Below, piece after piece: positions 1 to 64,000 of a stretch of 64,000 nt of DNA. Each line of letters starts with the position of its first letter. Positions within the stretch are counted from its first letter, which is position 1. Under the pieces are notes generated by a model. The model was not told where the DNA came from. It did not search any database and was given only the letters and a program-made list of their open reading frames with translations. Both the position numbers and the translations under genes were made by a program. Source of the stretch: Corallochytrium limacisporum Hawaii (lineage: Eukaryota; Protista; Pluriformea); NCBI GenBank assembly GCA_002811645.1, contig PDIP01000064.1, positions 208,763-272,762 on the forward strand, in the 5' to 3' direction.

Positions 1-1
1 G

Positions 2-1042
2 CCACTGCAATGTCCGTCCATCAAATTGCGCAGTGGGATATGTATGCCCATGCTGGGGCTTGGCACTTTCAAAGTCAAGGATGAATCAGATGTTGAGACC
101 GCAGTTCGGGCTGCTGTGAAGCATGGATATAGACGCATCGATACGGCAAAAGTCTACCGCAATGAGAGTATGATAGGAAAGGTCTTGAAGGAGATTCAGT
201 CACCTACAGACGGAAGACAGATATGGATCACTACCAAACTTGGACCTAAAGATCAAGGTTATGATCAGGCCATAAAGGCTGTTGAAAAGTCACTAACAGA
301 CTTAGGGGTTGACTGTATCGACCTCATCCTAATCCATTGGCCTGGCAGCCAGGGACTGCAGCCGGACGACAGCCAACACCGGATCATGCGCAGCCAGACT
401 TGGCAGGCTCTTTTGGACGCTAAGTCCAGGGGCCTCTGCCGAAGCGTTGGTGTGTCAAATTACACTGTACGCCACTTGAAGGAACTGGCGGAAGATTTGC
501 TTGCTGGAGAATCAGACCCATCTTTGCTCCCTGAAATCAATCAGGTCGAGTATCACCCGCTGTTTCGTCAGGATGAATTGCGTGCCTACTGTGCAGAGCA
601 CGGGATCGCAGTAGAGGCATACAGTGTGCTTGGAAAAGGTCTTTTCTTCCCCAAGAGTAATGGATCCTGGGATCTGCCCGCTGATCTGACAATGGCAATG
701 GCCCCGAAACTGTCTGCATCGCTTGACCAGTTGGCTACGATCGCACACGACAGCAATCTTGCCATATCAGACATGCTCATGCGCTACGTTGTGGCCAAGG
801 GTTACCCACTGTGCCCTAAATCAGTCCACGAGAGCTACATTAAGGCGAACGGTAGGACTATCACAGACGAGTGCAGAGCTCACCCGTCTCGGTACGTTGA
901 GTATGACCGGTGGCCAGTGGCAGAGGACAGGATAGCAGACCCACAAGCAACACCCGAGGCTCTGTCCAATGCAGTGATCGAGGCTTTGGATGCTATCGAG
1001 CTGCAGTACAAGATCGCCTGGAACCCGGACGTGATACGATAA
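2..1042 (+). CDS. Aldo-keto reductase family protein (5'-partial; frame is open to the window edge)
   Basis: The frame reads PSIKLRSGICMPMLGLGT... with AKR motifs GYRRIDTAKVY (catalytic D/Y), TTKL (K), IDLILIHWP (H), GVSNY, NQVEYHP and PKS. There is no upstream stop in the window, so the true start probably lies before base 1. Confidence 0.93.
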   Translation, partial: PLQCPSIKLRSGICMPMLGLGTFKVKDESDVETAVRAAVKHGYRRIDTAKVYRNESMIGKVLKEIQSPTDGRQIWITTKLGPKDQGYDQAIKAVEKSLTDLGVDCIDLILIHWPGSQGLQPDDSQHRIMRSQTWQALLDAKSRGLCRSVGVSNYTVRHLKELAEDLLAGESDPSLLPEINQVEYHPLFRQDELRAYCAEHGIAVEAYSVLGKGLFFPKSNGSWDLPADLTMAMAPKLSASLDQLATIAHDSNLAISDMLMRYVVAKGYPLCPKSVHESYIKANGRTITDECRAHPSRYVEYDRWPVAEDRIADPQATPEALSNAVIEALDAIELQYKIAWNPDVIR

Positions 1043-1351
1043 AGGAACTTGGTTAAAGAAATATATATACTCACCGGTATCATGGAGAGCCGTCCCATCC
1101 CTTCCCGGACGTGCTGAGCAATTCCGTATGGTTTCCAATTTACCTGTTAGGGTGAGGGGGAATAGCAGAGGGCCACCCCCACCTTTAGATGTCCTCCTGC
1201 TATCTAAGGAGGGAGAGATTTTGTGTGCTAGTTTTGTTGTTTGCGGCAGCGGGTCTCACGACAAGGGGTAGATAATGGCGAGTACCGCGGTAAGATCAAC
1301 CAGATAATGAGACTTTTGAGAGTAGTGTGTAGACATAGATGGAAATGAAAA

Positions 1352-2803
1352 ATGCCAGGACGAGCCACAAATGGCCAGCAAGCGCGGGCACAAGGAGCAC
1401 CACAGCCGAATCAGCAACCCAAAGGTGAAGATGTTCATAGGGCATTACTCAAGAGGGGCTATCTAGTTTTGCCTATCTCGTTGTGTATCGCTGTCGTCGC
1501 CGCCCTGGTCGGTATTGGTGGCATGTACTTCGATCAGGTCCACACTGTGAGAGAATTGCAGGAAAGTTTGGGAGAGCAGGGGGCAAGTCCTTCCGATCCT
1601 CAATCTGCAAAGGCAGACGAGGAGAAAGAACTCATGTCGAGGAAGTTGGAGTTCCTCAAGGACCAGCTGGAAGAGACACGCGCTCGTGTGGCAAAGTGCT
1701 TTGAAGACTACGCAACGAGCCACAAATTCTCACTGCCAGACGGGCCCACTCTTACGGAGGTTGACCGCCGCTCAGATCTAACTTTTGAAGAATTCTTTCA
1801 CGAGTATGAACGAAAGAGCAAACCGGTTATCATTACAGACTATGCGGGAAAAGTGTTTCCTGGCGGACTTTGGAGTATAGAAAGGATCAGAGAGGCCTGC
1901 GGAGACCAGGAATTCACAGCAAAGCGAAAGAATCTACGCAGTACAGAGTGGGCTCTGCTAGAGGATGTCGGAGAGAAGAACGTGGGCGAGTTCATAGACT
2001 ACTACCAGGAACAGAAGCAATCTCGAGCGGATGAGAATCCTCTGTATCTCTTTGATTGGCCCCTACACAACTGTGACGAAACACTGCTGCGACCCGACAG
2101 CTTCATCATGCCGAAGTATTTTGCGGGAGACTTTCTCAGAAGGCAACCGAGACTGAGAAAGGGTACCCGAGCACACAAGGTCCTGGACGGTGTTAAGCTT
2201 GACATTGCCTTCCCCACTCTGTTCATGAGCAATGACGGAACATCCAGCGGTATGCATATCGACGGATATGGATCAAGCTTCTGGATGATCCTCCTTGAGG
2301 GCGAAAAGCACTGGGTCTTCTTTGATCCCGCGGATATCCCACTGCTCTATGAAAACCGGGAGACTTTTGTCATGGATGTTGATGTGAGGCCCGTAACGAA
2401 GTACGGACGTGTACCTAACGGTGAAAACAAGGCAGAAGCTGCCAAAACCTTGTTGGAAGAGAAACCGTTGGTCAGGTTCGCTCATGGATTTGAGGTCGTC
2501 CTCAAGCCCGGAGAACTGCTCTTTGTGCCCGCCGGAACGCCTCACCAGGTCAGTAATGTCGGCGACGCCGTCGCTGTCTGTGGTAACTATGTCGATGAAG
2601 CGAACCTGGACTATGCCTTGTCAGCCACCAGTTCTGAATGGTACCGTAATGACTACCTCTATCATTGGATGATGACTGTACCCCGGGGAAATCCTAAGAC
2701 CCAGCAAGATATGACATACCTTGACTACCGCAAGGGTGTGGACATCATGTCGTACACGAGAGATCAGATCCTCTACGGAGACACAGAGAAACGACGGATT
2801 TGA
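1352..2803 (+). CDS. JmjC-domain (cupin) Fe/2-oxoglutarate oxygenase with an N-terminal transmembrane anchor and coiled coil (JMJD4/6/8-like)
   Basis: KPVIITD motif, YLFDW, HxD motif SGMHIDG, GEKHWVFF and distal His in LKPGELLFVPAGTPHQVSN. A hydrophobic segment (LVLPISLCIAVVAALVGIGGMYF) is followed by a heptad-rich segment. Confidence 0.88.
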   Translation: MPGRATNGQQARAQGAPQPNQQPKGEDVHRALLKRGYLVLPISLCIAVVAALVGIGGMYFDQVHTVRELQESLGEQGASPSDPQSAKADEEKELMSRKLEFLKDQLEETRARVAKCFEDYATSHKFSLPDGPTLTEVDRRSDLTFEEFFHEYERKSKPVIITDYAGKVFPGGLWSIERIREACGDQEFTAKRKNLRSTEWALLEDVGEKNVGEFIDYYQEQKQSRADENPLYLFDWPLHNCDETLLRPDSFIMPKYFAGDFLRRQPRLRKGTRAHKVLDGVKLDIAFPTLFMSNDGTSSGMHIDGYGSSFWMILLEGEKHWVFFDPADIPLLYENRETFVMDVDVRPVTKYGRVPNGENKAEAAKTLLEEKPLVRFAHGFEVVLKPGELLFVPAGTPHQVSNVGDAVAVCGNYVDEANLDYALSATSSEWYRNDYLYHWMMTVPRGNPKTQQDMTYLDYRKGVDIMSYTRDQILYGDTEKRRI

Positions 2804-2905
2804 ATGTGAGCAACGCACAGTGCAGATGCCTTGCTACAACTGAGTTTCTGATTATGCAAGTAGATTTAATTTTTATGTGTACTCGATGCAATGTAAGCTA
2901 CAACT

Positions 2906-4681
2906 TTAAGCCATGGTACGTTTGTTCTGGTCGTGGTCCTCAGGCTTCATCGCAGGGAACAGCAGGACCTCCTTGATATTGTTGGAGTCGGTAAGAAACA
3001 TGCACAGACGATCGATGCCCAGCCCCCAACCACCGGTGGGTGGTAGACCGTATTCTAGAGCGTTCACGAAGGTCTCATCCACGCCCTGTGCCTCCTCATC
3101 ACCCGCATCTATGTCCTTCTGCTGCAGTTCAAACATGGCACGCTGAACCATCGGGTTGTTCAGCTCAGTGTAAGCGTTACAGATCTCCTTGGTGGCAACG
3201 AAGCATTCGAAGCGTTCTGTAACACCAGGCTTCGAACGGTGGTACTTAGCCAGCGGAGACATGATCTGGGGGTGCTCAGTGATGAAGGTTGGGCTCACAC
3301 ACTCAACCTCGATGTACTCACCGACCAGCTTATCCAGCAGACGAGCAGTTGTGCGAGGGGCACCACAATCGATGTTCTGCTTCACGCACAAATCATCTAG
3401 GAACTGCCGCATTTCATCGGTCTCAAACTTGCTGGAATCCGGGAACTTAACCTTTAACCGTTCTTCCAGACCCTCTACCATAGGGATACGCTTGAACGGG
3501 GGGGTGAAGTCAATTTCCATCTCCGGACCCTCGGGACCTTCTGGGTGGTATGAGAACTTGTAACTGCCCTTGATTGCCTTTACCATCCCACTGAGCATGG
3601 TCTCCGTGATCTCCATGAGGTCTTCGTAGTCCGCGTATGCCATGTAAAATTCCATGGCAGTGAACTCAGGGTTATGTGTCATGTCAATGCCCTCGTTGCG
3701 GAAGTTCTTCCCGATCTCATAGACACGCTCCATACCGCCCACAATGAGCATCTTCAGATACAGCTCAGGAGCAATGCGCATGAACAGCTCCATGTTCAGA
3801 TCGTTGTGGTGTGTCACAAATGGTTTAGCAGTCGCACCGCCAGCAATCATGTTCAGCATGGGAGTTTCGACCTCGAGGAAACCCATACCGTCCATGAAGC
3901 GACGCAAGTAGCTAATGATGCGGGCCCGAGTGTGAAAGATATTGTGTACGTCACGGTTGAGCATGAGGTCCAGGTAGCGCGCACGGTATCGGGCCTCTTT
4001 TTCCTTGAAACCAAAGTGATCGGAAGGTAGCATATGCAAGCAGGGACTGAGTATCTTAATGCTCTGAGCCATAATGGAGAACTCGCCACTCTTAGAACGG
4101 CAAGGTTTGCCGGTCACACCAACAATGTCTCCACGACGAACCTTAGAGTGTTCCTCGAGGAAGTCGTCCGCTCCCTTCTCGTGGCGACTTGCCTCAGCCA
4201 TGATCTGCACACGCTGACCGTCCTGACGCAGATCATAGAAAAGCAACTTGGAACCACTGGCGCGCTTGGCGTAGATACGGCCAGCCACAGACATAACCTC
4301 ATCGACCTCGTCACCATTGTTGGGGACCTTGGGTTCGTACTGCTCAATCATATCGGGCAGGTTGATGGAAACGTAGTACTTATGAGGATAGGGATGTTCC
4401 CATTGTTTCACAGTACCCATGCGCAGCTCGTGGTACTTGGAAGGGTCAATATCGCCAGCCTCATCCTCTCCGGTGAGTTTCTTTTTAGATGCCGTGCCGC
4501 TCGCTGTCTGCTTGGCAGCCAGTTCCTTCTGCTTGGCCTCCTTCTCAAGAGCCTTCTGGGCCTGCTTGAGACGACGCTTCAGCTCACTCTTGGATATCTC
4601 TTCGCCGGGCTTGACGACTCCGAGACGCTCAGCCTCCGCCCGAGTATCGGTGGCTGTGCCCTGATGATTCTGGTCAACCAT
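2906..4681 (-). CDS. KARS1: Lysine--tRNA ligase, cytosolic class II
   Basis: Eukaryotic N-extension [12 protein letters not shown]-fold, [44 protein letters not shown] and [16 protein letters not shown]. Confidence 0.98.
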
Positions 4682-5376
4682 TACTCTTGTGTTTGATTAA
4701 AGTTTCCCTATTCTATACTAACAGTACAATAAGAGAATGAATGTCTGTGTAATGTTCCACCTGAACCATACGTACGCCATCCTTCAAAAACCCGGAGAGT
4801 AATTATGGACCGGCCAATAGCCAAGAAACGGTGTGCGAGGACACTACGATTGAATTAGCGTCTATGATTCCGCGCCATTGGTCCAAAACTTTCCCCATCA
4901 ATCCGTAGGGGGGTGGGGGGGAAATAACACAAAGGACGAGCCAGGGCACATGAGCAAGCAAGAATCTGCAGAAACGCGGCACACTGACCCTGCCCCGCCA
5001 TGGGATGGGGAAGCATTCGCAGTCATTTGCGCTCTCGTGTTTTTCCGTAGCGGGTACACGTGGAGTTTGCTCTCCCCTCTCCCTCCCTGGGGGCAACGCC
5101 AATGGAGCAGTTGGGGAGGGGGGGGTGTGGGGAGGGCGGCTTCCCGTTTACCTGGTCTTAGCTCTACTTTACCTTCTCCCTTTGCTGACCTCCCGTCCCG
5201 CCGAAAGGCCTTAAATGAGGGCTGGGAGACCGAGAGACAAATAGGCCCCGATTCATCACCTCTGTCGATCATAGTCCGCATCAGTGTCGCGGACGTCATT
5301 TTTTAAGGTGAACATAGTGTGTGCATGAGAAGCCAACAAGAGAAGAAAGTTTGCGTTTACTAAAATGAAAAAGACA

Positions 5377-6309
5377 TTACAGAGCGGCGTTGCCAACCAG
5401 GTCGACGTAAGCGTTTGAGATGACCTTGACGTTGCGCTCCTTCACCCAGACCTCGAACAGAACGCGATTCTTGTTAGTATCATCACGCCACATGCGGGTC
5501 TCCAAGGTTTCGCCCGGAAACACTGGGGAAGCAAATCGGACCTTGATGGCACGGAAGCGGCTGGCATCATTGTTGGCAAAGGTCTTCAGCACAGCAGACG
5601 CCCCGTGGCCGAAAGTGCACAGGCCGTGGAGGATGGGCTTCGGGAACTTGACCATCTTGGCAATTTCTGGGTCAGCATGCAGAGGGTTGTAGTCACCAGA
5701 CAAACGGTACATCAAAGCTTGGATTTCGCTGGTCTTTTGAGAGTGAACTGCATCGGGCTCGCGCTTAGGTGCTGCATAGCTAGGTTCTGGAGCCTTCTTC
5801 TCACCACCGAAACCACCCATGCCACGAATAAAACCACCGCTTACCATGCGGCAGAGCAGATCACCAGTCTTGGGGTCCGCAAGTGACGTTTCGGTGTCTA
5901 TAAGCAGGCCGCTGCCCTTATCGTAGACACCGAGAACCTTGGTTGTCATCATCAGGTCTGCCTCAGTGGGCAAGGGGCGCAGAACTTCAAGATACTGTTC
6001 ACCGTGCAGTGCCATGCTAGGATTGTACGGAGGGATTCCGGGAATGGATCCAGCCTTGGGCGGCATCCGAGCGCTGGTGGGGTGCGGAGATCCGAACTCG
6101 ACAACATCGAAGGAGTCGCCTTTGAAGGTGAGGACCACAGGGAATGTGGGGAACATGGCAAACTGTGGATTTAGCTCATAGCTGTAGCGCAAATCAGTAG
6201 CACCAATACCCAACGCGTACATGATCAAATCTCGTCGATTGTACTTGGTCAAGGTGTTGGTGGCCACAAACCCCTTTGCAAGCTCAGGCTTGACATCTTT
6301 GCCGGACAT
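5377..6309 (-). CDS. Enoyl-CoA hydratase 2 (MFE-2 type double hot-dog, MaoC), stand-alone
   Basis: YALGIGA, LHGEQYL, hydratase-2 motif YRLSGDYNPLHADP, PILHGLCTFG and VRFASPVFPGETL. The C-terminus is -AAL, at best a weak PTS1. Confidence 0.95.
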   Translation of the reverse strand: MSGKDVKPELAKGFVATNTLTKYNRRDLIMYALGIGATDLRYSYELNPQFAMFPTFPVVLTFKGDSFDVVEFGSPHPTSARMPPKAGSIPGIPPYNPSMALHGEQYLEVLRPLPTEADLMMTTKVLGVYDKGSGLLIDTETSLADPKTGDLLCRMVSGGFIRGMGGFGGEKKAPEPSYAAPKREPDAVHSQKTSEIQALMYRLSGDYNPLHADPEIAKMVKFPKPILHGLCTFGHGASAVLKTFANNDASRFRAIKVRFASPVFPGETLETRMWRDDTNKNRVLFEVWVKERNVKVISNAYVDLVGNAAL

Positions 6310-7052
6310 GATTCGCTTTTCTCTTAATACTGCGAGAAACTGATCGAGTTAGAGAGCACTGCACGTCATAGGCAAATTACTGACCAGCTGCTGACTCCGG
6401 TCCTGTCTAATAGGTTTACTACCAACTGTGTTCTCATGCGGATGGTCTGGTTGCCTGATATATGGGCTAGCGGAGTGAGCGTATTGAGGTGATGTCGGCA
6501 GACATCGCTACTGGACACCGGTCTGTCGGTAGTTTAGGTTAAGCCTTATACTGAGCCATCTCAAGTCAACAGACCCTTCCTCATCTTATACACTCACAAC
6601 ATCTGATGGGACTGCGCAGCCTAAATATAGTACCACCCTGGGCAATAAATCATCGTAGCGCTTCCAATATAAAGAATATGCGTTTACAAAAATCAAAAAA
6701 AATCAGAGTGATCTGTATTGAATTTTCAGTTTTCTCGATTCTTGTTTTCTGTGTCGGTTTTTTTTATGACAAATATACCGTGAACCTTGTAAATGTCTGA
6801 AATCAGAATCCGCACTCGTGGGTGAAATGCAAGGTTTCCGGCTCTTGGTGGGTGTGCAGCGCGTACGTGCGCAGGTGGCAGTCGCGGAAAGAGTGCGCAG
6901 GGTATTTGAGGGGTTCATTGGCGTCTGTTCACGACCACTTGGAAGCTGAAAGAGCCAAAAATTACAAGACAGATCGTGACACGATGTTTGGCTCTCGAAT
7001 GAAGTGAAATTTTCGTGGTAGTAGTAATCGTTTAAACGCACTTCACAACACC

Positions 7053-8024
7053 ATGTACGAGGGCCCCGAAAAATCTGTTCTCGAACTCATCGACCCAGTC
7101 CGTATTGGAGAGAAGAGGAAGAGATCAGAAAGCGATAGTGAAGATTGGCGCCACCCGAAGCTGCCCCGCTGGACGGGGGAGCTTCCTTCTGCCCAAGCAA
7201 TTCAGCAGGCCACAAAACAGATCAGAGAAGCGAACCAAAAGGACCATAGGGATTATTTCGTAAGAGAACTATCTGCATTGTCAATAAGAGCCATGCGTGC
7301 CGCCAAGGAACTGCATGACTGGGTTCGGGCACTGCATCGAGACAAGGTGTATAACAGCGAGGATGGTACCAGCGTCATTCTGACAATGGTTGACCTCGCA
7401 ACGCCAATTGCACCCTTTGCCAATGCGCAGGGTCACTTCGGGTTCGGCCCACAAGCAACAAAGGGAGCAACGAAGGGAGGGAAAAAGGGAGGAAATAAGC
7501 GAGAGCAGGTAGCTAAGAAGCTGACGATGGACCATTGGGCCATGCTCCGAGCAGGACTTAAGATGCCAACCTGCGAAGAAATGGGCCTGCTCAAGGCGGA
7601 GGCGGAGATTCGTCGGACAGAACCAGAGCCATTTGAGTCGACCATTCTTTTTGAGAAAATTTCGATGACAAGTTTTGAGCTCTGTGAAAAGGCAGAGGCA
7701 CTGATTGCCAGTGTAGAAGCGCACACAGGAGGCGGTGGTAGCATCAAGAAGGCACAAAACCAAACGAAGGAAGAAACCACGGACAGCAAAACGAAAGGGG
7801 ACAGAGAAGACCACCACCAGGGGACCCAAGATGTCCATACCCAGTTCCGCAGTTGGTTCATTGACTATCTTGACACCAACGCATCGAACGAGATGGAAGA
7901 GTTGCGTCAGCGCGTCCAGGATGACCCCTCCCGCATTCCCGTTGTGCAGTCTGCGCTCAGGGCCCTGGCTGATTCCTTAGGTGAGGAGGAGAAGGTCGCG
8001 TGGATGAATACAAGCACAAACTGA
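7053..8024 (+). CDS. Hypothetical nuclear protein with a possible C-terminal Rsa3-like (ribosome assembly) domain
   Basis: 323-aa ORF with a good start context (accATGT) and an NLS-like EKRKR. The C-terminus FRSWFIDYLDTNASNEMEELRQ...IPVVQSALRALADSLGEEEK resembles the Rsa3 pattern as I recall it. Confidence 0.7.
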   Translation: MYEGPEKSVLELIDPVRIGEKRKRSESDSEDWRHPKLPRWTGELPSAQAIQQATKQIREANQKDHRDYFVRELSALSIRAMRAAKELHDWVRALHRDKVYNSEDGTSVILTMVDLATPIAPFANAQGHFGFGPQATKGATKGGKKGGNKREQVAKKLTMDHWAMLRAGLKMPTCEEMGLLKAEAEIRRTEPEPFESTILFEKISMTSFELCEKAEALIASVEAHTGGGGSIKKAQNQTKEETTDSKTKGDREDHHQGTQDVHTQFRSWFIDYLDTNASNEMEELRQRVQDDPSRIPVVQSALRALADSLGEEEKVAWMNTSTN

Positions 8025-8120
8025 ACCTTAGGAATATATCAATTATGGTAGCATCACCAAACTCATTCTCAATGTCAAAAGGAAAGCGAAATCTGTTTTC
8101 ATTCAATTCTCTTTGTTCAC

Positions 8121-10463
8121 TTATGGGTTGGCTGTCATTGCGGCAGTGATGGCCGTCGCTTTTGCACCAGCCGGGAGCGACCGTGATGCGGTGGGTGCCT
8201 TGTTTGTCTCCACAATGGCTACTGTCGGTGCCTGCAGTGCCTTGTTCCGGGACATAATCTGTGACTCTTCGAGATCATGCAAGTTCGAAAGTTGCAGCAG
8301 GTGGTCCACCAATTCCTTGACCAAAGGTACCTCATCGTCGTCTGTCACACGGTCCTGCATTGTCGGCGCTGCACGAACGAAGCAATGGTATACACGTGAG
8401 CACTGTTCTGCCGGCAGGGTCTGGAGGTCGAGATCCTCCGCGCGTTTGTCCTCGTGCTGCTCCAGAGCTCGTGTCTGAAGGCTGGAGATAGAGTCCAGAA
8501 ACTTGAGACAGTTCTCTCGCTCCCCGACAATGAACTCGTTCATGGGCTTCATGTAAGGTTCCTTGTCGCCAAACTCTACCAAATTGCCGAGGTTCTGGAT
8601 GATCTTGGCGAGGAGTGTACATGTTCTTGCTGCATTGCTCGGAACGTCGCCATTCCAAAGGTTAAACAAGCGCGGCCCAAGGATAGCGGGACAAAGGAAT
8701 CGCAGGAAGAGGAAGCCACTGATAGCGATCATTTCCGTCTCCTCGGTCGCACCGGGTAGTTTGGCCTCCTGAACGTGGTGGCGGATATGCCAGTAGACAT
8801 AGCGCATTTCCAAAGGCATTGAACCCGCCGAGGTCACAATGCACTGCCACACACGCTTTGAATACGCCTTGAGATTCTCCATGTTCTTTTCAAGGTTATC
8901 CTTCTTGCCAATACGCATGGGGTCAATTTCTGTGTTCTTGTTCTCTTTGATGATGTCGCTGATGATATCCAGCAGGACTTTGTCCATATATGACCGACCG
9001 CAAATCTTTTGGAAGACATCGACAGCCTTGGAAGCCATGGAATTGCCACGGAACAGGGTCCCAGCATCGCTCTGACGGCCAATCTCTGCAGTTACTGTGT
9101 CGCAGACAAAGAAAATGGCCTTACCTTTCGGCTGCAGCATGCGAACAATTGCCTTGGCAGTGTCCTCACGCTCACTGCTGGTGCGACCAAGGACAGCACA
9201 GATAGCATAGTGGTCGTTCATGACGAAGTCGATGAAGTTGATGTAGTGGTCGGTATCCACAACGGCCTCCTCTGTGTACTTTACATTTAGGCGCAATTGC
9301 CCCATAGGGAACTCTGAGCTTCCGCTGGTTGACTTCAACTGAAGCAACCCACGCAGAGATCCACTGTGACTGTTTGAGCTGGACGTGGCCAAGCTGTTCG
9401 TCCGGTTGGCGGTGATAATTCCGTTATCCCATATCTGATTTGCCATAGCCATCTTTACCATGACATTCTGATAGGCGTTAGCAAGCTGAATGGCGGGTTT
9501 GTATGCTTTGTTATCTGCTGTGATCAGGTTCTTGCTCTGCTCCTTGGACTCCCTTTCAGCCTGCAGCAAGTCTTCATCCTTGGGCTTGAGCATTATGAAG
9601 CGATTTACCGTCTGTCCCACCTTTAGATCTGCCATGCTCACGGTGTAGAAACCCATAAATACATCATCACTGGAATGTTTGGCCCAGACACTGATATGTA
9701 GGTGGCGTTCCGGTATCAGATCTGGTAGATTGTACACGACACGATCCCCAAATGTCGGATTTGAGCTCTTCTTCGCTGTCTTGGTGGTCCACATTGTGTC
9801 CAACTTAGCATCTGGGAGCATGTGCGCCACACAGTAGATCTCAGCCTCCTTCTTGCCTGCGAGGTCCTTGGACAAATCCTGGCCGGTCTTCACTTTCAAT
9901 TCAAGTTGGTACTTGACCGGCAATGTCCAATTCGGCAATCCCTTTTCTGCTGCAGTTCCATGATTGACAGCTTGACTGGTTCCTGGAGTGTCGATACCTT
10001 CCGTCAAGTCCGTCTTCTTCGAGACCTCCGTCACTGCAAGAGAAATCCGCAACGCACCTCGAATGCTGCCTTCGCCCTTGGCACTTGTGATGGGGAACCA
10101 GTACGTTCCGGGTTTCATCGACCGCAAAGCCCTCGGGGGAAGGACCACCTTACCCCTGGGTTCATCCTTGGTGATACGATTCGCTTCCCATAGCACAACC
10201 TCGACTCCGTCAAAGTCATTCTCAATTTTGTGTTCCGACTCGTCCTGCCATTCTGGCTCGTTTGTGTTCCATACGGTGCGAGTGCGTGCAGTTTCCCGGC
10301 CATTGATCTTAACAACACAGTATGTGTCGCTCATACTAAGCAAATCATTGGACTTGAGATCCTTGGCTTCTGCCACCGTGAGAGTCAGAGCCCTTTGCCA
10401 TTTCTGTTCCACTTGGAGGAGACTGTCCACGCTGAGTTCCTTGTGGTTTGGGGTCAAATCCAT
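8121..10463 (-). CDS. Ras GTPase-activating protein, GAP1 family (C2-C2-RasGAP)
   Basis: Two C2 domains (SDTYCVV..TRTVWNTNEPEW; KKSSNPTF), arginine finger TLFRGNS, RasGAP signature FLFLRFLCPAILGP and LLAKIIQNLGN/KEPYM. The first ATG is at 10463; the ORF-track start at 10562 is a TTG. Confidence 0.93.
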   Translation of the reverse strand: MDLTPNHKELSVDSLLQVEQKWQRALTLTVAEAKDLKSNDLLSMSDTYCVVKINGRETARTRTVWNTNEPEWQDESEHKIENDFDGVEVVLWEANRITKDEPRGKVVLPPRALRSMKPGTYWFPITSAKGEGSIRGALRISLAVTEVSKKTDLTEGIDTPGTSQAVNHGTAAEKGLPNWTLPVKYQLELKVKTGQDLSKDLAGKKEAEIYCVAHMLPDAKLDTMWTTKTAKKSSNPTFGDRVVYNLPDLIPERHLHISVWAKHSSDDVFMGFYTVSMADLKVGQTVNRFIMLKPKDEDLLQAERESKEQSKNLITADNKAYKPAIQLANAYQNVMVKMAMANQIWDNGIITANRTNSLATSSSNSHSGSLRGLLQLKSTSGSSEFPMGQLRLNVKYTEEAVVDTDHYINFIDFVMNDHYAICAVLGRTSSEREDTAKAIVRMLQPKGKAIFFVCDTVTAEIGRQSDAGTLFRGNSMASKAVDVFQKICGRSYMDKVLLDIISDIIKENKNTEIDPMRIGKKDNLEKNMENLKAYSKRVWQCIVTSAGSMPLEMRYVYWHIRHHVQEAKLPGATEETEMIAISGFLFLRFLCPAILGPRLFNLWNGDVPSNAARTCTLLAKIIQNLGNLVEFGDKEPYMKPMNEFIVGERENCLKFLDSISSLQTRALEQHEDKRAEDLDLQTLPAEQCSRVYHCFVRAAPTMQDRVTDDDEVPLVKELVDHLLQLSNLHDLEESQIMSRNKALQAPTVAIVETNKAPTASRSLPAGAKATAITAAMTANP

Positions 10464-12411
10464 GGCCTCAGCCACCGCAGAAGCTACCAGGTCCCGAATC
10501 TTGCTGAATTTTATGAAAATGGGTTTGGCAACCCACTGCTTTGTACAAACTTTTGAGTTCAATTATCCGAGAACAGATAATTAGTTTGGAAGTCTACATA
10601 GACTTTTTCAGTTATATTGGACCCCTTTGCAACCCAATGTAGTCGTTCGCCACTGACGTTTTCACCGATTGTAAACAATTCACACAATTTCGGTTTCATG
10701 AGCCACATTTTCTGACGATCTCCACGACCTCGACCCCTTTTTTGAAGTACCTAGAAATGGGTGATCACGATATGTTTGCAATCCTCTCAATGTGTCATAG
10801 TCATTGACAACATATCATAATCCCCCCATTTCGGTTCCAATAACAATGAGAGTAGAATGACATGGACATTCTCTGGCTCTTTCTCTAGGGCATACGCTTG
10901 ATGTTACGTGTTGCGCAAGAAAGCAAAGGCAGACTCCCCAGGCCGATAATCAGACATTGGCCTACAGCCCCGGGCAGAAAGAGACCCTTCGCAGACCAGC
11001 CGTGCAAATTCCCTTTGCCTTTTCGCTCTTGACACCGAACCGGCCGGGCCCTAGGCAACGGGCTACAGATGAGACCCCAGTGTCTCTTTTTCCTGTACAT
11101 TCAGTACTGCAACACCCGGTCGTTACCAGCGCTTGCACCTCCGTCCTCCGTGGAAGGAAAGAAACGAAAGACGAAGGTGAAAATAAAACTGGGGTAGATC
11201 CACCCACCCGTCAGTTCCTAGCTCCATAGTACTACAACGGGGACCCACTTCCTGTCCCTCAACCTTTCCCCCGGACCTCCCCTTACTTAGGAAAATTTGC
11301 CCACTGCGGTTCGACCAGGATATTTTTTCAGCCAATCAGAGTTTTGTTTTTGGGGGCCTATTTTCTGGTCACTCTTCGGGAACTGTCAGGGAGGGTTTTG
11401 GTTTGCAGTGGCCCCTTCCTTCACCCAACTCGTATAGGGATGGCCAAAATCTTCGGTTTGCCCACGAGCGTACACATGTAGGAGAAGAAGTTGTCGCGTG
11501 GTTCAGACCCGTATCATAGTGTGGAAACAACATAGCGTTCACTTGTACTGGCTACGTGGTAGTAGGCGAGCCCTAACATTGCAAAGTGCATTCTCAAAGG
11601 GAATTGATGATGTACAACGGAGGGAGGCTCTTGACCTCAGGTAATGCCAACGGTTCGGTAGGACGTCAATCTGGGTATTGATACAACAAAGATGCAGTCT
11701 ATTTCTGGTTGAAACGAATCTGTCATGGGATTTCGAAGGGCGGGAGAAACCTTTGATGTTAGCTTCGGTATGCTCGAGAGAGTTGTAGATGAGAAAAGGA
11801 CAAACGGAAACGCATGGAACGAACGCATGGAGTTGGGATGTTCTTTACATGACAGCCGCGTAGCACTCAGAGAATTGTAGTCATTTGAGAGAGTATTCAG
11901 CCACGTTCGAAGAACGTGTCAGTCAGTAGGGTAGATCATCAATGGAAACGGTCTTTGTCATACACATTCGAAGTCCCAACCATCACATACATTCATGTTC
12001 AGCTCAATTTCTCTCTTGATGTGAACGTGTTACTTACCTTTACACCAAATTAGGTTTTGGACTGTCGCATATGCGCTTGTCGTGTAAATCTGTGAATGGA
12101 ATGGGAGAAAAGCTCAGACTCTGGTCAGTATGATGATCTCAAGAGAAGGAGAGTTTGTAGGGATAGGAAGTGTGGGACCTGGAAAGTCAACGCTAAGTGG
12201 AAAAGACTTGTTACTGCTTACTCAGGTCAAGTTTCTGCATTTTGAATCAACATGGTTGTTCAGAGAGATTCCCAAATTGTGGCGGTATCCCGCACTCATC
12301 CTCGCAAGCGCGTTGTACGGCTCCCACTGGCGTCCCTAGCATCTCTTGTACGTTTAAGATACTCACTTTGTTTGATCCTCTGCTTTCGGACATTTCACTC
12401 CAGAAGAAACC

Positions 12412-13179
12412 TTACACGGGGTCATGCAGGCGACCACCGATGCCACCATCAATCTGCAGAGCAGATCCAGTAATGAATCCAGCTTCTGGGCCAGCCAGAA
12501 ACTTTATGAAGTAGCCAATTTCTTCTGGCATGCCAACGCGCTTCACTGGGTGGAGATCTTTCAGCTGTTGATAGCCTTCTGCGTTACCCTCAAATCCAGC
12601 TGCAAGCATAGGTGTGTCGATAGCAGCGGGAAGTACGGCATTAACACGGACACCATAGGCACCGAGCTCGATTGCCATGGAACGAGTCAAGCTGACCATG
12701 CCACCCTTTGACGTGGCGTATGCAATGAAACCGGGCTTTGTCAGGTTGGCATGAATAGAGGCTACGTTCACCACAGATCCTTCGACAGCCTTTAAGTCGT
12801 CTAGGAAGGCCTGAGCAATAAAGAAAGGTGCGGTCAGGTTGGTCTGTAGAGTGGCATCCCAGTCCTCGGGAGTGTACTCGGGGACAGACTTGACGATCTG
12901 TGTGGCTGCATTATTGACCAACAGGTGCAACTTGCCACCAGTGATCTCGCGTGCTTTCTTGAGGAAGTCCTTGACATTATCCTGGTTGCGGTGGAAGTCA
13001 ATTATATCCACAGTGAAGATGTGGTCAGCAGGAACGTCCTCTGGTTTGAGTTTGGAGGCCATGCGGTCAATGCCAATGACAACATACCCAGACTCCTTCA
13101 AGACCTTGCACACACTGCGTCCGATGCCACCTAAGGCACCGGTGACCACGCAGAATTTCTTCTCAGACTGTTCCGACAT
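12412..13179 (-). CDS. Classical short-chain dehydrogenase/reductase (SDR)
   Basis: VVTGALGGIG, LVNNAA, VNVASIH, YATSKGG, VRVNAVLPAAIDTPML and FITGSALQIDGG. Start taken as MSEQSEKK at 13179. Confidence 0.93.
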   Translation of the reverse strand: MSEQSEKKFCVVTGALGGIGRSVCKVLKESGYVVIGIDRMASKLKPEDVPADHIFTVDIIDFHRNQDNVKDFLKKAREITGGKLHLLVNNAATQIVKSVPEYTPEDWDATLQTNLTAPFFIAQAFLDDLKAVEGSVVNVASIHANLTKPGFIAYATSKGGMVSLTRSMAIELGAYGVRVNAVLPAAIDTPMLAAGFEGNAEGYQQLKDLHPVKRVGMPEEIGYFIKFLAGPEAGFITGSALQIDGGIGGRLHDPV

Positions 13180-13658
13180 CGTTTGTTTTCCTCGTTGGCT
13201 CTGTGCTTTTAACTCACGAGACACTTCACTGACTGTTACGCTCTCTGCCAGTGGTCTTAATACCTTACTTCCATAGAGGCAGATGAGCTTGACAATAAAC
13301 ATCAAAAGAAGACATGCACATTATTTGACTCTGCTGGCAACCCCAGATGCTGCGACAATAAGAAACCACATACGACTCACATTCCCAGGCCGCACTCTAG
13401 CTGCGCACTCTATCCCGTGTGCGTAAACTCGAGTGCCTGAGGCGTTCTCTGGCTACCAAATGTTTTCACTTTGCACCCGCGCCTTAATGAAATGAATGGG
13501 GGGGTACACGAGGGATGGGGGGTCCAAATTTTCGCACCGGCTTCCCTTCCCATTTGATGGGTCGACAGGGGGAAGGTGCAGGAATTCAAGGTCGCTTCAC
13601 AAATCTCTACATGTTTATGATAATGCATGCTTGCTAGGATGACGTCGTTAGTATGGGT

Positions 13659-13792
<134 letters not shown>

Positions 13793-13811
13793 AGCAAGGA
13801 CTTGAATCCCA

Positions 13812-15995
13812 TTACATTACAGTGACCACAGCCAGACTGGCCATTATCAACCAGAAGCTGGCGACCATACCACTCGCGCCGTCACTTCCGTCTGTAGTGC
13901 CATCTCCGACTTCTCCGTCGTCAGAGCCCGTTTCAGTGTTGGTCGGCGAAGGAATTTCCTCATCTGTTGAAGTCGGCATCGGGTCTGTTGTGCTGGTTGA
14001 AGTCGTTGTGGATGATGTCACGCTGGAGCTCGTATCATCGACCTCCAAAACTTCACCGAATTCGTAGGTCTGCCCCTGGACGGCCATGATCAAAGCACGA
14101 TCGCCGTCGTTGAAGAGCACAGCGTTGTCAGATTCATCATTCGCGCCCTCGGGCAAGATTATGCCCTCCAGCGGTACTTGACAGTCGCCGTCAGATGCCA
14201 TTACCTTCACGTAGTTCACCTCGCCGGCGGTAGTACGCTGGACTGTTACCTCAGCGTTGCAATTACTGAGTGCAAGCCGTTGACGAAAGATCTCGGCAAT
14301 GTCATCGTGTTTCAAAGAGCTCACAGGAAGATTCAAGAACTCCTGTACTCCCTCAACCACGCGACGAATGTGAAGGGTGAGTAGAGAAGTCTCCTCGCCG
14401 GCGTAATCGATCCTGTTCATGTTGGCCTGGTGGTACATCCATGGGTCCTGACGTAGGCGCATCAATTGGCTGCCTAGGCGGATCGTGTCATTGCGGAGAA
14501 GGTCCTCCATGTCGGTGAAGGTGTAGCCTTCGGCATTCCAAGCCGCGACATTCTCCGCGGGCTCGGCAGCATTCCAAGCAATGCGCGTACGGAACCGAGG
14601 AACAAGCAGTATACCATCCTCACCATTGGTCGCAACTGTGGTAATCCACGGCAAGTACCGGTCACGTGTGGGTATGGTGTAATCGTGGCCCCCATTGCCA
14701 TTGTCAGTCAGGGACGAGGTCATGCCGAGGAGTTTCATGGCCTCGAAAGTGGCAGCGCTTTGCATACCGGAGTAGGTACCTGCAATAAATCCGTTTCGGG
14801 ACCACGTAGGCCGCCCCTTCAATCCCAGAAGATCCTCAGCAATGTGTATACTGTACTCCAGCTCAATGACCATGTCTCCGGTAGACAATGCGGCCAAGTT
14901 GGCGTGGGTCATGGTGTGGGACATCCAATAGAAGCCGTCGTTCCATTCTTCAGATTGAGCAGCCCGAGCGAGCGGAAACTCGTCAAACCATTGCTGGTAG
15001 AACGTGCTGTCATTCCACCATTGGTCAGGCCACGGATCTGTGTACTGGTCCGGATTGTCTCCCTTTGCGCGGTAGTCATCAACATGAATTCCACGAGTGT
15101 TGTAATTGCCCCATTCATTGAAAATGGTCTTGCCCTGGCCCTTCAGTCCCATTCCGTTGAAGGCAAGGTCGATCTTCATGTTGTTTCCAGTGACAGAATT
15201 GAAGTCGTTCGTCCAATCGATATGCCAGGAAACATCCTCAGGTGGCACTAGGTTGCGGCCCTTGTCATTAGTGGCCAGGAAGAAATCATCGACCTGTGGA
15301 CAGACATGCATTTGTCGCGTACCTACGAAGAAACCACGCGTGACCCATTGCAGGACCAGGTGTTGTAGTGCTAGTCCGGCCATAAAATGTCCGTCTGTGT
15401 TCGGATCGTCGGTCTGCAGATCGCTTAGAACATAAAGACGGCTCTGTACTGCATCTTGGTACACAACGGCCATCGTTGCGTCAGACCCCGTGCTGACCAG
15501 TGTGTCAAAATCACCGAGAGTCTGTGGGTTGGGAACCACGTCAAATATTAACCCGGTGGCATCCCACTCGACATCCCGCTTTACGATTGAATCCGCGAAC
15601 CCCGTAAACGCGGGAATTACCCGCAGAGTTTGCTGTGCAGTTGGAGTCCGGGCAGACTCGGCAGGACCAGCCCAGTTCAGCGCGAGCCAGCGAGCACCAT
15701 ATTCATCAATGTAAGTTTGCAGGGTACCTTCATCATCGACACTGACAGAGCCCACAGTGATCAGGCAGTTGTAAAGTCCCTGGCCATTTTCTTCCAGGCT
15801 GGCACCGTTGAGAGTGTTGTAGTAGTCGAGGGGCATGCCTGTGCCCTGAAAAACATCCAACCCCGCAAGGGTTTCACCTATAACCGCACAGCCCAGCTGC
15901 GAAGGGGGAGAAGCCACAGATTGGGCGCTGGACGAACGCGCCATTAGCCCTACCGTCAAACAGGCGGCTCCGACTACTGCAGTGATACCGATCAT
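13812..15995 (-). CDS. Agd3-like (carbohydrate esterase family 18) polysaccharide deacetylase, secreted and predicted GPI-anchored
   Basis: Motifs QWVTRGFFVGTRQMHVCPQVDDFFL, AFNGMG, FYWMSHTMTHANL, LLVPR and LRQDPWMYHQANM match Agd3/CE18 as I recall it (DD, HxxxH, HQ). Signal peptide from ATG 15995, S/T-rich stalk, and C-terminal SDGASG plus hydrophobic tail. Confidence 0.82.
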   Translation of the reverse strand: MIGITAVVGAACLTVGLMARSSSAQSVASPPSQLGCAVIGETLAGLDVFQGTGMPLDYYNTLNGASLEENGQGLYNCLITVGSVSVDDEGTLQTYIDEYGARWLALNWAGPAESARTPTAQQTLRVIPAFTGFADSIVKRDVEWDATGLIFDVVPNPQTLGDFDTLVSTGSDATMAVVYQDAVQSRLYVLSDLQTDDPNTDGHFMAGLALQHLVLQWVTRGFFVGTRQMHVCPQVDDFFLATNDKGRNLVPPEDVSWHIDWTNDFNSVTGNNMKIDLAFNGMGLKGQGKTIFNEWGNYNTRGIHVDDYRAKGDNPDQYTDPWPDQWWNDSTFYQQWFDEFPLARAAQSEEWNDGFYWMSHTMTHANLAALSTGDMVIELEYSIHIAEDLLGLKGRPTWSRNGFIAGTYSGMQSAATFEAMKLLGMTSSLTDNGNGGHDYTIPTRDRYLPWITTVATNGEDGILLVPRFRTRIAWNAAEPAENVAAWNAEGYTFTDMEDLLRNDTIRLGSQLMRLRQDPWMYHQANMNRIDYAGEETSLLTLHIRRVVEGVQEFLNLPVSSLKHDDIAEIFRQRLALSNCNAEVTVQRTTAGEVNYVKVMASDGDCQVPLEGIILPEGANDESDNAVLFNDGDRALIMAVQGQTYEFGEVLEVDDTSSSVTSSTTTSTSTTDPMPTSTDEEIPSPTNTETGSDDGEVGDGTTDGSDGASGMVASFWLIMASLAVVTVM

Positions 15996-17724
15996 TGTTC
16001 TCACTGCTATATGCTTTCTCTCATACGATTTTCTTGGTCTTGCACCACGTCTTACATAGCGTGGCGCGCTGACTTCTACGTCATACAATGTGGTAGGTCG
16101 AGATGCGTTATCAGTACCAATGGTTTGAGTACCTTTTTTGTTGGCCCCATTTGCAGCAGAAGTTTAGAGGACTGTGTAAGTTTCTTCCTGTCCCTGTCAG
16201 TAAGGAACCAACACAAGATCCAGACTGATCATCGACTTGACCGGAGATGACCTGTCGTTGAATGCCGTTCCTCCATTGGCTTCCCAGAGATTGTGTTGCT
16301 CCAGTGGCTCAATTGGCGGGAGTTGTCCCCCGAGCAGTACTGAAACTATGGACGCAAGATTCATGGGTCCTTCCCCTCTCCCCCTTTCCCCTGCGTTCCC
16401 CATTTCCTTCCGTTCCGTTCTGAGACCCTAATATATCGATGAAGAGTACACCCGCTGATCTCTCGGCTACTGCCCCACCCCACCCCACCCCATCCTTCGG
16501 AGGGAAAGGTAAGGGCGGTGGAACAGAGCAGAAACCGCCCCCCGGGGGGGTGGGTTGGGGGGAGACGAGGAGGACAAGTTGCTACAAGGTGGACAGACTG
16601 TCTTACACACTCTATAACATTAATACAACAAGGCCACATGTCCCCGCACATTTCACCGGCGGACAGCAATGCGAAGTAAATTTCGTACAGACATTTGCGG
16701 CGAAGATCAGCAGCATATGAGACTCGTACTGTAGACCGCTTGATGTGAGCGATATGCCCGACTTTGACTATCGTGCAACCGAAAACGGACAGCGCTTGCC
16801 CCATCCGGGGGGGAGTCCATGACACAGGGACGAAGCTAGTTTTGCCTATCCGTTTTGATTCGCCATGCGCGCGATAGTGAATTTGTGGACTCCAAACCCC
16901 GGGACATGAGAGAACGTGTAATAAAAATATTGTGGCCACCTGGCGCACCCCTCGCCTAGCCTCCTCCATATATGCCATTTCACAACACAAGGATAGCCCT
17001 CACAATACCTGGATTATTGACCAAGTTTGGACTACTGGCCGAATGCAGTACGCCGGATGAGACAGCACAAAACTTTTACCCGTCTCTTGGCCCCCCTCCC
17101 CGCGACAAAAATTTCGGATCTTGGATAATATGTTCCACCTCAGCTAATGGGGCAGCGCGGTACTTTTTGGCCTGCGGAAGTCACCGCTATTCAGGACCGT
17201 GGGGGTGTGATGAAGCAATTTTAATGGCATCCACGCACTCTGTCCCGTTTTGGAACACGACACCGGCGTCGGAAATGGGTGGTCAGATTTTTTCGGGGTA
17301 CAAGGCGACGGACCCAAAAAAAAAAACCGAGGAATTCCGGTGCTCTGGTGGGCTATCGATTTTTCTTCTTGCTTCCTTCCAAAAACCTTGTGTTAATAAC
17401 TGATACCCTATTAAACTTTAATTCGAGCTAATGACAATGGGCTGCAGGGGTCGTCACGGTCAGTGTGTATATTAAAACACTTCCCCAGGGCCGGAGGGCT
17501 TTCTGAAGTGTGACGGGAAGGAAAAGAAAGGGGGAGGGGGGGGCGCAAGAGGGAACGGGGGATGAGGACCGTTCCGATTTGAACAGGCCCAATCCGTGTT
17601 GTACTTGTAAGGTAAATGGAATTATGATTCTACAGGTGTATCTACAACAACTCATGGATATGTAAACTGCGAAATGTAAAATGGTACTCTTAGTGATGGA
17701 AAGGCAATACACGACGGTGGAAAA

Positions 17725-20700
17725 CTACCCGTAGCTGTGAAAGATGCCCTTTGATGTCTCCACCTCGCGGACCTGAGCTGTGTCATAGTCTTCCATTAAC
17801 TCCTCTGGCATGACACCCAGGCTAACTTGGCGACCGTCGACCATGGCTCGGGTGGGTCCCCGGCCAAGGAAGCGGCGCGGGTCAGCCACGAGAATGTTGA
17901 ACAGTTGCTCGTGCAGGCGAGCGCGCTGCACAGGATTGACGTTCCCGCTCTCCTCGAACGCGAGCTCATCTAACGCAGCAATGGCTTCATGCAGACGATC
18001 AACCATCTTCTGTAGGTGACGTGCCTGCTCGGTAACTGGCCCAACAGATGAGGGACCGCTGTCAATGCCATCAATGAGCCAACGGTTGCGGGATAGTGTG
18101 TCGAACTTTTCCTGGTAATGGCCTGCGACCAGACCCAGGAATTCACGAACGCGAGAGACCTCTTCCTGGGACAGTCCCTTGGTCTCCGTCGGTGGCCCGC
18201 GGCGTTCTGCGGCGCTATGTTCCTGAATCGGTCCCTGCGATGAATGGAACAACGACGGCTGCGGATCCGGCGGATTTGGGTACTCTGCATCCGAATCGTC
18301 TGAATCGACATATCCCTGGGAATGATTCGGTAGTTGCTGTGACAGCCCAGGAGTACTTCTACCCCTGGGCAGGCGCTCCGGTGGCGTGGAGATAGATGGA
18401 AGGGTGGTAAAATCAATGTCTCCAACGCCAGCCGCATTTCCCATCTGTGCCCTGCGGCGTTCCCAAGCACCGAGCCATTCCATCAGCGCATGGTAGGCCA
18501 TCTGTGGCGCAAGACGCAAGGGCTGTCTACTCTCCTGTGCCGCTGCGATGCGCTGCGAAACGTAGTCAACGGCCTGCGCAGAGCCGACTTCCCGGCCGAG
18601 GAAATAGGTCACGGCCCGTACGACCTTGAAATACTTATTAGCTCCTCGCTCCTGTTGGAGCAGTTGAAAAGTCTGTTGGGCTGGCTGGTACATGTCACTG
18701 TCTGTGTAGTACCAGAGCAAGTGGGCCAAAACGTGCAAACGGTCACGTTCGTTGGCGTTACCGTACGTTTCTGCTACGGTCGCAATCTGCTCTGGATCAC
18801 CAAGGCGAATTGCGGCCTTCACCAGCGAAAGAGAGAAGGTCCGCGGATCGAAACCGTCTGCCTCCATTTGCTTCGGTAGTTCATTCACGCACCAGCGCAG
18901 GTATTCGTCGACGGCCTCGATCTCAGACTGCACCGCATGCCGCGCGACAATCTCAGTGAAGTCAGTGGGACGGAGGAGAAGATGATATATACGGTGGGAC
19001 CTGCGTATATTCTGACCAAGCATGCCCTGAAACATGTGATGCATGTCCGAGAACGCCAAGGATTCGCCCAGAACTTCGAGAACGGCATCCATCATACGCG
19101 TGGTCATGGTGAGACCGAGAGTATCGAATTCACGTAGCAGCCACCAAATTCGGCGATCCAAATTGTTGGCGTCTGGGACGATAGCACCGCTCTGGTAAAC
19201 AGGCCGCTGCACACGACATGCACTGATCATGGTGATGGCGTGTTTATCACTGAAGGGAATAGACCGTTTTTGCATGTCCTTCATGATGTCAATCAGAGCA
19301 TCGAGGCTGCCTCGATCGGCCTCGCGCCGGTAGTGGAAGTCATGGTATTTGCGTGTGGCCAGCATCAATGACGCAAAAACTTCAGCCTCCACATTCTTCG
19401 GCTGGGTCCTACGGGCTATCTTCAGCAGTTCCTGTACATTGGCAATCGTCCGCTTGGAGGGCTCCAGGCGGCAGATAGTTCTGGCCCACTCAAGCACATG
19501 CCATGGTTTGACATTGGTGTGCTCGCTTGCCCGCTTCAATAGTGCATGCCAATCCAAAGCTGCGAGCTCATCCAAACTTTCGTTCACAGTGTAGCTGTCT
19601 GAAGAAATTTTGTCGTATTGCCGCAGGCTCATCTGCGTCCCTAGTCGTGCCCATGCCAACAACTCGTCCATTGACGCGACTTCCCTGCGCGCCTGAAACG
19701 CATGCAGTAGGTCCCTGCTCACCGGCTCCGTCAGCCGACCTCTTAGTGCGATGTTCTGGATTGCGTGCCTCCGGGCAAACTCCCATGCGTTGCCGAAAAT
19801 CTCAGTATCCTTGATGTTCGCCATCAGAGCGGCCGTCAGTTTTTCCTGTACATCGATGGTCGCTTGCACTCCGTCAGTGCGGCTGGCTTGTAGAAGGAAC
19901 GCATGGGATGCCAACACTAATGATGCATGACCGGTCTCAATAATGTGCTCCGCCTTTGCCAGGTCTTCTAAGCATTCTACTGCTGTCGTCTTGTAGGCCT
20001 CTATCAATTCTTCACACCGCTCGAGCTCATCAATCGATGCGGACAGTTCTGAGACCAAATTTCCCGCGGCTGCTGCCAACCGTCCACTCGGAGACGCGTC
20101 CTGTGCACCCATAGTACTCAGACCTTGAGCAACGATTTCCAAGGCATTGTCCGGCTCGTCAATGTAGCGCATACCCAGGCCTAGATTTGAGGACACTTCC
20201 CGGGTATTTGAAGGGTTGCCAGAAAATTGCAGTGCCCAGCGGTCCGCAGTTAGTAGGGTGGCTGCATGCCGGACCAAAAGATTGACTCGTGCGTCCGGGA
20301 ACGCAGCGCTGGTCTGCTCCGATAGATCTGCTTTGCTTTTGACAACCAAATCTCCGTGAATCTGGACTGCACAGCGAACAAACGCATTGCTCAATGCCGT
20401 CATTTCAGCATGATTGACTCTTCCAGCAATGCTGTACTTCTGCAAACCCCAAGTCATGGTGGCAGTTTCGGAGAGGATCCGGTCTGCCAGCCACGGGGGA
20501 ACCGTAATACCCTCCGAACTGACCTGGTTCAATATTCCAACCACACCGGGGATGCGTCCTCTCCGTTTATGCTCTTGGATTTGGTTCAGGATCTTCTTAC
20601 CCCTACGTCCCTCGGCAGAGTTCAATTCTTTGTCTCCAACGCCTTTAGGTCTCGATGGTATGCCTCGATGCCGTGATCTTGTGTGGCTAAAAGCTGCTTG

Positions 20701-20814
20701 TTTTTTCCATGTTACAGAACTAGTTCTGTAGGATCTAAATAACCCAGGCACAGGTCTTACATACAGATAGTAAGTATGAAAAGAGAGGCACCTTGACATC
20801 CCTGAGCGAAACAT
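17725..20814 (-). CDS. Large alpha-helical, PPR-like repeat protein, probably mitochondrial
   Basis: 1029-aa ORF with an Arg/Ser-rich, acid-free N-terminus (presequence-like). Degenerate PPR-like units, e.g. MMDAVLEVLGESLAFSDMHHMFQGMLGQNIRRSHRIYHLLLR and VFASLMLA...IMKDMQKRSIPFS. Confidence 0.7.
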   Translation of the reverse strand: MFRSGMSRCLSFHTYYLYVRPVPGLFRSYRTSSVTWKKQAAFSHTRSRHRGIPSRPKGVGDKELNSAEGRRGKKILNQIQEHKRRGRIPGVVGILNQVSSEGITVPPWLADRILSETATMTWGLQKYSIAGRVNHAEMTALSNAFVRCAVQIHGDLVVKSKADLSEQTSAAFPDARVNLLVRHAATLLTADRWALQFSGNPSNTREVSSNLGLGMRYIDEPDNALEIVAQGLSTMGAQDASPSGRLAAAAGNLVSELSASIDELERCEELIEAYKTTAVECLEDLAKAEHIIETGHASLVLASHAFLLQASRTDGVQATIDVQEKLTAALMANIKDTEIFGNAWEFARRHAIQNIALRGRLTEPVSRDLLHAFQARREVASMDELLAWARLGTQMSLRQYDKISSDSYTVNESLDELAALDWHALLKRASEHTNVKPWHVLEWARTICRLEPSKRTIANVQELLKIARRTQPKNVEAEVFASLMLATRKYHDFHYRREADRGSLDALIDIMKDMQKRSIPFSDKHAITMISACRVQRPVYQSGAIVPDANNLDRRIWWLLREFDTLGLTMTTRMMDAVLEVLGESLAFSDMHHMFQGMLGQNIRRSHRIYHLLLRPTDFTEIVARHAVQSEIEAVDEYLRWCVNELPKQMEADGFDPRTFSLSLVKAAIRLGDPEQIATVAETYGNANERDRLHVLAHLLWYYTDSDMYQPAQQTFQLLQQERGANKYFKVVRAVTYFLGREVGSAQAVDYVSQRIAAAQESRQPLRLAPQMAYHALMEWLGAWERRRAQMGNAAGVGDIDFTTLPSISTPPERLPRGRSTPGLSQQLPNHSQGYVDSDDSDAEYPNPPDPQPSLFHSSQGPIQEHSAAERRGPPTETKGLSQEEVSRVREFLGLVAGHYQEKFDTLSRNRWLIDGIDSGPSSVGPVTEQARHLQKMVDRLHEAIAALDELAFEESGNVNPVQRARLHEQLFNILVADPRRFLGRGPTRAMVDGRQVSLGVMPEELMEDYDTAQVREVETSKGIFHSYG

Positions 20815-21626
20815 TGTGAATATGTTAGGGGTCGGTTCCTAAACTGCGCTCCCGGATCTCATAACTGCCTTTGCAACGAAGTTCCCATTGTCGATCCATA
20901 CATCGTGGTCTCCATGTCCTATAGTTCTCTATTTCATATAAAGGAGATGCATCAATATCACTTTCTGAGGCCGACCGTGTCTGCTTGGCTCAATCTCATT
21001 ACGAATGACATACGTGAGGCAAGCCTGCCTTCGAGGACCTTACCTAGTTTTACACCAGACCCCTTCCCGACCACCAACCAACGGTAAGCTCACGTGTGAA
21101 TGGAGCAAAACCGTGAGTACTCAATCTATTTTTGTGCAAAATCCAGGTCTCAAGCTGGTCTGATGGTAAGGCGGGGCGGGACCCGCCACCCACTTTGAAA
21201 CTATGAGCCGGGCTGAGCTTCCGTGCACTAAAATAAATGCCTGCCTCCCCCACTGTGCAGTACCTTGAGCAAGGACTCCATAGTCAATATACTGGGACAG
21301 CGATTGATTTGCAGCTCAAGCCTCAAATGCAGCCCCCCGTCCCGCTTACTGGGACACATACTTGGCGTGCTTCCGGAGAAAACAGTAACCGCAAGTGCGT
21401 TGGGATGCCCTAGTTTAGTGGTATTTCAAAATGGACCCGTGCTTCTTTTTTTCCCTTGAAAAGAACTTTCTCAAGGATCTTTTCATGAGTCTTCGTATCA
21501 CTCGAACACCACAGTACGCCAGCAACCAAGATGATTCTGGAAATATGAGGGTCGGAGAATGCCGGGGTGAATGCGCTCGGGTTGCTGCCTTCCAATAGTT
21601 GCCATCAGCGGAACACTGGAAGAAAC

Positions 21627-23078
21627 ATGCCGACACCAACTCTATCACTTCTGTTCATGGGTGGCCATACCCTGGAACAAGAACCACACAGAATCTCTAT
21701 CGCAAAGTATTACCAATTGCCGCGATTAATTGCGACAGTGTTGGTCATCCTTGCGTATGTTTTCTTCATGATTAACACAGCAACGCCATCGGCTGACCTA
21801 TTCTGCGTGCATCATGTATCATCAAATGAAGAGGATGATGATGCCATTCGCGCCATGGAAGACACGGACTGCCTGCTCAAAGTACGCATGGGTTCACCAG
21901 TAGTGTTGGGATTGTTCTGGACCGCAGAGACCTTTGAGTACAATTTCGAACTTGAGAATTGCGAAGTTGTAAGTGGAAACGATTTAGAAACGCAGAAGAG
22001 CAAAGCTGGAAGCATTCAATACGGGTTGACGGACGGAAGTTATCTGCTGCAACTCAAGGCGAAAGATGGTGGTGTCTACAATGCTGTCGCCATGCGCAAT
22101 CGACAGGCGGTGTCGCGCAAGTGCCTAGACATACAGTTGTTCCAGGCGTCCACTGTCAATGTTCACAAAAAACAGCTTGAGTATCATTTAGATCATCATC
22201 CAACATCATTCTCGGTCCCATTGGCCATGATCTTGGCCGTGGCGGCTGTTTTTACGCTGCGGGCTTTGGTCTGGGACCAGTTTGAGGTCAATGCCAGGGA
22301 AGGCACTGTAAAGATTCAAACCAAGAGTGGCTACGGTACCACTTTGGATTTCAGTGTGTACCCCGTCGATCGAGTCATGAAATTTGGCGTTAAAGAGTAC
22401 AATGAACTCGAACTAGCCATGCAAGATTCCCGCGGGCGGGTATCGAACTCACGGGCACTTGGAAGCTTCGGCGCGAGCGCCGGCCGCACCCTATTTCGTG
22501 CGGCCTACCTCGCACAAATACAGGCAACAGCAAATCAGAGCCAGGGCGGTGGAACTGTAATGGCCAACTACCACAATATCTTCTGTAAAGTCAGGACTGA
22601 CTCGGTCATGGGCAGTCCGAACACGGACCCGTCGCGCGTGGCTCTGGTGAGTATCTTCTCTCAGCCACATTTAACCTTCGATGAGGCTGACGAGATTGCC
22701 AGTATGCTCAATCGGTTCTTGAGAGAATGTATTGATGAGGCCGTGCATGTAACCACGGGAGAGGATTTCAGTCCTCGGCCGGCGTCGACAGTGGGAGTGG
22801 AAGGATTATACGGGAGCGGCTCAGAGGTGGAGGCGGTACAGGGTATGGAATTGAACGATCTTAGTACTCCTCGCCTCAATCAGTCTCCCCAGGACAACTT
22901 TGCCCCTCTAATTCAGCAGCGCCAGACAACGTGCGTAGTTTGCCTCACAAACATTCCAAAGATTGTGTTCTTCCCCTGCAAGCATGCAATTGTGTGCATT
23001 AATTGTAGCGAAGGATTGGAGACCTGTCCAATGTGCCGTACACCGATTAGTCAGAAGACGGTCATGTATCTACCTTAG
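21627..23078 (+). CDS. Membrane-anchored RING-HC E3 ubiquitin ligase (2 TM plus C-terminal C3HC4, MUL1/IAP-type RING)
   Basis: C-terminal CVVCLTNIPKIVFFPCKHAIVCINCSEGLETCPMCRTPI and two hydrophobic segments (LIATVLVILAYVFFMI; FSVPLAMILAVAAVFTL). First ATG at 21627. Confidence 0.87.
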   Translation: MPTPTLSLLFMGGHTLEQEPHRISIAKYYQLPRLIATVLVILAYVFFMINTATPSADLFCVHHVSSNEEDDDAIRAMEDTDCLLKVRMGSPVVLGLFWTAETFEYNFELENCEVVSGNDLETQKSKAGSIQYGLTDGSYLLQLKAKDGGVYNAVAMRNRQAVSRKCLDIQLFQASTVNVHKKQLEYHLDHHPTSFSVPLAMILAVAAVFTLRALVWDQFEVNAREGTVKIQTKSGYGTTLDFSVYPVDRVMKFGVKEYNELELAMQDSRGRVSNSRALGSFGASAGRTLFRAAYLAQIQATANQSQGGGTVMANYHNIFCKVRTDSVMGSPNTDPSRVALVSIFSQPHLTFDEADEIASMLNRFLRECIDEAVHVTTGEDFSPRPASTVGVEGLYGSGSEVEAVQGMELNDLSTPRLNQSPQDNFAPLIQQRQTTCVVCLTNIPKIVFFPCKHAIVCINCSEGLETCPMCRTPISQKTVMYLP

Positions 23079-23117
23079 TAAAAATTGTATATTGAGTCCT
23101 TAGATTGATTTTGTTCT

Positions 23118-23840
23118 TTATAGTGCACGTTGAATTGATGATGATACCCAGGATGCAGGATTACATTTACGGATACATGTCATCTTTTGGAGATTCCTTG
23201 GCAGAGATTTTTTTGTCACCCCTGAGTCGTCATCTTCGTCACTCACTTTGGAGTAAAACAGGTTATAAAATGTTTGCAATCGATATATCATTTCTCGGGG
23301 CGGTACGTCCGGATCACAGGCTAGTCCCAGATTCCCAGCCAGTTCCCGCAATTGAGGTCCTCTCAGATCAGCGTACTTTAGGGGACGCCTCTTCATCAGC
23401 GCTAGACAGTAAGTACGGGTCACATGCCGTGCGCTTGAGCCCTTATGTACCAGACGGTGATCCCGGACAAATTGCTTTAGAACATCAAGGCTCAGTTCGG
23501 CCAGAAATTCGTTTGGAACAGGCAAGCTCCCGTTTGCTGACCTGGCGTCCTCGTCCACGGTTGTATTGTAAGGCACACGTTGAATTACTTTGGTGGCCAA
23601 GGGTTTGGGAGATTTGTAGTAGAAGACTTCAGGTTCAGTTTGAATTGTTGTTCTCCGCCGAGCTTTTGCCGCCGGGCTAAGAGTGCGAGCCTGACTTGAC
23701 TGTATACGTGATCCTTTTCTCTTTGGGGTGTTCAGATTCGGACTTCGCATGTGCATGACCGAGATGCTCTTTTCAGTCCGCAATGGGGTCGCTGGCTGAG
23801 AGACGGCCCGCCCTTTGATTTCTAAACCACCCAAAGGCAT
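23118..23840 (-). CDS. Hypothetical basic protein, possibly with helix-extension-helix (SAP/HeH-like) motifs; 5' end uncertain
   Basis: About 240-aa ORF with a K/R/S/P-rich N-half and two short helical motifs (LAELSLDVLKQFVRDHRL; YADLRGPQLRELAGNLGL...EMIYRLQ). It is convergent with the RING gene, 39 bp apart. Confidence 0.5.
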   Translation of the reverse strand: MPLGGLEIKGRAVSQPATPLRTEKSISVMHMRSPNLNTPKRKGSRIQSSQARTLSPAAKARRRTTIQTEPEVFYYKSPKPLATKVIQRVPYNTTVDEDARSANGSLPVPNEFLAELSLDVLKQFVRDHRLVHKGSSARHVTRTYCLALMKRRPLKYADLRGPQLRELAGNLGLACDPDVPPREMIYRLQTFYNLFYSKVSDEDDDSGVTKKSLPRNLQKMTCIRKCNPASWVSSSIQRAL

Positions 23841-26800
23841 GTTTGCCACGAACTAAGGCATGCAGTCTATTGCTATCTGCTTTGAACTCAGAGTTTATCT
23901 TCTTCCGTGGTTCTGCTAGGAAGCAGACTTCGCGTGTTGATGCCCCCTCGTCTTTCCGCGGAGAAGACGTACTCGGTCTACTGTCAGTCGGCACTGACTT
24001 CCTGAAGTACCAACATATCCATGGAATCTGTATCACATACCATGATGGTAGACCTATCTTACATAATGTACTCCGCAAGCTCTTGTCGTTGTGAACACGT
24101 AAGCAAATCAACTTTCGCGGTCATCTGTCCCCCTTTCCCACTTTCGCATAACCCGCACTGCAACACTCGGCAATCTCGCCCTCCCTCTATGAATTTCCTT
24201 ACGGGTGGCAATCAATTTTGTTCGGGGGCGGGTGGAAGCGGAAACGGCCAAGAGGCCAGGAGCGAGTAGCGGCGGAGGGGGGGGGGGGGAATTTGACCCT
24301 GCCCACCCCCCCCCCCCCCCCGGGGGGGGAGGGGGGCCCTGGCACTCCTTTCTCCAGCCAGCCGTGATTAATGTGGCAGATAAAGACCCGGAATAAAAGA
24401 GGCCCCCGTTCCAAACACCACCATGACCCTGGCAGGTATAACACTGAAACCCTATTTAACAATTTAAAAATTATCTAACCAATCAGAGACTCGGAAAAGC
24501 GGGGGTCTCGTTTTTAGCGGCCAACCCCTCGTTCCGCATTTTTACTTCCTTTCGTTTCGAGAGGGAGTTTGAAGCGCGGAGGGGGGGACCACGGAGCAAG
24601 AAGCGGCCGCTGCAGGAAACAATAGCCAGAGTGACAGCGCAAAGCTCCAGGGCCACGTACGGGAAAACCGACAAGACTGACACAACGAAAGCAAAACAGG
24701 GAAAAGACCGCCTACCTTTTGCTGTCTTTCGAACGGCAAAGAACGCTGGCAGGAGACACACCACTGCACGACCAAGGATAGGTGTGTCAAAATCGCCGGT
24801 ACTGTGATATCATCAATTGTATAGAAAACATGAGATAAAAAAGTTTAGCATTTCGCCGAGCAAGATAGGGGAGCCATCTCCAAAGAAATTGTCCCGTGTG
24901 TGTTCGGGTTCGGGTTTCTCTGCAGAGGGTTTTGGGTAGCGGTGGTGTCCGAGCCCGGGTGGGGGGACCCTGGCTAAGCACAAGGAGTCCCCCCGATTGG
25001 TCCGAATGCGGAGGGAAGGGTAGAACACATGAACGGCCCGAGCGGAGTGGGCCACGGGGGGTTGGAGGAGAGGGAGAGAATGGTGAAACCAGGAGGAGAA
25101 AAATGGTCAAAGAATGGTAAACATACGATGCGTGGCACTATTAATGAATATATTTAGTACCAGTGGTATGAGTTTACGAACGATTGACGGAATGGGGACA
25201 GGTGGAAAAATTTCGGCTATTTCATGCATTTCTCTTTCTTTCGTCTGCCCCGTTCTTTTTCTTTTATCTTTTCTTTTTTTTTTTGTGGGGGATTTCTCCT
25301 TGCTTTTTTCCTGTCACATTCTGGTCGGCCAGGGAGGCCCCAGCTGTCTCTGTCCCTCACAGCTGCACGTCGTTCGCAAGCCCCGGCTCTAAATCCGTAG
25401 CACACAAACACACAAAACGGCACAACAAACGATCAATTTTCTATATATTCAGTATGCCAAACTTACCTCCAGGTTTTCAATGTTGCTCACCTGCTGGTCC
25501 CCCCACAGCCCCCTTGCCCCCCCGTTCTGTCCAGTCTGTGGCCGTTGTGCTCTGTGTTTCGGTACTTGCCGTCTACGGCTTCTGTGGTTGGTCCGTTTGG
25601 ACAGAGCGAGCAAGGAGAGAGGCTAAGATTTTTTTCGGTCCCACCCCCCCCTGCCAAAAAGTTGTCGGAAACGCGACAGTGTGGGGGGAGGGGGCAGGTG
25701 GGGTTTTGGGTAGTCTGCCCTCCTCCCTTCCTTTAGACCCCCCCTCCTCCCCCGTCGTATTCCCTTCGTGCTCGTTAGTACGTTTACTTTCTATTTTTCA
25801 ATTCCGTCATGTGTTTTTCTTTTCCACGTCGCCCGGTTAAAGGTGCCTGTTTGTTCTCCTTCGCTCCTCGGCCAAACCGACGGTGCGTGTCCATTCTTTG
25901 TGGTGGTGGGGCTCCCCTCGCTGGGTGGGATGTGGGGCGGTGGTGGCGGGGCCACGGTAAACTTAGGGCGTAGTGTGTCTTTCCACGGTCAAACTCCCAT
26001 AGGCGAACAACCGGCCAGTGTGTGCCGGGGGCCGCGGGGGGGCGGGCTTCGGGAGGGAACTGGGCTAGAAACCAACCCCTCCGTGCTTTGCGGAGCGGGG
26101 TTACAGGGAGGAGACGGCCCGGGAGGGGAGATGGTCTGTGAATGAAGAGAGGGGTCTCACCGTCCCTGCCCTTCGGCGGGGCCATGTACAAGCGGCGTCC
26201 GGTCGATGTGATAACGAATGTATGGAGAGCTAAGCCGGGGCCGAGGTCAAAAATCAGTGAATGTCCACGGTCTCTCTACTTTTTTTTTTTGGTGTTCTTG
26301 TTTTCTCTTTTATTTTTAGATTTTTGAGTTTCACTCATATTTTTTCTTTGGGCCGTCAAAAGAAATAAAGGAAGAGTCATAGAGACCAAACCGCCTGGCC
26401 AAACGACTTGGTGGTCGTCGGTTTGCTTTCTGAGTTGAGTGTGCGTGTGTGCGGGAAAAAGGACCGAGCCAAGCGGCGGGTAAAACGTTGGGACTGGGAT
26501 GTGAACAGCCGTAAAGCAAAAGACACAAACGCTGCAATGGTGTTCTGTTTTTTTTTAAGCGACCAAAGCCAAAGCGGCGAGACTGGCGAGCCATTTTGCC
26601 CAACTCCCCTCCCCCCCCCCGGAGGCCCCCGACCAAACCACCTCCCCTTCACGCCTCACCTGTATCGGTCTCAGTCTCTCTCTCTCTCTTTCTCTCTCGC
26701 TCTCGCTCGCTTTCTCATTTTCTGCTGTCGAGAAAGACGGGTTGAGAGGGGGGGAGGAGGAGGGGGGGGGTGATGATTTCAGAAATTTGGCACAACACAC

Positions 26801-27267
26801 CAACACGGCAGTGGGCACTCACTACATGACTACCTAGCACCACAGCGTAGCGAGAGGGCGAGAGAGAGAGAGAGAGAGTGTGTGTGTGACAGGGCGATAC
26901 TTTCGAAGCCACCTCCCGTGTCGTTCTTGGGTGTTGCGTCTTTGATAACATCGCGGCAGTCATGTAGGAACTGAATGCGTGCTGCGGGTCATTGGTTGCG
27001 GGTAACCCAAGCGGTGCAGAATGGGTCACCTGGCAGGTACACAAAGCTTGTGAGTGGTAGGACCTGACATCCACTGTAGCGCTGGAGGTGAAAGCGACCT
27101 GTGTGAGAGCTCCCGACGGAATAGAAGTGGAGCCTCTTGGTTTGGGACTTGCATAGGTTACAATAGTCCCCTATTCACACGGGTTATCCCAGGTGGTGTT
27201 GAATCACCAGAGAACTTAGTGCACAAACGCAGACTGGGTCTGCAAATAGTATACATAGCCCGCAACC

Positions 27268-30200
27268 ATGGCCGATTTCCAGGCAAAACAGAAAGCCATC
27301 GCTGGCGTTGACGACATGGTTTTGTTGTCCAACGTCAACGAAAAGGCGATTCTAGAGAACTTGAAGAAGAGGCACTTTGCGAAGCTCATGTTTTGCTACA
27401 TTGGACCTGTGTTGGTAGCCGTCAACCCGTTCCAACAGTTGCCCTACTTCACGGACAGGGAGGTCGATCAGTACCAGGGCATTCCGCCACACGAGAATCC
27501 TCCGCATATTTACGCTGTGGCCGACAGCATGTTTCGCAATATGTTGATTGACCGGGAGAACCAGTGCGTCATCATTTCGGGTGAGTCAGGCGCGGGTAAG
27601 ACCGTCAGCGCCAAGTTCATCATGAACTACCTGGCCCAGGTTTCCGGGGGCGGTGGCGATGCTCAGCACGTCAAGAGCGTCGTGCTGGAATCTAACCCCC
27701 TGCTCGAGGCCTTTGGTAACGCTAAGACCCTCCGCAACAACAATTCAAGTCGATTTGGCAAGTACTTTGAGATTGGTTTCAGCGTAGCCGGCGCCCCGAA
27801 TGGTGGTAAGATCAACCAGTTCCTGCTGGAAAAAAGCCGTGTGGTTGGTGTGCAGAAGGGTGAACGTACTTTCCACATTTTCTACCAGCTGTCCAAGGGT
27901 GCCAGCCCGCAACAACGTGAAGTGCTGGGCGTGGACGGTAAGATGGACTACTTCCGCTACCTGGCCCAGAGCACTTGCTATGATGCGGATGGTATTGATG
28001 ATGTGAAGGAATTCCAGGACACTCAGCGGGCAATGGGTGTTATGGGCATTGATGATGGCACTCAGATGGAAATTCTGAAGATCGTGGCCGGTATTCTGCA
28101 TTTGGGTAACATTACGTTCATTGAGGATGGAAACAACGCCCAGGTGGCGGACATGGGCTTCCTCGATTTCCCTGCCTACCTGCTGGGCATTGACTCCCAG
28201 TCCCTGAACGCCAAGCTCACCACCCGCAGAATCGAGACCCGCTCAGCTGGTCGCCGTAACTCTATCTACGATTCTCCCTTGAACGTTGAGCAGGCTGGTT
28301 TCACTCGTGATGCCCTCGCCAAAGCTGTATACGCGCGCATGTTTGACTGGCTGATCGAGGCTGTCAACCGTGCCCTGGGCAACCACAACTTTGACTTGAG
28401 CATCGGTGTGCTGGATATCTACGGTTTCGAGATTTTCGACAAGAATGGTTTTGAACAGTTTTGCATTAACTTTGTGAACGAGAAGTTACAGCAGATTTTC
28501 ATCGAACTGACCCTGAAGCAGGAGCAGGAAGAGTATAACCGGGAAGGCATCAAGTGGACGCCCATCGACTACTTCAACAACAAGATTGTGTGCGATCTGA
28601 TTGAGGGCAAGAGCCCACCGGGTCTTTCGCTTATTCTGGATGACGTGTGCAAGACCATGCACGCCCAGTCAGATGGCGCCGATATCAAGTTTGTTCAAAA
28701 AGCTTCCATGGGTGTGCCCAACAACCCACGCTTCCAGACCCTGAACACTGGCTTTGTGATTCAGCACTACGCCGGAAATGTAACCTATGAGGCTGATGGA
28801 TTTGTCGAGAAGAACCGTGACACCCTGTACAAGGACCTCGTTGAGCTCATGCAAATGTCCCAGAGCACGTTCATCCGCAACCTGTTCCCAGACGTACTTG
28901 ACGACGACAAGAAGACGAAGATTACCTTTGGTACGAAGATTCGTCGCCAGGCCAATGAATTGGTCGAGACACTGATGAAGGCCCAACCGTCCTACATCCG
29001 TTGCATCAAGCCCAACGATACGTTGAAGCCTGGAGACTTTGAGGACCGGCGCGTGAGTCATCAGATCAAGTATCTCGGTCTTAAGGAGAATATCCGTGTT
29101 CGCCGTGCCGGGTTTGCGTACCGCCCCTTCTTTGACAAATTCCTTCGCCGCTATGCCATCTTGTCAAACCGTACCTTCCCGTACTGGACCGGTGATCCCA
29201 TCGAGGGATGCAAGATAATTCTCACTGCGGCTAACATGGACCCGGCGGAGTGGCAGATCGGTAAGACCAAGCTATTCGTTAAGTCTCCGGAATCCCTCTT
29301 CATGCTCGAAGAGCTGCGTGAGCGCAAGTACAACGGGTATGCTAAGAAGATTCAGCGGGCCTGGCGTCGGTGGAACAATGAGAAGTACTACCTGGAGCTG
29401 CGCCAGAAGGCACTCACAGTGCTCGGTGGTCGCAAACAGAGGCATCGCAACACAATCAACCGCTTCTTCGTGTCTGACTATATTGGCTACATGGACAACA
29501 AGGTCTTGCAGTCGTTCGTGGGCAAGAAGGAACGAGTTGGCTTCGCTGACAAGGTCACACTGTACGACAAGAAGTTCCAAACCAGTAAGGCTGATCTGAT
29601 GATCGGTGAGCGCATCGTTTACATTGTCGGTCTGGAGAAGGCCAAGGAAGGTCCCAACAAAGGCAAACTGCAACGTGTTCTGAAGCACAAGCTGGCATGC
29701 ACGGGCATTGCGTCCATTGACATTTCGACGCGGCCCGACGGATTCATCTTGATCCACCCGGTCAATCCCGACCCCAAACACCCAGTCTACGACATTTTGC
29801 TGGAGAGTGTTTTCAAGACAGAGTTTCTGGTCGTCCTCACCGAGGTGTTCCAGAAGGCCCTGCAACGCAATCCTCCGCTCAATTTCACTGACAACATGGA
29901 GATGAGTGTTAAGAAGAAGCTGCTGGACCGCAGTGGCAAGCGTGCGATTACCTTTGTTGCGGGATCGATGCCCAACGCCGTGGTCAGGTCCCACGGCACG
30001 AAGGGCGCAACTATTGAAGTTGCGGACGGGCTGCCCGCCGATTCCAAGCCCACCCGTAACCGCCGCCCGGCCAAGGAACGCAAGGCCGAGGACCGCTTCC
30101 AAGGTGGTGCTCCGCCTCCGGAGGTCAACTACTACCAGCAGCGTATGCAGCAGCAGCAGCAGCAGCCCCAGCCTCATCGCCCGGCGGCACCCATGGCTGC

Positions 30201-30726
30201 CGCCGCCGCTGCACACCAGCCGCCGGCCGCTGCACACCAACCGTCTCCTATGCAGGCCAAGGCACCGACCGGCTCCTCTCAGGATGTCCGTAACGACATT
30301 GCCGCACGCGTCGCGGCCATGGGAGGTATGGGTAGACCCCCACAACAGCTCCAGCAGCAGCAGCAGCAACAGCCTCGCCACCACCACCAACCCGCGGCTA
30401 CGAATGGAGGTCCCCGGGCCGTGCCTGGCGTGACCGCGGGCCAGGGTGGAGGGCGCCTAGCACCGCAGCAAAAGACACCCAATTCGCTTAGCCCAGGCGG
30501 ATCACCTGCCCCGGCGAAGAAGCGCAAGCCTCCGCCGCCCGTGCCCAAACGCCGCACACCGAAGGTCCGCGCGATCTACGACTACGAAGCCCAGGATGCG
30601 GACGAATTGAGCTTCGCCGCCGGAACAGAGATTGAGCTGCGCAAGGAGGACCCGAGCGGCTGGTGGGAAGGCAGGCTGAATGGCAAGGTCGGACTTTTCC
30701 CTGGGAACTACGTAGAGAAGCTCTAG
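27268..30726 (+). CDS. myo1: Long-tailed class I myosin (motor, IQ, TH1, Q/P/A-rich TH2, SH3; MYO1E/F-like)
   Basis: GVDDMVLL, P-loop [58 protein letters not shown] motif KIQRAWRR and SH3 AIYDYEA...GWWEG...[10 protein letters not shown]. Confidence 0.98.
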
Positions 30727-30928
30727 ACATCCAAGCCAAAGGATGCAGATTCATAAGAGGAGTGCGACGTCAGGGAACAAGTCGGAAGAAATCACACCGC
30801 ACAAAATGAGAACGAAATCAATCCCCTAACTTTCATCTGTAACTTACAGTTATAGGATGACCGTAAGAATATATAAAATGCACTTTGTCTAAAGCAATAA
30901 TGATGTTATTGTCTATGTGTGGTTGCAC

Positions 30929-32044
30929 TTAGCGTGACACAGCGCCGTCAGGAGGGCTACCATCGTTGGCTGCATCGTTGCAGATTTCCCTTCCGAGCGC
31001 ATCGTTACCCGGTGTGCCGAGCTCATACTGGCAGTAATTGACCGAAAATTCTGAAAATTGGGAGAACTGCTGCAAGCGCTTCGCGTAACCGGCAACGGGA
31101 TTCTCGCTGGTTAACTTATGGGCGTTGCCGTATAACCAGTTACTAAATATGTTGAGAACGAATTTCTTGGGCCGGAACACATCCACCACCCGCGCAATCA
31201 GGTCATCGTAGTTCTTCATGTGGATGTTGCACTCAAAGCTGACGTAAGAGAAGTCATCCTGTGGTGTTACGTGGATGGTGAAGTAAACCTCATCTTTGAT
31301 AGCGTTTGCCGAGTAGCCGCATGGCTCAAACAGTACGTCATCCAGTTTGGCACCGGGAAGGATATCTGCAATGCCAGATTTGATGGTTACTTGGCGAGCG
31401 GTCATTTCATGGCCCTTGATCTTTCCATCTGTTTGTCCTGGCGCGGCTTGTGACTTGTAGAACTGTTGCATCTTCTCGGGGTCCAGCTCACTCATGAGCA
31501 GCTCGAAGCTGACATCTGCCTCCGCGAATTCCCGTTCGACCTTATCCAGTGTGTAAAGGTACCAAGTATCCTTGTTGACCTTACCCAGAGAGTAGCCCGC
31601 GCCGTGCTTAAAGTATTGATCCAGGTAATTCACTTCATATTCAAACTGTCGATGAGGCTCCAGCTGTGCCTCCGGTCGCAGGAAGGCTGCGCGACTGTAG
31701 AATATGTCGAGTACATCAGTGATGCCGCACTCCTCTTTGGCCAGTTCCAGCAATTTGGGCACGCAGTAGAGCAGTGTGGTTGTGCCGCAGGTCTTGAGAA
31801 TAACCCGATTACGGCTCACAAACAGACTGCTCTCACTCAGAACGTAAGCATCGTAGTAATCATTGTGAATACTACTCAAGATCGTACATTTCGCATTCTC
31901 CAAGAACACCTGCCAACGGTCCTTGGTGATTTGACGCAGGCCATCTTCACCTCTTGTGTGCGTAGATCCATCCGGGGTTTTGAACCAAACTTCCAAGAGC
32001 TTTTCGCGACCTTCAAAAAATTCGTGTTCCTCGTTCGAGGCCAT
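30929..32044 (-). CDS. AMD1: S-adenosylmethionine decarboxylase proenzyme (eukaryotic AdoMetDC)
   Basis: FFEGREKLLEVWF, self-cleavage site YVLSE|SSLFV, LKTCGTT, FEPCGYSAN and TIHVTPQDDFSYVSFE. Confidence 0.98.
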   Translation of the reverse strand: MASNEEHEFFEGREKLLEVWFKTPDGSTHTRGEDGLRQITKDRWQVFLENAKCTILSSIHNDYYDAYVLSESSLFVSRNRVILKTCGTTTLLYCVPKLLELAKEECGITDVLDIFYSRAAFLRPEAQLEPHRQFEYEVNYLDQYFKHGAGYSLGKVNKDTWYLYTLDKVEREFAEADVSFELLMSELDPEKMQQFYKSQAAPGQTDGKIKGHEMTARQVTIKSGIADILPGAKLDDVLFEPCGYSANAIKDEVYFTIHVTPQDDFSYVSFECNIHMKNYDDLIARVVDVFRPKKFVLNIFSNWLYGNAHKLTSENPVAGYAKRLQQFSQFSEFSVNYCQYELGTPGNDALGREICNDAANDGSPPDGAVSR

Positions 32045-32110
32045 TGTGTTCCGTGCTGTATACTAAACAAACGATGCTGTCTGCAAATTATGGGTTCCTT
32101 CCGCGGAGTT

Positions 32111-32116
32111 TTACAT
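32111..32116 (-). promoter_or_regulatory. Minimal AUG-UAA uORF in the AdoMetDC leader
   Basis: The minus strand reads gcatATGTAAaac. It is in the same frame as MEGS* and the main ORF, with a weak context. Confidence 0.4.
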
Positions 32117-32134
32117 ATGCTTCGACTCGGGATG

Positions 32135-32149
32135 TCAGGAGCCCTCCAT
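32135..32149 (-). promoter_or_regulatory. uORF MEGS* in the AdoMetDC leader, ending in an antizyme-type UCC-UGA +1 shift site
   Basis: The minus strand reads ccgccacaATG GAG GGC TCC TGA C, a strong Kozak context (-3 A, +4 G). It sits 105 nt upstream of the AdoMetDC ATG, and the +1 frame is open from 32136 to the stop ending at 31876. Confidence 0.75.
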
Positions 32150-32177
32150 TGTGGCGGTTGGTCAATAGGAACTTTTA

Positions 32178-32183
32178 TTTATA
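32178..32183 (-). promoter_or_regulatory. Candidate TATA box of the AdoMetDC gene
   Basis: The minus strand reads gatTATAAAtaaaag, about 30 nt upstream of the uORF AUG. Confidence 0.45.
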
Positions 32184-32590
32184 ATCGCCGGGTTGTCACT
32201 GAATTCTCTAATTCTTGTTGTCTTCTTCTCCGAAAAAAGATTTATTTTAGGCACCAGTTCCCAAATACCCGCATTATGGCAACAGATCAAGGTGTACCTG
32301 AAGTTTACCATTTATTTGCCATAGATGGTGACTCCGTGAAGCACCATAGTACGCCAGGAAGGTTTTCACAAACGGCCACTTTCAGTCCGTGACATCCCTG
32401 TATGAGAGCTCCTCTTCGCCAACCCACAATACACACAAGCGGTTGACCATTTTTCAGAAACCCACCCGCTTAGTGTTGTCACTTACTCGCACGTTCAAAT
32501 CATGGCACACAAATAACACACAGGCCCACAGTAACGATTGTCTTTCTATCCGCAAAAGGAAGGAAAGGAGTGCCTACTGCCACAGTGTGT

Positions 32591-32592
<2 letters not shown>

Positions 32593-32664
<72 letters not shown>
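32593..32664. repeat. (GT)36 microsatellite
   Basis: Directly visible, upstream of the AdoMetDC promoter. Confidence 0.99.
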
Positions 32665-32666
<2 letters not shown>

Positions 32667-35600
32667 TGCGGCAGAGTTCAGATGTGTGTATGTCAGCGCT
32701 TGCATACATTGATCTGCTGCACGGCTGTACTTAAGGTCCAGTAAACCATAATGAATCTATGGCACTTTACATCGGCTGTCCAACCAGGGTGGGCCGAAGT
32801 GGCCTATTCCGGCAAGGTTCAATACTGAATGTAAAGAAATCACATAGCACAAACGATTGTCCCAAAGCCTGTATGGTCACGTGGATTGTAAACACAGAGC
32901 GGTTAGAATGGGGGCCTATTTATATTGTCGGGAGTCTAATTTAATTTTCTGTGATGAATTCAGCAAGAAATATTGGAAGAAATCGACTCCCGTTGGGAAC
33001 ATTTTGTGGTCCTCGAAGAATTCCGAGGGCTGGGCATGGAAGCAGTTCAGGTTGCACCCGCTATGGCATCCCCCAATCAACATGTTTCTTGTGGTAGTGG
33101 TGACGATGTCAGATGCCTGTAGGACTTTCAGGGAGCTATTTCTGAAAACAATGCTAACTGTTACGATGGTCAAAGTACCGGTGAATCTTGCAGCCATTGT
33201 ATGGTGCATCCGCACGGGAGCAATCTCCTGGGTACACCACATTAGAACGGTTGCTGCCCAATGTTCCATTCGGGGTTTGCTCAGATCTCATTCCTTATTC
33301 TGAATTGACCTGAGGTACGGACGCTCCTCCGGCAACTTTGTCCGAATGTCCCATGCGGAAGTTGTAACTCAGACAGGGCAACAGCACCAGCATGGTGCGC
33401 TGTGCTCAGGCATTCTGCGTGGTGAACCCTGGTGACCGCATACACACCGTGTTTATCAAGGAGAATATCTGGCTATCACTATCTTCCCTTCCCCGTGGAT
33501 ACTCTATTCTTTCCGGACACAGCGAGTAGGTGGCGGAAGACCCCTGTCAGAACTACTTGCACACAATGCAAGCCCATTGCCCATCTCCTGACATGAAGAA
33601 AATTACAAACGATTGAGTGCCCTATGAGTTAGTGGATCGGGTTAGGCAATCGAGATAATCAGTGGCATCATCGTCTACGACTTCCCTCAATGTCCCTTAT
33701 CGTTGCACCCGCGCGGGATCATCCATACTCGAGACACCATGTTACATGTCATGTTTCAGCATTCTTGCCTTACAGATTGAATTCTCAAGTCTTACACTGT
33801 GATGATAAATCAGGACACAACCCAGGCATTCAAACCCAATTGTCCGCACACAATTACAGCCGTCGAGTGTTCCCGGGTGCTCCATTGACGTACTTACCAC
33901 AGCTGCAGCCTACATTTACTAAAGTTGTCTGTGTGAAACTGTGGACCCTGCTGCTTCATCATCCTGCTAATTCACCACCAGAAGAACGAGAGGACGATCG
34001 TCATAATACGTAGACCACAGTAAGGTATTGGCATACCATAGGCATGTCAAACCTGCCACTGCCCTCGAGCTATCTGAGCTCTGAAATTCCCATCTTGCGG
34101 TCCCTTTCCTCGCTCAACTAGTGGCTACGGTGCGTGTGGCACGATCAGATGGTACCAGCATTTTCCGCCACTTTGGGTTGTGGACGCATTGGAATCTGCA
34201 GCAACACCCGGTGCCTGGTAATGCAATTGAGACCCGTAGGGTCGGGTGCAGGTGAAAATGGAGACCTGTCCCAGATCTTTGCCACCGCGGCGGTGTTCGA
34301 ACGAGCACGCATCGTATCCCCGTTTTATATTTCTGAACGTCAGAATAGTTGGTTGCAGCGCGGGGACATTTTGAAGTGCAGAAGCATTGGAACTAATTAT
34401 ACTGTAGTAATGGCATCCAAATTTGTGTATGCAGCGGTGCATTATCTACGTGCACGCCCCCTTATTGTGGGATGCTGAGGATCATGAGATCGACAGCACT
34501 CCAAAAGCGAAACAAAATTACTCACAAAAGTACGGTCACAACGGACCACTCTTCTCCTCGGTCTGACAGTAAACTTTTGGGGAGAAGAATGAGGGGGGAC
34601 CGGAGAGGATCAGAGCGAGACGGACGGAGAAGGGAGAGAGGGGCAGGTCACGATTGCTGGGTGGCGGCCGGATGGTGCGGGCGCGCACCAATGGAAAAAC
34701 ATGGAAATACTTCCGGGAGTATTTCCCTACCCTCCCACCCGGCAGGTATACCCCGGGTGCCCAAGGGGGAGGGGGGGGGGGCAATTCTGCCGCTGTTCCT
34801 TATTTCTAAGTATTTCTTCTTCGGTGTTGTGTGGAGAAGTTAGAAATGGGGGATCTCCATACTAAATATACTGCAATAATGGCCAATGGAATCCTAGTGC
34901 TGAGAGTGTTACCAGTACAAACCGTAGGCGGATCGGACCCAAAATGAGCGGGAGCAGCTATTGGACACACTCTTCATCACTGAGAAGAGTTTCGGGTGAC
35001 TGGTGGTGGTGGTGGTGGTGGTCAGGGGTGGCAATAAAAACACTGGCCTCCCGAAAACCGTTTGGTTATAAAAGGCCAGTCGAGGAGGGGTGTGTGTGTG
35101 TGTATGTGCGTGTAACACACCGTAAGCAGAAAAGCAGTTCTGCTGTCGGTAGCACAAGACCCCACGAATATTCATTTAGCTCCCTATGCGTTTTGCCCCC
35201 CCCCCTTCTCCCCCCGGGGCTTCAATATTCTGATCTCAGATTTTTAGTTTAGCCTGGTTTTTTTTGCAATTTTTGGTGCAGAGGGAGTCTGCGATTTGAC
35301 CATATTCTTCAGTGCTTTGCCTGAAAAAGGCAATACTGAGGGATCTGGAGGTAGGAGCGCCCCATTTTCGAAAAAATTGAAACGAGCAAAAAGGAAGGTA
35401 GAAAAAAAGGAAGGAGGGGGGGGGAGAACACAGCAGAGATTGGGCACTCCGGAACGGACCACTCACGGGGCTTGAGGAGTAGTAGAGGGGGGCGCGGCCG
35501 TAGTTGTGCACATTCGTCAAGGGACCCCCCGTGGAATAAAAAGTCGGGCGGGAATATGGGGTAGGAAACATGCAGTGCGCTTGTGCGAGATCTTGCACGG

Positions 35601-38049
35601 ACTCGAGGCGGTGGCATGGAGAAGAAGAGAGAGAGAGCGAGAGAGAGAGAGAGCGCGAACGCGAATGAAGAGTGAGCAGACCGTGACTGAATATGGACCT
35701 AGGCACCTGCCAACTTCGTGTTTTATTTAGTGTCGCGATTTGCGGACCGATGTCGGGATCTGTGCATCTTCAGAACATGCGCCATCTAGCGTGTATTCGG
35801 CAGATCCGCAAGCGCTGCGATCGAATGCGAGGATGTTGGCGGAAGCTGAGATACTAATGTACACACAGATAGCCAGTGATACCGGAGTGTGCAGACGGCG
35901 ATTTGTACAATGAAAGACCTGTAGTCCGGTTTCATCACAACAATTCTTTAATCGCTCGCTCCGCACAGCACCTGCTAAGTTAAGCTTGGTAGCTATTATC
36001 CTGTCCATACTTGGACTATACTGAGTCCCTTGGAAGACGAAAGGGTGCCTGGCCTTTTTTGGTTTTTTCAATGCACATCCCAATCAATGGTGTCCCTTCC
36101 CACTGATCGGTGGGTATCCCGTCACCCTGCCTCTGTAATTGATCTTAGGCAACCCGTAAACGTAGCACCTTGGGTAGAAAATATATAGAATCCCGCCTCA
36201 TGGAATGTAAACATACGATTTCCGAATGAAAAAAAATACACAACACAGCAGAGCCCCGGTGGTTTTGTAGCGGCCACGGGCTCCCCCCCAACCCTCTACG
36301 ATTCCATTTTTCCCCGTCTACAGTCGCCGAGCACCTGACGAGCTGGTTCTTTCTTTTTCTTTTTCTTTTGGTGCAGTGTTCGCGTTCTGAAAAACTTCGG
36401 AAAGGCGAAACTGATGAACAGGTCACGATACACGCAACACTGCACCGTTGGTAAGACAATGTCCGCAGAGCTCGAGCCGGAAAGGGGAGCAGATGAATAA
36501 AGGACAGTCCGGGGTGGCTACAAAGGCTGGGGCGGTTGGCACTTGGACAAGACGAAGCCCCCAAGGGGGAATCGGTGCGCCGCGCTTCATGAACAAAGCA
36601 TTCCTTCGCCCTGGCCCTCCCCCTCCCCCCTTCCCTTCCACACTCTTTCTGCCGTTGCAGCGTATCCCAATCTGAAGCGAATTCAATGGATATGAATGAA
36701 AGGTATGTAAACACAAGGCAACGACAGAAGGTTGGGGTGCGCAGTTAAAGAAGAAGAAAAAAGAAAAACCAGGACGCAACACTTCCCCTCCAACCGCCCT
36801 CCCCCTCTCCTCCCCTCGTTTTCAACTCTTCGCGTCTCCCAGCGCTCCGGTTCCGTTTCGTTTTTATCGGCTGAGCACGAACAAATGACCTGGCGTCTGG
36901 CGCGTGTGTACACTCACACGCACAGAGCGCTTTGCTCTTCTCAATCAGATCAGATGGTAAAGTTTAGGGGTATAATTGATATCCTAATTCGCATACTGGT
37001 TCATAACAAGTGAATATGACATGGTGGGCGCGAAGCGATCAAAGAAGGAGACTGGGCGAGCAAAACACAATATCATCACGGGTCCACCTGTCCCACGCGA
37101 TCTGATTCCTGTTGTATACAGAAGAGTGTGGGGGAGGCTCAAATAGGTCTGTTCCGACATCCTACACTGTTCCAATACATAATGTACACGTACCAAAAGA
37201 GGAAGAGGTGGTGATGGCGTATTATTTAACCAAGACCACGATGGGGAGGTTCGATTTATTCACGCAGATGCATTCCACATTGTTCCGCGAATGCTCCTCA
37301 TTCTGACACCGCTTATCTTTGTGTTCTTCCACTCCCCCACCCCTCCCCCACCTGCCCCTCCGCTCCGGTGTCCCCCCCCACCTCCGCTCCGCCCCGTGCT
37401 CTGCCGCCTTCATTTACATACAAACACAACGGGTAGAACCACCTAAACAAAACTGAAACTATTCCCAACCCACGGAATTTGGTCGCTCAGCAGTTTTTCC
37501 CGAAGACTGTTGTTTGCTTTTTCGCCACCCCCCCTCCTTGGCTGGTGATTATCGAAACAATTTTTTCCCTCCTTTCTCATTTCTGGTTTTACGGTGATTG
37601 GGGTTTGCCTATGGCCAAAGTTGGTCTTTCTTTTTCGGTGGTGAGTTTGGTATGTAAATTTTTTTCCTGCTTCTGTCTCCTGTGCGCCTTGCTACGCAAT
37701 CCAATCTTCCCTGTGGGCTTTTTGACGTATGTTTGCAGCGAGGGAGCTTTTCTACGTACAGACTCCTTCTCGTCCATACGGACCCATCTTGGATACAGAA
37801 AGCCTTGGGTATAGAAAATATACCCCGAAATATTGTCGCAGTCTCACTGACGGAACAATATTTTCGTCTGAGGTGCGATAGTTTGGGGTGGTTGGCATGA
37901 CGGATGAAATGGCAAGGAGGGGGCCACTGGGAAAGGGGCAAAAAGACCAAAGGGGGACCCCGCCCGACCGTTCTTGGGAGGTTGGGGAGAGGGGGAGGAG
38001 GGAGCGAGAGGCGGTTCTGGGTAAAGGGGGGGAAAGACCGCGGCCCCGG

Positions 38050-38340
38050 NNNNNNNNNNNNNNNNNNNNNNNNNNNNNNNNNNNNNNNNNNNNNNNNNNN
38101 NNNNNNNNNNNNNNNNNNNNNNNNNNNNNNNNNNNNNNNNNNNNNNNNNNNNNNNNNNNNNNNNNNNNNNNNNNNNNNNNNNNNNNNNNNNNNNNNNNNN
38201 NNNNNNNNNNNNNNNNNNNNNNNNNNNNNNNNNNNNNNNNNNNNNNNNNNNNNNNNNNNNNNNNNNNNNNNNNNNNNNNNNNNNNNNNNNNNNNNNNNNN
38301 NNNNNNNNNNNNNNNNNNNNNNNNNNNNNNNNNNNNNNNN
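38050..38340. other. Assembly gap (N run) in G-rich sequence
   Basis: N characters. Confidence 1.
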
Positions 38341-38819
38341 GGAGGAAGAGAGGGGGAAGCAGCAGAAGAAGAAGGAAGAGAAAAAGAAAGAGGAAGGAAA
38401 AGGGGGATGGAGGGGGGGGGAGAAGGGGAATGTGGGTTGGAACGAAATGAGTGAGGCTGAGACTGTGCACGAGAAACTTCAGGTCCGGAAGTTCTGCAAT
38501 TGCAGCAGGTGAGTTCGGAAAAAATTGTACCCGATGAGATTGGCCGGCCGCTCGTGTCTCTTTAAAGTCTTGCTGACCCCCCTGTAGACATACTCTGCCC
38601 GAGAGGAAAATCGCGTGTAACGAATCCCCGGACGTATCGGGCCCGACCATACAAAGCATCACCAGACGTAACCGATGTCACAATGATGAGTTACGTAGTG
38701 CCTTCAGTTGGACAAGAGCTGGCTTCACCAAGGTATAATAGTGATCATATTCAAAATCACATTGGACATGGAAGGTGCGTTGGAAACCACATAGTTATAG
38801 ATCAATACAAGACGCAAAC

Positions 38820-41222
38820 ATGCCTTCCAAGATACTATTGGTATCCTGGGGTCTGGCCGCTCTGTGCGCTGCATGCAGTGGCCTTCCCGCACTTACAGAA
38901 AGCGAAATCACCCTCCCTGGTACGGGCAATAGCACAACAGAATGGATCGACACCTCAATCCCTTTTGACTACCACCCTGAACACAGACGTCGGGCGGTTG
39001 TAGGAGAGACCGAGCTGTTCATTATCGAACTACCCAATGCTGCAGAGACTGAGCAGGGTGTGCGTCTGATGCACAAGCACACAGAGGATCGCCGCCGTCG
39101 CAGTGCTGCGGGTGAGAAGTCTGCAGAACCTTCTGCTTGGCTGCGGTACAAGGAAGAAATGGTTCGCGGGGTTGAACTTGCGATCAACCAGCACAGTGTG
39201 CTGGGCGGGGCGGTACATGTCGTGAGTCGCCTGATCCACTCCGTGAGTCCCCGTATTGTGGTCAGTGTGGACAAGACTGCCGTATTGAGCCACAATGAAG
39301 TTGTTGACATGAACGACAAGGACCAGCCTGACCACGAGATCATTGTTGGGTTGCTGTCCTCCTTGCACGGTGTCCACGGCGTGCAGCGCGATCGCAACCT
39401 CGAGGGTGTCAAACTGGAGAGGCGCATCCTTCAGTCCAGCCTACAGAATAACCTCGACAGTATCGATAACCGAGACTATGCTCTTAACGACTTTGCCTAC
39501 TACTACACGTCAGGGGATGTGAGTAACTACCAAAAGCTGGTGATGGTCGTCATCGACTCCGGTCTCAATGAGCACCAGGAGTTTGACGGAATGCGGGTCC
39601 AGCGTACAGCAATGGACGGCTTCAATACCCCTGAAGACCAGTATGGTCATGGTACTGCAGTGGCATCCAATGCGGTGGGTTTTCTGATGGGCACAGCTCA
39701 CACCCAGACGGCTCGTCAGAATGACCCAATGCTGTGGACCATCAATGCCTCTAATCCGCTCACTGGTCTATACCCGTTCACTGTGGTCGTAACTGCCATG
39801 GACAGTGTGCAGAGGGAGTACGAAGCAAATGGTTCATGTGACAAAAGCTATGTTGTCAACCTCAGCCTCGCTGCACGCCGTGACAGCTCTACCTCAAGTG
39901 ATGTCATGTCTGACTATATTCGGCAGATGGTTGAGTACAACAAAGCCAACTATCCCGGATGTGGACAGATCCACTTTACGGTCGCAGCAGGCAACGAGTC
40001 TGATGATGCTTGTATGTACACACCGGCCTTCATGCCTGAGGTCATCACTGTCGGTGGCCTGGAATCCAGCACCCCCACCGTGGCTGGCTTTTCCAACAGG
40101 GGCTCGTGCGTCGACATTAGCGCAAACGGTGTGACGGGTGCCGCTCACTATGAGGGCTACACTAGCTACGGCACGTATACTGGCACAAGCTTCTCCGCGC
40201 CTCTTGTTGCTGGTACACTTCTGAACATTCTGTCAGAGAACCCGAGGATGGATAGTAATGAACTGCGTGGACGAATGCTTCAGGATTCTGCCGGAACGAG
40301 CCGCGTGCATAGCATTACGTATATTGCCGACGGGGTGAACTGCCCCGCGGAATGTTCTCCACACATGCTCGGTGACAACACCTGCCAGGACGCGTGCCGC
40401 ACCTGCCAGGGCGACGGTGGTGACTGCACATGCGCCAAGTCTTGTGACCAAGTAACGTGCACCGAAGACAACTTTGCCGCCACCTGTGGTGATCCGGATA
40501 CCTCTGTGGAGCCCCCTACCTCGACCGCGTCTTCCACAAGTCCCACCACGACTCCCACTAGCAGTCCAGACAGCTCTACCAGCGACAGCTCTACCAGCGA
40601 CAGCTCTACCAGCGACAGCTCTACCAGCGACAGCTCTACCAGCGACAGCTCTACCAGCGACAGCTCTACCAGCGACAGTTCTACCAGTGACAGCTCCGCT
40701 ACAGACCCTACTACTACTTCTACTTCTACCGATTCAACATCCAGTGGCACTCCCACCACTGAACCTACCACTACTCCGAGTGACCCTACCAGTACTGATA
40801 GTTCCACATCCACTAACAGTAGCTCCTCCAGCGATGGCAACACGACTACCCGCACGGACAGCACCAGCTCCGGGAAGCCTCCTTCCAGTACCACTACAAG
40901 CACTAGCAGCAACAGTGGCGACAGCAGCACGGACAGCTCCAGCACAGACACTTCTACTACTACTTCTACCAACAGCAGCAGCAGCCAAAACGGTAGCACT
41001 AACAGCACCAGCAGCACCACCACCACCACCACCATCACTGATCCCACAGAAACCAACCCTGAAACCGCCGTGTCAACGAGTGTCAACGGTGGGCAAGGGA
41101 ATGATAGCGGGAGTGATGACCCTGATCTATCCGGGACCAATGGAAACAATGGTGCCGGTATCGTGTCACCGATGCGATCGCTTCTGATTGCATCTAGTAT
41201 CTTACTTGCTTTCCTGGTCTAA
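38820..41222 (+). CDS. Secreted subtilisin-like (S8A) serine protease with LNR-like Cys module, Ser/Thr-rich stalk and GPI signal
   Basis: Signal peptide MPSKILLVSWGLAALCAACSG and a prodomain. Triad motifs VIDSG, YGHGTAVAS and GTSFSAPLVAG, oxyanion AAGN. Cys module CPAECSPHMLGDNTCQDACRTCQGDGGDC and C-terminal NGAG...LLIASSILLAFLV. Confidence 0.93.
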   Translation: MPSKILLVSWGLAALCAACSGLPALTESEITLPGTGNSTTEWIDTSIPFDYHPEHRRRAVVGETELFIIELPNAAETEQGVRLMHKHTEDRRRRSAAGEKSAEPSAWLRYKEEMVRGVELAINQHSVLGGAVHVVSRLIHSVSPRIVVSVDKTAVLSHNEVVDMNDKDQPDHEIIVGLLSSLHGVHGVQRDRNLEGVKLERRILQSSLQNNLDSIDNRDYALNDFAYYYTSGDVSNYQKLVMVVIDSGLNEHQEFDGMRVQRTAMDGFNTPEDQYGHGTAVASNAVGFLMGTAHTQTARQNDPMLWTINASNPLTGLYPFTVVVTAMDSVQREYEANGSCDKSYVVNLSLAARRDSSTSSDVMSDYIRQMVEYNKANYPGCGQIHFTVAAGNESDDACMYTPAFMPEVITVGGLESSTPTVAGFSNRGSCVDISANGVTGAAHYEGYTSYGTYTGTSFSAPLVAGTLLNILSENPRMDSNELRGRMLQDSAGTSRVHSITYIADGVNCPAECSPHMLGDNTCQDACRTCQGDGGDCTCAKSCDQVTCTEDNFAATCGDPDTSVEPPTSTASSTSPTTTPTSSPDSSTSDSSTSDSSTSDSSTSDSSTSDSSTSDSSTSDSSTSDSSATDPTTTSTSTDSTSSGTPTTEPTTTPSDPTSTDSSTSTNSSSSSDGNTTTRTDSTSSGKPPSSTTTSTSSNSGDSSTDSSSTDTSTTTSTNSSSSQNGSTNSTSSTTTTTTITDPTETNPETAVSTSVNGGQGNDSGSDDPDLSGTNGNNGAGIVSPMRSLLIASSILLAFLV
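40569..40697 (+). repeat. Coding minisatellite, 15-bp unit GACAGCTCTACCAGC (DSSTS) x about 8.5
   Basis: Seven perfect units, one synonymous variant and a partial ninth, within the protease stalk. Confidence 0.97.
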
Positions 41223-41438
41223 TTCAGGGTGCCCAAGTTTGATCTTTATTCCTGTAACATTCTTTAGTCCCTTAGAATCCATTCAGTATCATACCGTAAG
41301 CATCATAGCATCATATCATAGAAATCCATCATAACATCGCATCATTATAAAAACATTACACAGACATAGAACAACCAAGCATGCTTCGCATAGCCATGGC
41401 AAATATGCAAGTACATACGTTTCATGTAAGGAAACCTA

Positions 41439-42443
41439 TTATGAGTCGATGACGCGCCACATGTAATAGCAGGCCACACTACGGTACGGCCTCCAAAACT
41501 CGGTTACCTCCTCGAACTTGGCATCCGGAATACGGCCCTTTTGCTTGTCCCCGACACTGCCACTCAAACCAAAATGTGTGGCAAGCCCTTTCCGAATTCC
41601 AAGGTCCCCAAGAGGCAGCACATCGCTATGACCGAGGGAGAACATGAGGAGCATGTCCACTGTCCAAGGGCCCACGCCCTTGATACTGCACAAGTCCTCC
41701 TTGACTTCACTTTCCGCTAAACTCGACAGGTGTTGCCCTGCCACGTCATCCCCAAGGTTCTCTTTGAAGTGTCGCGCAATATTCTGGACATACTCCGCCT
41801 TTCGAGCAGACAGACCGCAGGCCTTCAACTCCTCCTGGGATACTCTGAGAATGTCTGCAGGCATAACACTCTCAGGATCAATGTCGGGGGATCCACCGAC
41901 GAGAGTAAGGAAGCGATCGTATATCTTCTTGCATGCCTTTGTGCTAAGTTGTTGATAGATGACCGATCTCACTAGAGCAATGCAAATATTTGGTGCTTTG
42001 CGGAAAGTTGGAAAGCCAAAGCGCTCCATTAGTGACGCCAAGGCCGGATCTACCGATCCAAGGTGCTCCCGCGCCTTACGAAGACAGTATCCTAGCTCAA
42101 CTGCAGGTGTGAGTGGTTCCTTTAAAACGACTACATTGTCTACCCAGTCGACCTCTTTGTTCTTGGATTTCTTCGGGGACTCAACAGTAACCTTTGCTTT
42201 GGTTGCACTTAGCACAGGATTTGCAGATTTGCGATGTTGTGTTCTTGTGGTTGTTCGAACCACTTTTATTGATCTCTTCCCTTTATTTCCCGTAATCAAA
42301 GAGGTCTGAGGTCTTAAACTCTGGGTTTGGAGCGTTTTGCTCCTCGTACGCTTTGCAACCATGTTGAGACGAACTAGGCGGCAGCCGAGCATCCCCCTAC
42401 TACCGGGCCCTACGAACCTTTCTATTGATCGTTTTCCAGCCAT
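41439..42443 (-). CDS. DNA-3-methyladenine glycosylase II (AlkA/Mag1, HhH-GPD superfamily)
   Basis: LVRSVIYQQLS, GLSARKAEYV, HhH LCSIKGVGPWTVDMLLMFSLG, DVLPLGDLGIRKG and WRPYRSVACYYMW. It has a basic N-extension, so the start could be a later ATG. Confidence 0.94.
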   Translation of the reverse strand: MAGKRSIERFVGPGSRGMLGCRLVRLNMVAKRTRSKTLQTQSLRPQTSLITGNKGKRSIKVVRTTTRTQHRKSANPVLSATKAKVTVESPKKSKNKEVDWVDNVVVLKEPLTPAVELGYCLRKAREHLGSVDPALASLMERFGFPTFRKAPNICIALVRSVIYQQLSTKACKKIYDRFLTLVGGSPDIDPESVMPADILRVSQEELKACGLSARKAEYVQNIARHFKENLGDDVAGQHLSSLAESEVKEDLCSIKGVGPWTVDMLLMFSLGHSDVLPLGDLGIRKGLATHFGLSGSVGDKQKGRIPDAKFEEVTEFWRPYRSVACYYMWRVIDS

Positions 42444-43393
42444 GGTTCCCTAACTCAAATGGGACTCGAATACCATCGGAGGCGCAGTCACTTTGAATTG
42501 ATGTTTTACACATCCGTAGCCTGTCAGGGTCTCCGAATATACTCAATCTACAACACACTTGGAGACGCTGGCTCACGACCTGACGGGCAAGGTCACTGGG
42601 ACCATCCCTCCCTCTCGTCGGCACGCCGCCGCTCTCTTGGAGAACTCTCAACCTCTCCGGCAAGAAAATGGGCCCCTATTAAGAGCGCTGGCGATTACCA
42701 TACGGGGGGATCGCATCGCATCCACTTCAGCGATTCCTTGCTGGAATCGGAAGTTGTTGTTGCCGCTAACGACGAGCATGTACACCAAGACATCGCACCT
42801 TGAGTGGACTCCATGGGGATTCCAGAAGGTGGCAGTGCACACCAAACACTCAGATGCTCCTGTCCGGGTCACGGTCGCTGCCGCAAGAATCTGACCAAAA
42901 TCGCACGGTACGGAACGAAAACCCAGGCCTCCGCAAGGGGAAAAAAAGAGTGTGTCTGTTGAAATTGGCTGTGTCTGAGGTCTGTGTGCCCAACCCCCCC
43001 CCTTTTCTACCTGCGGGGCTATGTGTGCCCTGGCTGGGCTTAAAACTACCGGGCGCCCAATGATTCCAAAGAATTTTCTGCTCCTCTGATCTCTCTTTTT
43101 TTTTCTATAGACTCACCGAGGGTGCACGTTCCCTCTCGTTATGGGCTCGACCGTCGTTATACTATAAGAGTAACCCATACTACCCAGAATAAGTGTCCTC
43201 GAGCAGTGGCAGTACTTTCCGGGATGTGAAAAAAAAATAAGTGCAGTGGTCCTCACCATCTCAGCCTCTCATGCCGTTCACACATGGCCGGTGGTGTGCT
43301 CCCTTGGCTTTTCGCGCCCCTCCGGCCCGCTGGGATTGGTTCAGAGGACCGTCCCAAGCACGAGCTCCCGGCGGGGGGGGGGGGGGGGGGGGT

Positions 43394-43592
43394 NNNNNNN
43401 NNNNNNNNNNNNNNNNNNNNNNNNNNNNNNNNNNNNNNNNNNNNNNNNNNNNNNNNNNNNNNNNNNNNNNNNNNNNNNNNNNNNNNNNNNNNNNNNNNNN
43501 NNNNNNNNNNNNNNNNNNNNNNNNNNNNNNNNNNNNNNNNNNNNNNNNNNNNNNNNNNNNNNNNNNNNNNNNNNNNNNNNNNNNNNNNNNNN
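43394..43592. other. Assembly gap flanked by a duplicated ~35-bp sequence (probable false gap)
   Basis: GACCGTCCCAAGCACGAGCTCCCGGCG followed by poly-G occurs at both 43347 and 43593. Confidence 0.9.
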
Positions 43593-44518
43593 GACCGTCC
43601 CAAGCACGAGCTCCCGGCGGGGGGGGGGGAGGGGGGGTTTTTCTTCAACCTCCCCCCCAATTTTTTTTCTTTTTCCTTTCCTCGTGTATTTTTTTGCATG
43701 GAAATTTTCTACCCATTTGTTTCAAAGATGATACGAAAAGGTAGACCCCACTGACCACAATTCATTCATCGGGCCCAGGCGGAGAACCGGGGAGTCTGCA
43801 GAAAAACAAAGGACCAAAGATCGCGAGCAGTAATCGCAAGTGAACGAGCGCTCGATATTTCTGCACTCGTCATTGTCCTGAGCCCCGTTCAAAAATATTG
43901 CAGGTTTGGCACACGAGCGCCACACACCAAGTGTTTGACCAACCCGCCCACCCCTAGAACCCCCCTACCAAACCCACCTCTCCCCCCGCCTTTTTGTATT
44001 TATCCGAGCGATTTCAGGGTGTACGTGCTTCCTGGTACTTGCGCACCATGCACACTGTCGACCAGTAGCCGATTTTCTTCAGGTGATCTTCGTGGTCCGT
44101 AACATGAAGAAAATAGAGACTTCCATCATCCAGTAGCCAATATAGGGGAAATCAATCGGTGCACAGCGCGATTATCGGCCTGTTTTTGTCAAACATTATC
44201 GTGCTAGGAAAGCTCGTTGGAGTTGGTGGGCACCGAACCCCTCTATTGACTTGACGCAACGATGGCCCGGTGGTGATAACCAGGAGTTTTCATGTAAGGC
44301 CGGAAGGAAAAGGGGAAAAGGGGGAGGTGATGAGGGCCCGAATCATTGGTCACAGAGCGCCATGGAACCATGGGCATCGAAGAAAATGTGCAGACCGTGG
44401 CGACTAGATAATGTTCCGATCATTTGGGCAACTTGGTGGCATTCCTTGCTTTTCCTCCTGCGCACTTGCCTTTTGGACCGCCGTGACGGTTGGAGCGATG
44501 ACTACACGCCCGTTCAGA

Positions 44519-44524
<6 letters not shown>

Positions 44525-44578
<54 letters not shown>
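44525..44578. repeat. (AG)27 microsatellite
   Basis: Directly visible. Confidence 0.99.
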
Positions 44579-44581
<3 letters not shown>

Positions 44582-44884
44582 GTGGGGGGGGCCCGTGGCA
44601 CAGTTGTCCCCCCCCCCCTCCGTCCCCTTTCGAGTGGCTGAATAACCTCGCCGCCAACCAACTTCCTTGCGCATGGGAGGGGCTCGCAGTGGAGCTTTTT
44701 TTTTCCCTTTCAGCCGCCGCACCCAGCCACAACTACTCCGTCGCGCTACACTCCTAGAAAGAGTATTTAATCAAAGGAATATTAAACAGGGAAAGGCACA
44801 TGTCTGTGCTCTTCCTCACTTTGTACACCTCCCTCGAAGGACAAAGACAAACCCTCCGCAGCACGAATGATGCGGAAAGTATGA

Positions 44885-44926
44885 GTGCGTGCGTGCGTAC
44901 GTACGTACGTACGTACGTACGTGCGT
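44885..44926. repeat. (CGTA)n / (CGTG)n tetranucleotide repeat with a self-complementary core
   Basis: gtgcgtgcgtgcgtacgtacgtacgtacgtacgtacgtgcgt. Confidence 0.95.
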
Positions 44927-46019
44927 TTGCCCGAGTATCAGGCATACATCGGTAGCGCAGTCTCATCTGTTCCGCCGGAAAGGTGTGGTATGTTAAGTAC
45001 TGCAAAAACTCCTATATCAACCGGTCAACGGTGCAGTTGGGGTCATTCCCCTGTCGGACTGCGACGAAACTGTTCGGCCGTTGATGCCAACTCCTTTTCA
45101 TCGCAATGGTGGTACGTTTCCTCGGCTTTGAAAATCCTCCGCCTCGAAGATACGCAGGAAGATGCGAACGTACCCGGGGAAGTGGTAGGTGTCTGCCTAC
45201 TCGACGGCGCGAAGGAACATCATTGGACACCACCAAAGGCGAAAATGTTATGTACAAGCGCTCCTGCGCTAGTTCGCAATGGCTTGGTATGCAGGAGGAT
45301 ATTGCAGGGAATGCGAAATATGCCAGAGGACATACCCATTCTACGCAACAACCCATCGTCGTTGGTTATGTTTGCATAATTTTTGCGGCCGACATTCAAG
45401 GCGTTGGAACGGGAAGTAAGTGGTACGCGCCCCCAGTGGCGATGGGGTCGATCTGACGCAAAATTCTCGTGTTTTGCGTTCTTAGGGACGGGCAAGCTGA
45501 ATAGAAGATTTCGAACTAATGAGAAAGATTCACTATTGCTATCTGCAAAGAAAAAACTTCGACTGTCGGGACAGGTGCAGAAATGAAAAAAAAAAAAGAA
45601 AGGCGGGTGAACAAAGAAAAGACGAGAGAGAGAGAGAGAGAGAGAGACGGGGCAGGGGGAGGGGGAAGGTGGAGGGGACGGATCCGCCCGCACAAACATG
45701 GGATGGCCACGAACGAACGAACGTTATGGTGGTGTCTGTCCTGAAAAGTTGTAGTCATTTGCCTGTGGAAACAAGAGACCATTTTTTCAACTGTGTTTGC
45801 GTTGGGGCATGTGGTTCATTGGATACCATTGGCGGACTTTTGAACTGTAGGTCAGGTATTTGGACACAAGATCCCACCCCGCCGAGAACATCGGAGAATG
45901 TTCGGCAGTCAGAACAAGGAATGAAAGTGAATAGACTTGAATACTTCGAGACGTAAAATGGTCAAGATCCATTGACACCGTTTAAAGAACAACAACACAA
46001 ACAACATTCTAAAGAAACC

Positions 46020-47612
46020 ATGATCCCCAACACGATAATGGTGAACGCGGGGCGGCAAATTGCGCCGATACTCAGCAAGGCATATGCAATTCCGCTGGCG
46101 TGCGGAGCCGTCGCAATGATTACCCGGCGTTTTCAAAGTTCCACAGCAGCAGCAGTAGCTGAGGATAAGAACAACAGCCATAATAGTCCGCATTCAGATG
46201 CGAAAACAATGCAACGAACCCCGAGACGTGTTGCACACAAAATCACTCCTGGGTTTTTAGGATCTCTTCCTCGCGAAGACCCATTGGCTGCACTACCAGA
46301 ACAGTACGGCGAATTGGATTCACTGTTGCGTCGCATGACAATTGATCAACGGGACGGGTCTACTGGGTTGCTTGGCTCGGGAACATTTGGAGATACTCTT
46401 AGGGAAGAATTGCCGGAGTACGACCTGTCATCCGTGACCTCTCCGCGACTGCTGGCTGCACTTCACCGTGATCTTTGTTTTGCCGCATCTGCTTTTCTAC
46501 TAGAGCCTTGCGATCGGCACCGTCAGCTGACAGGAAGTTACGGGTTTGCGCTTGGGGCTCTTCCGCGGAATATAGCGGTCCCGCTAGTCACAGTGGAAAA
46601 AAAGCTGGCGAGAACGGCAAGGACTGCTGAACCTTTCTCGGCGGATGATTGTACCCAATCCTGGTATGTCCTCAATAACTATCGCAGAGTAGACCAGTCC
46701 AAGGGACATGAGATGTCAAATCTTCGGTTAGTTCGAGCATTTGATGGCAGTGACAGCGAGGCAAACTTCGTCTTGGCCCATGTCGCTATTGTGGGCCACA
46801 GTGGGAGACTCGTAGTGGGCACGGACGAAACGCTCAATGGTTTAATTAGTAAGAATCGTAGCGAATTCAACGTCGGTTTGGACACGATATACACTTCCTT
46901 GCAACGAATCAATGCCAACATGGCCGGCATGGCGGCCGTCGATCGGTTAAAGGAGTATCTTCCTTTCCGTACGTACATGATGGGTGCTGGGAACGAATTC
47001 GGAGCTTCCCTCTTCCCGAATGGTGTCCTCCTCGAGGGTGTAAGTGCAAAACCACGTTATTTCTGGGATCGAAAGAGTGCGTCGGCGGCAAACAAACATA
47101 AGAGCGATGATGCCATCATGCCGACCTGTGACAATCTCTTTCAGATTCCAACCATGACCAGCAATGACTTGCTGACTGCAGTGGTTTTCAAGGATGGTCC
47201 GCAGTCCTCGTCTCCACATCAGCAGGACTTCGAATGGCTGCAAGGTGTCAAACGGCAAGCAAGGAAACACGACATTGTGGGATTCGGGACAGAAGACGCA
47301 GAGTCGACGCTGAAAATGATGCGAGTCCTTGACCAGGTCCGAGAATTTAGACAGAGAGCTTGGGTCCACACAAGAGACTCTTTGCTCAGACATCCAGAGG
47401 TTACCGCGACGACAAACGCTCCGTACTGGTTACCGAATGAACTGCATGCTGTGCTCTTACACATGGAGCAAATATCAGAGCGTCTAAACTCTGCCTTATC
47501 CTCCAAGGACATCACTTCTGAACAAGAAAGCGAGATACGTAGACTGAGCCAGCAGGCTGTATCAGACAGGGGCACGCTTCTGCATGAGGTGCGAAAGATT
47601 CTGAACAACTGA
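46020..47612 (+). CDS. Indoleamine 2,3-dioxygenase family protein (IDO-gamma/protist type), divergent, probably mitochondrial and possibly inactive
   Basis: GFLGSLPREDPLAALPEQY, HRDLCFAASAFLLEPC, LPRNIAVPL, YVLNNY, RAFDGSDSEANFVLAHV, FRTYMMG, FPNGVLLEGVS, IMPTCDNLFQI and WLPNEL. Presequence-like MITRRFQSS. First ATG at 46020. Confidence 0.85.
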   Translation: MIPNTIMVNAGRQIAPILSKAYAIPLACGAVAMITRRFQSSTAAAVAEDKNNSHNSPHSDAKTMQRTPRRVAHKITPGFLGSLPREDPLAALPEQYGELDSLLRRMTIDQRDGSTGLLGSGTFGDTLREELPEYDLSSVTSPRLLAALHRDLCFAASAFLLEPCDRHRQLTGSYGFALGALPRNIAVPLVTVEKKLARTARTAEPFSADDCTQSWYVLNNYRRVDQSKGHEMSNLRLVRAFDGSDSEANFVLAHVAIVGHSGRLVVGTDETLNGLISKNRSEFNVGLDTIYTSLQRINANMAGMAAVDRLKEYLPFRTYMMGAGNEFGASLFPNGVLLEGVSAKPRYFWDRKSASAANKHKSDDAIMPTCDNLFQIPTMTSNDLLTAVVFKDGPQSSSPHQQDFEWLQGVKRQARKHDIVGFGTEDAESTLKMMRVLDQVREFRQRAWVHTRDSLLRHPEVTATTNAPYWLPNELHAVLLHMEQISERLNSALSSKDITSEQESEIRRLSQQAVSDRGTLLHEVRKILNN

Positions 47613-49374
47613 ACTGATCAAGAGTGGGTGTACAGTACTCTGCTAGCCGCATTGGCTACCCGAGGACCCTTTCGCCAGTCGTTGAACTGGTTTGTCCGCC
47701 CCCCTCCCTCCCTTTCCTCTCTTACCAACCTGGTCCTTCCCCGCGACCTGGAAAGAAAGACAACTGTTTACTTTTGTGGGTTGGCATGAAGTCCTAAGAC
47801 CCTACTGTACAGCAGTAATCATCATGAGAAGTGAAATGGCCAGCATTTACCAACTAGCGAAACTTCTCCGGCGACCTTTGAAGCCACAATAGACATCGTA
47901 TTGATCAACAGCCTGAGAGGCAGCTCTCATCCGCATTTCGTTTGTTAGACCTCCCTTCCACATTTGATCACCGTGTTCATTGTTGTTTGATTGCATAGTT
48001 ACATCCAATATCCGAAGTTCAAGGGATTCAACATTTGCAATTGAAACAACACTGGACATCTGACAAGGCGAAGGTGATGGACACTGAGCAGATGAGGCAT
48101 GTCCAATATGAGAAAGTGAAAGAACTGTGGACAGTAGCAGATGGATAGTGTACTGTCCCTGAGATACTTGAATGCTGCCCTCGCGCATTAATGAAGGAGA
48201 CCGTTCTCCTTTCGCCTGTTTCCTACCATGCAACCAACCGTACTGCTCGGATTTCAATGACCCACGGTCGTACCACATATGCTTTGTGGCGAATGCGAAT
48301 CCAACGCCTAACAAAATTCTCTAGGGGTTGTGGCCATTAGTTTTTCGGGTCACCGTGCGAGTCACATGCACCAGACAAACTGGGGCACTCCAAGAGTGCA
48401 GAATTTCAAAACCACCTTCACAGCTACCATCATGTCTGAATTGTCTCTATTGACCGGGCTCCGGGCTCCCTGTGGTTTTAAGATGTATTCGTTCACTGGT
48501 AGTAAGCATAAGCCCAGGTCATTGGTTTTGGTCCGCTGTGTGGTGGATGTGTGCTGGAACCAAGAGACTTGTCTCCGCTCCCAAACCGCCTCCCAACCCC
48601 ATGCATGCATGCTACCCCAGATTCTTAGACACACATCCACCGCAAGTAGCCGGCACGAACAAGCCCGCCCTTGTTGCTCCTTGTTGAAGCGAAGCAGCGC
48701 GCCTCTGATCACATAGATTCTCCTCCATTTGTGACTGGCCAAATGTGGCAGCGGATTCGCAATTCGATAGCAAAATTCATATGGTTTCACCATTCTTTAT
48801 AGTTCAGCCCTTCAGCTAGTTCTCCAAATCAGTCTTCTACGAAGTTGATAGGTCTTCGGCACTATGATGAGTCTTGGCGGATGAACGGTAAATTAAGAAT
48901 GAACTGCCTGTTACGCACGCATCGGGAGAGAAATCTAGATAGAGCTATCACTTCACGATTGTGGTCTATCCTTCTTTTGTGAACTATGTTGGCGGGCATG
49001 AGAGAATCTCTTAATCCAAAACAAACGGAAGCCCCCGCGGCGGTGGGTGGAGGTGTCAACTAAGGCACCAAGAACATGAACGAGCCGGGCCTTGCCCTAC
49101 CCCACTCCTTTCAACACTCCAACATACGACTTGTTGAATCGGGTTTGTGACATAATACACAATTTGCGTGGTATACTCACCGATTGTCGATTTGCACAGG
49201 ACTTATTAACGAAGACCTACACAGTTCTGCATCGCTTTTTGGGTTCCCATGTCTTTTTTCGTCCGCGATGTGCACCCTCGATGGGCGTCCGATGGGTGTT
49301 TTTCGCAATGCTACAGTATCACACAGCCGTACCAAATTCTGCTAATGCGCATCCGGTGACATAGTTGTGGAATA

Positions 49375-50776
49375 CCACCCTCTGTCTCATAATATTAGGC
49401 CGAATCTATTCAAATCACATTCATTCGAATCCCGACCGCTGTGGCGGGAAACATNNNNNNNNNNNNNNNNNNNNNNNNNNNNNNNNNNNNNNNNNNNNNN
49501 NNNNNNNNNNNNNNNNNNNNNNNNNNNNNNNNNNNNNNNNNNNNNNNNNNNNNNNNNNNNNNNNNNNNNNNNNNNNNNNNNNNNNNNNNNNNNNNNNNNN
49601 NNNNNNNNNNNNNNNNNNNNNNNNNNNNNNNNNNNNNNNNNNNNNNNNNNNNNNNNNNNNNNNNNNNNNNNNNNNNNNNNNNNNNNNNNNNNNNNNNNNN
49701 NNNNNNNNNNNNNNNNNNNNNNNNNNNNNNNNNNNNNNNNNNNNNNNNNNNNNNNNNNNNNNNNNNNNNNNNNNNNNNNNNNNNNNNNNNNNNNNNNNNN
49801 NNNNNNNNNNNNNNNNNNNNNNNNNNNNNNNNNNNNNNNNNNNNNNNNNNNNNNNNNNNNNNNNNNNNNNNNNNNNNNNNNNNNNNNNNNNNNNNNNNNN
49901 NNNNNNNNNNNNNNNNNNNNNNNNNNNNNNNNNNNNNNNNNNNNNNNNNNNNNNNNNNNNNNNNNNNNNNNNNNNNNNNNNNNNNNNNNNNNNNNNNNNN
50001 NNNNNNNNNNNNNNNNNNNNNNNNNNNNNNNNNNNNNNNNNNNNNNNNNNNNNNNNNNNNNNNNNNNNNNNNNNNNNNNNNNNNNNNNNNNNNNNNNNNN
50101 NNNNNNNNNNNNNNNNNNNNNNNNNNNNNNNNNNNNNNNNNNNNNNNNNNNNNNNNNNNNNNNNNNNNNNNNNNNNNNNNNNNNNNNNNNNNNNNNNNNN
50201 NNNNNNNNNNNNNNNNNNNNNNNNNNNNNNNNNNNNNNNNNNNNNNNNNNNNNNNNNNNNNNNNNNNNNNNNNNNNNNNNNNNNNNNNNNNNNNNNNNNN
50301 NNNNNNNNNNNNNNNNNNNNNNNNNNNNNNNNNNNNNNNNNNNNNNNNNNNNNNNNNNNNNNNNNNNNNNNNNNNNNNNNNNNNNNNNNNNNNNNNNNNN
50401 NNNNNNNNNNNNNNNNNNNNNNNNNNNNNNNNNNNNNNNNNNNNNNNNNNNACAATGTTTCTTCGCCATCAAACCCGACATGGATGTATTTTAGACATTG
50501 TTTTTCTTCATGGTAGTGATGGATGTGGACAAAAAAATTTTTTCGACGACTACGAGATCTTCGATGTCAAGTTAATGTGAAAAGGCTCAATTTTTTGAAG
50601 TACACTTAAGTGTTTATTCAATCCGTAAACGAAATATTTGAAATTGATTTGGTGTATAATGATATTTAATAATAATGATAATAATCAAAATATATATTAC
50701 TCAATCATGATTAAAAAGAGTGATCGGGGTTCTCGTTTTCGTGCGATTTGTCTCATACTTAGGAGACAGAGGGTGG
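49375..50776. mobile_element. Tc1/mariner-type (Stowaway-like) TIR element with TA target-site duplication; interior mostly in an assembly gap
   Basis: Left end TA|CCACCCTCTGTCTC (49375-49388), right end GAGACAGAGGGTGG|TA (50763-50776): a perfect 14-bp inverted repeat with further imperfect pairing inward. The interior is AT-rich, with an N gap at 49455-50451. Confidence 0.75.
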
Positions 50777-52592
50777 TACTTCCAAGTTAACATTGTCAGG
50801 CTCTCATTCGGCCATTGGAGACCAATAGACCCGTACTGGTATGCGAAGTTCTTGGAAACACCACCACTGCCATATATAGGCCTTATACTTCCTCCTTTAG
50901 GACCAGTTCGCTGTGAAATCAAAAAAGGAAGGTGCATGAAGCAAATTTCACCCTTTGAATTTCACATGAGGACACCGGCTCTCAGGACTTTGGTGGTAAT
51001 ACTCACAACCCACTGACTCTGTTAGCAAGGTGTGAAGTAGCATGACGTGTAAATTGGGAGCTTCGCATTTGCCTTTCTCTCCCCTCGGAGAGCATTGCGG
51101 TTGGAGGCACAAAGTCTATCCCATTCTACACCGCAGGGGACGTTCCAACCGCTGTCTGTCAAAGGTGTATGCTTCTTTTCTTTTTCTTGCGCCCAAAATG
51201 TAAATTGCCTCAGCCGTCAAGGGAACACTCGTCGCCCAAAGCCTCTCCGCCTTTGAATTTCCATCCCGGCCCGATGTGCCCGTTGTACATGAGGGTAGGG
51301 GCGCGTGGTGTCCGCAAGTTGGGTGCAATTGTGTTGGTGGCGCAAAACCGTGTGTCATTCAAGTTTGGCGCGTGTGGTTGAGCTCTGAGCAGGTGGATGT
51401 TGACGCAGGTGAGAAACCATGAAGCGCACAGTATTGCATTGTTTCAAGTTTACTCGCTATGATGCAATAGTGTGTGGTTAGTACGTTCACACATGTGGCT
51501 AGAGTTTGTGTGTGGTTTTATACAGCAACACATCAAATAAAATCCAAGAAAGACGCAAACAAACAGGGAATGGAAATAAAGTGACAAATATGTAAATCTA
51601 GAAGGCAAAATAAGAAATATAGCTATCTGTTCCTAAAAGAATTCAATAAATATCCCAATCATTCAAACCTCACGCGCCGTGCCCTCGGACGATTTTTCTC
51701 CCACATACTGGACCTTATTCACCGACTGTTCGCTCGCAGAGAGCCCAGTATGGGCTGTAAATTGCGATGCCCAGGAGAAGCCGAGTGGCTATTGAAGCCT
51801 CACAGGTGACCTAGTAAGGAGGAGTTTCTTATGGGTTAGTGTAGCATGGAAAGTTCCTGGGAAGGCACACGCATGAAGAGTGAGCTCCGGGCTACTTTCA
51901 ATTTGCCATGAAGGACGGGTTTGTGCTCCTCGGTACGCATAGGGATGGATCTCTTTGCCCACAGTGCGGTGCCTGCCATCGGGAAGCAGCTTTGAATGAG
52001 AGGACTGGTTCAATATTTAAAACCCCGAGTGCGCGCGCATCCTATTCATTTGAAGAACAGGAGGTACAAGGACGAATCACACTATTCGGAGAGTAGCCCC
52101 AGGAAAAGAACTGGTTGGTCACGTACCCGTGCACTCCACTTTGATTCTCTCATGGGATGGAAAAGTCTGCGGAGTGGCGGTCGCTGATGAGGGTTGAAGC
52201 TTAGGTGCCCCCACCAGCAGGGGGGGAAGCAGAAGAGGGGGGGGAGGAGAGGACGGGAAGGGGAGAAGACCTGCCCTTGGCAGCTGCCGCAATGTTCGAA
52301 GACCATCGGGTCTTGGTCAATTGCAACTCCCAAGAAGATAAATCATTCATGTCCATCAGAATTCATAAGTATAACAAAGTTTCAACTACTATAATTTGAT
52401 TAGTATTAGGTTTTTTTTGCATTTCGCAATGAGTACACACACACATCCGGGTACTAGATGCACACGTTGGAGATAAAGTGTGAGTGAAGACACACCTTGA
52501 TCATACAGTTACCAATCTTACCAAAAGACAGTGTGTAAAATATGAACAGTATTGATATTGTATAAGAGCATAGTTTGCTAATGTAAGTCGGC

Positions 52593-54575
52593 ATGAATCC
52601 CATAAACGAAGGCTCAAAGCCTCCGTTGAGCTACTATGAACAGTCGAGTACTTTGCCTCAGGATATAGATCCGCAACACTTTGAGCAACTGGTGAAAGAA
52701 GGAAAGCTTATAAGAGCTGAAAAACCAGCGTATGCTAAGCTAGTGGGCGATGGTGGAGCAATTTTCTACGTTACGAAGATCCCTCTTATCATTGGAGAAA
52801 GTAAGGAGCTGGACGCAGGGAGTGTCGCTTCTTGGGTAGTTCCTGCAACTAAAGACTATGAGGTCCACGTCGACTACGTAGCAACACACAGATGTTTTTC
52901 ACTCACGGTCCACAGTGAACGGAATATCAAAGTTAATGGGCAGTCAGTTTCTCGCAGTCATGCTCCGGTAAGTTTGTATAATGCAAGTGTGCTTGAGTTT
53001 GGCAACTTCTGGCTGTACTTCCTCTTGCCGCAAGGCCCTGTTCTCCCAGAGGCGCCTACGGAGTGGTTAGGTGCTCAAGGATATGCAACAATGCATCCCA
53101 TCCAGAGTACTGCTTCTGCGGAACAGATAAGACAAAGCGAGGCACTCCAAACATCTCAATTCGAATCTTTTCATGGACGGACTGGCACCGTCATGTCGTT
53201 GCCGGGGACCCCCGCCAACGACCCGCCCGCGTTAGTCCATATGCCGGGAGTCGGTCAACCCAGTATGCGAATACACGGGGCAGTCCACACAATCGGGTCA
53301 AAGGGAGACATACCCAGGTATTTTACGGACCCCAATGTAAAGCCCCCGTTCAGCTATGCCAAACTGATTGCAAAGGCTATTCTTTCTTCTCCAGGCAGGA
53401 AGGCCACCCTCAGCTCCATTTACAACAACATCATGACCACTTATCCGTTCTTCCGTCATGCCGACAACAATTGGCAGAACAGTGTACGGCATAATCTAAG
53501 CCTAAATCATGGATTCATTAAGATCCCGAGGCAGGAAAACGAACCTGGAAAAGGAACATTCTGGGCAATCACGGACGAATATGCCAGACAATTGCTCAGT
53601 GACGACAACAACGGCAGACGAGGCGGCAAAGGACCCCGTGCGCGCACCAAGGCAACGAGGTCTGGACCACAGCAAAAGAAATACTTTGGCCCGGGGACTG
53701 GTCAACTTGGAGTCACCACCAGTGCGGTCAGCTACCAAACGTGGTCTGGCTATCATATGACAACTAGAACAACTGGAACGGATCCGGTTTATCAGCAACC
53801 ATCAGGTCACCACAGGTCTCATCACAGTGAGCGCCCCATGCCTCCCATGAGTGCTCGATCGTCTGGATATTATTCCGGAGCTCACGGTATGCCTCATCAA
53901 CAACTTAATAAGGAAGCCGGTCATCGTCAGGTGACAATCGCTCCAGTACCGTATATGCAGCAGTATCCGAACGTCGGACAGCCTAGATCGGGTATTAGTA
54001 CGTCTGCAACACATCTCCAGCAGTCTGGACACCTCTCTGGATATGCACACGTCCACAGTGGTCTATATCCACAACAAACACCACCTCATCAACATATGAA
54101 CCCACCACACGGATTCGCCACTGCAGCAAATGCATCACAATACACGGCAGGTGGATCAGTAAGCACCGCATTGCCTCATCCAAGACCGGCAGCAGGGCCT
54201 GAGAAAAGGGTAGACTCTGATGAATATGCTCTGTCACACAGACAGAAGCAAGTCCCCGATAAAGGAAGACCACCCAAGGACCAAACACGGGCCTACGCGG
54301 ATGGCGTTCGAACTGGTGGACAAATTGGCGGTGTTCCACCCCAGCATGGAGGTGTCAGCTACGAATGCATCGATGGCTCCGGGTCTTCCGTACCTCCACC
54401 AACTTACAATTCAGAGCCCACAGGCACAGATTCATTGCAAAGGCAAGAGCAACAGCAAACGCAGCAGCTTGAGCAGAACAGGCGAAGCTCTCCGCTTGCT
54501 CAACAAATACGGAGTACTCCTCAGGAGTCCTCTCTCCACCAGAAACGTCAGCAAGGGCAGTATCATCCATATTAA
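52593..54575 (+). CDS. Forkhead transcription factor with an N-terminal degenerate FHA domain (FoxK / fungal Fkh1-2 type)
   Basis: Forkhead KPPFSYAKLIAKAILSSP...IYNNIMTTYPFFR...WQNSVRHNLSLNHGFIKIPR...PGKGTFW. FHA-like AYAKLVG...IIG...IKVNG...LEFG. Q/H/P-rich C-tail. Confidence 0.94.
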   Translation: MNPINEGSKPPLSYYEQSSTLPQDIDPQHFEQLVKEGKLIRAEKPAYAKLVGDGGAIFYVTKIPLIIGESKELDAGSVASWVVPATKDYEVHVDYVATHRCFSLTVHSERNIKVNGQSVSRSHAPVSLYNASVLEFGNFWLYFLLPQGPVLPEAPTEWLGAQGYATMHPIQSTASAEQIRQSEALQTSQFESFHGRTGTVMSLPGTPANDPPALVHMPGVGQPSMRIHGAVHTIGSKGDIPRYFTDPNVKPPFSYAKLIAKAILSSPGRKATLSSIYNNIMTTYPFFRHADNNWQNSVRHNLSLNHGFIKIPRQENEPGKGTFWAITDEYARQLLSDDNNGRRGGKGPRARTKATRSGPQQKKYFGPGTGQLGVTTSAVSYQTWSGYHMTTRTTGTDPVYQQPSGHHRSHHSERPMPPMSARSSGYYSGAHGMPHQQLNKEAGHRQVTIAPVPYMQQYPNVGQPRSGISTSATHLQQSGHLSGYAHVHSGLYPQQTPPHQHMNPPHGFATAANASQYTAGGSVSTALPHPRPAAGPEKRVDSDEYALSHRQKQVPDKGRPPKDQTRAYADGVRTGGQIGGVPPQHGGVSYECIDGSGSSVPPPTYNSEPTGTDSLQRQEQQQTQQLEQNRRSSPLAQQIRSTPQESSLHQKRQQGQYHPY

Positions 54576-55126
54576 GATCAATGGGTCACTTCATCACACA
54601 ACCAGGAATACGATCGTGAAAATCCCGAAGTACCCAACTACCAAGGACAGCAATCAATGGCTTCGGAAGTCTATGCCAAATTCAATAGCCACCACAGACT
54701 CGCTTGGGACCGAGGACACAGCCTAAAGACTCAAGTCATACTGATATTTCTAATCACAATAGTGAAACTCCCCAAAGTTAGGGTAAAATGATACCCATAG
54801 CAGCAAGCTTGAAGTGCGTCTGCACTACCAAGCAGAAGGAGTTGGGCTGTCGGGGTCATGCAGAAGCATGAAGGGACTCGGTGTCGGTCTTTGTAGTGGT
54901 GTTCTGGTTCTGAGTTTTGGTGGTGTGGCACCAAGTATTTGTTCTAAAAGCTATCTCGTGGATGAAAGGAAGGACGGGACAGGAATCAGGTTGTTAGAGA
55001 TGGATGCTGGCTGGGACATCGTATCATGATATTGTGTTCGGAATTTTCAAGAGATACGTGTTGACGCATGAAACTTATTGCAGGCGGTATGCGAACAGGT
55101 CTAGAAGAAAATTATGCTTGTCTTAA

Positions 55127-55261
55127 CGTGACAACCATTTAGACGCCGTTGCCGTTGGCGAAGCCAGCACAAATAAAGAGCACAGCGCCGTGTCCTCAGA
55201 TGTGTCCTACATGGAGAAAGACGATGCCAAGAAGGTGGCCTCCGCCACTGAAGTCGCCTAG
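55127..55261 (+). pseudogene. Possible orphan 3' gene fragment (no upstream start, coding-like codon usage)
   Basis: RDNHLDAVAVGEASTNKEHSAVSSDVSYMEKDDAKKVASATEVA* begins right after an in-frame TAA and is followed by 3'UTR-like AT-rich sequence. Confidence 0.3.
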
Positions 55262-56219
55262 AACAGCTTGGTATGAACTAAACAAACCGCTCATGGATCA
55301 TTGTATTAAAGAATCAACTCATTAAAGAATCAACAGTGTGTGGTACATACAAAAATTTCATTCTCCTCGATCTTCAAATCAAACCAAATTAGCTGTGGCC
55401 CTGAATAATGTGCTGAACATAGCAGAGATCTTGTGCGCCTTTGATATTGACGGACTGTGAATAACCGCCAAATTCTATACCTTACCAGCGACATTAGTTG
55501 TAATGCTCTCTCCATCAACGGTCACGTCATCTATATCCCCTTTCATGACTACTCCGGCAACAGCAGGGATGGCCCCCATGGAATCAAGTGCATTGAATCT
55601 TTTCTCCTTCAGTCCTGCGTCAGCGCTGTAGATCTTTCCGCGTGGATTTTGGTGAGCAACTTTCTGCACAGTGCTGATCGGGCGACTCTGATGTCTTTAT
55701 TTTCTTCTCGTGAAAGCAAAGTGTTTCCAAATAAAGAGACAATAAACTGCACGCGGAGTGGGCCACCGACTTGCCCCCCTCCGCTTCTCTATACTGGTGG
55801 TGGTACCCTGTTTCTTTAGTCCATAGTTTTATCCATATGCTCACGATTGTCAAAGTAATTCTGCAACCATAAAAATTCCTTTCGTTGTTTTCCCTTCATT
55901 TTTTCTTTCCATATTGAAATCTTGTCTTGGTGGGGGACCCCGACGGATCTTAGGAAGACTCGGGTCTTATATATGAAAGAGGAAATTAGTACGAGTCGCG
56001 TCATCTAGCGATCAATGCGAAGTCAAAAATTGCTCAGATCCGGATATCCCCTTGGGAAACCAGCCACTGGGGATCATCATTCCTCGTAGGCCCATCTATT
56101 TAAGAGGGACTGAGTGGTCTTCCTGAGAAGTGCCAGATCTCCATAAACAATGTCTAACGAAGGAAGCACATAACTGCAAACAACCCTTCACTTGACTATC
56201 TAGAGCCAAGATTTCTTGA

Positions 56220-57530
56220 ATGTGGAATTTCGTCATGTCTTTGTTTGCCGGACGCGATCAGATCATCCTCTATGTGATATCGCTGATACTTGCATTTTTC
56301 CACCTGTGCCATGGTGCGCCGGCCGTTCTATCGGTGGAACCTGTTCAACTCACAGACAGTACAGCTGTTGAACAGTTTGGCATTGCTGTTAGTACATCTG
56401 CCGACGGCAAGGCTTTGGCAGTTGGTGCATATCGTGATGACGAGAACGGCGCCAGCCCAGGCAACGTGTACGTGTACAATGACGATTTTATTGGAGGGTG
56501 GACTCAGTCTCAGAAACTAACGCCCACTGACGGTGCAGCTGGTGACTACTTTGGCAATGCAGTGAGCATGTCCGCTGATGGCACGCGTTTGGCGGTCAGT
56601 GCAGTCGGTGCAAGTACCGTGTATGTGTATGAACGTGCCGCCCGCGGAGGTGATTTCACTCTGTCTCAAGAACTCAAAGCTTCAGATGGTACACCATTTG
56701 ACTTTTTTGGCTGGTCCGTGAGCATGTCTGCGGACGGCACATATGTAGTGGTTGGCGCAGCCGGTGGCACATCAGGCAGCGTGTACATGTTCCAGGATGA
56801 CGGGGGCAACTGGACTCAGACTAAGAAACTGACAGCCTCAGACGGTGCAGCATGGGACCTTTTTGGCTGTGCCGTGAGCATTTCTGCTGACGGTAAGCGA
56901 GTGGCGGTTGGTGCATTTCGTGACGATGACAACGGTGCCAGTTCCGGCAGCGTGTACGTGTACGATGACGACGCGACCAACGGCTTCACCAAATTGGCGC
57001 CCTCTAACGGTGCAGCTGGTGCCTACTTTGGCAATGCAGTGAGCATGTCTGACGACGGCAAGCGTTTGGTGATCGGTGCATATGGAAGCAATGCCGGTGC
57101 TTTGAATTCAGGCAGCGTGTATGTGTACGATGACGATGGGACGAACAGCTGGTCCCATTCTCTTCAATTAACAGCCCAAGACAGCGGACTATTTCAATTC
57201 TTTGGTAATGCCTTGAGCATGTCTGGTGACGGTACGCATTTTGCGGTTGGTTCATCGCGAGACAAGGACAACGGCATTAGAGCCGGCGGTGTGTACGTGT
57301 TCAAGTATAATGAAGGGACAAGTGAGTGGAATCAATCTCAGAAACTGACAGCCGAAGACGGTGAACCTGGTGACCGTTTTGGCTTTGCCGTAAGCATGTC
57401 TAACGATGGCACGTTTGTGCCGGTTGGTGCACCATGGACTAACGACGGCATTAATGAAGGTAATGTGTACCTGTATCAGTACCAGGATGCGACAAACGGG
57501 TGGGCCCAGTCTGACAAACTATCGTCTTGA
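56220..57530 (+). CDS. Secreted FG-GAP repeat protein (7-blade integrin-alpha-like beta-propeller), with no leg or TM domains
   Basis: Signal peptide followed by seven FG.AVSMS.DG..(L/V)(A/V)VGA....G.VYVY repeats linked by W.Q.QKLTA.DG. Confidence 0.93.
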   Translation: MWNFVMSLFAGRDQIILYVISLILAFFHLCHGAPAVLSVEPVQLTDSTAVEQFGIAVSTSADGKALAVGAYRDDENGASPGNVYVYNDDFIGGWTQSQKLTPTDGAAGDYFGNAVSMSADGTRLAVSAVGASTVYVYERAARGGDFTLSQELKASDGTPFDFFGWSVSMSADGTYVVVGAAGGTSGSVYMFQDDGGNWTQTKKLTASDGAAWDLFGCAVSISADGKRVAVGAFRDDDNGASSGSVYVYDDDATNGFTKLAPSNGAAGAYFGNAVSMSDDGKRLVIGAYGSNAGALNSGSVYVYDDDGTNSWSHSLQLTAQDSGLFQFFGNALSMSGDGTHFAVGSSRDKDNGIRAGGVYVFKYNEGTSEWNQSQKLTAEDGEPGDRFGFAVSMSNDGTFVPVGAPWTNDGINEGNVYLYQYQDATNGWAQSDKLSS

Positions 57531-57640
57531 AGCGTCGACACTATGTGGCTACTCTTGTAATGGTGTGAGCATGTCTCGCGATGGCATGTCTCGCGATGGC
57601 ACTCGCGTCGCGGTTAGTACCGCGCTTGACGATGAAAAAA
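57531..57640 (+). pseudogene. Out-of-frame relic of an 8th FG-GAP repeat
   Basis: The +1 frame reads GYSCNGVSMSRDGMSRDGTRVAVSTALDDE and contains a 15-bp tandem duplication, ATGTCTCGCGATGGC, at 57571-57600. Confidence 0.75.
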
Positions 57641-58997
57641 TACAGTCTAAAGAAGATGATCAAAATATAATCAAAACAGGCTTACTATGCCGCTTTTCTT
57701 AACGTTAACTTCTGCTTCAGACGTTTTCTATGTGTGTTTTGAATTTGTATGCATGTCAAAGTGGTGTAATGAAGCGTTTGTTAGAGGATCGCCCAGTATT
57801 CAAGGTCCATCAATCTGAGAGGACGGAAGGACCCAACGCATCCGTAGTAGGCAACAAACATGGGAAATGCCAACGCCATGGAATACCATCACTTTCGTGT
57901 ACGTCCAATATATGAGCCTGGCCACAACGTGCGCAACCCGCGGATTCTTCTGTTGGATTAGTTTCAATCAATTCACTGCCACCGACAACTTTGGTATGGT
58001 AGGTGGTACACCCTTTCTCCACGGCTTGGCATAACGGATAGGTGACTACCCCCTCCCCCCCGTCCCGTGACGAAACAGGTTCTGGTTGCCCGTGGTATCA
58101 GTTTTCTGCTTTGCACTTCAGCTGGGGTTTGCCGAAGGTGGCAATGCTTATGGCGTGGGGAAGCTAGTAGACCACAGTCAGCCATAAGGTCTTAGAGAGG
58201 ACATTAATGGGTCCCCCCACAGTCAACACTTCACGAGCCATTGCGCAATCGTGTGCTTTTTCAATTTTTGTACTGAAAGTACCTGCATTCACGGAGTTTG
58301 AAACAGCTCCTGTATCAGGGTTGAGTCACAATCTTCTGGATAGTGCATGGATAGGGCACATGAGAGCATCTCGTTATCAAAGTTGCCATTGGTGAGCACC
58401 GCCTAGTAAGTCCAAACAAGTACCTTGGTAGTTAATATCACAGTGTACACGAGTACACAGAGTACCGGTCGTTGCCGGCGACAATGCAGACTGCCCATTG
58501 TATTCCCCTGCGAATTGGTTTCCCTTGGCCGCACAAGAACGGGAAGACGTTGCCTGTCCCTTCCAAAATGCGCCGACAATCGATAGGCGATAAGGAGCTG
58601 CAGAAAAGGTGTGGATGAGAAACGTATCCGACCATCAGCTGAAAGCCCCCGTCCCCAAAGAGGGGGGGAGGGGGGATGGGAGATCTCACGATCAACACAC
58701 TATGGGGATCATAAGGGCATCATAATACCCTCGGGGAACAATCTGCGATGGGTGCCGGAGTGATCCATATATAATGTACTGCGCCACCAGATAGAGGAAT
58801 CTCATGCGTACAGGAAATCGCGGGTCTGTGAGCAAGGCCACACACCATCGCCTCTCTGCCCATCCACTCCATGATCGTAAACATTTTGTCAGAATCACGG
58901 TCACATGACAGTGGTCCACTATCACTCTAAATTGGGCCTCATTCCATTGGTACAGTAGGTATTTAACTGACTAGGACAACTTCTTCTCACTTCCAGG

Positions 58998-60008
58998 ATG
59001 GGAATTCGGCTAGACAGTCAGATCATTCCTGAACGCACCATGTTGGCCAACAAGCTACCGGAACCGAATAATTCGACGTCTTCGCTGTCAGAGCGCCGTG
59101 ATGCTGCCTACAAAGATCTTCCCTGGACCGCATTCTTTGTTAGCTGGATTAAGGCCATTGAGGACCCTATTCATAAAATTTTCTTCAAAGACAATGACAT
59201 GCAGGAAGAACAGAATCGGGTATTCGGCGGTCATGCTCTCACCTGGCCTGCTCATAGGGTTCATTTCTTCGACAGAATTGTTCGTGACAGTGTAAGAGCA
59301 GAGAATGGATTGGATAAGACAGGTTTAATGCCGGCTACTCAAGTCATCACCTTGGGATCCGGATTGGATACGCGATCAATTCGCATGGCAGAAATTGAAA
59401 CTCCTAATGGTATGAAAGTCAAACCACGCTACTTTGAAGTGGACCGGGAGGCCATTCTAGAGTACAAGAAGATGTGCTATGGCATCGAGGGGTATGACTA
59501 TGAAAACGATATTATCATTTCCGGGGACTACGTTGATGACTTTGATGGTGTTTTTAACAAGTTTGAGGCGAGCGGTCTGAAACGGGATGAACCGACGACC
59601 ATCGTTTGGGAAGGCAACGTCATGTACTTGTCCCCAGCTGATGTTCACCAAACCATTGTAAGAATTTGCAATTTCTTCAAGAGTACTAATGTTTACTTTG
59701 CTGTTGACATCATGCCCACCACTTGGGCCGACGATAGAGTTGCAGACGTTATAAATCATGAGTTTGGACTCGTACACTTCATCCATGAGTTGCGGCGTAT
59801 TGGCTATCCGCTCCACAACGGATACGACGATGTTGAAGGAGAGTTGGTAAAGCCAGCAAACGATATGCTACCGGCAGCAGATGTGAAAGGGACCCTAGTT
59901 TATGTGAGCAACGAACCATGTAAGCAGTACGCCGATCCGCAGGAGTATCCCGATGTCTCTGACGACTGCTTGCAGTACCGTATGATTAACTTCATTTACC
60001 AACCCTAA
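58998..60008 (+). CDS. SAM-dependent methyltransferase, LCM/Omt (leucine-carboxyl methyltransferase-like) family
   Basis: RVHFFDRIV, QVITLGSGLDTRSIRM, YFEVD, ISGD and IVWEGNVMYLS. The start is 58998 or 59040. Confidence 0.88.
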   Translation: MGIRLDSQIIPERTMLANKLPEPNNSTSSLSERRDAAYKDLPWTAFFVSWIKAIEDPIHKIFFKDNDMQEEQNRVFGGHALTWPAHRVHFFDRIVRDSVRAENGLDKTGLMPATQVITLGSGLDTRSIRMAEIETPNGMKVKPRYFEVDREAILEYKKMCYGIEGYDYENDIIISGDYVDDFDGVFNKFEASGLKRDEPTTIVWEGNVMYLSPADVHQTIVRICNFFKSTNVYFAVDIMPTTWADDRVADVINHEFGLVHFIHELRRIGYPLHNGYDDVEGELVKPANDMLPAADVKGTLVYVSNEPCKQYADPQEYPDVSDDCLQYRMINFIYQP

Positions 60009-61440
60009 CGAGTAGGATATTTTGTTATTTTGCTTATAAGCCAATCATACGTCCTATCATATATTTGTGAGTGCCATCGTACCGAAATAGAGTCATTTCA
60101 CTTGCCATTAGGTTTTGGGTTTCGGGTTTTGGGTGTTCTAAAGTGGGTCAACCTTCATAGATCCGATAGATTTGCTGGGCTTTATAACAGTCCTTGGGGG
60201 CTTGCGAGCGAGCATATCTCGAACGCTTCACCAGTACGACTGTCTGAGCACGGAAATGAGTGGTTTCTGCCAAACCCCTTTCGGAGCCTCGGGCCACCTG
60301 CTTATAAAGGGTAGGAGGATGCGCAGGCGAAATTCGCCGGTCCCCTGCCCCAATGTGCTCGGTAGTGCCATTATGTGGACATGAAAATGCAGCTCTAGAT
60401 CATGCCCCATATGAGTAGTTATTCGGTCGCGAATTGTCTGATATATGTTGTATGTACTTCAGAGAAATGTACCAGTAGCGAATTTCGGGTCTCTTTGTGT
60501 TGGCCCCAATAGTAAAGGACTCTCCTTTGTCTATCTAATTGTTGTGAATTGAACCATTTTGACTCATAATTCATGACTAAATTATTGCATTTAATTTGCG
60601 AAATCAAGGTGCTACGAGGCGAGCTCATGATCATGACGAGTAGAAACCTGGGATATTACCACAGTCAAGTTTCCAACGCCCGGTAATCCTCCACAGAGAA
60701 TGGGACTGTTTTAGTTGTGAACAGGTCAGCAACGGGCTGTAGTGAAACACGTATTCGTAAATTGCAAAATATGACGGATGGGAGTGTTCCGTTCCTGTCC
60801 CTGAGTTCTTGACCTCTAAGTGCCAGGGCCGCAGTTGCAGGAAGGTTGGAAAATTATGGGGTGGGTTATGACGCGTTATGCTCAAAATTCTGCCGTGTCC
60901 TGCTTGCCGCCAGTGAGAAATTTTGGGTTTCCAGCGCTTCGTCGGGAACTTTCCACCTGACCGCCATGATTTAGTAATAACTCTCACTCACGAAAACATG
61001 GAATGCAACATATCGTGGCACTCTCGGGATCCAGAAAATATTTTCTATTTCCATACTTATAGTAATGCAACGCAGAGCTTGTTTTCTTCTGTGTGTGCTT
61101 CTTCGGCATCGCGATGGCATCGAGATTATATCGTGATCAAGGATAGTTGGTACCCACACAAACATGTCAGAGCCGATTGGCCTTCATGCCCCGATACCCG
61201 GGACTTTTGCGTATACGCAACGAAGTTCACGCTCCACTGTATAAGTAATTCAGCTACCACCATTTTCTGATTTGCCGATTAAATTCACCGCGTGAAAAGG
61301 GTTCGGACTGTCCTCCACCGCCCGGGGCGAACAACTCCTCCCTGTCAAAAAAGGGTAAAACCTTAGACATACGCACGTTCGACATACGATGCAACTCAGT
61401 CTCATGACACGCGATGCAAGTTTGCCTTGTGGCACCGGGG

Positions 61441-61447
61441 TATATAA
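61441..61447 (+). promoter_or_regulatory. Candidate TATA box of the DPP III gene
   Basis: ggggTATATAAggg, about 100 nt upstream of the ATG (context aaaacaATG). Confidence 0.5.
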
Positions 61448-61539
61448 GGGCAATTGAAGACCGTACTAAAGAGCTCATTGGTTCTTGTACTTGCTTCCTG
61501 CAAATCAAACGATTGTCTTAGACTCTAAAACATAAAACA

Positions 61540-63684
61540 ATGCGGGCGCAACAGACTGATATCGATCTGAGCCAGTGGACGATCCCCAATGATGTGCCTG
61601 TTGCCTTGCTGGACTGCAAGGCAGCCTTTAAAAACTTGACTCATCAGGAAAAGGCTTATGCACATTACCTCAGTGAGGCTTCCTGGGCAGGTGCCCTTAT
61701 TGTATTATTGCAGACCTCTCCCGAAGCTCCCGGGATCTTTCTCCTCCTTCAAGCCCTCTTCCATGGTGACGACATCTCGGCACTGGAGGCGGTTTGCACC
61801 GATGCTGGACTCACGGAAGATGAAAGCAATGCCATCTACACCTATGCCGCAGCATTTTACTGCAACATGGGCAACTACAAGTTCGTTGGTAGCACCAAAT
61901 TTATTCCTAAGCTGAGTAGTGAGAAGTTTGAAGCTGTCGTGAAGAAGTCATCCGCATGCAAGGCCGATGAGAAGTATGTTGGTGCCCTGTGGGACGACAT
62001 CAAGGAGGCTATGTATTCTTTGGATCCGCGGCGACAGCAGCTTGGCCTTGGGGTCAGCAATGGCCTAACTACCTACTGGTCTTCCAATTGTGAGAAGGAT
62101 GATGCAGTGTTCGTTCAAGACTTCCTAGACACCAAAGAAATTCCTGCCTACAACACCAGGTGTTTCAAGGAGGGAGATGCCTACCACATTCTTATTGCAA
62201 GCGCAGAGAAGACTGAACTTCCATGCACTAGGGAATTTGAGCACAAGGGCAAGAAATTCTATGTGAAGACTGGCGATTACGGCCCTCTTTTGGCTCGTGT
62301 GTGTGAGAACTTGACCAAAGCCAAGGATCACGCTGCCAATGAGACTGAAGCGCGCATGCTTGAAAAATATATTGAGAGCTTCACAACTGGATCATTGGAT
62401 GCTCACAAGGACGCATCTCGCTCCTGGGTCACAAACAAAGGCCCCATAGTCGAGACTTACATGGGTTTCTGGCTTCAATACCGTGATCCCTTTGGTACTC
62501 GCGGTGAATGGAGCGGCTTTACAGCTGTGGTCAACAAGGAAAGGTCTCGCAAACTCCAGATTCTGGTAGACAAAACTGCCGATCTGCTGAAGGAGATGCC
62601 GTGGCCCGAGTTCTTTGAGAAGGAAAATTTCCTGCAGCCTGACTTCACGTCTCTCGATGTCATTACTTTTGCTAGCAGTGTCATACCTGGTGGTATCAAC
62701 CTCCCTTCTTATAGTGAGGTTAACAGTAAGGAAGGTTTCAAGAACGTTTCCTTGGACAATGTATCGAGTGCACAACTCTCGGCAGCTAAGAGTACCTTCA
62801 TTCAGGATAGCGACCTGCAGCTATACAAGTACCTTGTACCACCCATGAATGAGGTACACGTTGCCTTGCACGAGTTGTTTGGTCACGGATCTGGCCGTCT
62901 GGTCTTTGAGGAAGATCTTGCCGGAAAGGATGTCATGCATCCGTTCACCAAGGAGAAAATTACTCAGGCCTACAAAAAGAACGAATCCTTTTTCGGCAAG
63001 TTCTCTTCTGTGGCATCCGCATACGAAGAGTGCCGAGCAGAATGCGTAACTCTTCATCTCAGCTGCATCCGTGACATTCTGAAGATTTTCGGTCACGAAG
63101 ACGGGAAAGCTGAGGATATCTTGTACGTTCTTTGGCTAAGAATGGCGCAATCGGGTCTGACAGCCCTCGCAGACTATAACTCTGCTACTGGTGAGTGGGG
63201 CCAGGCTCATTCGCAGGCCCGCTTCTGCATTCTCCGCGTTCTGCTGGAAGAGGGAGAAGGTGTCCTCGTGATCAAAGAAATTACTGGCGAGGACGGCAAG
63301 CCTGACTTGATTCTCAAGGTCGATCGCAGAAAGATCGATAGCCACGGTAGGCCCTCGATTGCGCATTTCTTAGCGAAGCTGCAAGTTTACAAGGCTATTG
63401 CGGACACTGAACAAGGCGTCAAGATGTACAATAGGTACAGCACTGTAAATGAATACTTTTCCAATCTACGTAAGATCGTGCTTGCCCGTAGAAAGCCTTC
63501 AGCCATGCTTGTGCAGGTGGATACTACCGTTGACAAGGACGGTGCTGTGTCCTTGCAACCCTTCGAGGCCACGGTCCAGGGCATCTGCAGCTCTATGAAG
63601 ACTCGCTACCCTGCTGCAGATGCCCAACTGTATGCTCTATGGAAGACTGAGGCAGATTTTCACCAGTATCATCCTCTTCAGTAG
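61540..63684 (+). CDS. DPP3: Dipeptidyl peptidase III (peptidase family M49), divergent substrate pocket
   Basis: Zinc motifs HELFGHGSG (HExxGH) and EECRAE, plus QTSPE, NMGNYK, YRDPFG.RGE, FLQPDFTSL, GINLP.Y, EGFKNVSL and WGQAHSQAR. Confidence 0.95.
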   Translation: MRAQQTDIDLSQWTIPNDVPVALLDCKAAFKNLTHQEKAYAHYLSEASWAGALIVLLQTSPEAPGIFLLLQALFHGDDISALEAVCTDAGLTEDESNAIYTYAAAFYCNMGNYKFVGSTKFIPKLSSEKFEAVVKKSSACKADEKYVGALWDDIKEAMYSLDPRRQQLGLGVSNGLTTYWSSNCEKDDAVFVQDFLDTKEIPAYNTRCFKEGDAYHILIASAEKTELPCTREFEHKGKKFYVKTGDYGPLLARVCENLTKAKDHAANETEARMLEKYIESFTTGSLDAHKDASRSWVTNKGPIVETYMGFWLQYRDPFGTRGEWSGFTAVVNKERSRKLQILVDKTADLLKEMPWPEFFEKENFLQPDFTSLDVITFASSVIPGGINLPSYSEVNSKEGFKNVSLDNVSSAQLSAAKSTFIQDSDLQLYKYLVPPMNEVHVALHELFGHGSGRLVFEEDLAGKDVMHPFTKEKITQAYKKNESFFGKFSSVASAYEECRAECVTLHLSCIRDILKIFGHEDGKAEDILYVLWLRMAQSGLTALADYNSATGEWGQAHSQARFCILRVLLEEGEGVLVIKEITGEDGKPDLILKVDRRKIDSHGRPSIAHFLAKLQVYKAIADTEQGVKMYNRYSTVNEYFSNLRKIVLARRKPSAMLVQVDTTVDKDGAVSLQPFEATVQGICSSMKTRYPAADAQLYALWKTEADFHQYHPLQ

Positions 63685-63982
63685 AGTACCCGACCAATTC
63701 GGCAGGAATGGATCTATCTTGACCCTAGCACGGGTTGAGAACTGCGATCTACAAGATTGTCAAGAGATGGAAGTCTCATTTACATCATGATAATGTCTGG
63801 TCTTCCACTTGTGAACACTGGTATGGTTCATGCCGTGCTCACGTATTTAAGGGAATCATCCGTTAGTGACAACCAAAGGTCGATCTGTTATCATTCGTCA
63901 TACAAATACTGAACACTTCTCGTTCAATAGATCCACAATCATACGTTCCCATGTCCTTGGTGTCTTCGCCATTGTTCCCGCC

Positions 63983-64000
63983 TTAGGGTTAGGGGTAGGG
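63983..64000 (+). repeat. Start of a telomeric repeat tract (TTAGGG)2 GTAGGG
   Basis: Abrupt switch to TTAGGG units at the very end of the window, with the G-rich strand running 5'->3' toward the end, as expected for a chromosome terminus. Confidence 0.75.

Follow-up and report, generated by a model that had tools for sequence, protein, structure and literature searches.

Polyamine-responsive uORFs are well known in AdoMetDC mRNAs, where they have several origins (PMC2811004). In vertebrate AMD1 a short 5'-proximal uORF of six codons encodes MAGDIS, with Asp-Ile ahead of the terminal serine, and polyamines induce stalling at its stop codon (PMC2811004, PMC4505036). Plant AdoMetDC leaders carry a tiny and a small uORF, of which the very short first permits reinitiation and the second is conserved, AUG-initiated and has a penultimate proline (PMC2811004); a 2010 review gives a penultimate proline as the rule for AdoMetDC uORFs, vertebrates and sea squirts excepted (PMC2811004). 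The uORFs of ODC, AZIN1 and yeast HOL1, also of the polyamine pathway, have weak or non-AUG starts and end in Pro-Ser-stop (PMC2811004, PMC10855120), and inhibition by this class is linked to eIF5A (PMC10855120).

ODC antizymes use a +1 shift, usually at UCC-UGA plus a pyrimidine, which leads from an ORF1 of 17-86 codons into the frame of the product (PMC1874602); of termination contexts, UGA with C after it is the weakest (PMC1874602). For a fungal antizyme, shifting is 0.4-3% without module A or other stimulators versus 38% with the full cassette (PMC4505036). The nearest published case to a uORF that bypasses its gene by frameshifting is C. elegans zip-2, for which a regulatory +1 shift between an upstream, overlapping ORF and the main ORF has been proposed (PMC11831180).

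We analysed a stretch of 64,000 nucleotides (the window) from Corallochytrium limacisporum, whose published genome is 24.1 Mb with a reduced intron content (PMC5560861). The AdoMetDC gene in the window is single copy by a search of the assembly (24.1 Mb in 286 contigs), and its product has its highest identity, 57%, to a Syssomonas multiformis protein, with which it groups in a tree with a support of 94. A convergent, intronless class I myosin gene with a C-terminal SH3-like domain lies at window positions 27268-30726 on the plus strand; the two stop codons are about 200 nt apart, and both probable RNA contigs covering AdoMetDC terminate at 30917. The features of the locus are as follows, in window positions.

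30917-32199, minus strand: span common to two probable transcript contigs, one of which reaches 32518; the RNA nature of the runs is presumed
32173-32183, minus strand: candidate TATA-like, AT-rich element, from the sequence, 34 nt before the uORF start codon (uAUG)
32135-32149, minus strand: uORF Met-Glu-Gly-Ser-stop (AUG-GAG-GGC-UCC-UGA-C), four codons with a strong start context
32135-32140, minus strand: UCC-UGA (Ser-stop) followed by CA, a putative slow-termination ending and candidate +1 shift site
32128-32132, minus strand: UCCCG, beginning 3 nt past the stop, matching 4/5 of the antizyme 3' element UCCCU (PMC1874602)
32111-32116, minus strand: start-stop element AUG-UAA in frame 0, in a 3rd-percentile context, absent from the earlier note
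32045-32134, minus strand: spacer of 90 nt from the uORF stop to the main AUG, a reinitiation distance, with no structure and with three of six strain differences
31876-32136, minus strand: +1 frame of 86 codons and a stop, without an AUG start, covering the first 56 AdoMetDC codons
30929-32044, minus strand: S-adenosylmethionine decarboxylase (AdoMetDC) gene, 371 aa, intronless (PF01536, E=4.7e-116)

The uORF and its frames had been described in an earlier note on this DNA, and every sequence fact given there holds on re-checking. The uAUG at 32149 (minus strand) has the context CCGCCACA-AUG-G, which falls at the 87th percentile of the 63 main-gene start contexts examined in the same genome, and the uORF stop UGA occupies 32137-32135 (minus strand). 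The AdoMetDC AUG at 32044 (minus strand) is in the frame of the uORF itself, and this frame contains UGA, UAA and UAG ahead of the main AUG; frame +2 is shut at a UAA. The +1 frame, which has no AUG ahead of the main start, is the only one free of both stops and AUGs up to that point, in both available strains. It runs over the main AUG out of frame and stops at 31878-31876, and by this layout a shifted ribosome would indeed clear the AdoMetDC start, as had been claimed.

The uORF very probably belongs to the AdoMetDC mRNA, in agreement with the premise of the earlier note. Two probable RNA assemblies (30917-32518 and 30917-32199) span it without an intron or joints and continue past the uAUG by 50 nt or more on the upstream side; contig ends do not locate the cap. 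The second assembly is from another strain with six differences, none of which lies in the uORF, shuts the +1 frame or alters AdoMetDC, and three of the four that fall within the +1 frame change the +1 peptide. Given the TATA-like element 34 nt before the uAUG, transcription may start very near the uAUG; TATAWA had no positional enrichment among 55 genes of the same genome, and the inference of a start site from this element was dropped for lack of such a peak. The contig reaching 32518 would take in seven more upstream AUGs, which suggests a minor longer leader, and a (CA)n microsatellite is located at window positions 32593-32664, about 440 nt upstream of the uORF.

Compared with the systems above, the window uORF resembles both the MAGDIS uORF and an antizyme site, yet it lacks the stalling residues of the one and the module A and functional ORF2 of the other. 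It shares with MAGDIS the gene, a short 5'-proximal position and the Ser-stop, but it has four codons rather than six and no Asp-Ile, and polyamine-dependent repression at termination is for the window uORF a prediction only. A derivation from MAGDIS by a 4-nt insert was rejected: Asp-Ile following the +1 shift is also found in 12 of 30 other Ser-UGA uORFs, and it arises automatically from UGA-CAU, so no homology to MAGDIS is shown. The uORF may nonetheless work as a MAGDIS-type termination control, though not as a MAGDIS orthologue. With the plant pair it shares a very short first uORF that could permit reinitiation, but the conserved, AUG-initiated inhibitory second uORF with its penultimate proline is absent, the only AUG downstream in the leader being that of the AUG-UAA element. 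It is like the Pro-Ser-stop uORFs in its Ser-stop and its pathway, and differs from them in its strong start and in having no proline. The antizyme site has in common with it UCC-UGA plus a pyrimidine and an open +1 frame after the stop, and possibly a 3' element, UCCCU being matched at 4/5 positions; the window uORF is much shorter than an antizyme ORF1, however, and has neither module A nor a 3' structure, and whereas an antizyme shift makes a product, the +1 frame here encodes no known protein and shifting would subtract. The proposed zip-2 shift, triggered by elongation stress, turns the main ORF on by leading ribosomes into it, whereas a shift at the window site would lead them off the path to the main ORF.

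Chance expectations were taken from 63 long-ORF genes in 264 kb of this genome, with starts called mechanically. A UCC-UGA ending is present in one of 143 other upstream ORFs in this background, versus 19 of 103 AdoMetDC uORFs, and Ser-stop endings as a whole account for 10 of 144 background upstream ORFs. An open +1 frame throughout the 92 nt preceding the main AUG occurs in 10 of the 63 genes (16%), and over the spacer in 19% of shuffles of this spacer, while a further 55 open +1 codons within the coding sequence have P = 0.59-0.70 given the AdoMetDC amino-acid sequence and codon usage. Openness is thus common by chance, and the length of the +1 ORF is unremarkable; as a signature of selection it was discarded, because the AdoMetDC amino-acid sequence accounts for it. 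The UCC-UGA ending calls for explanation and the long open frame mostly does not. Matches to AUG..UCC-UGA-YNYCC in any frame number about 100 genome-wide, and strong short upstream ORFs occur in the genomic DNA before genes (18 among the 63). Searches with the +1 peptide gave no homologue and no Pfam match, and no stalling motif was found in it; a functional +1 protein was rejected on the missing homologue and Pfam match together with strain changes that are mostly non-synonymous.

The AdoMetDC leaders of relatives were compared in a sample of 80 loci from metagenomes and metatranscriptomes, with further loci retrieved individually (an initial metagenome scan using a single AdoMetDC protein as query had returned no matches). 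Leaders of at least 80 nt numbered 77; those of P0005, P0030 and P0150 were too short, and the sample does not include the Syssomonas leader. A Ser-stop closes 46 of 103 uORFs, spread over 44 of the 77 leaders, counts that overstate independence because the sampled loci are kin. The Ser codon and stop pairs (n = 45) comprise 19 UCC-UGA, 7 AGC-UGA, 6 UCC-UAG and 13 others, and CA or UA follows directly in 30 of the 45. This free exchange of Ser codons and stops shows conservation of the residue and of a poor termination context, rather than of a slippery codon or shift site. In the 19 uORFs with UCC-UGA, the +1 frame is mostly shut within 25 codons and takes a random register (7/6/6) to that of the main ORF; just three of these frames, each with a gap in the range of 6-42 nt, extend beyond the main AUG out of frame. 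As UCC-UGA-CA is the commonest ending of the AdoMetDC uORFs whose +1 frame shuts early, no frameshift is needed to explain it; the comparison suggests that it serves mainly to slow termination and is in wide use, as the ending of MAGDIS does.

The window uORF has both the Ser-stop and the CA after it, in an AdoMetDC leader, but it lacks the Asp or Gly followed by Ile, Tyr or Phe that precedes the final serine of the stalling peptides. Of the 46 Ser-stop uORFs, 30 place I, Y or F directly ahead of the Ser and none places G there, as against G in the window uORF (E-G-S), and the uORFs of relatives are mostly of 16-35 codons with poor starts, a strong context being present in only two of 46. With its glycine, its four codons and its strong start, the window uORF does not fit the stalling family well. 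Typical endings among the relatives, after U-rich poor starts, are G-I/Y/F-S-stop and D-I-S-stop; an amoebozoan and a brown alga are members of the clades concerned. These protist uORFs lie 6-60 nt ahead of the main AUG, and their end resembles that of vertebrate MAGDIS (L015, L024, L027, L030, L032, L033, L036, L037, L039, L044, L046, L047, L051, L052, L054, L056, L058, L061, L064, L067, L069, L072-L074, L078 and L080). The class falls outside the penultimate-proline rule and is possibly undescribed, literature coverage being partial.

A conserved AUG..UCC-UGA with an open +1 frame across the main AUG, which the earlier note had put forward as a check, was missing from every readable leader of a relative. 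Among unicellular holozoans (Capsaspora, Salpingoeca, Sphaeroforma, and ichthyosporean and choanoflagellate-like transcripts), no leader has this layout. The Sphaeroforma leader contains a uORF with Ser-UAG-CA, and several relatives' leaders have no Ser-stop uORF. Two choanoflagellate-like transcripts (L004:84-146 and L091:129-191) contain a two-codon uORF, MN-stop or MS-stop, whose UGA is followed by U-AUG; L091 reads AUG-UCC-UGA-U, its relative L004 has AAC at the same codon, and a small +1 uORF is kept in both. The U-AUG starts this conserved 17-codon uORF (MSWP..G...NPCR.KVR-stop), giving a pair like the plant tiny and small uORFs outside plants. In seven invertebrate leaders (L011, L012, L017, L021, L035, L065, L095) a short first uORF lies ahead of a uORF ending Pro-Pro-stop. 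In L021 the first of these encodes MIDS with UCC-UGA, and its +1 frame is continuous and in frame with the RPP-stop uORF; the idea that animals conserve a shift into an inhibitory uORF was rejected, as the frame relations in L011, L012, L017 and L095 differ from those in L021.

The likeness of the site to that of antizymes, as the earlier note had it, is borne out. Scored against the published UGG-UGC-UCC-UGA 12-mer and 3' UCCCU element (maximum 17; PMC1874602), the window site reaches 13, the organism's own antizyme 14 and the 19 other AdoMetDC UCC-UGA endings 7-12, so that the window site ranks first of 20. This is the strongest point in favour of the frameshift, though no more than a first rank among 20. 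Both the shift-prone last codon with its stop, UCC-UGA, and a weak termination nucleotide after it (UGA-C) are present, and the 4/5 match to UCCCU is equalled in the own antizyme and reached by two of 45 other Ser-stop uORFs. The 5' module A (UGG-UGC-like) is absent, GAG-GGC matching 3/6 without UGG (UGG-UAU of the own antizyme matches 4/6), and there is no conserved functional +1 product such as antizymes have. Folding with a tool whose model leaves out pseudoknots gave no 3' structure (z = 0.87 and 0.06), a feature that not all antizyme sites have, and an Rfam search of the site gave no match; a 3' stimulator was rejected on these two results, although the own antizyme is likewise without structure or Rfam match. 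If a fraction f of ribosomes is diverted, repression is 1/(1-f)-fold, that is 1.03-fold at 3% and 1.6-fold at 38%, or 1.01- to 1.6-fold overall. A shift that creates a product can turn a small fraction into a large fold change, whereas one that removes ribosomes yields only 1/(1-f) and hence a weak OFF switch; for diversion by itself to be a strong switch, the efficiency of shifting would have to be exceptional, or ribosomes that have shifted would have to obstruct others as well.

The genome encodes one ODC antizyme, in which a 54-codon ORF1 ends UGG-UAU-UCC-UGA-U and the PF02100 domain lies in the +1 frame.

L001:1180-1776 (G000:C234, about 131790-132390), plus strand: canonical ODC antizyme with ORF2, containing PF02100, in the +1 frame

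It is thus very likely that this cell uses UCC-UGA shifting. The single ODC gene has a 29-codon uORF in poor context ending FFPREPS-stop (L003:1174-1263, G000:C22), which is like the PP..PS-stop uORFs, or upstream conserved coding region, of animal ODC and AZIN (PMC2811004), and this ending makes uORF control of the polyamine pathway plausible in this genome. The ODC uORF frame is open further upstream and a non-AUG start is possible. Two PF01564 genes (L117, L118) encode a spermidine synthase and a longer, spermine-synthase-like protein, and inspection of translated frames revealed no comparable UCC-UGA uORF at either.

The window uORF is probably a polyamine-related control element. Our tentative first choice, which falls a little short of probable, is that polyamine-slowed termination controls reinitiation at AdoMetDC, with minor +1 leakage. 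The strong uAUG would capture nearly all scanning ribosomes, which would translate its four codons, and AdoMetDC would then be made mostly by reinitiation 90 nt downstream, as context, length and spacing suggest; in one tested mRNA, reinitiation is favoured by a spacing of 79-140 nt (PMC10275272). By comparison with the many AdoMetDC uORFs that share it, Ser-UGA-CA would be an inefficient termination context. At high polyamines, by analogy with MAGDIS and the Pro-Ser-stop uORFs, termination at the uORF stop would slow, and the waiting ribosome would block loading and scanning and lose its competence to reinitiate, such that AdoMetDC would drop. Because the site is antizyme-like, a few paused ribosomes would probably slip +1 and be lost into the overlapping frame, a by-product that would add to repression rather than act as the switch. 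The uORF is unchanged between the two strains and lies under the probable RNA contigs. Against this reading stand the poor fit to the stalling family set out above and an antizyme score higher than those of all 19 other UCC-UGA endings. Stalling and shifting share one cause in these readings, slow termination at the Ser-stop.

A polyamine-stimulated +1 shift at UCC-UGA could instead be the main switch, with ribosomes bypassing the AdoMetDC AUG and unable to reinitiate there, an ATF4-like layout that would be entered by a shift rather than a second AUG. We consider this unlikely, as we do the arrangement it implies, in which Corallochytrium would have converted its slow-terminating AdoMetDC uORF into an antizyme-like shift site, and frameshifting in cis would be an OFF switch answering the very signal that, in this cell, also turns the antizyme on. 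The site's score above all 19 other AdoMetDC UCC-UGA endings, the UCC-UGA and +1 ORF2 of the resident antizyme, and the freedom of the +1 frame alone from stops and AUGs in both strains argue for it, and a strong start, a very short length and the lack of the stalling family's I/Y/F are in keeping with a permissive uORF. No description of a frameshift-bypass uORF in polyamine genes was found in the literature, which was covered in part, as the earlier note had said of the arrangement. However, module A and a 3' structure are missing and Rfam gives no match (the own antizyme, too, has neither structure nor match), stimulator-less cassettes shift at the low rates cited above (PMC4505036) and diversion gives at most 1.6-fold, the open +1 frame is close to chance, the layout is found in no sampled holozoan leader, and few UCC-UGA uORFs (three of 19, at short gaps) pass the main AUG in +1. 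Of the antizyme-style OFF switch claimed earlier, the site likeness, the bypass geometry and the presence of a canonical antizyme stand, and conservation, stimulators and the weak 1/(1-f) effect go against it.

There may also be no polyamine response, the uORF being a constitutive dampener or largely skipped, which we regard as rather improbable; skipping, itself doubtful, could follow if the main transcription start were a few nucleotides before the uAUG, about 30 nt past the TATA-like element. That element, the commonness of strong short upstream ORFs before genes here, the roughly 100 similar motifs genome-wide and the several relatives without a Ser-stop uORF are consistent with this, but UCC-UGA is rare by chance (1/143) and yet typical of AdoMetDC uORFs, both probable RNA contigs run on for 50 nt or more ahead of the uAUG, and TATAWA has no positional peak. 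Least probable of those we considered, and distinctly so, is a plant-type switch in which MEGS-stop is the permissive tiny uORF and polyamines shift start choice to an inhibitory start, for which the AUG-UAA at 32116 and a near-cognate AUC or AUA of the +1 frame are both remote candidates. Plant AdoMetDC has such a pair (PMC2811004), animal leaders also show uORF pairs, and in L004 and L091 a two-codon uORF is followed by U-AUG into a +1 uORF, at a position that corresponds to UGA-C-AUC in the window. Against it, no AUG occurs in the +1 frame of the window and no homologue of the +1 peptide was found, the second AUG is in a 3rd-percentile context and encodes nothing, and AUN after UGA-C is automatic from the common CAU context. 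The feature is real and probably regulatory, and as its mechanism a termination stall is tentatively favoured over a frameshift.

Both readings are testable, since stable transfection of C. limacisporum has been published (bioRxiv 10.1101/2020.11.12.379420). If the stall reading is true, the window uORF would be a minimal, four-codon polyamine sensor without the known stalling residues, and would test whether a Ser-stop and its context alone suffice; uORF stalling and antizyme shifting would then be linked as alternative results of a single event, slow termination. If the frameshift reading is true, it would represent a new regulatory logic in which recoding removes ribosomes from a gene.
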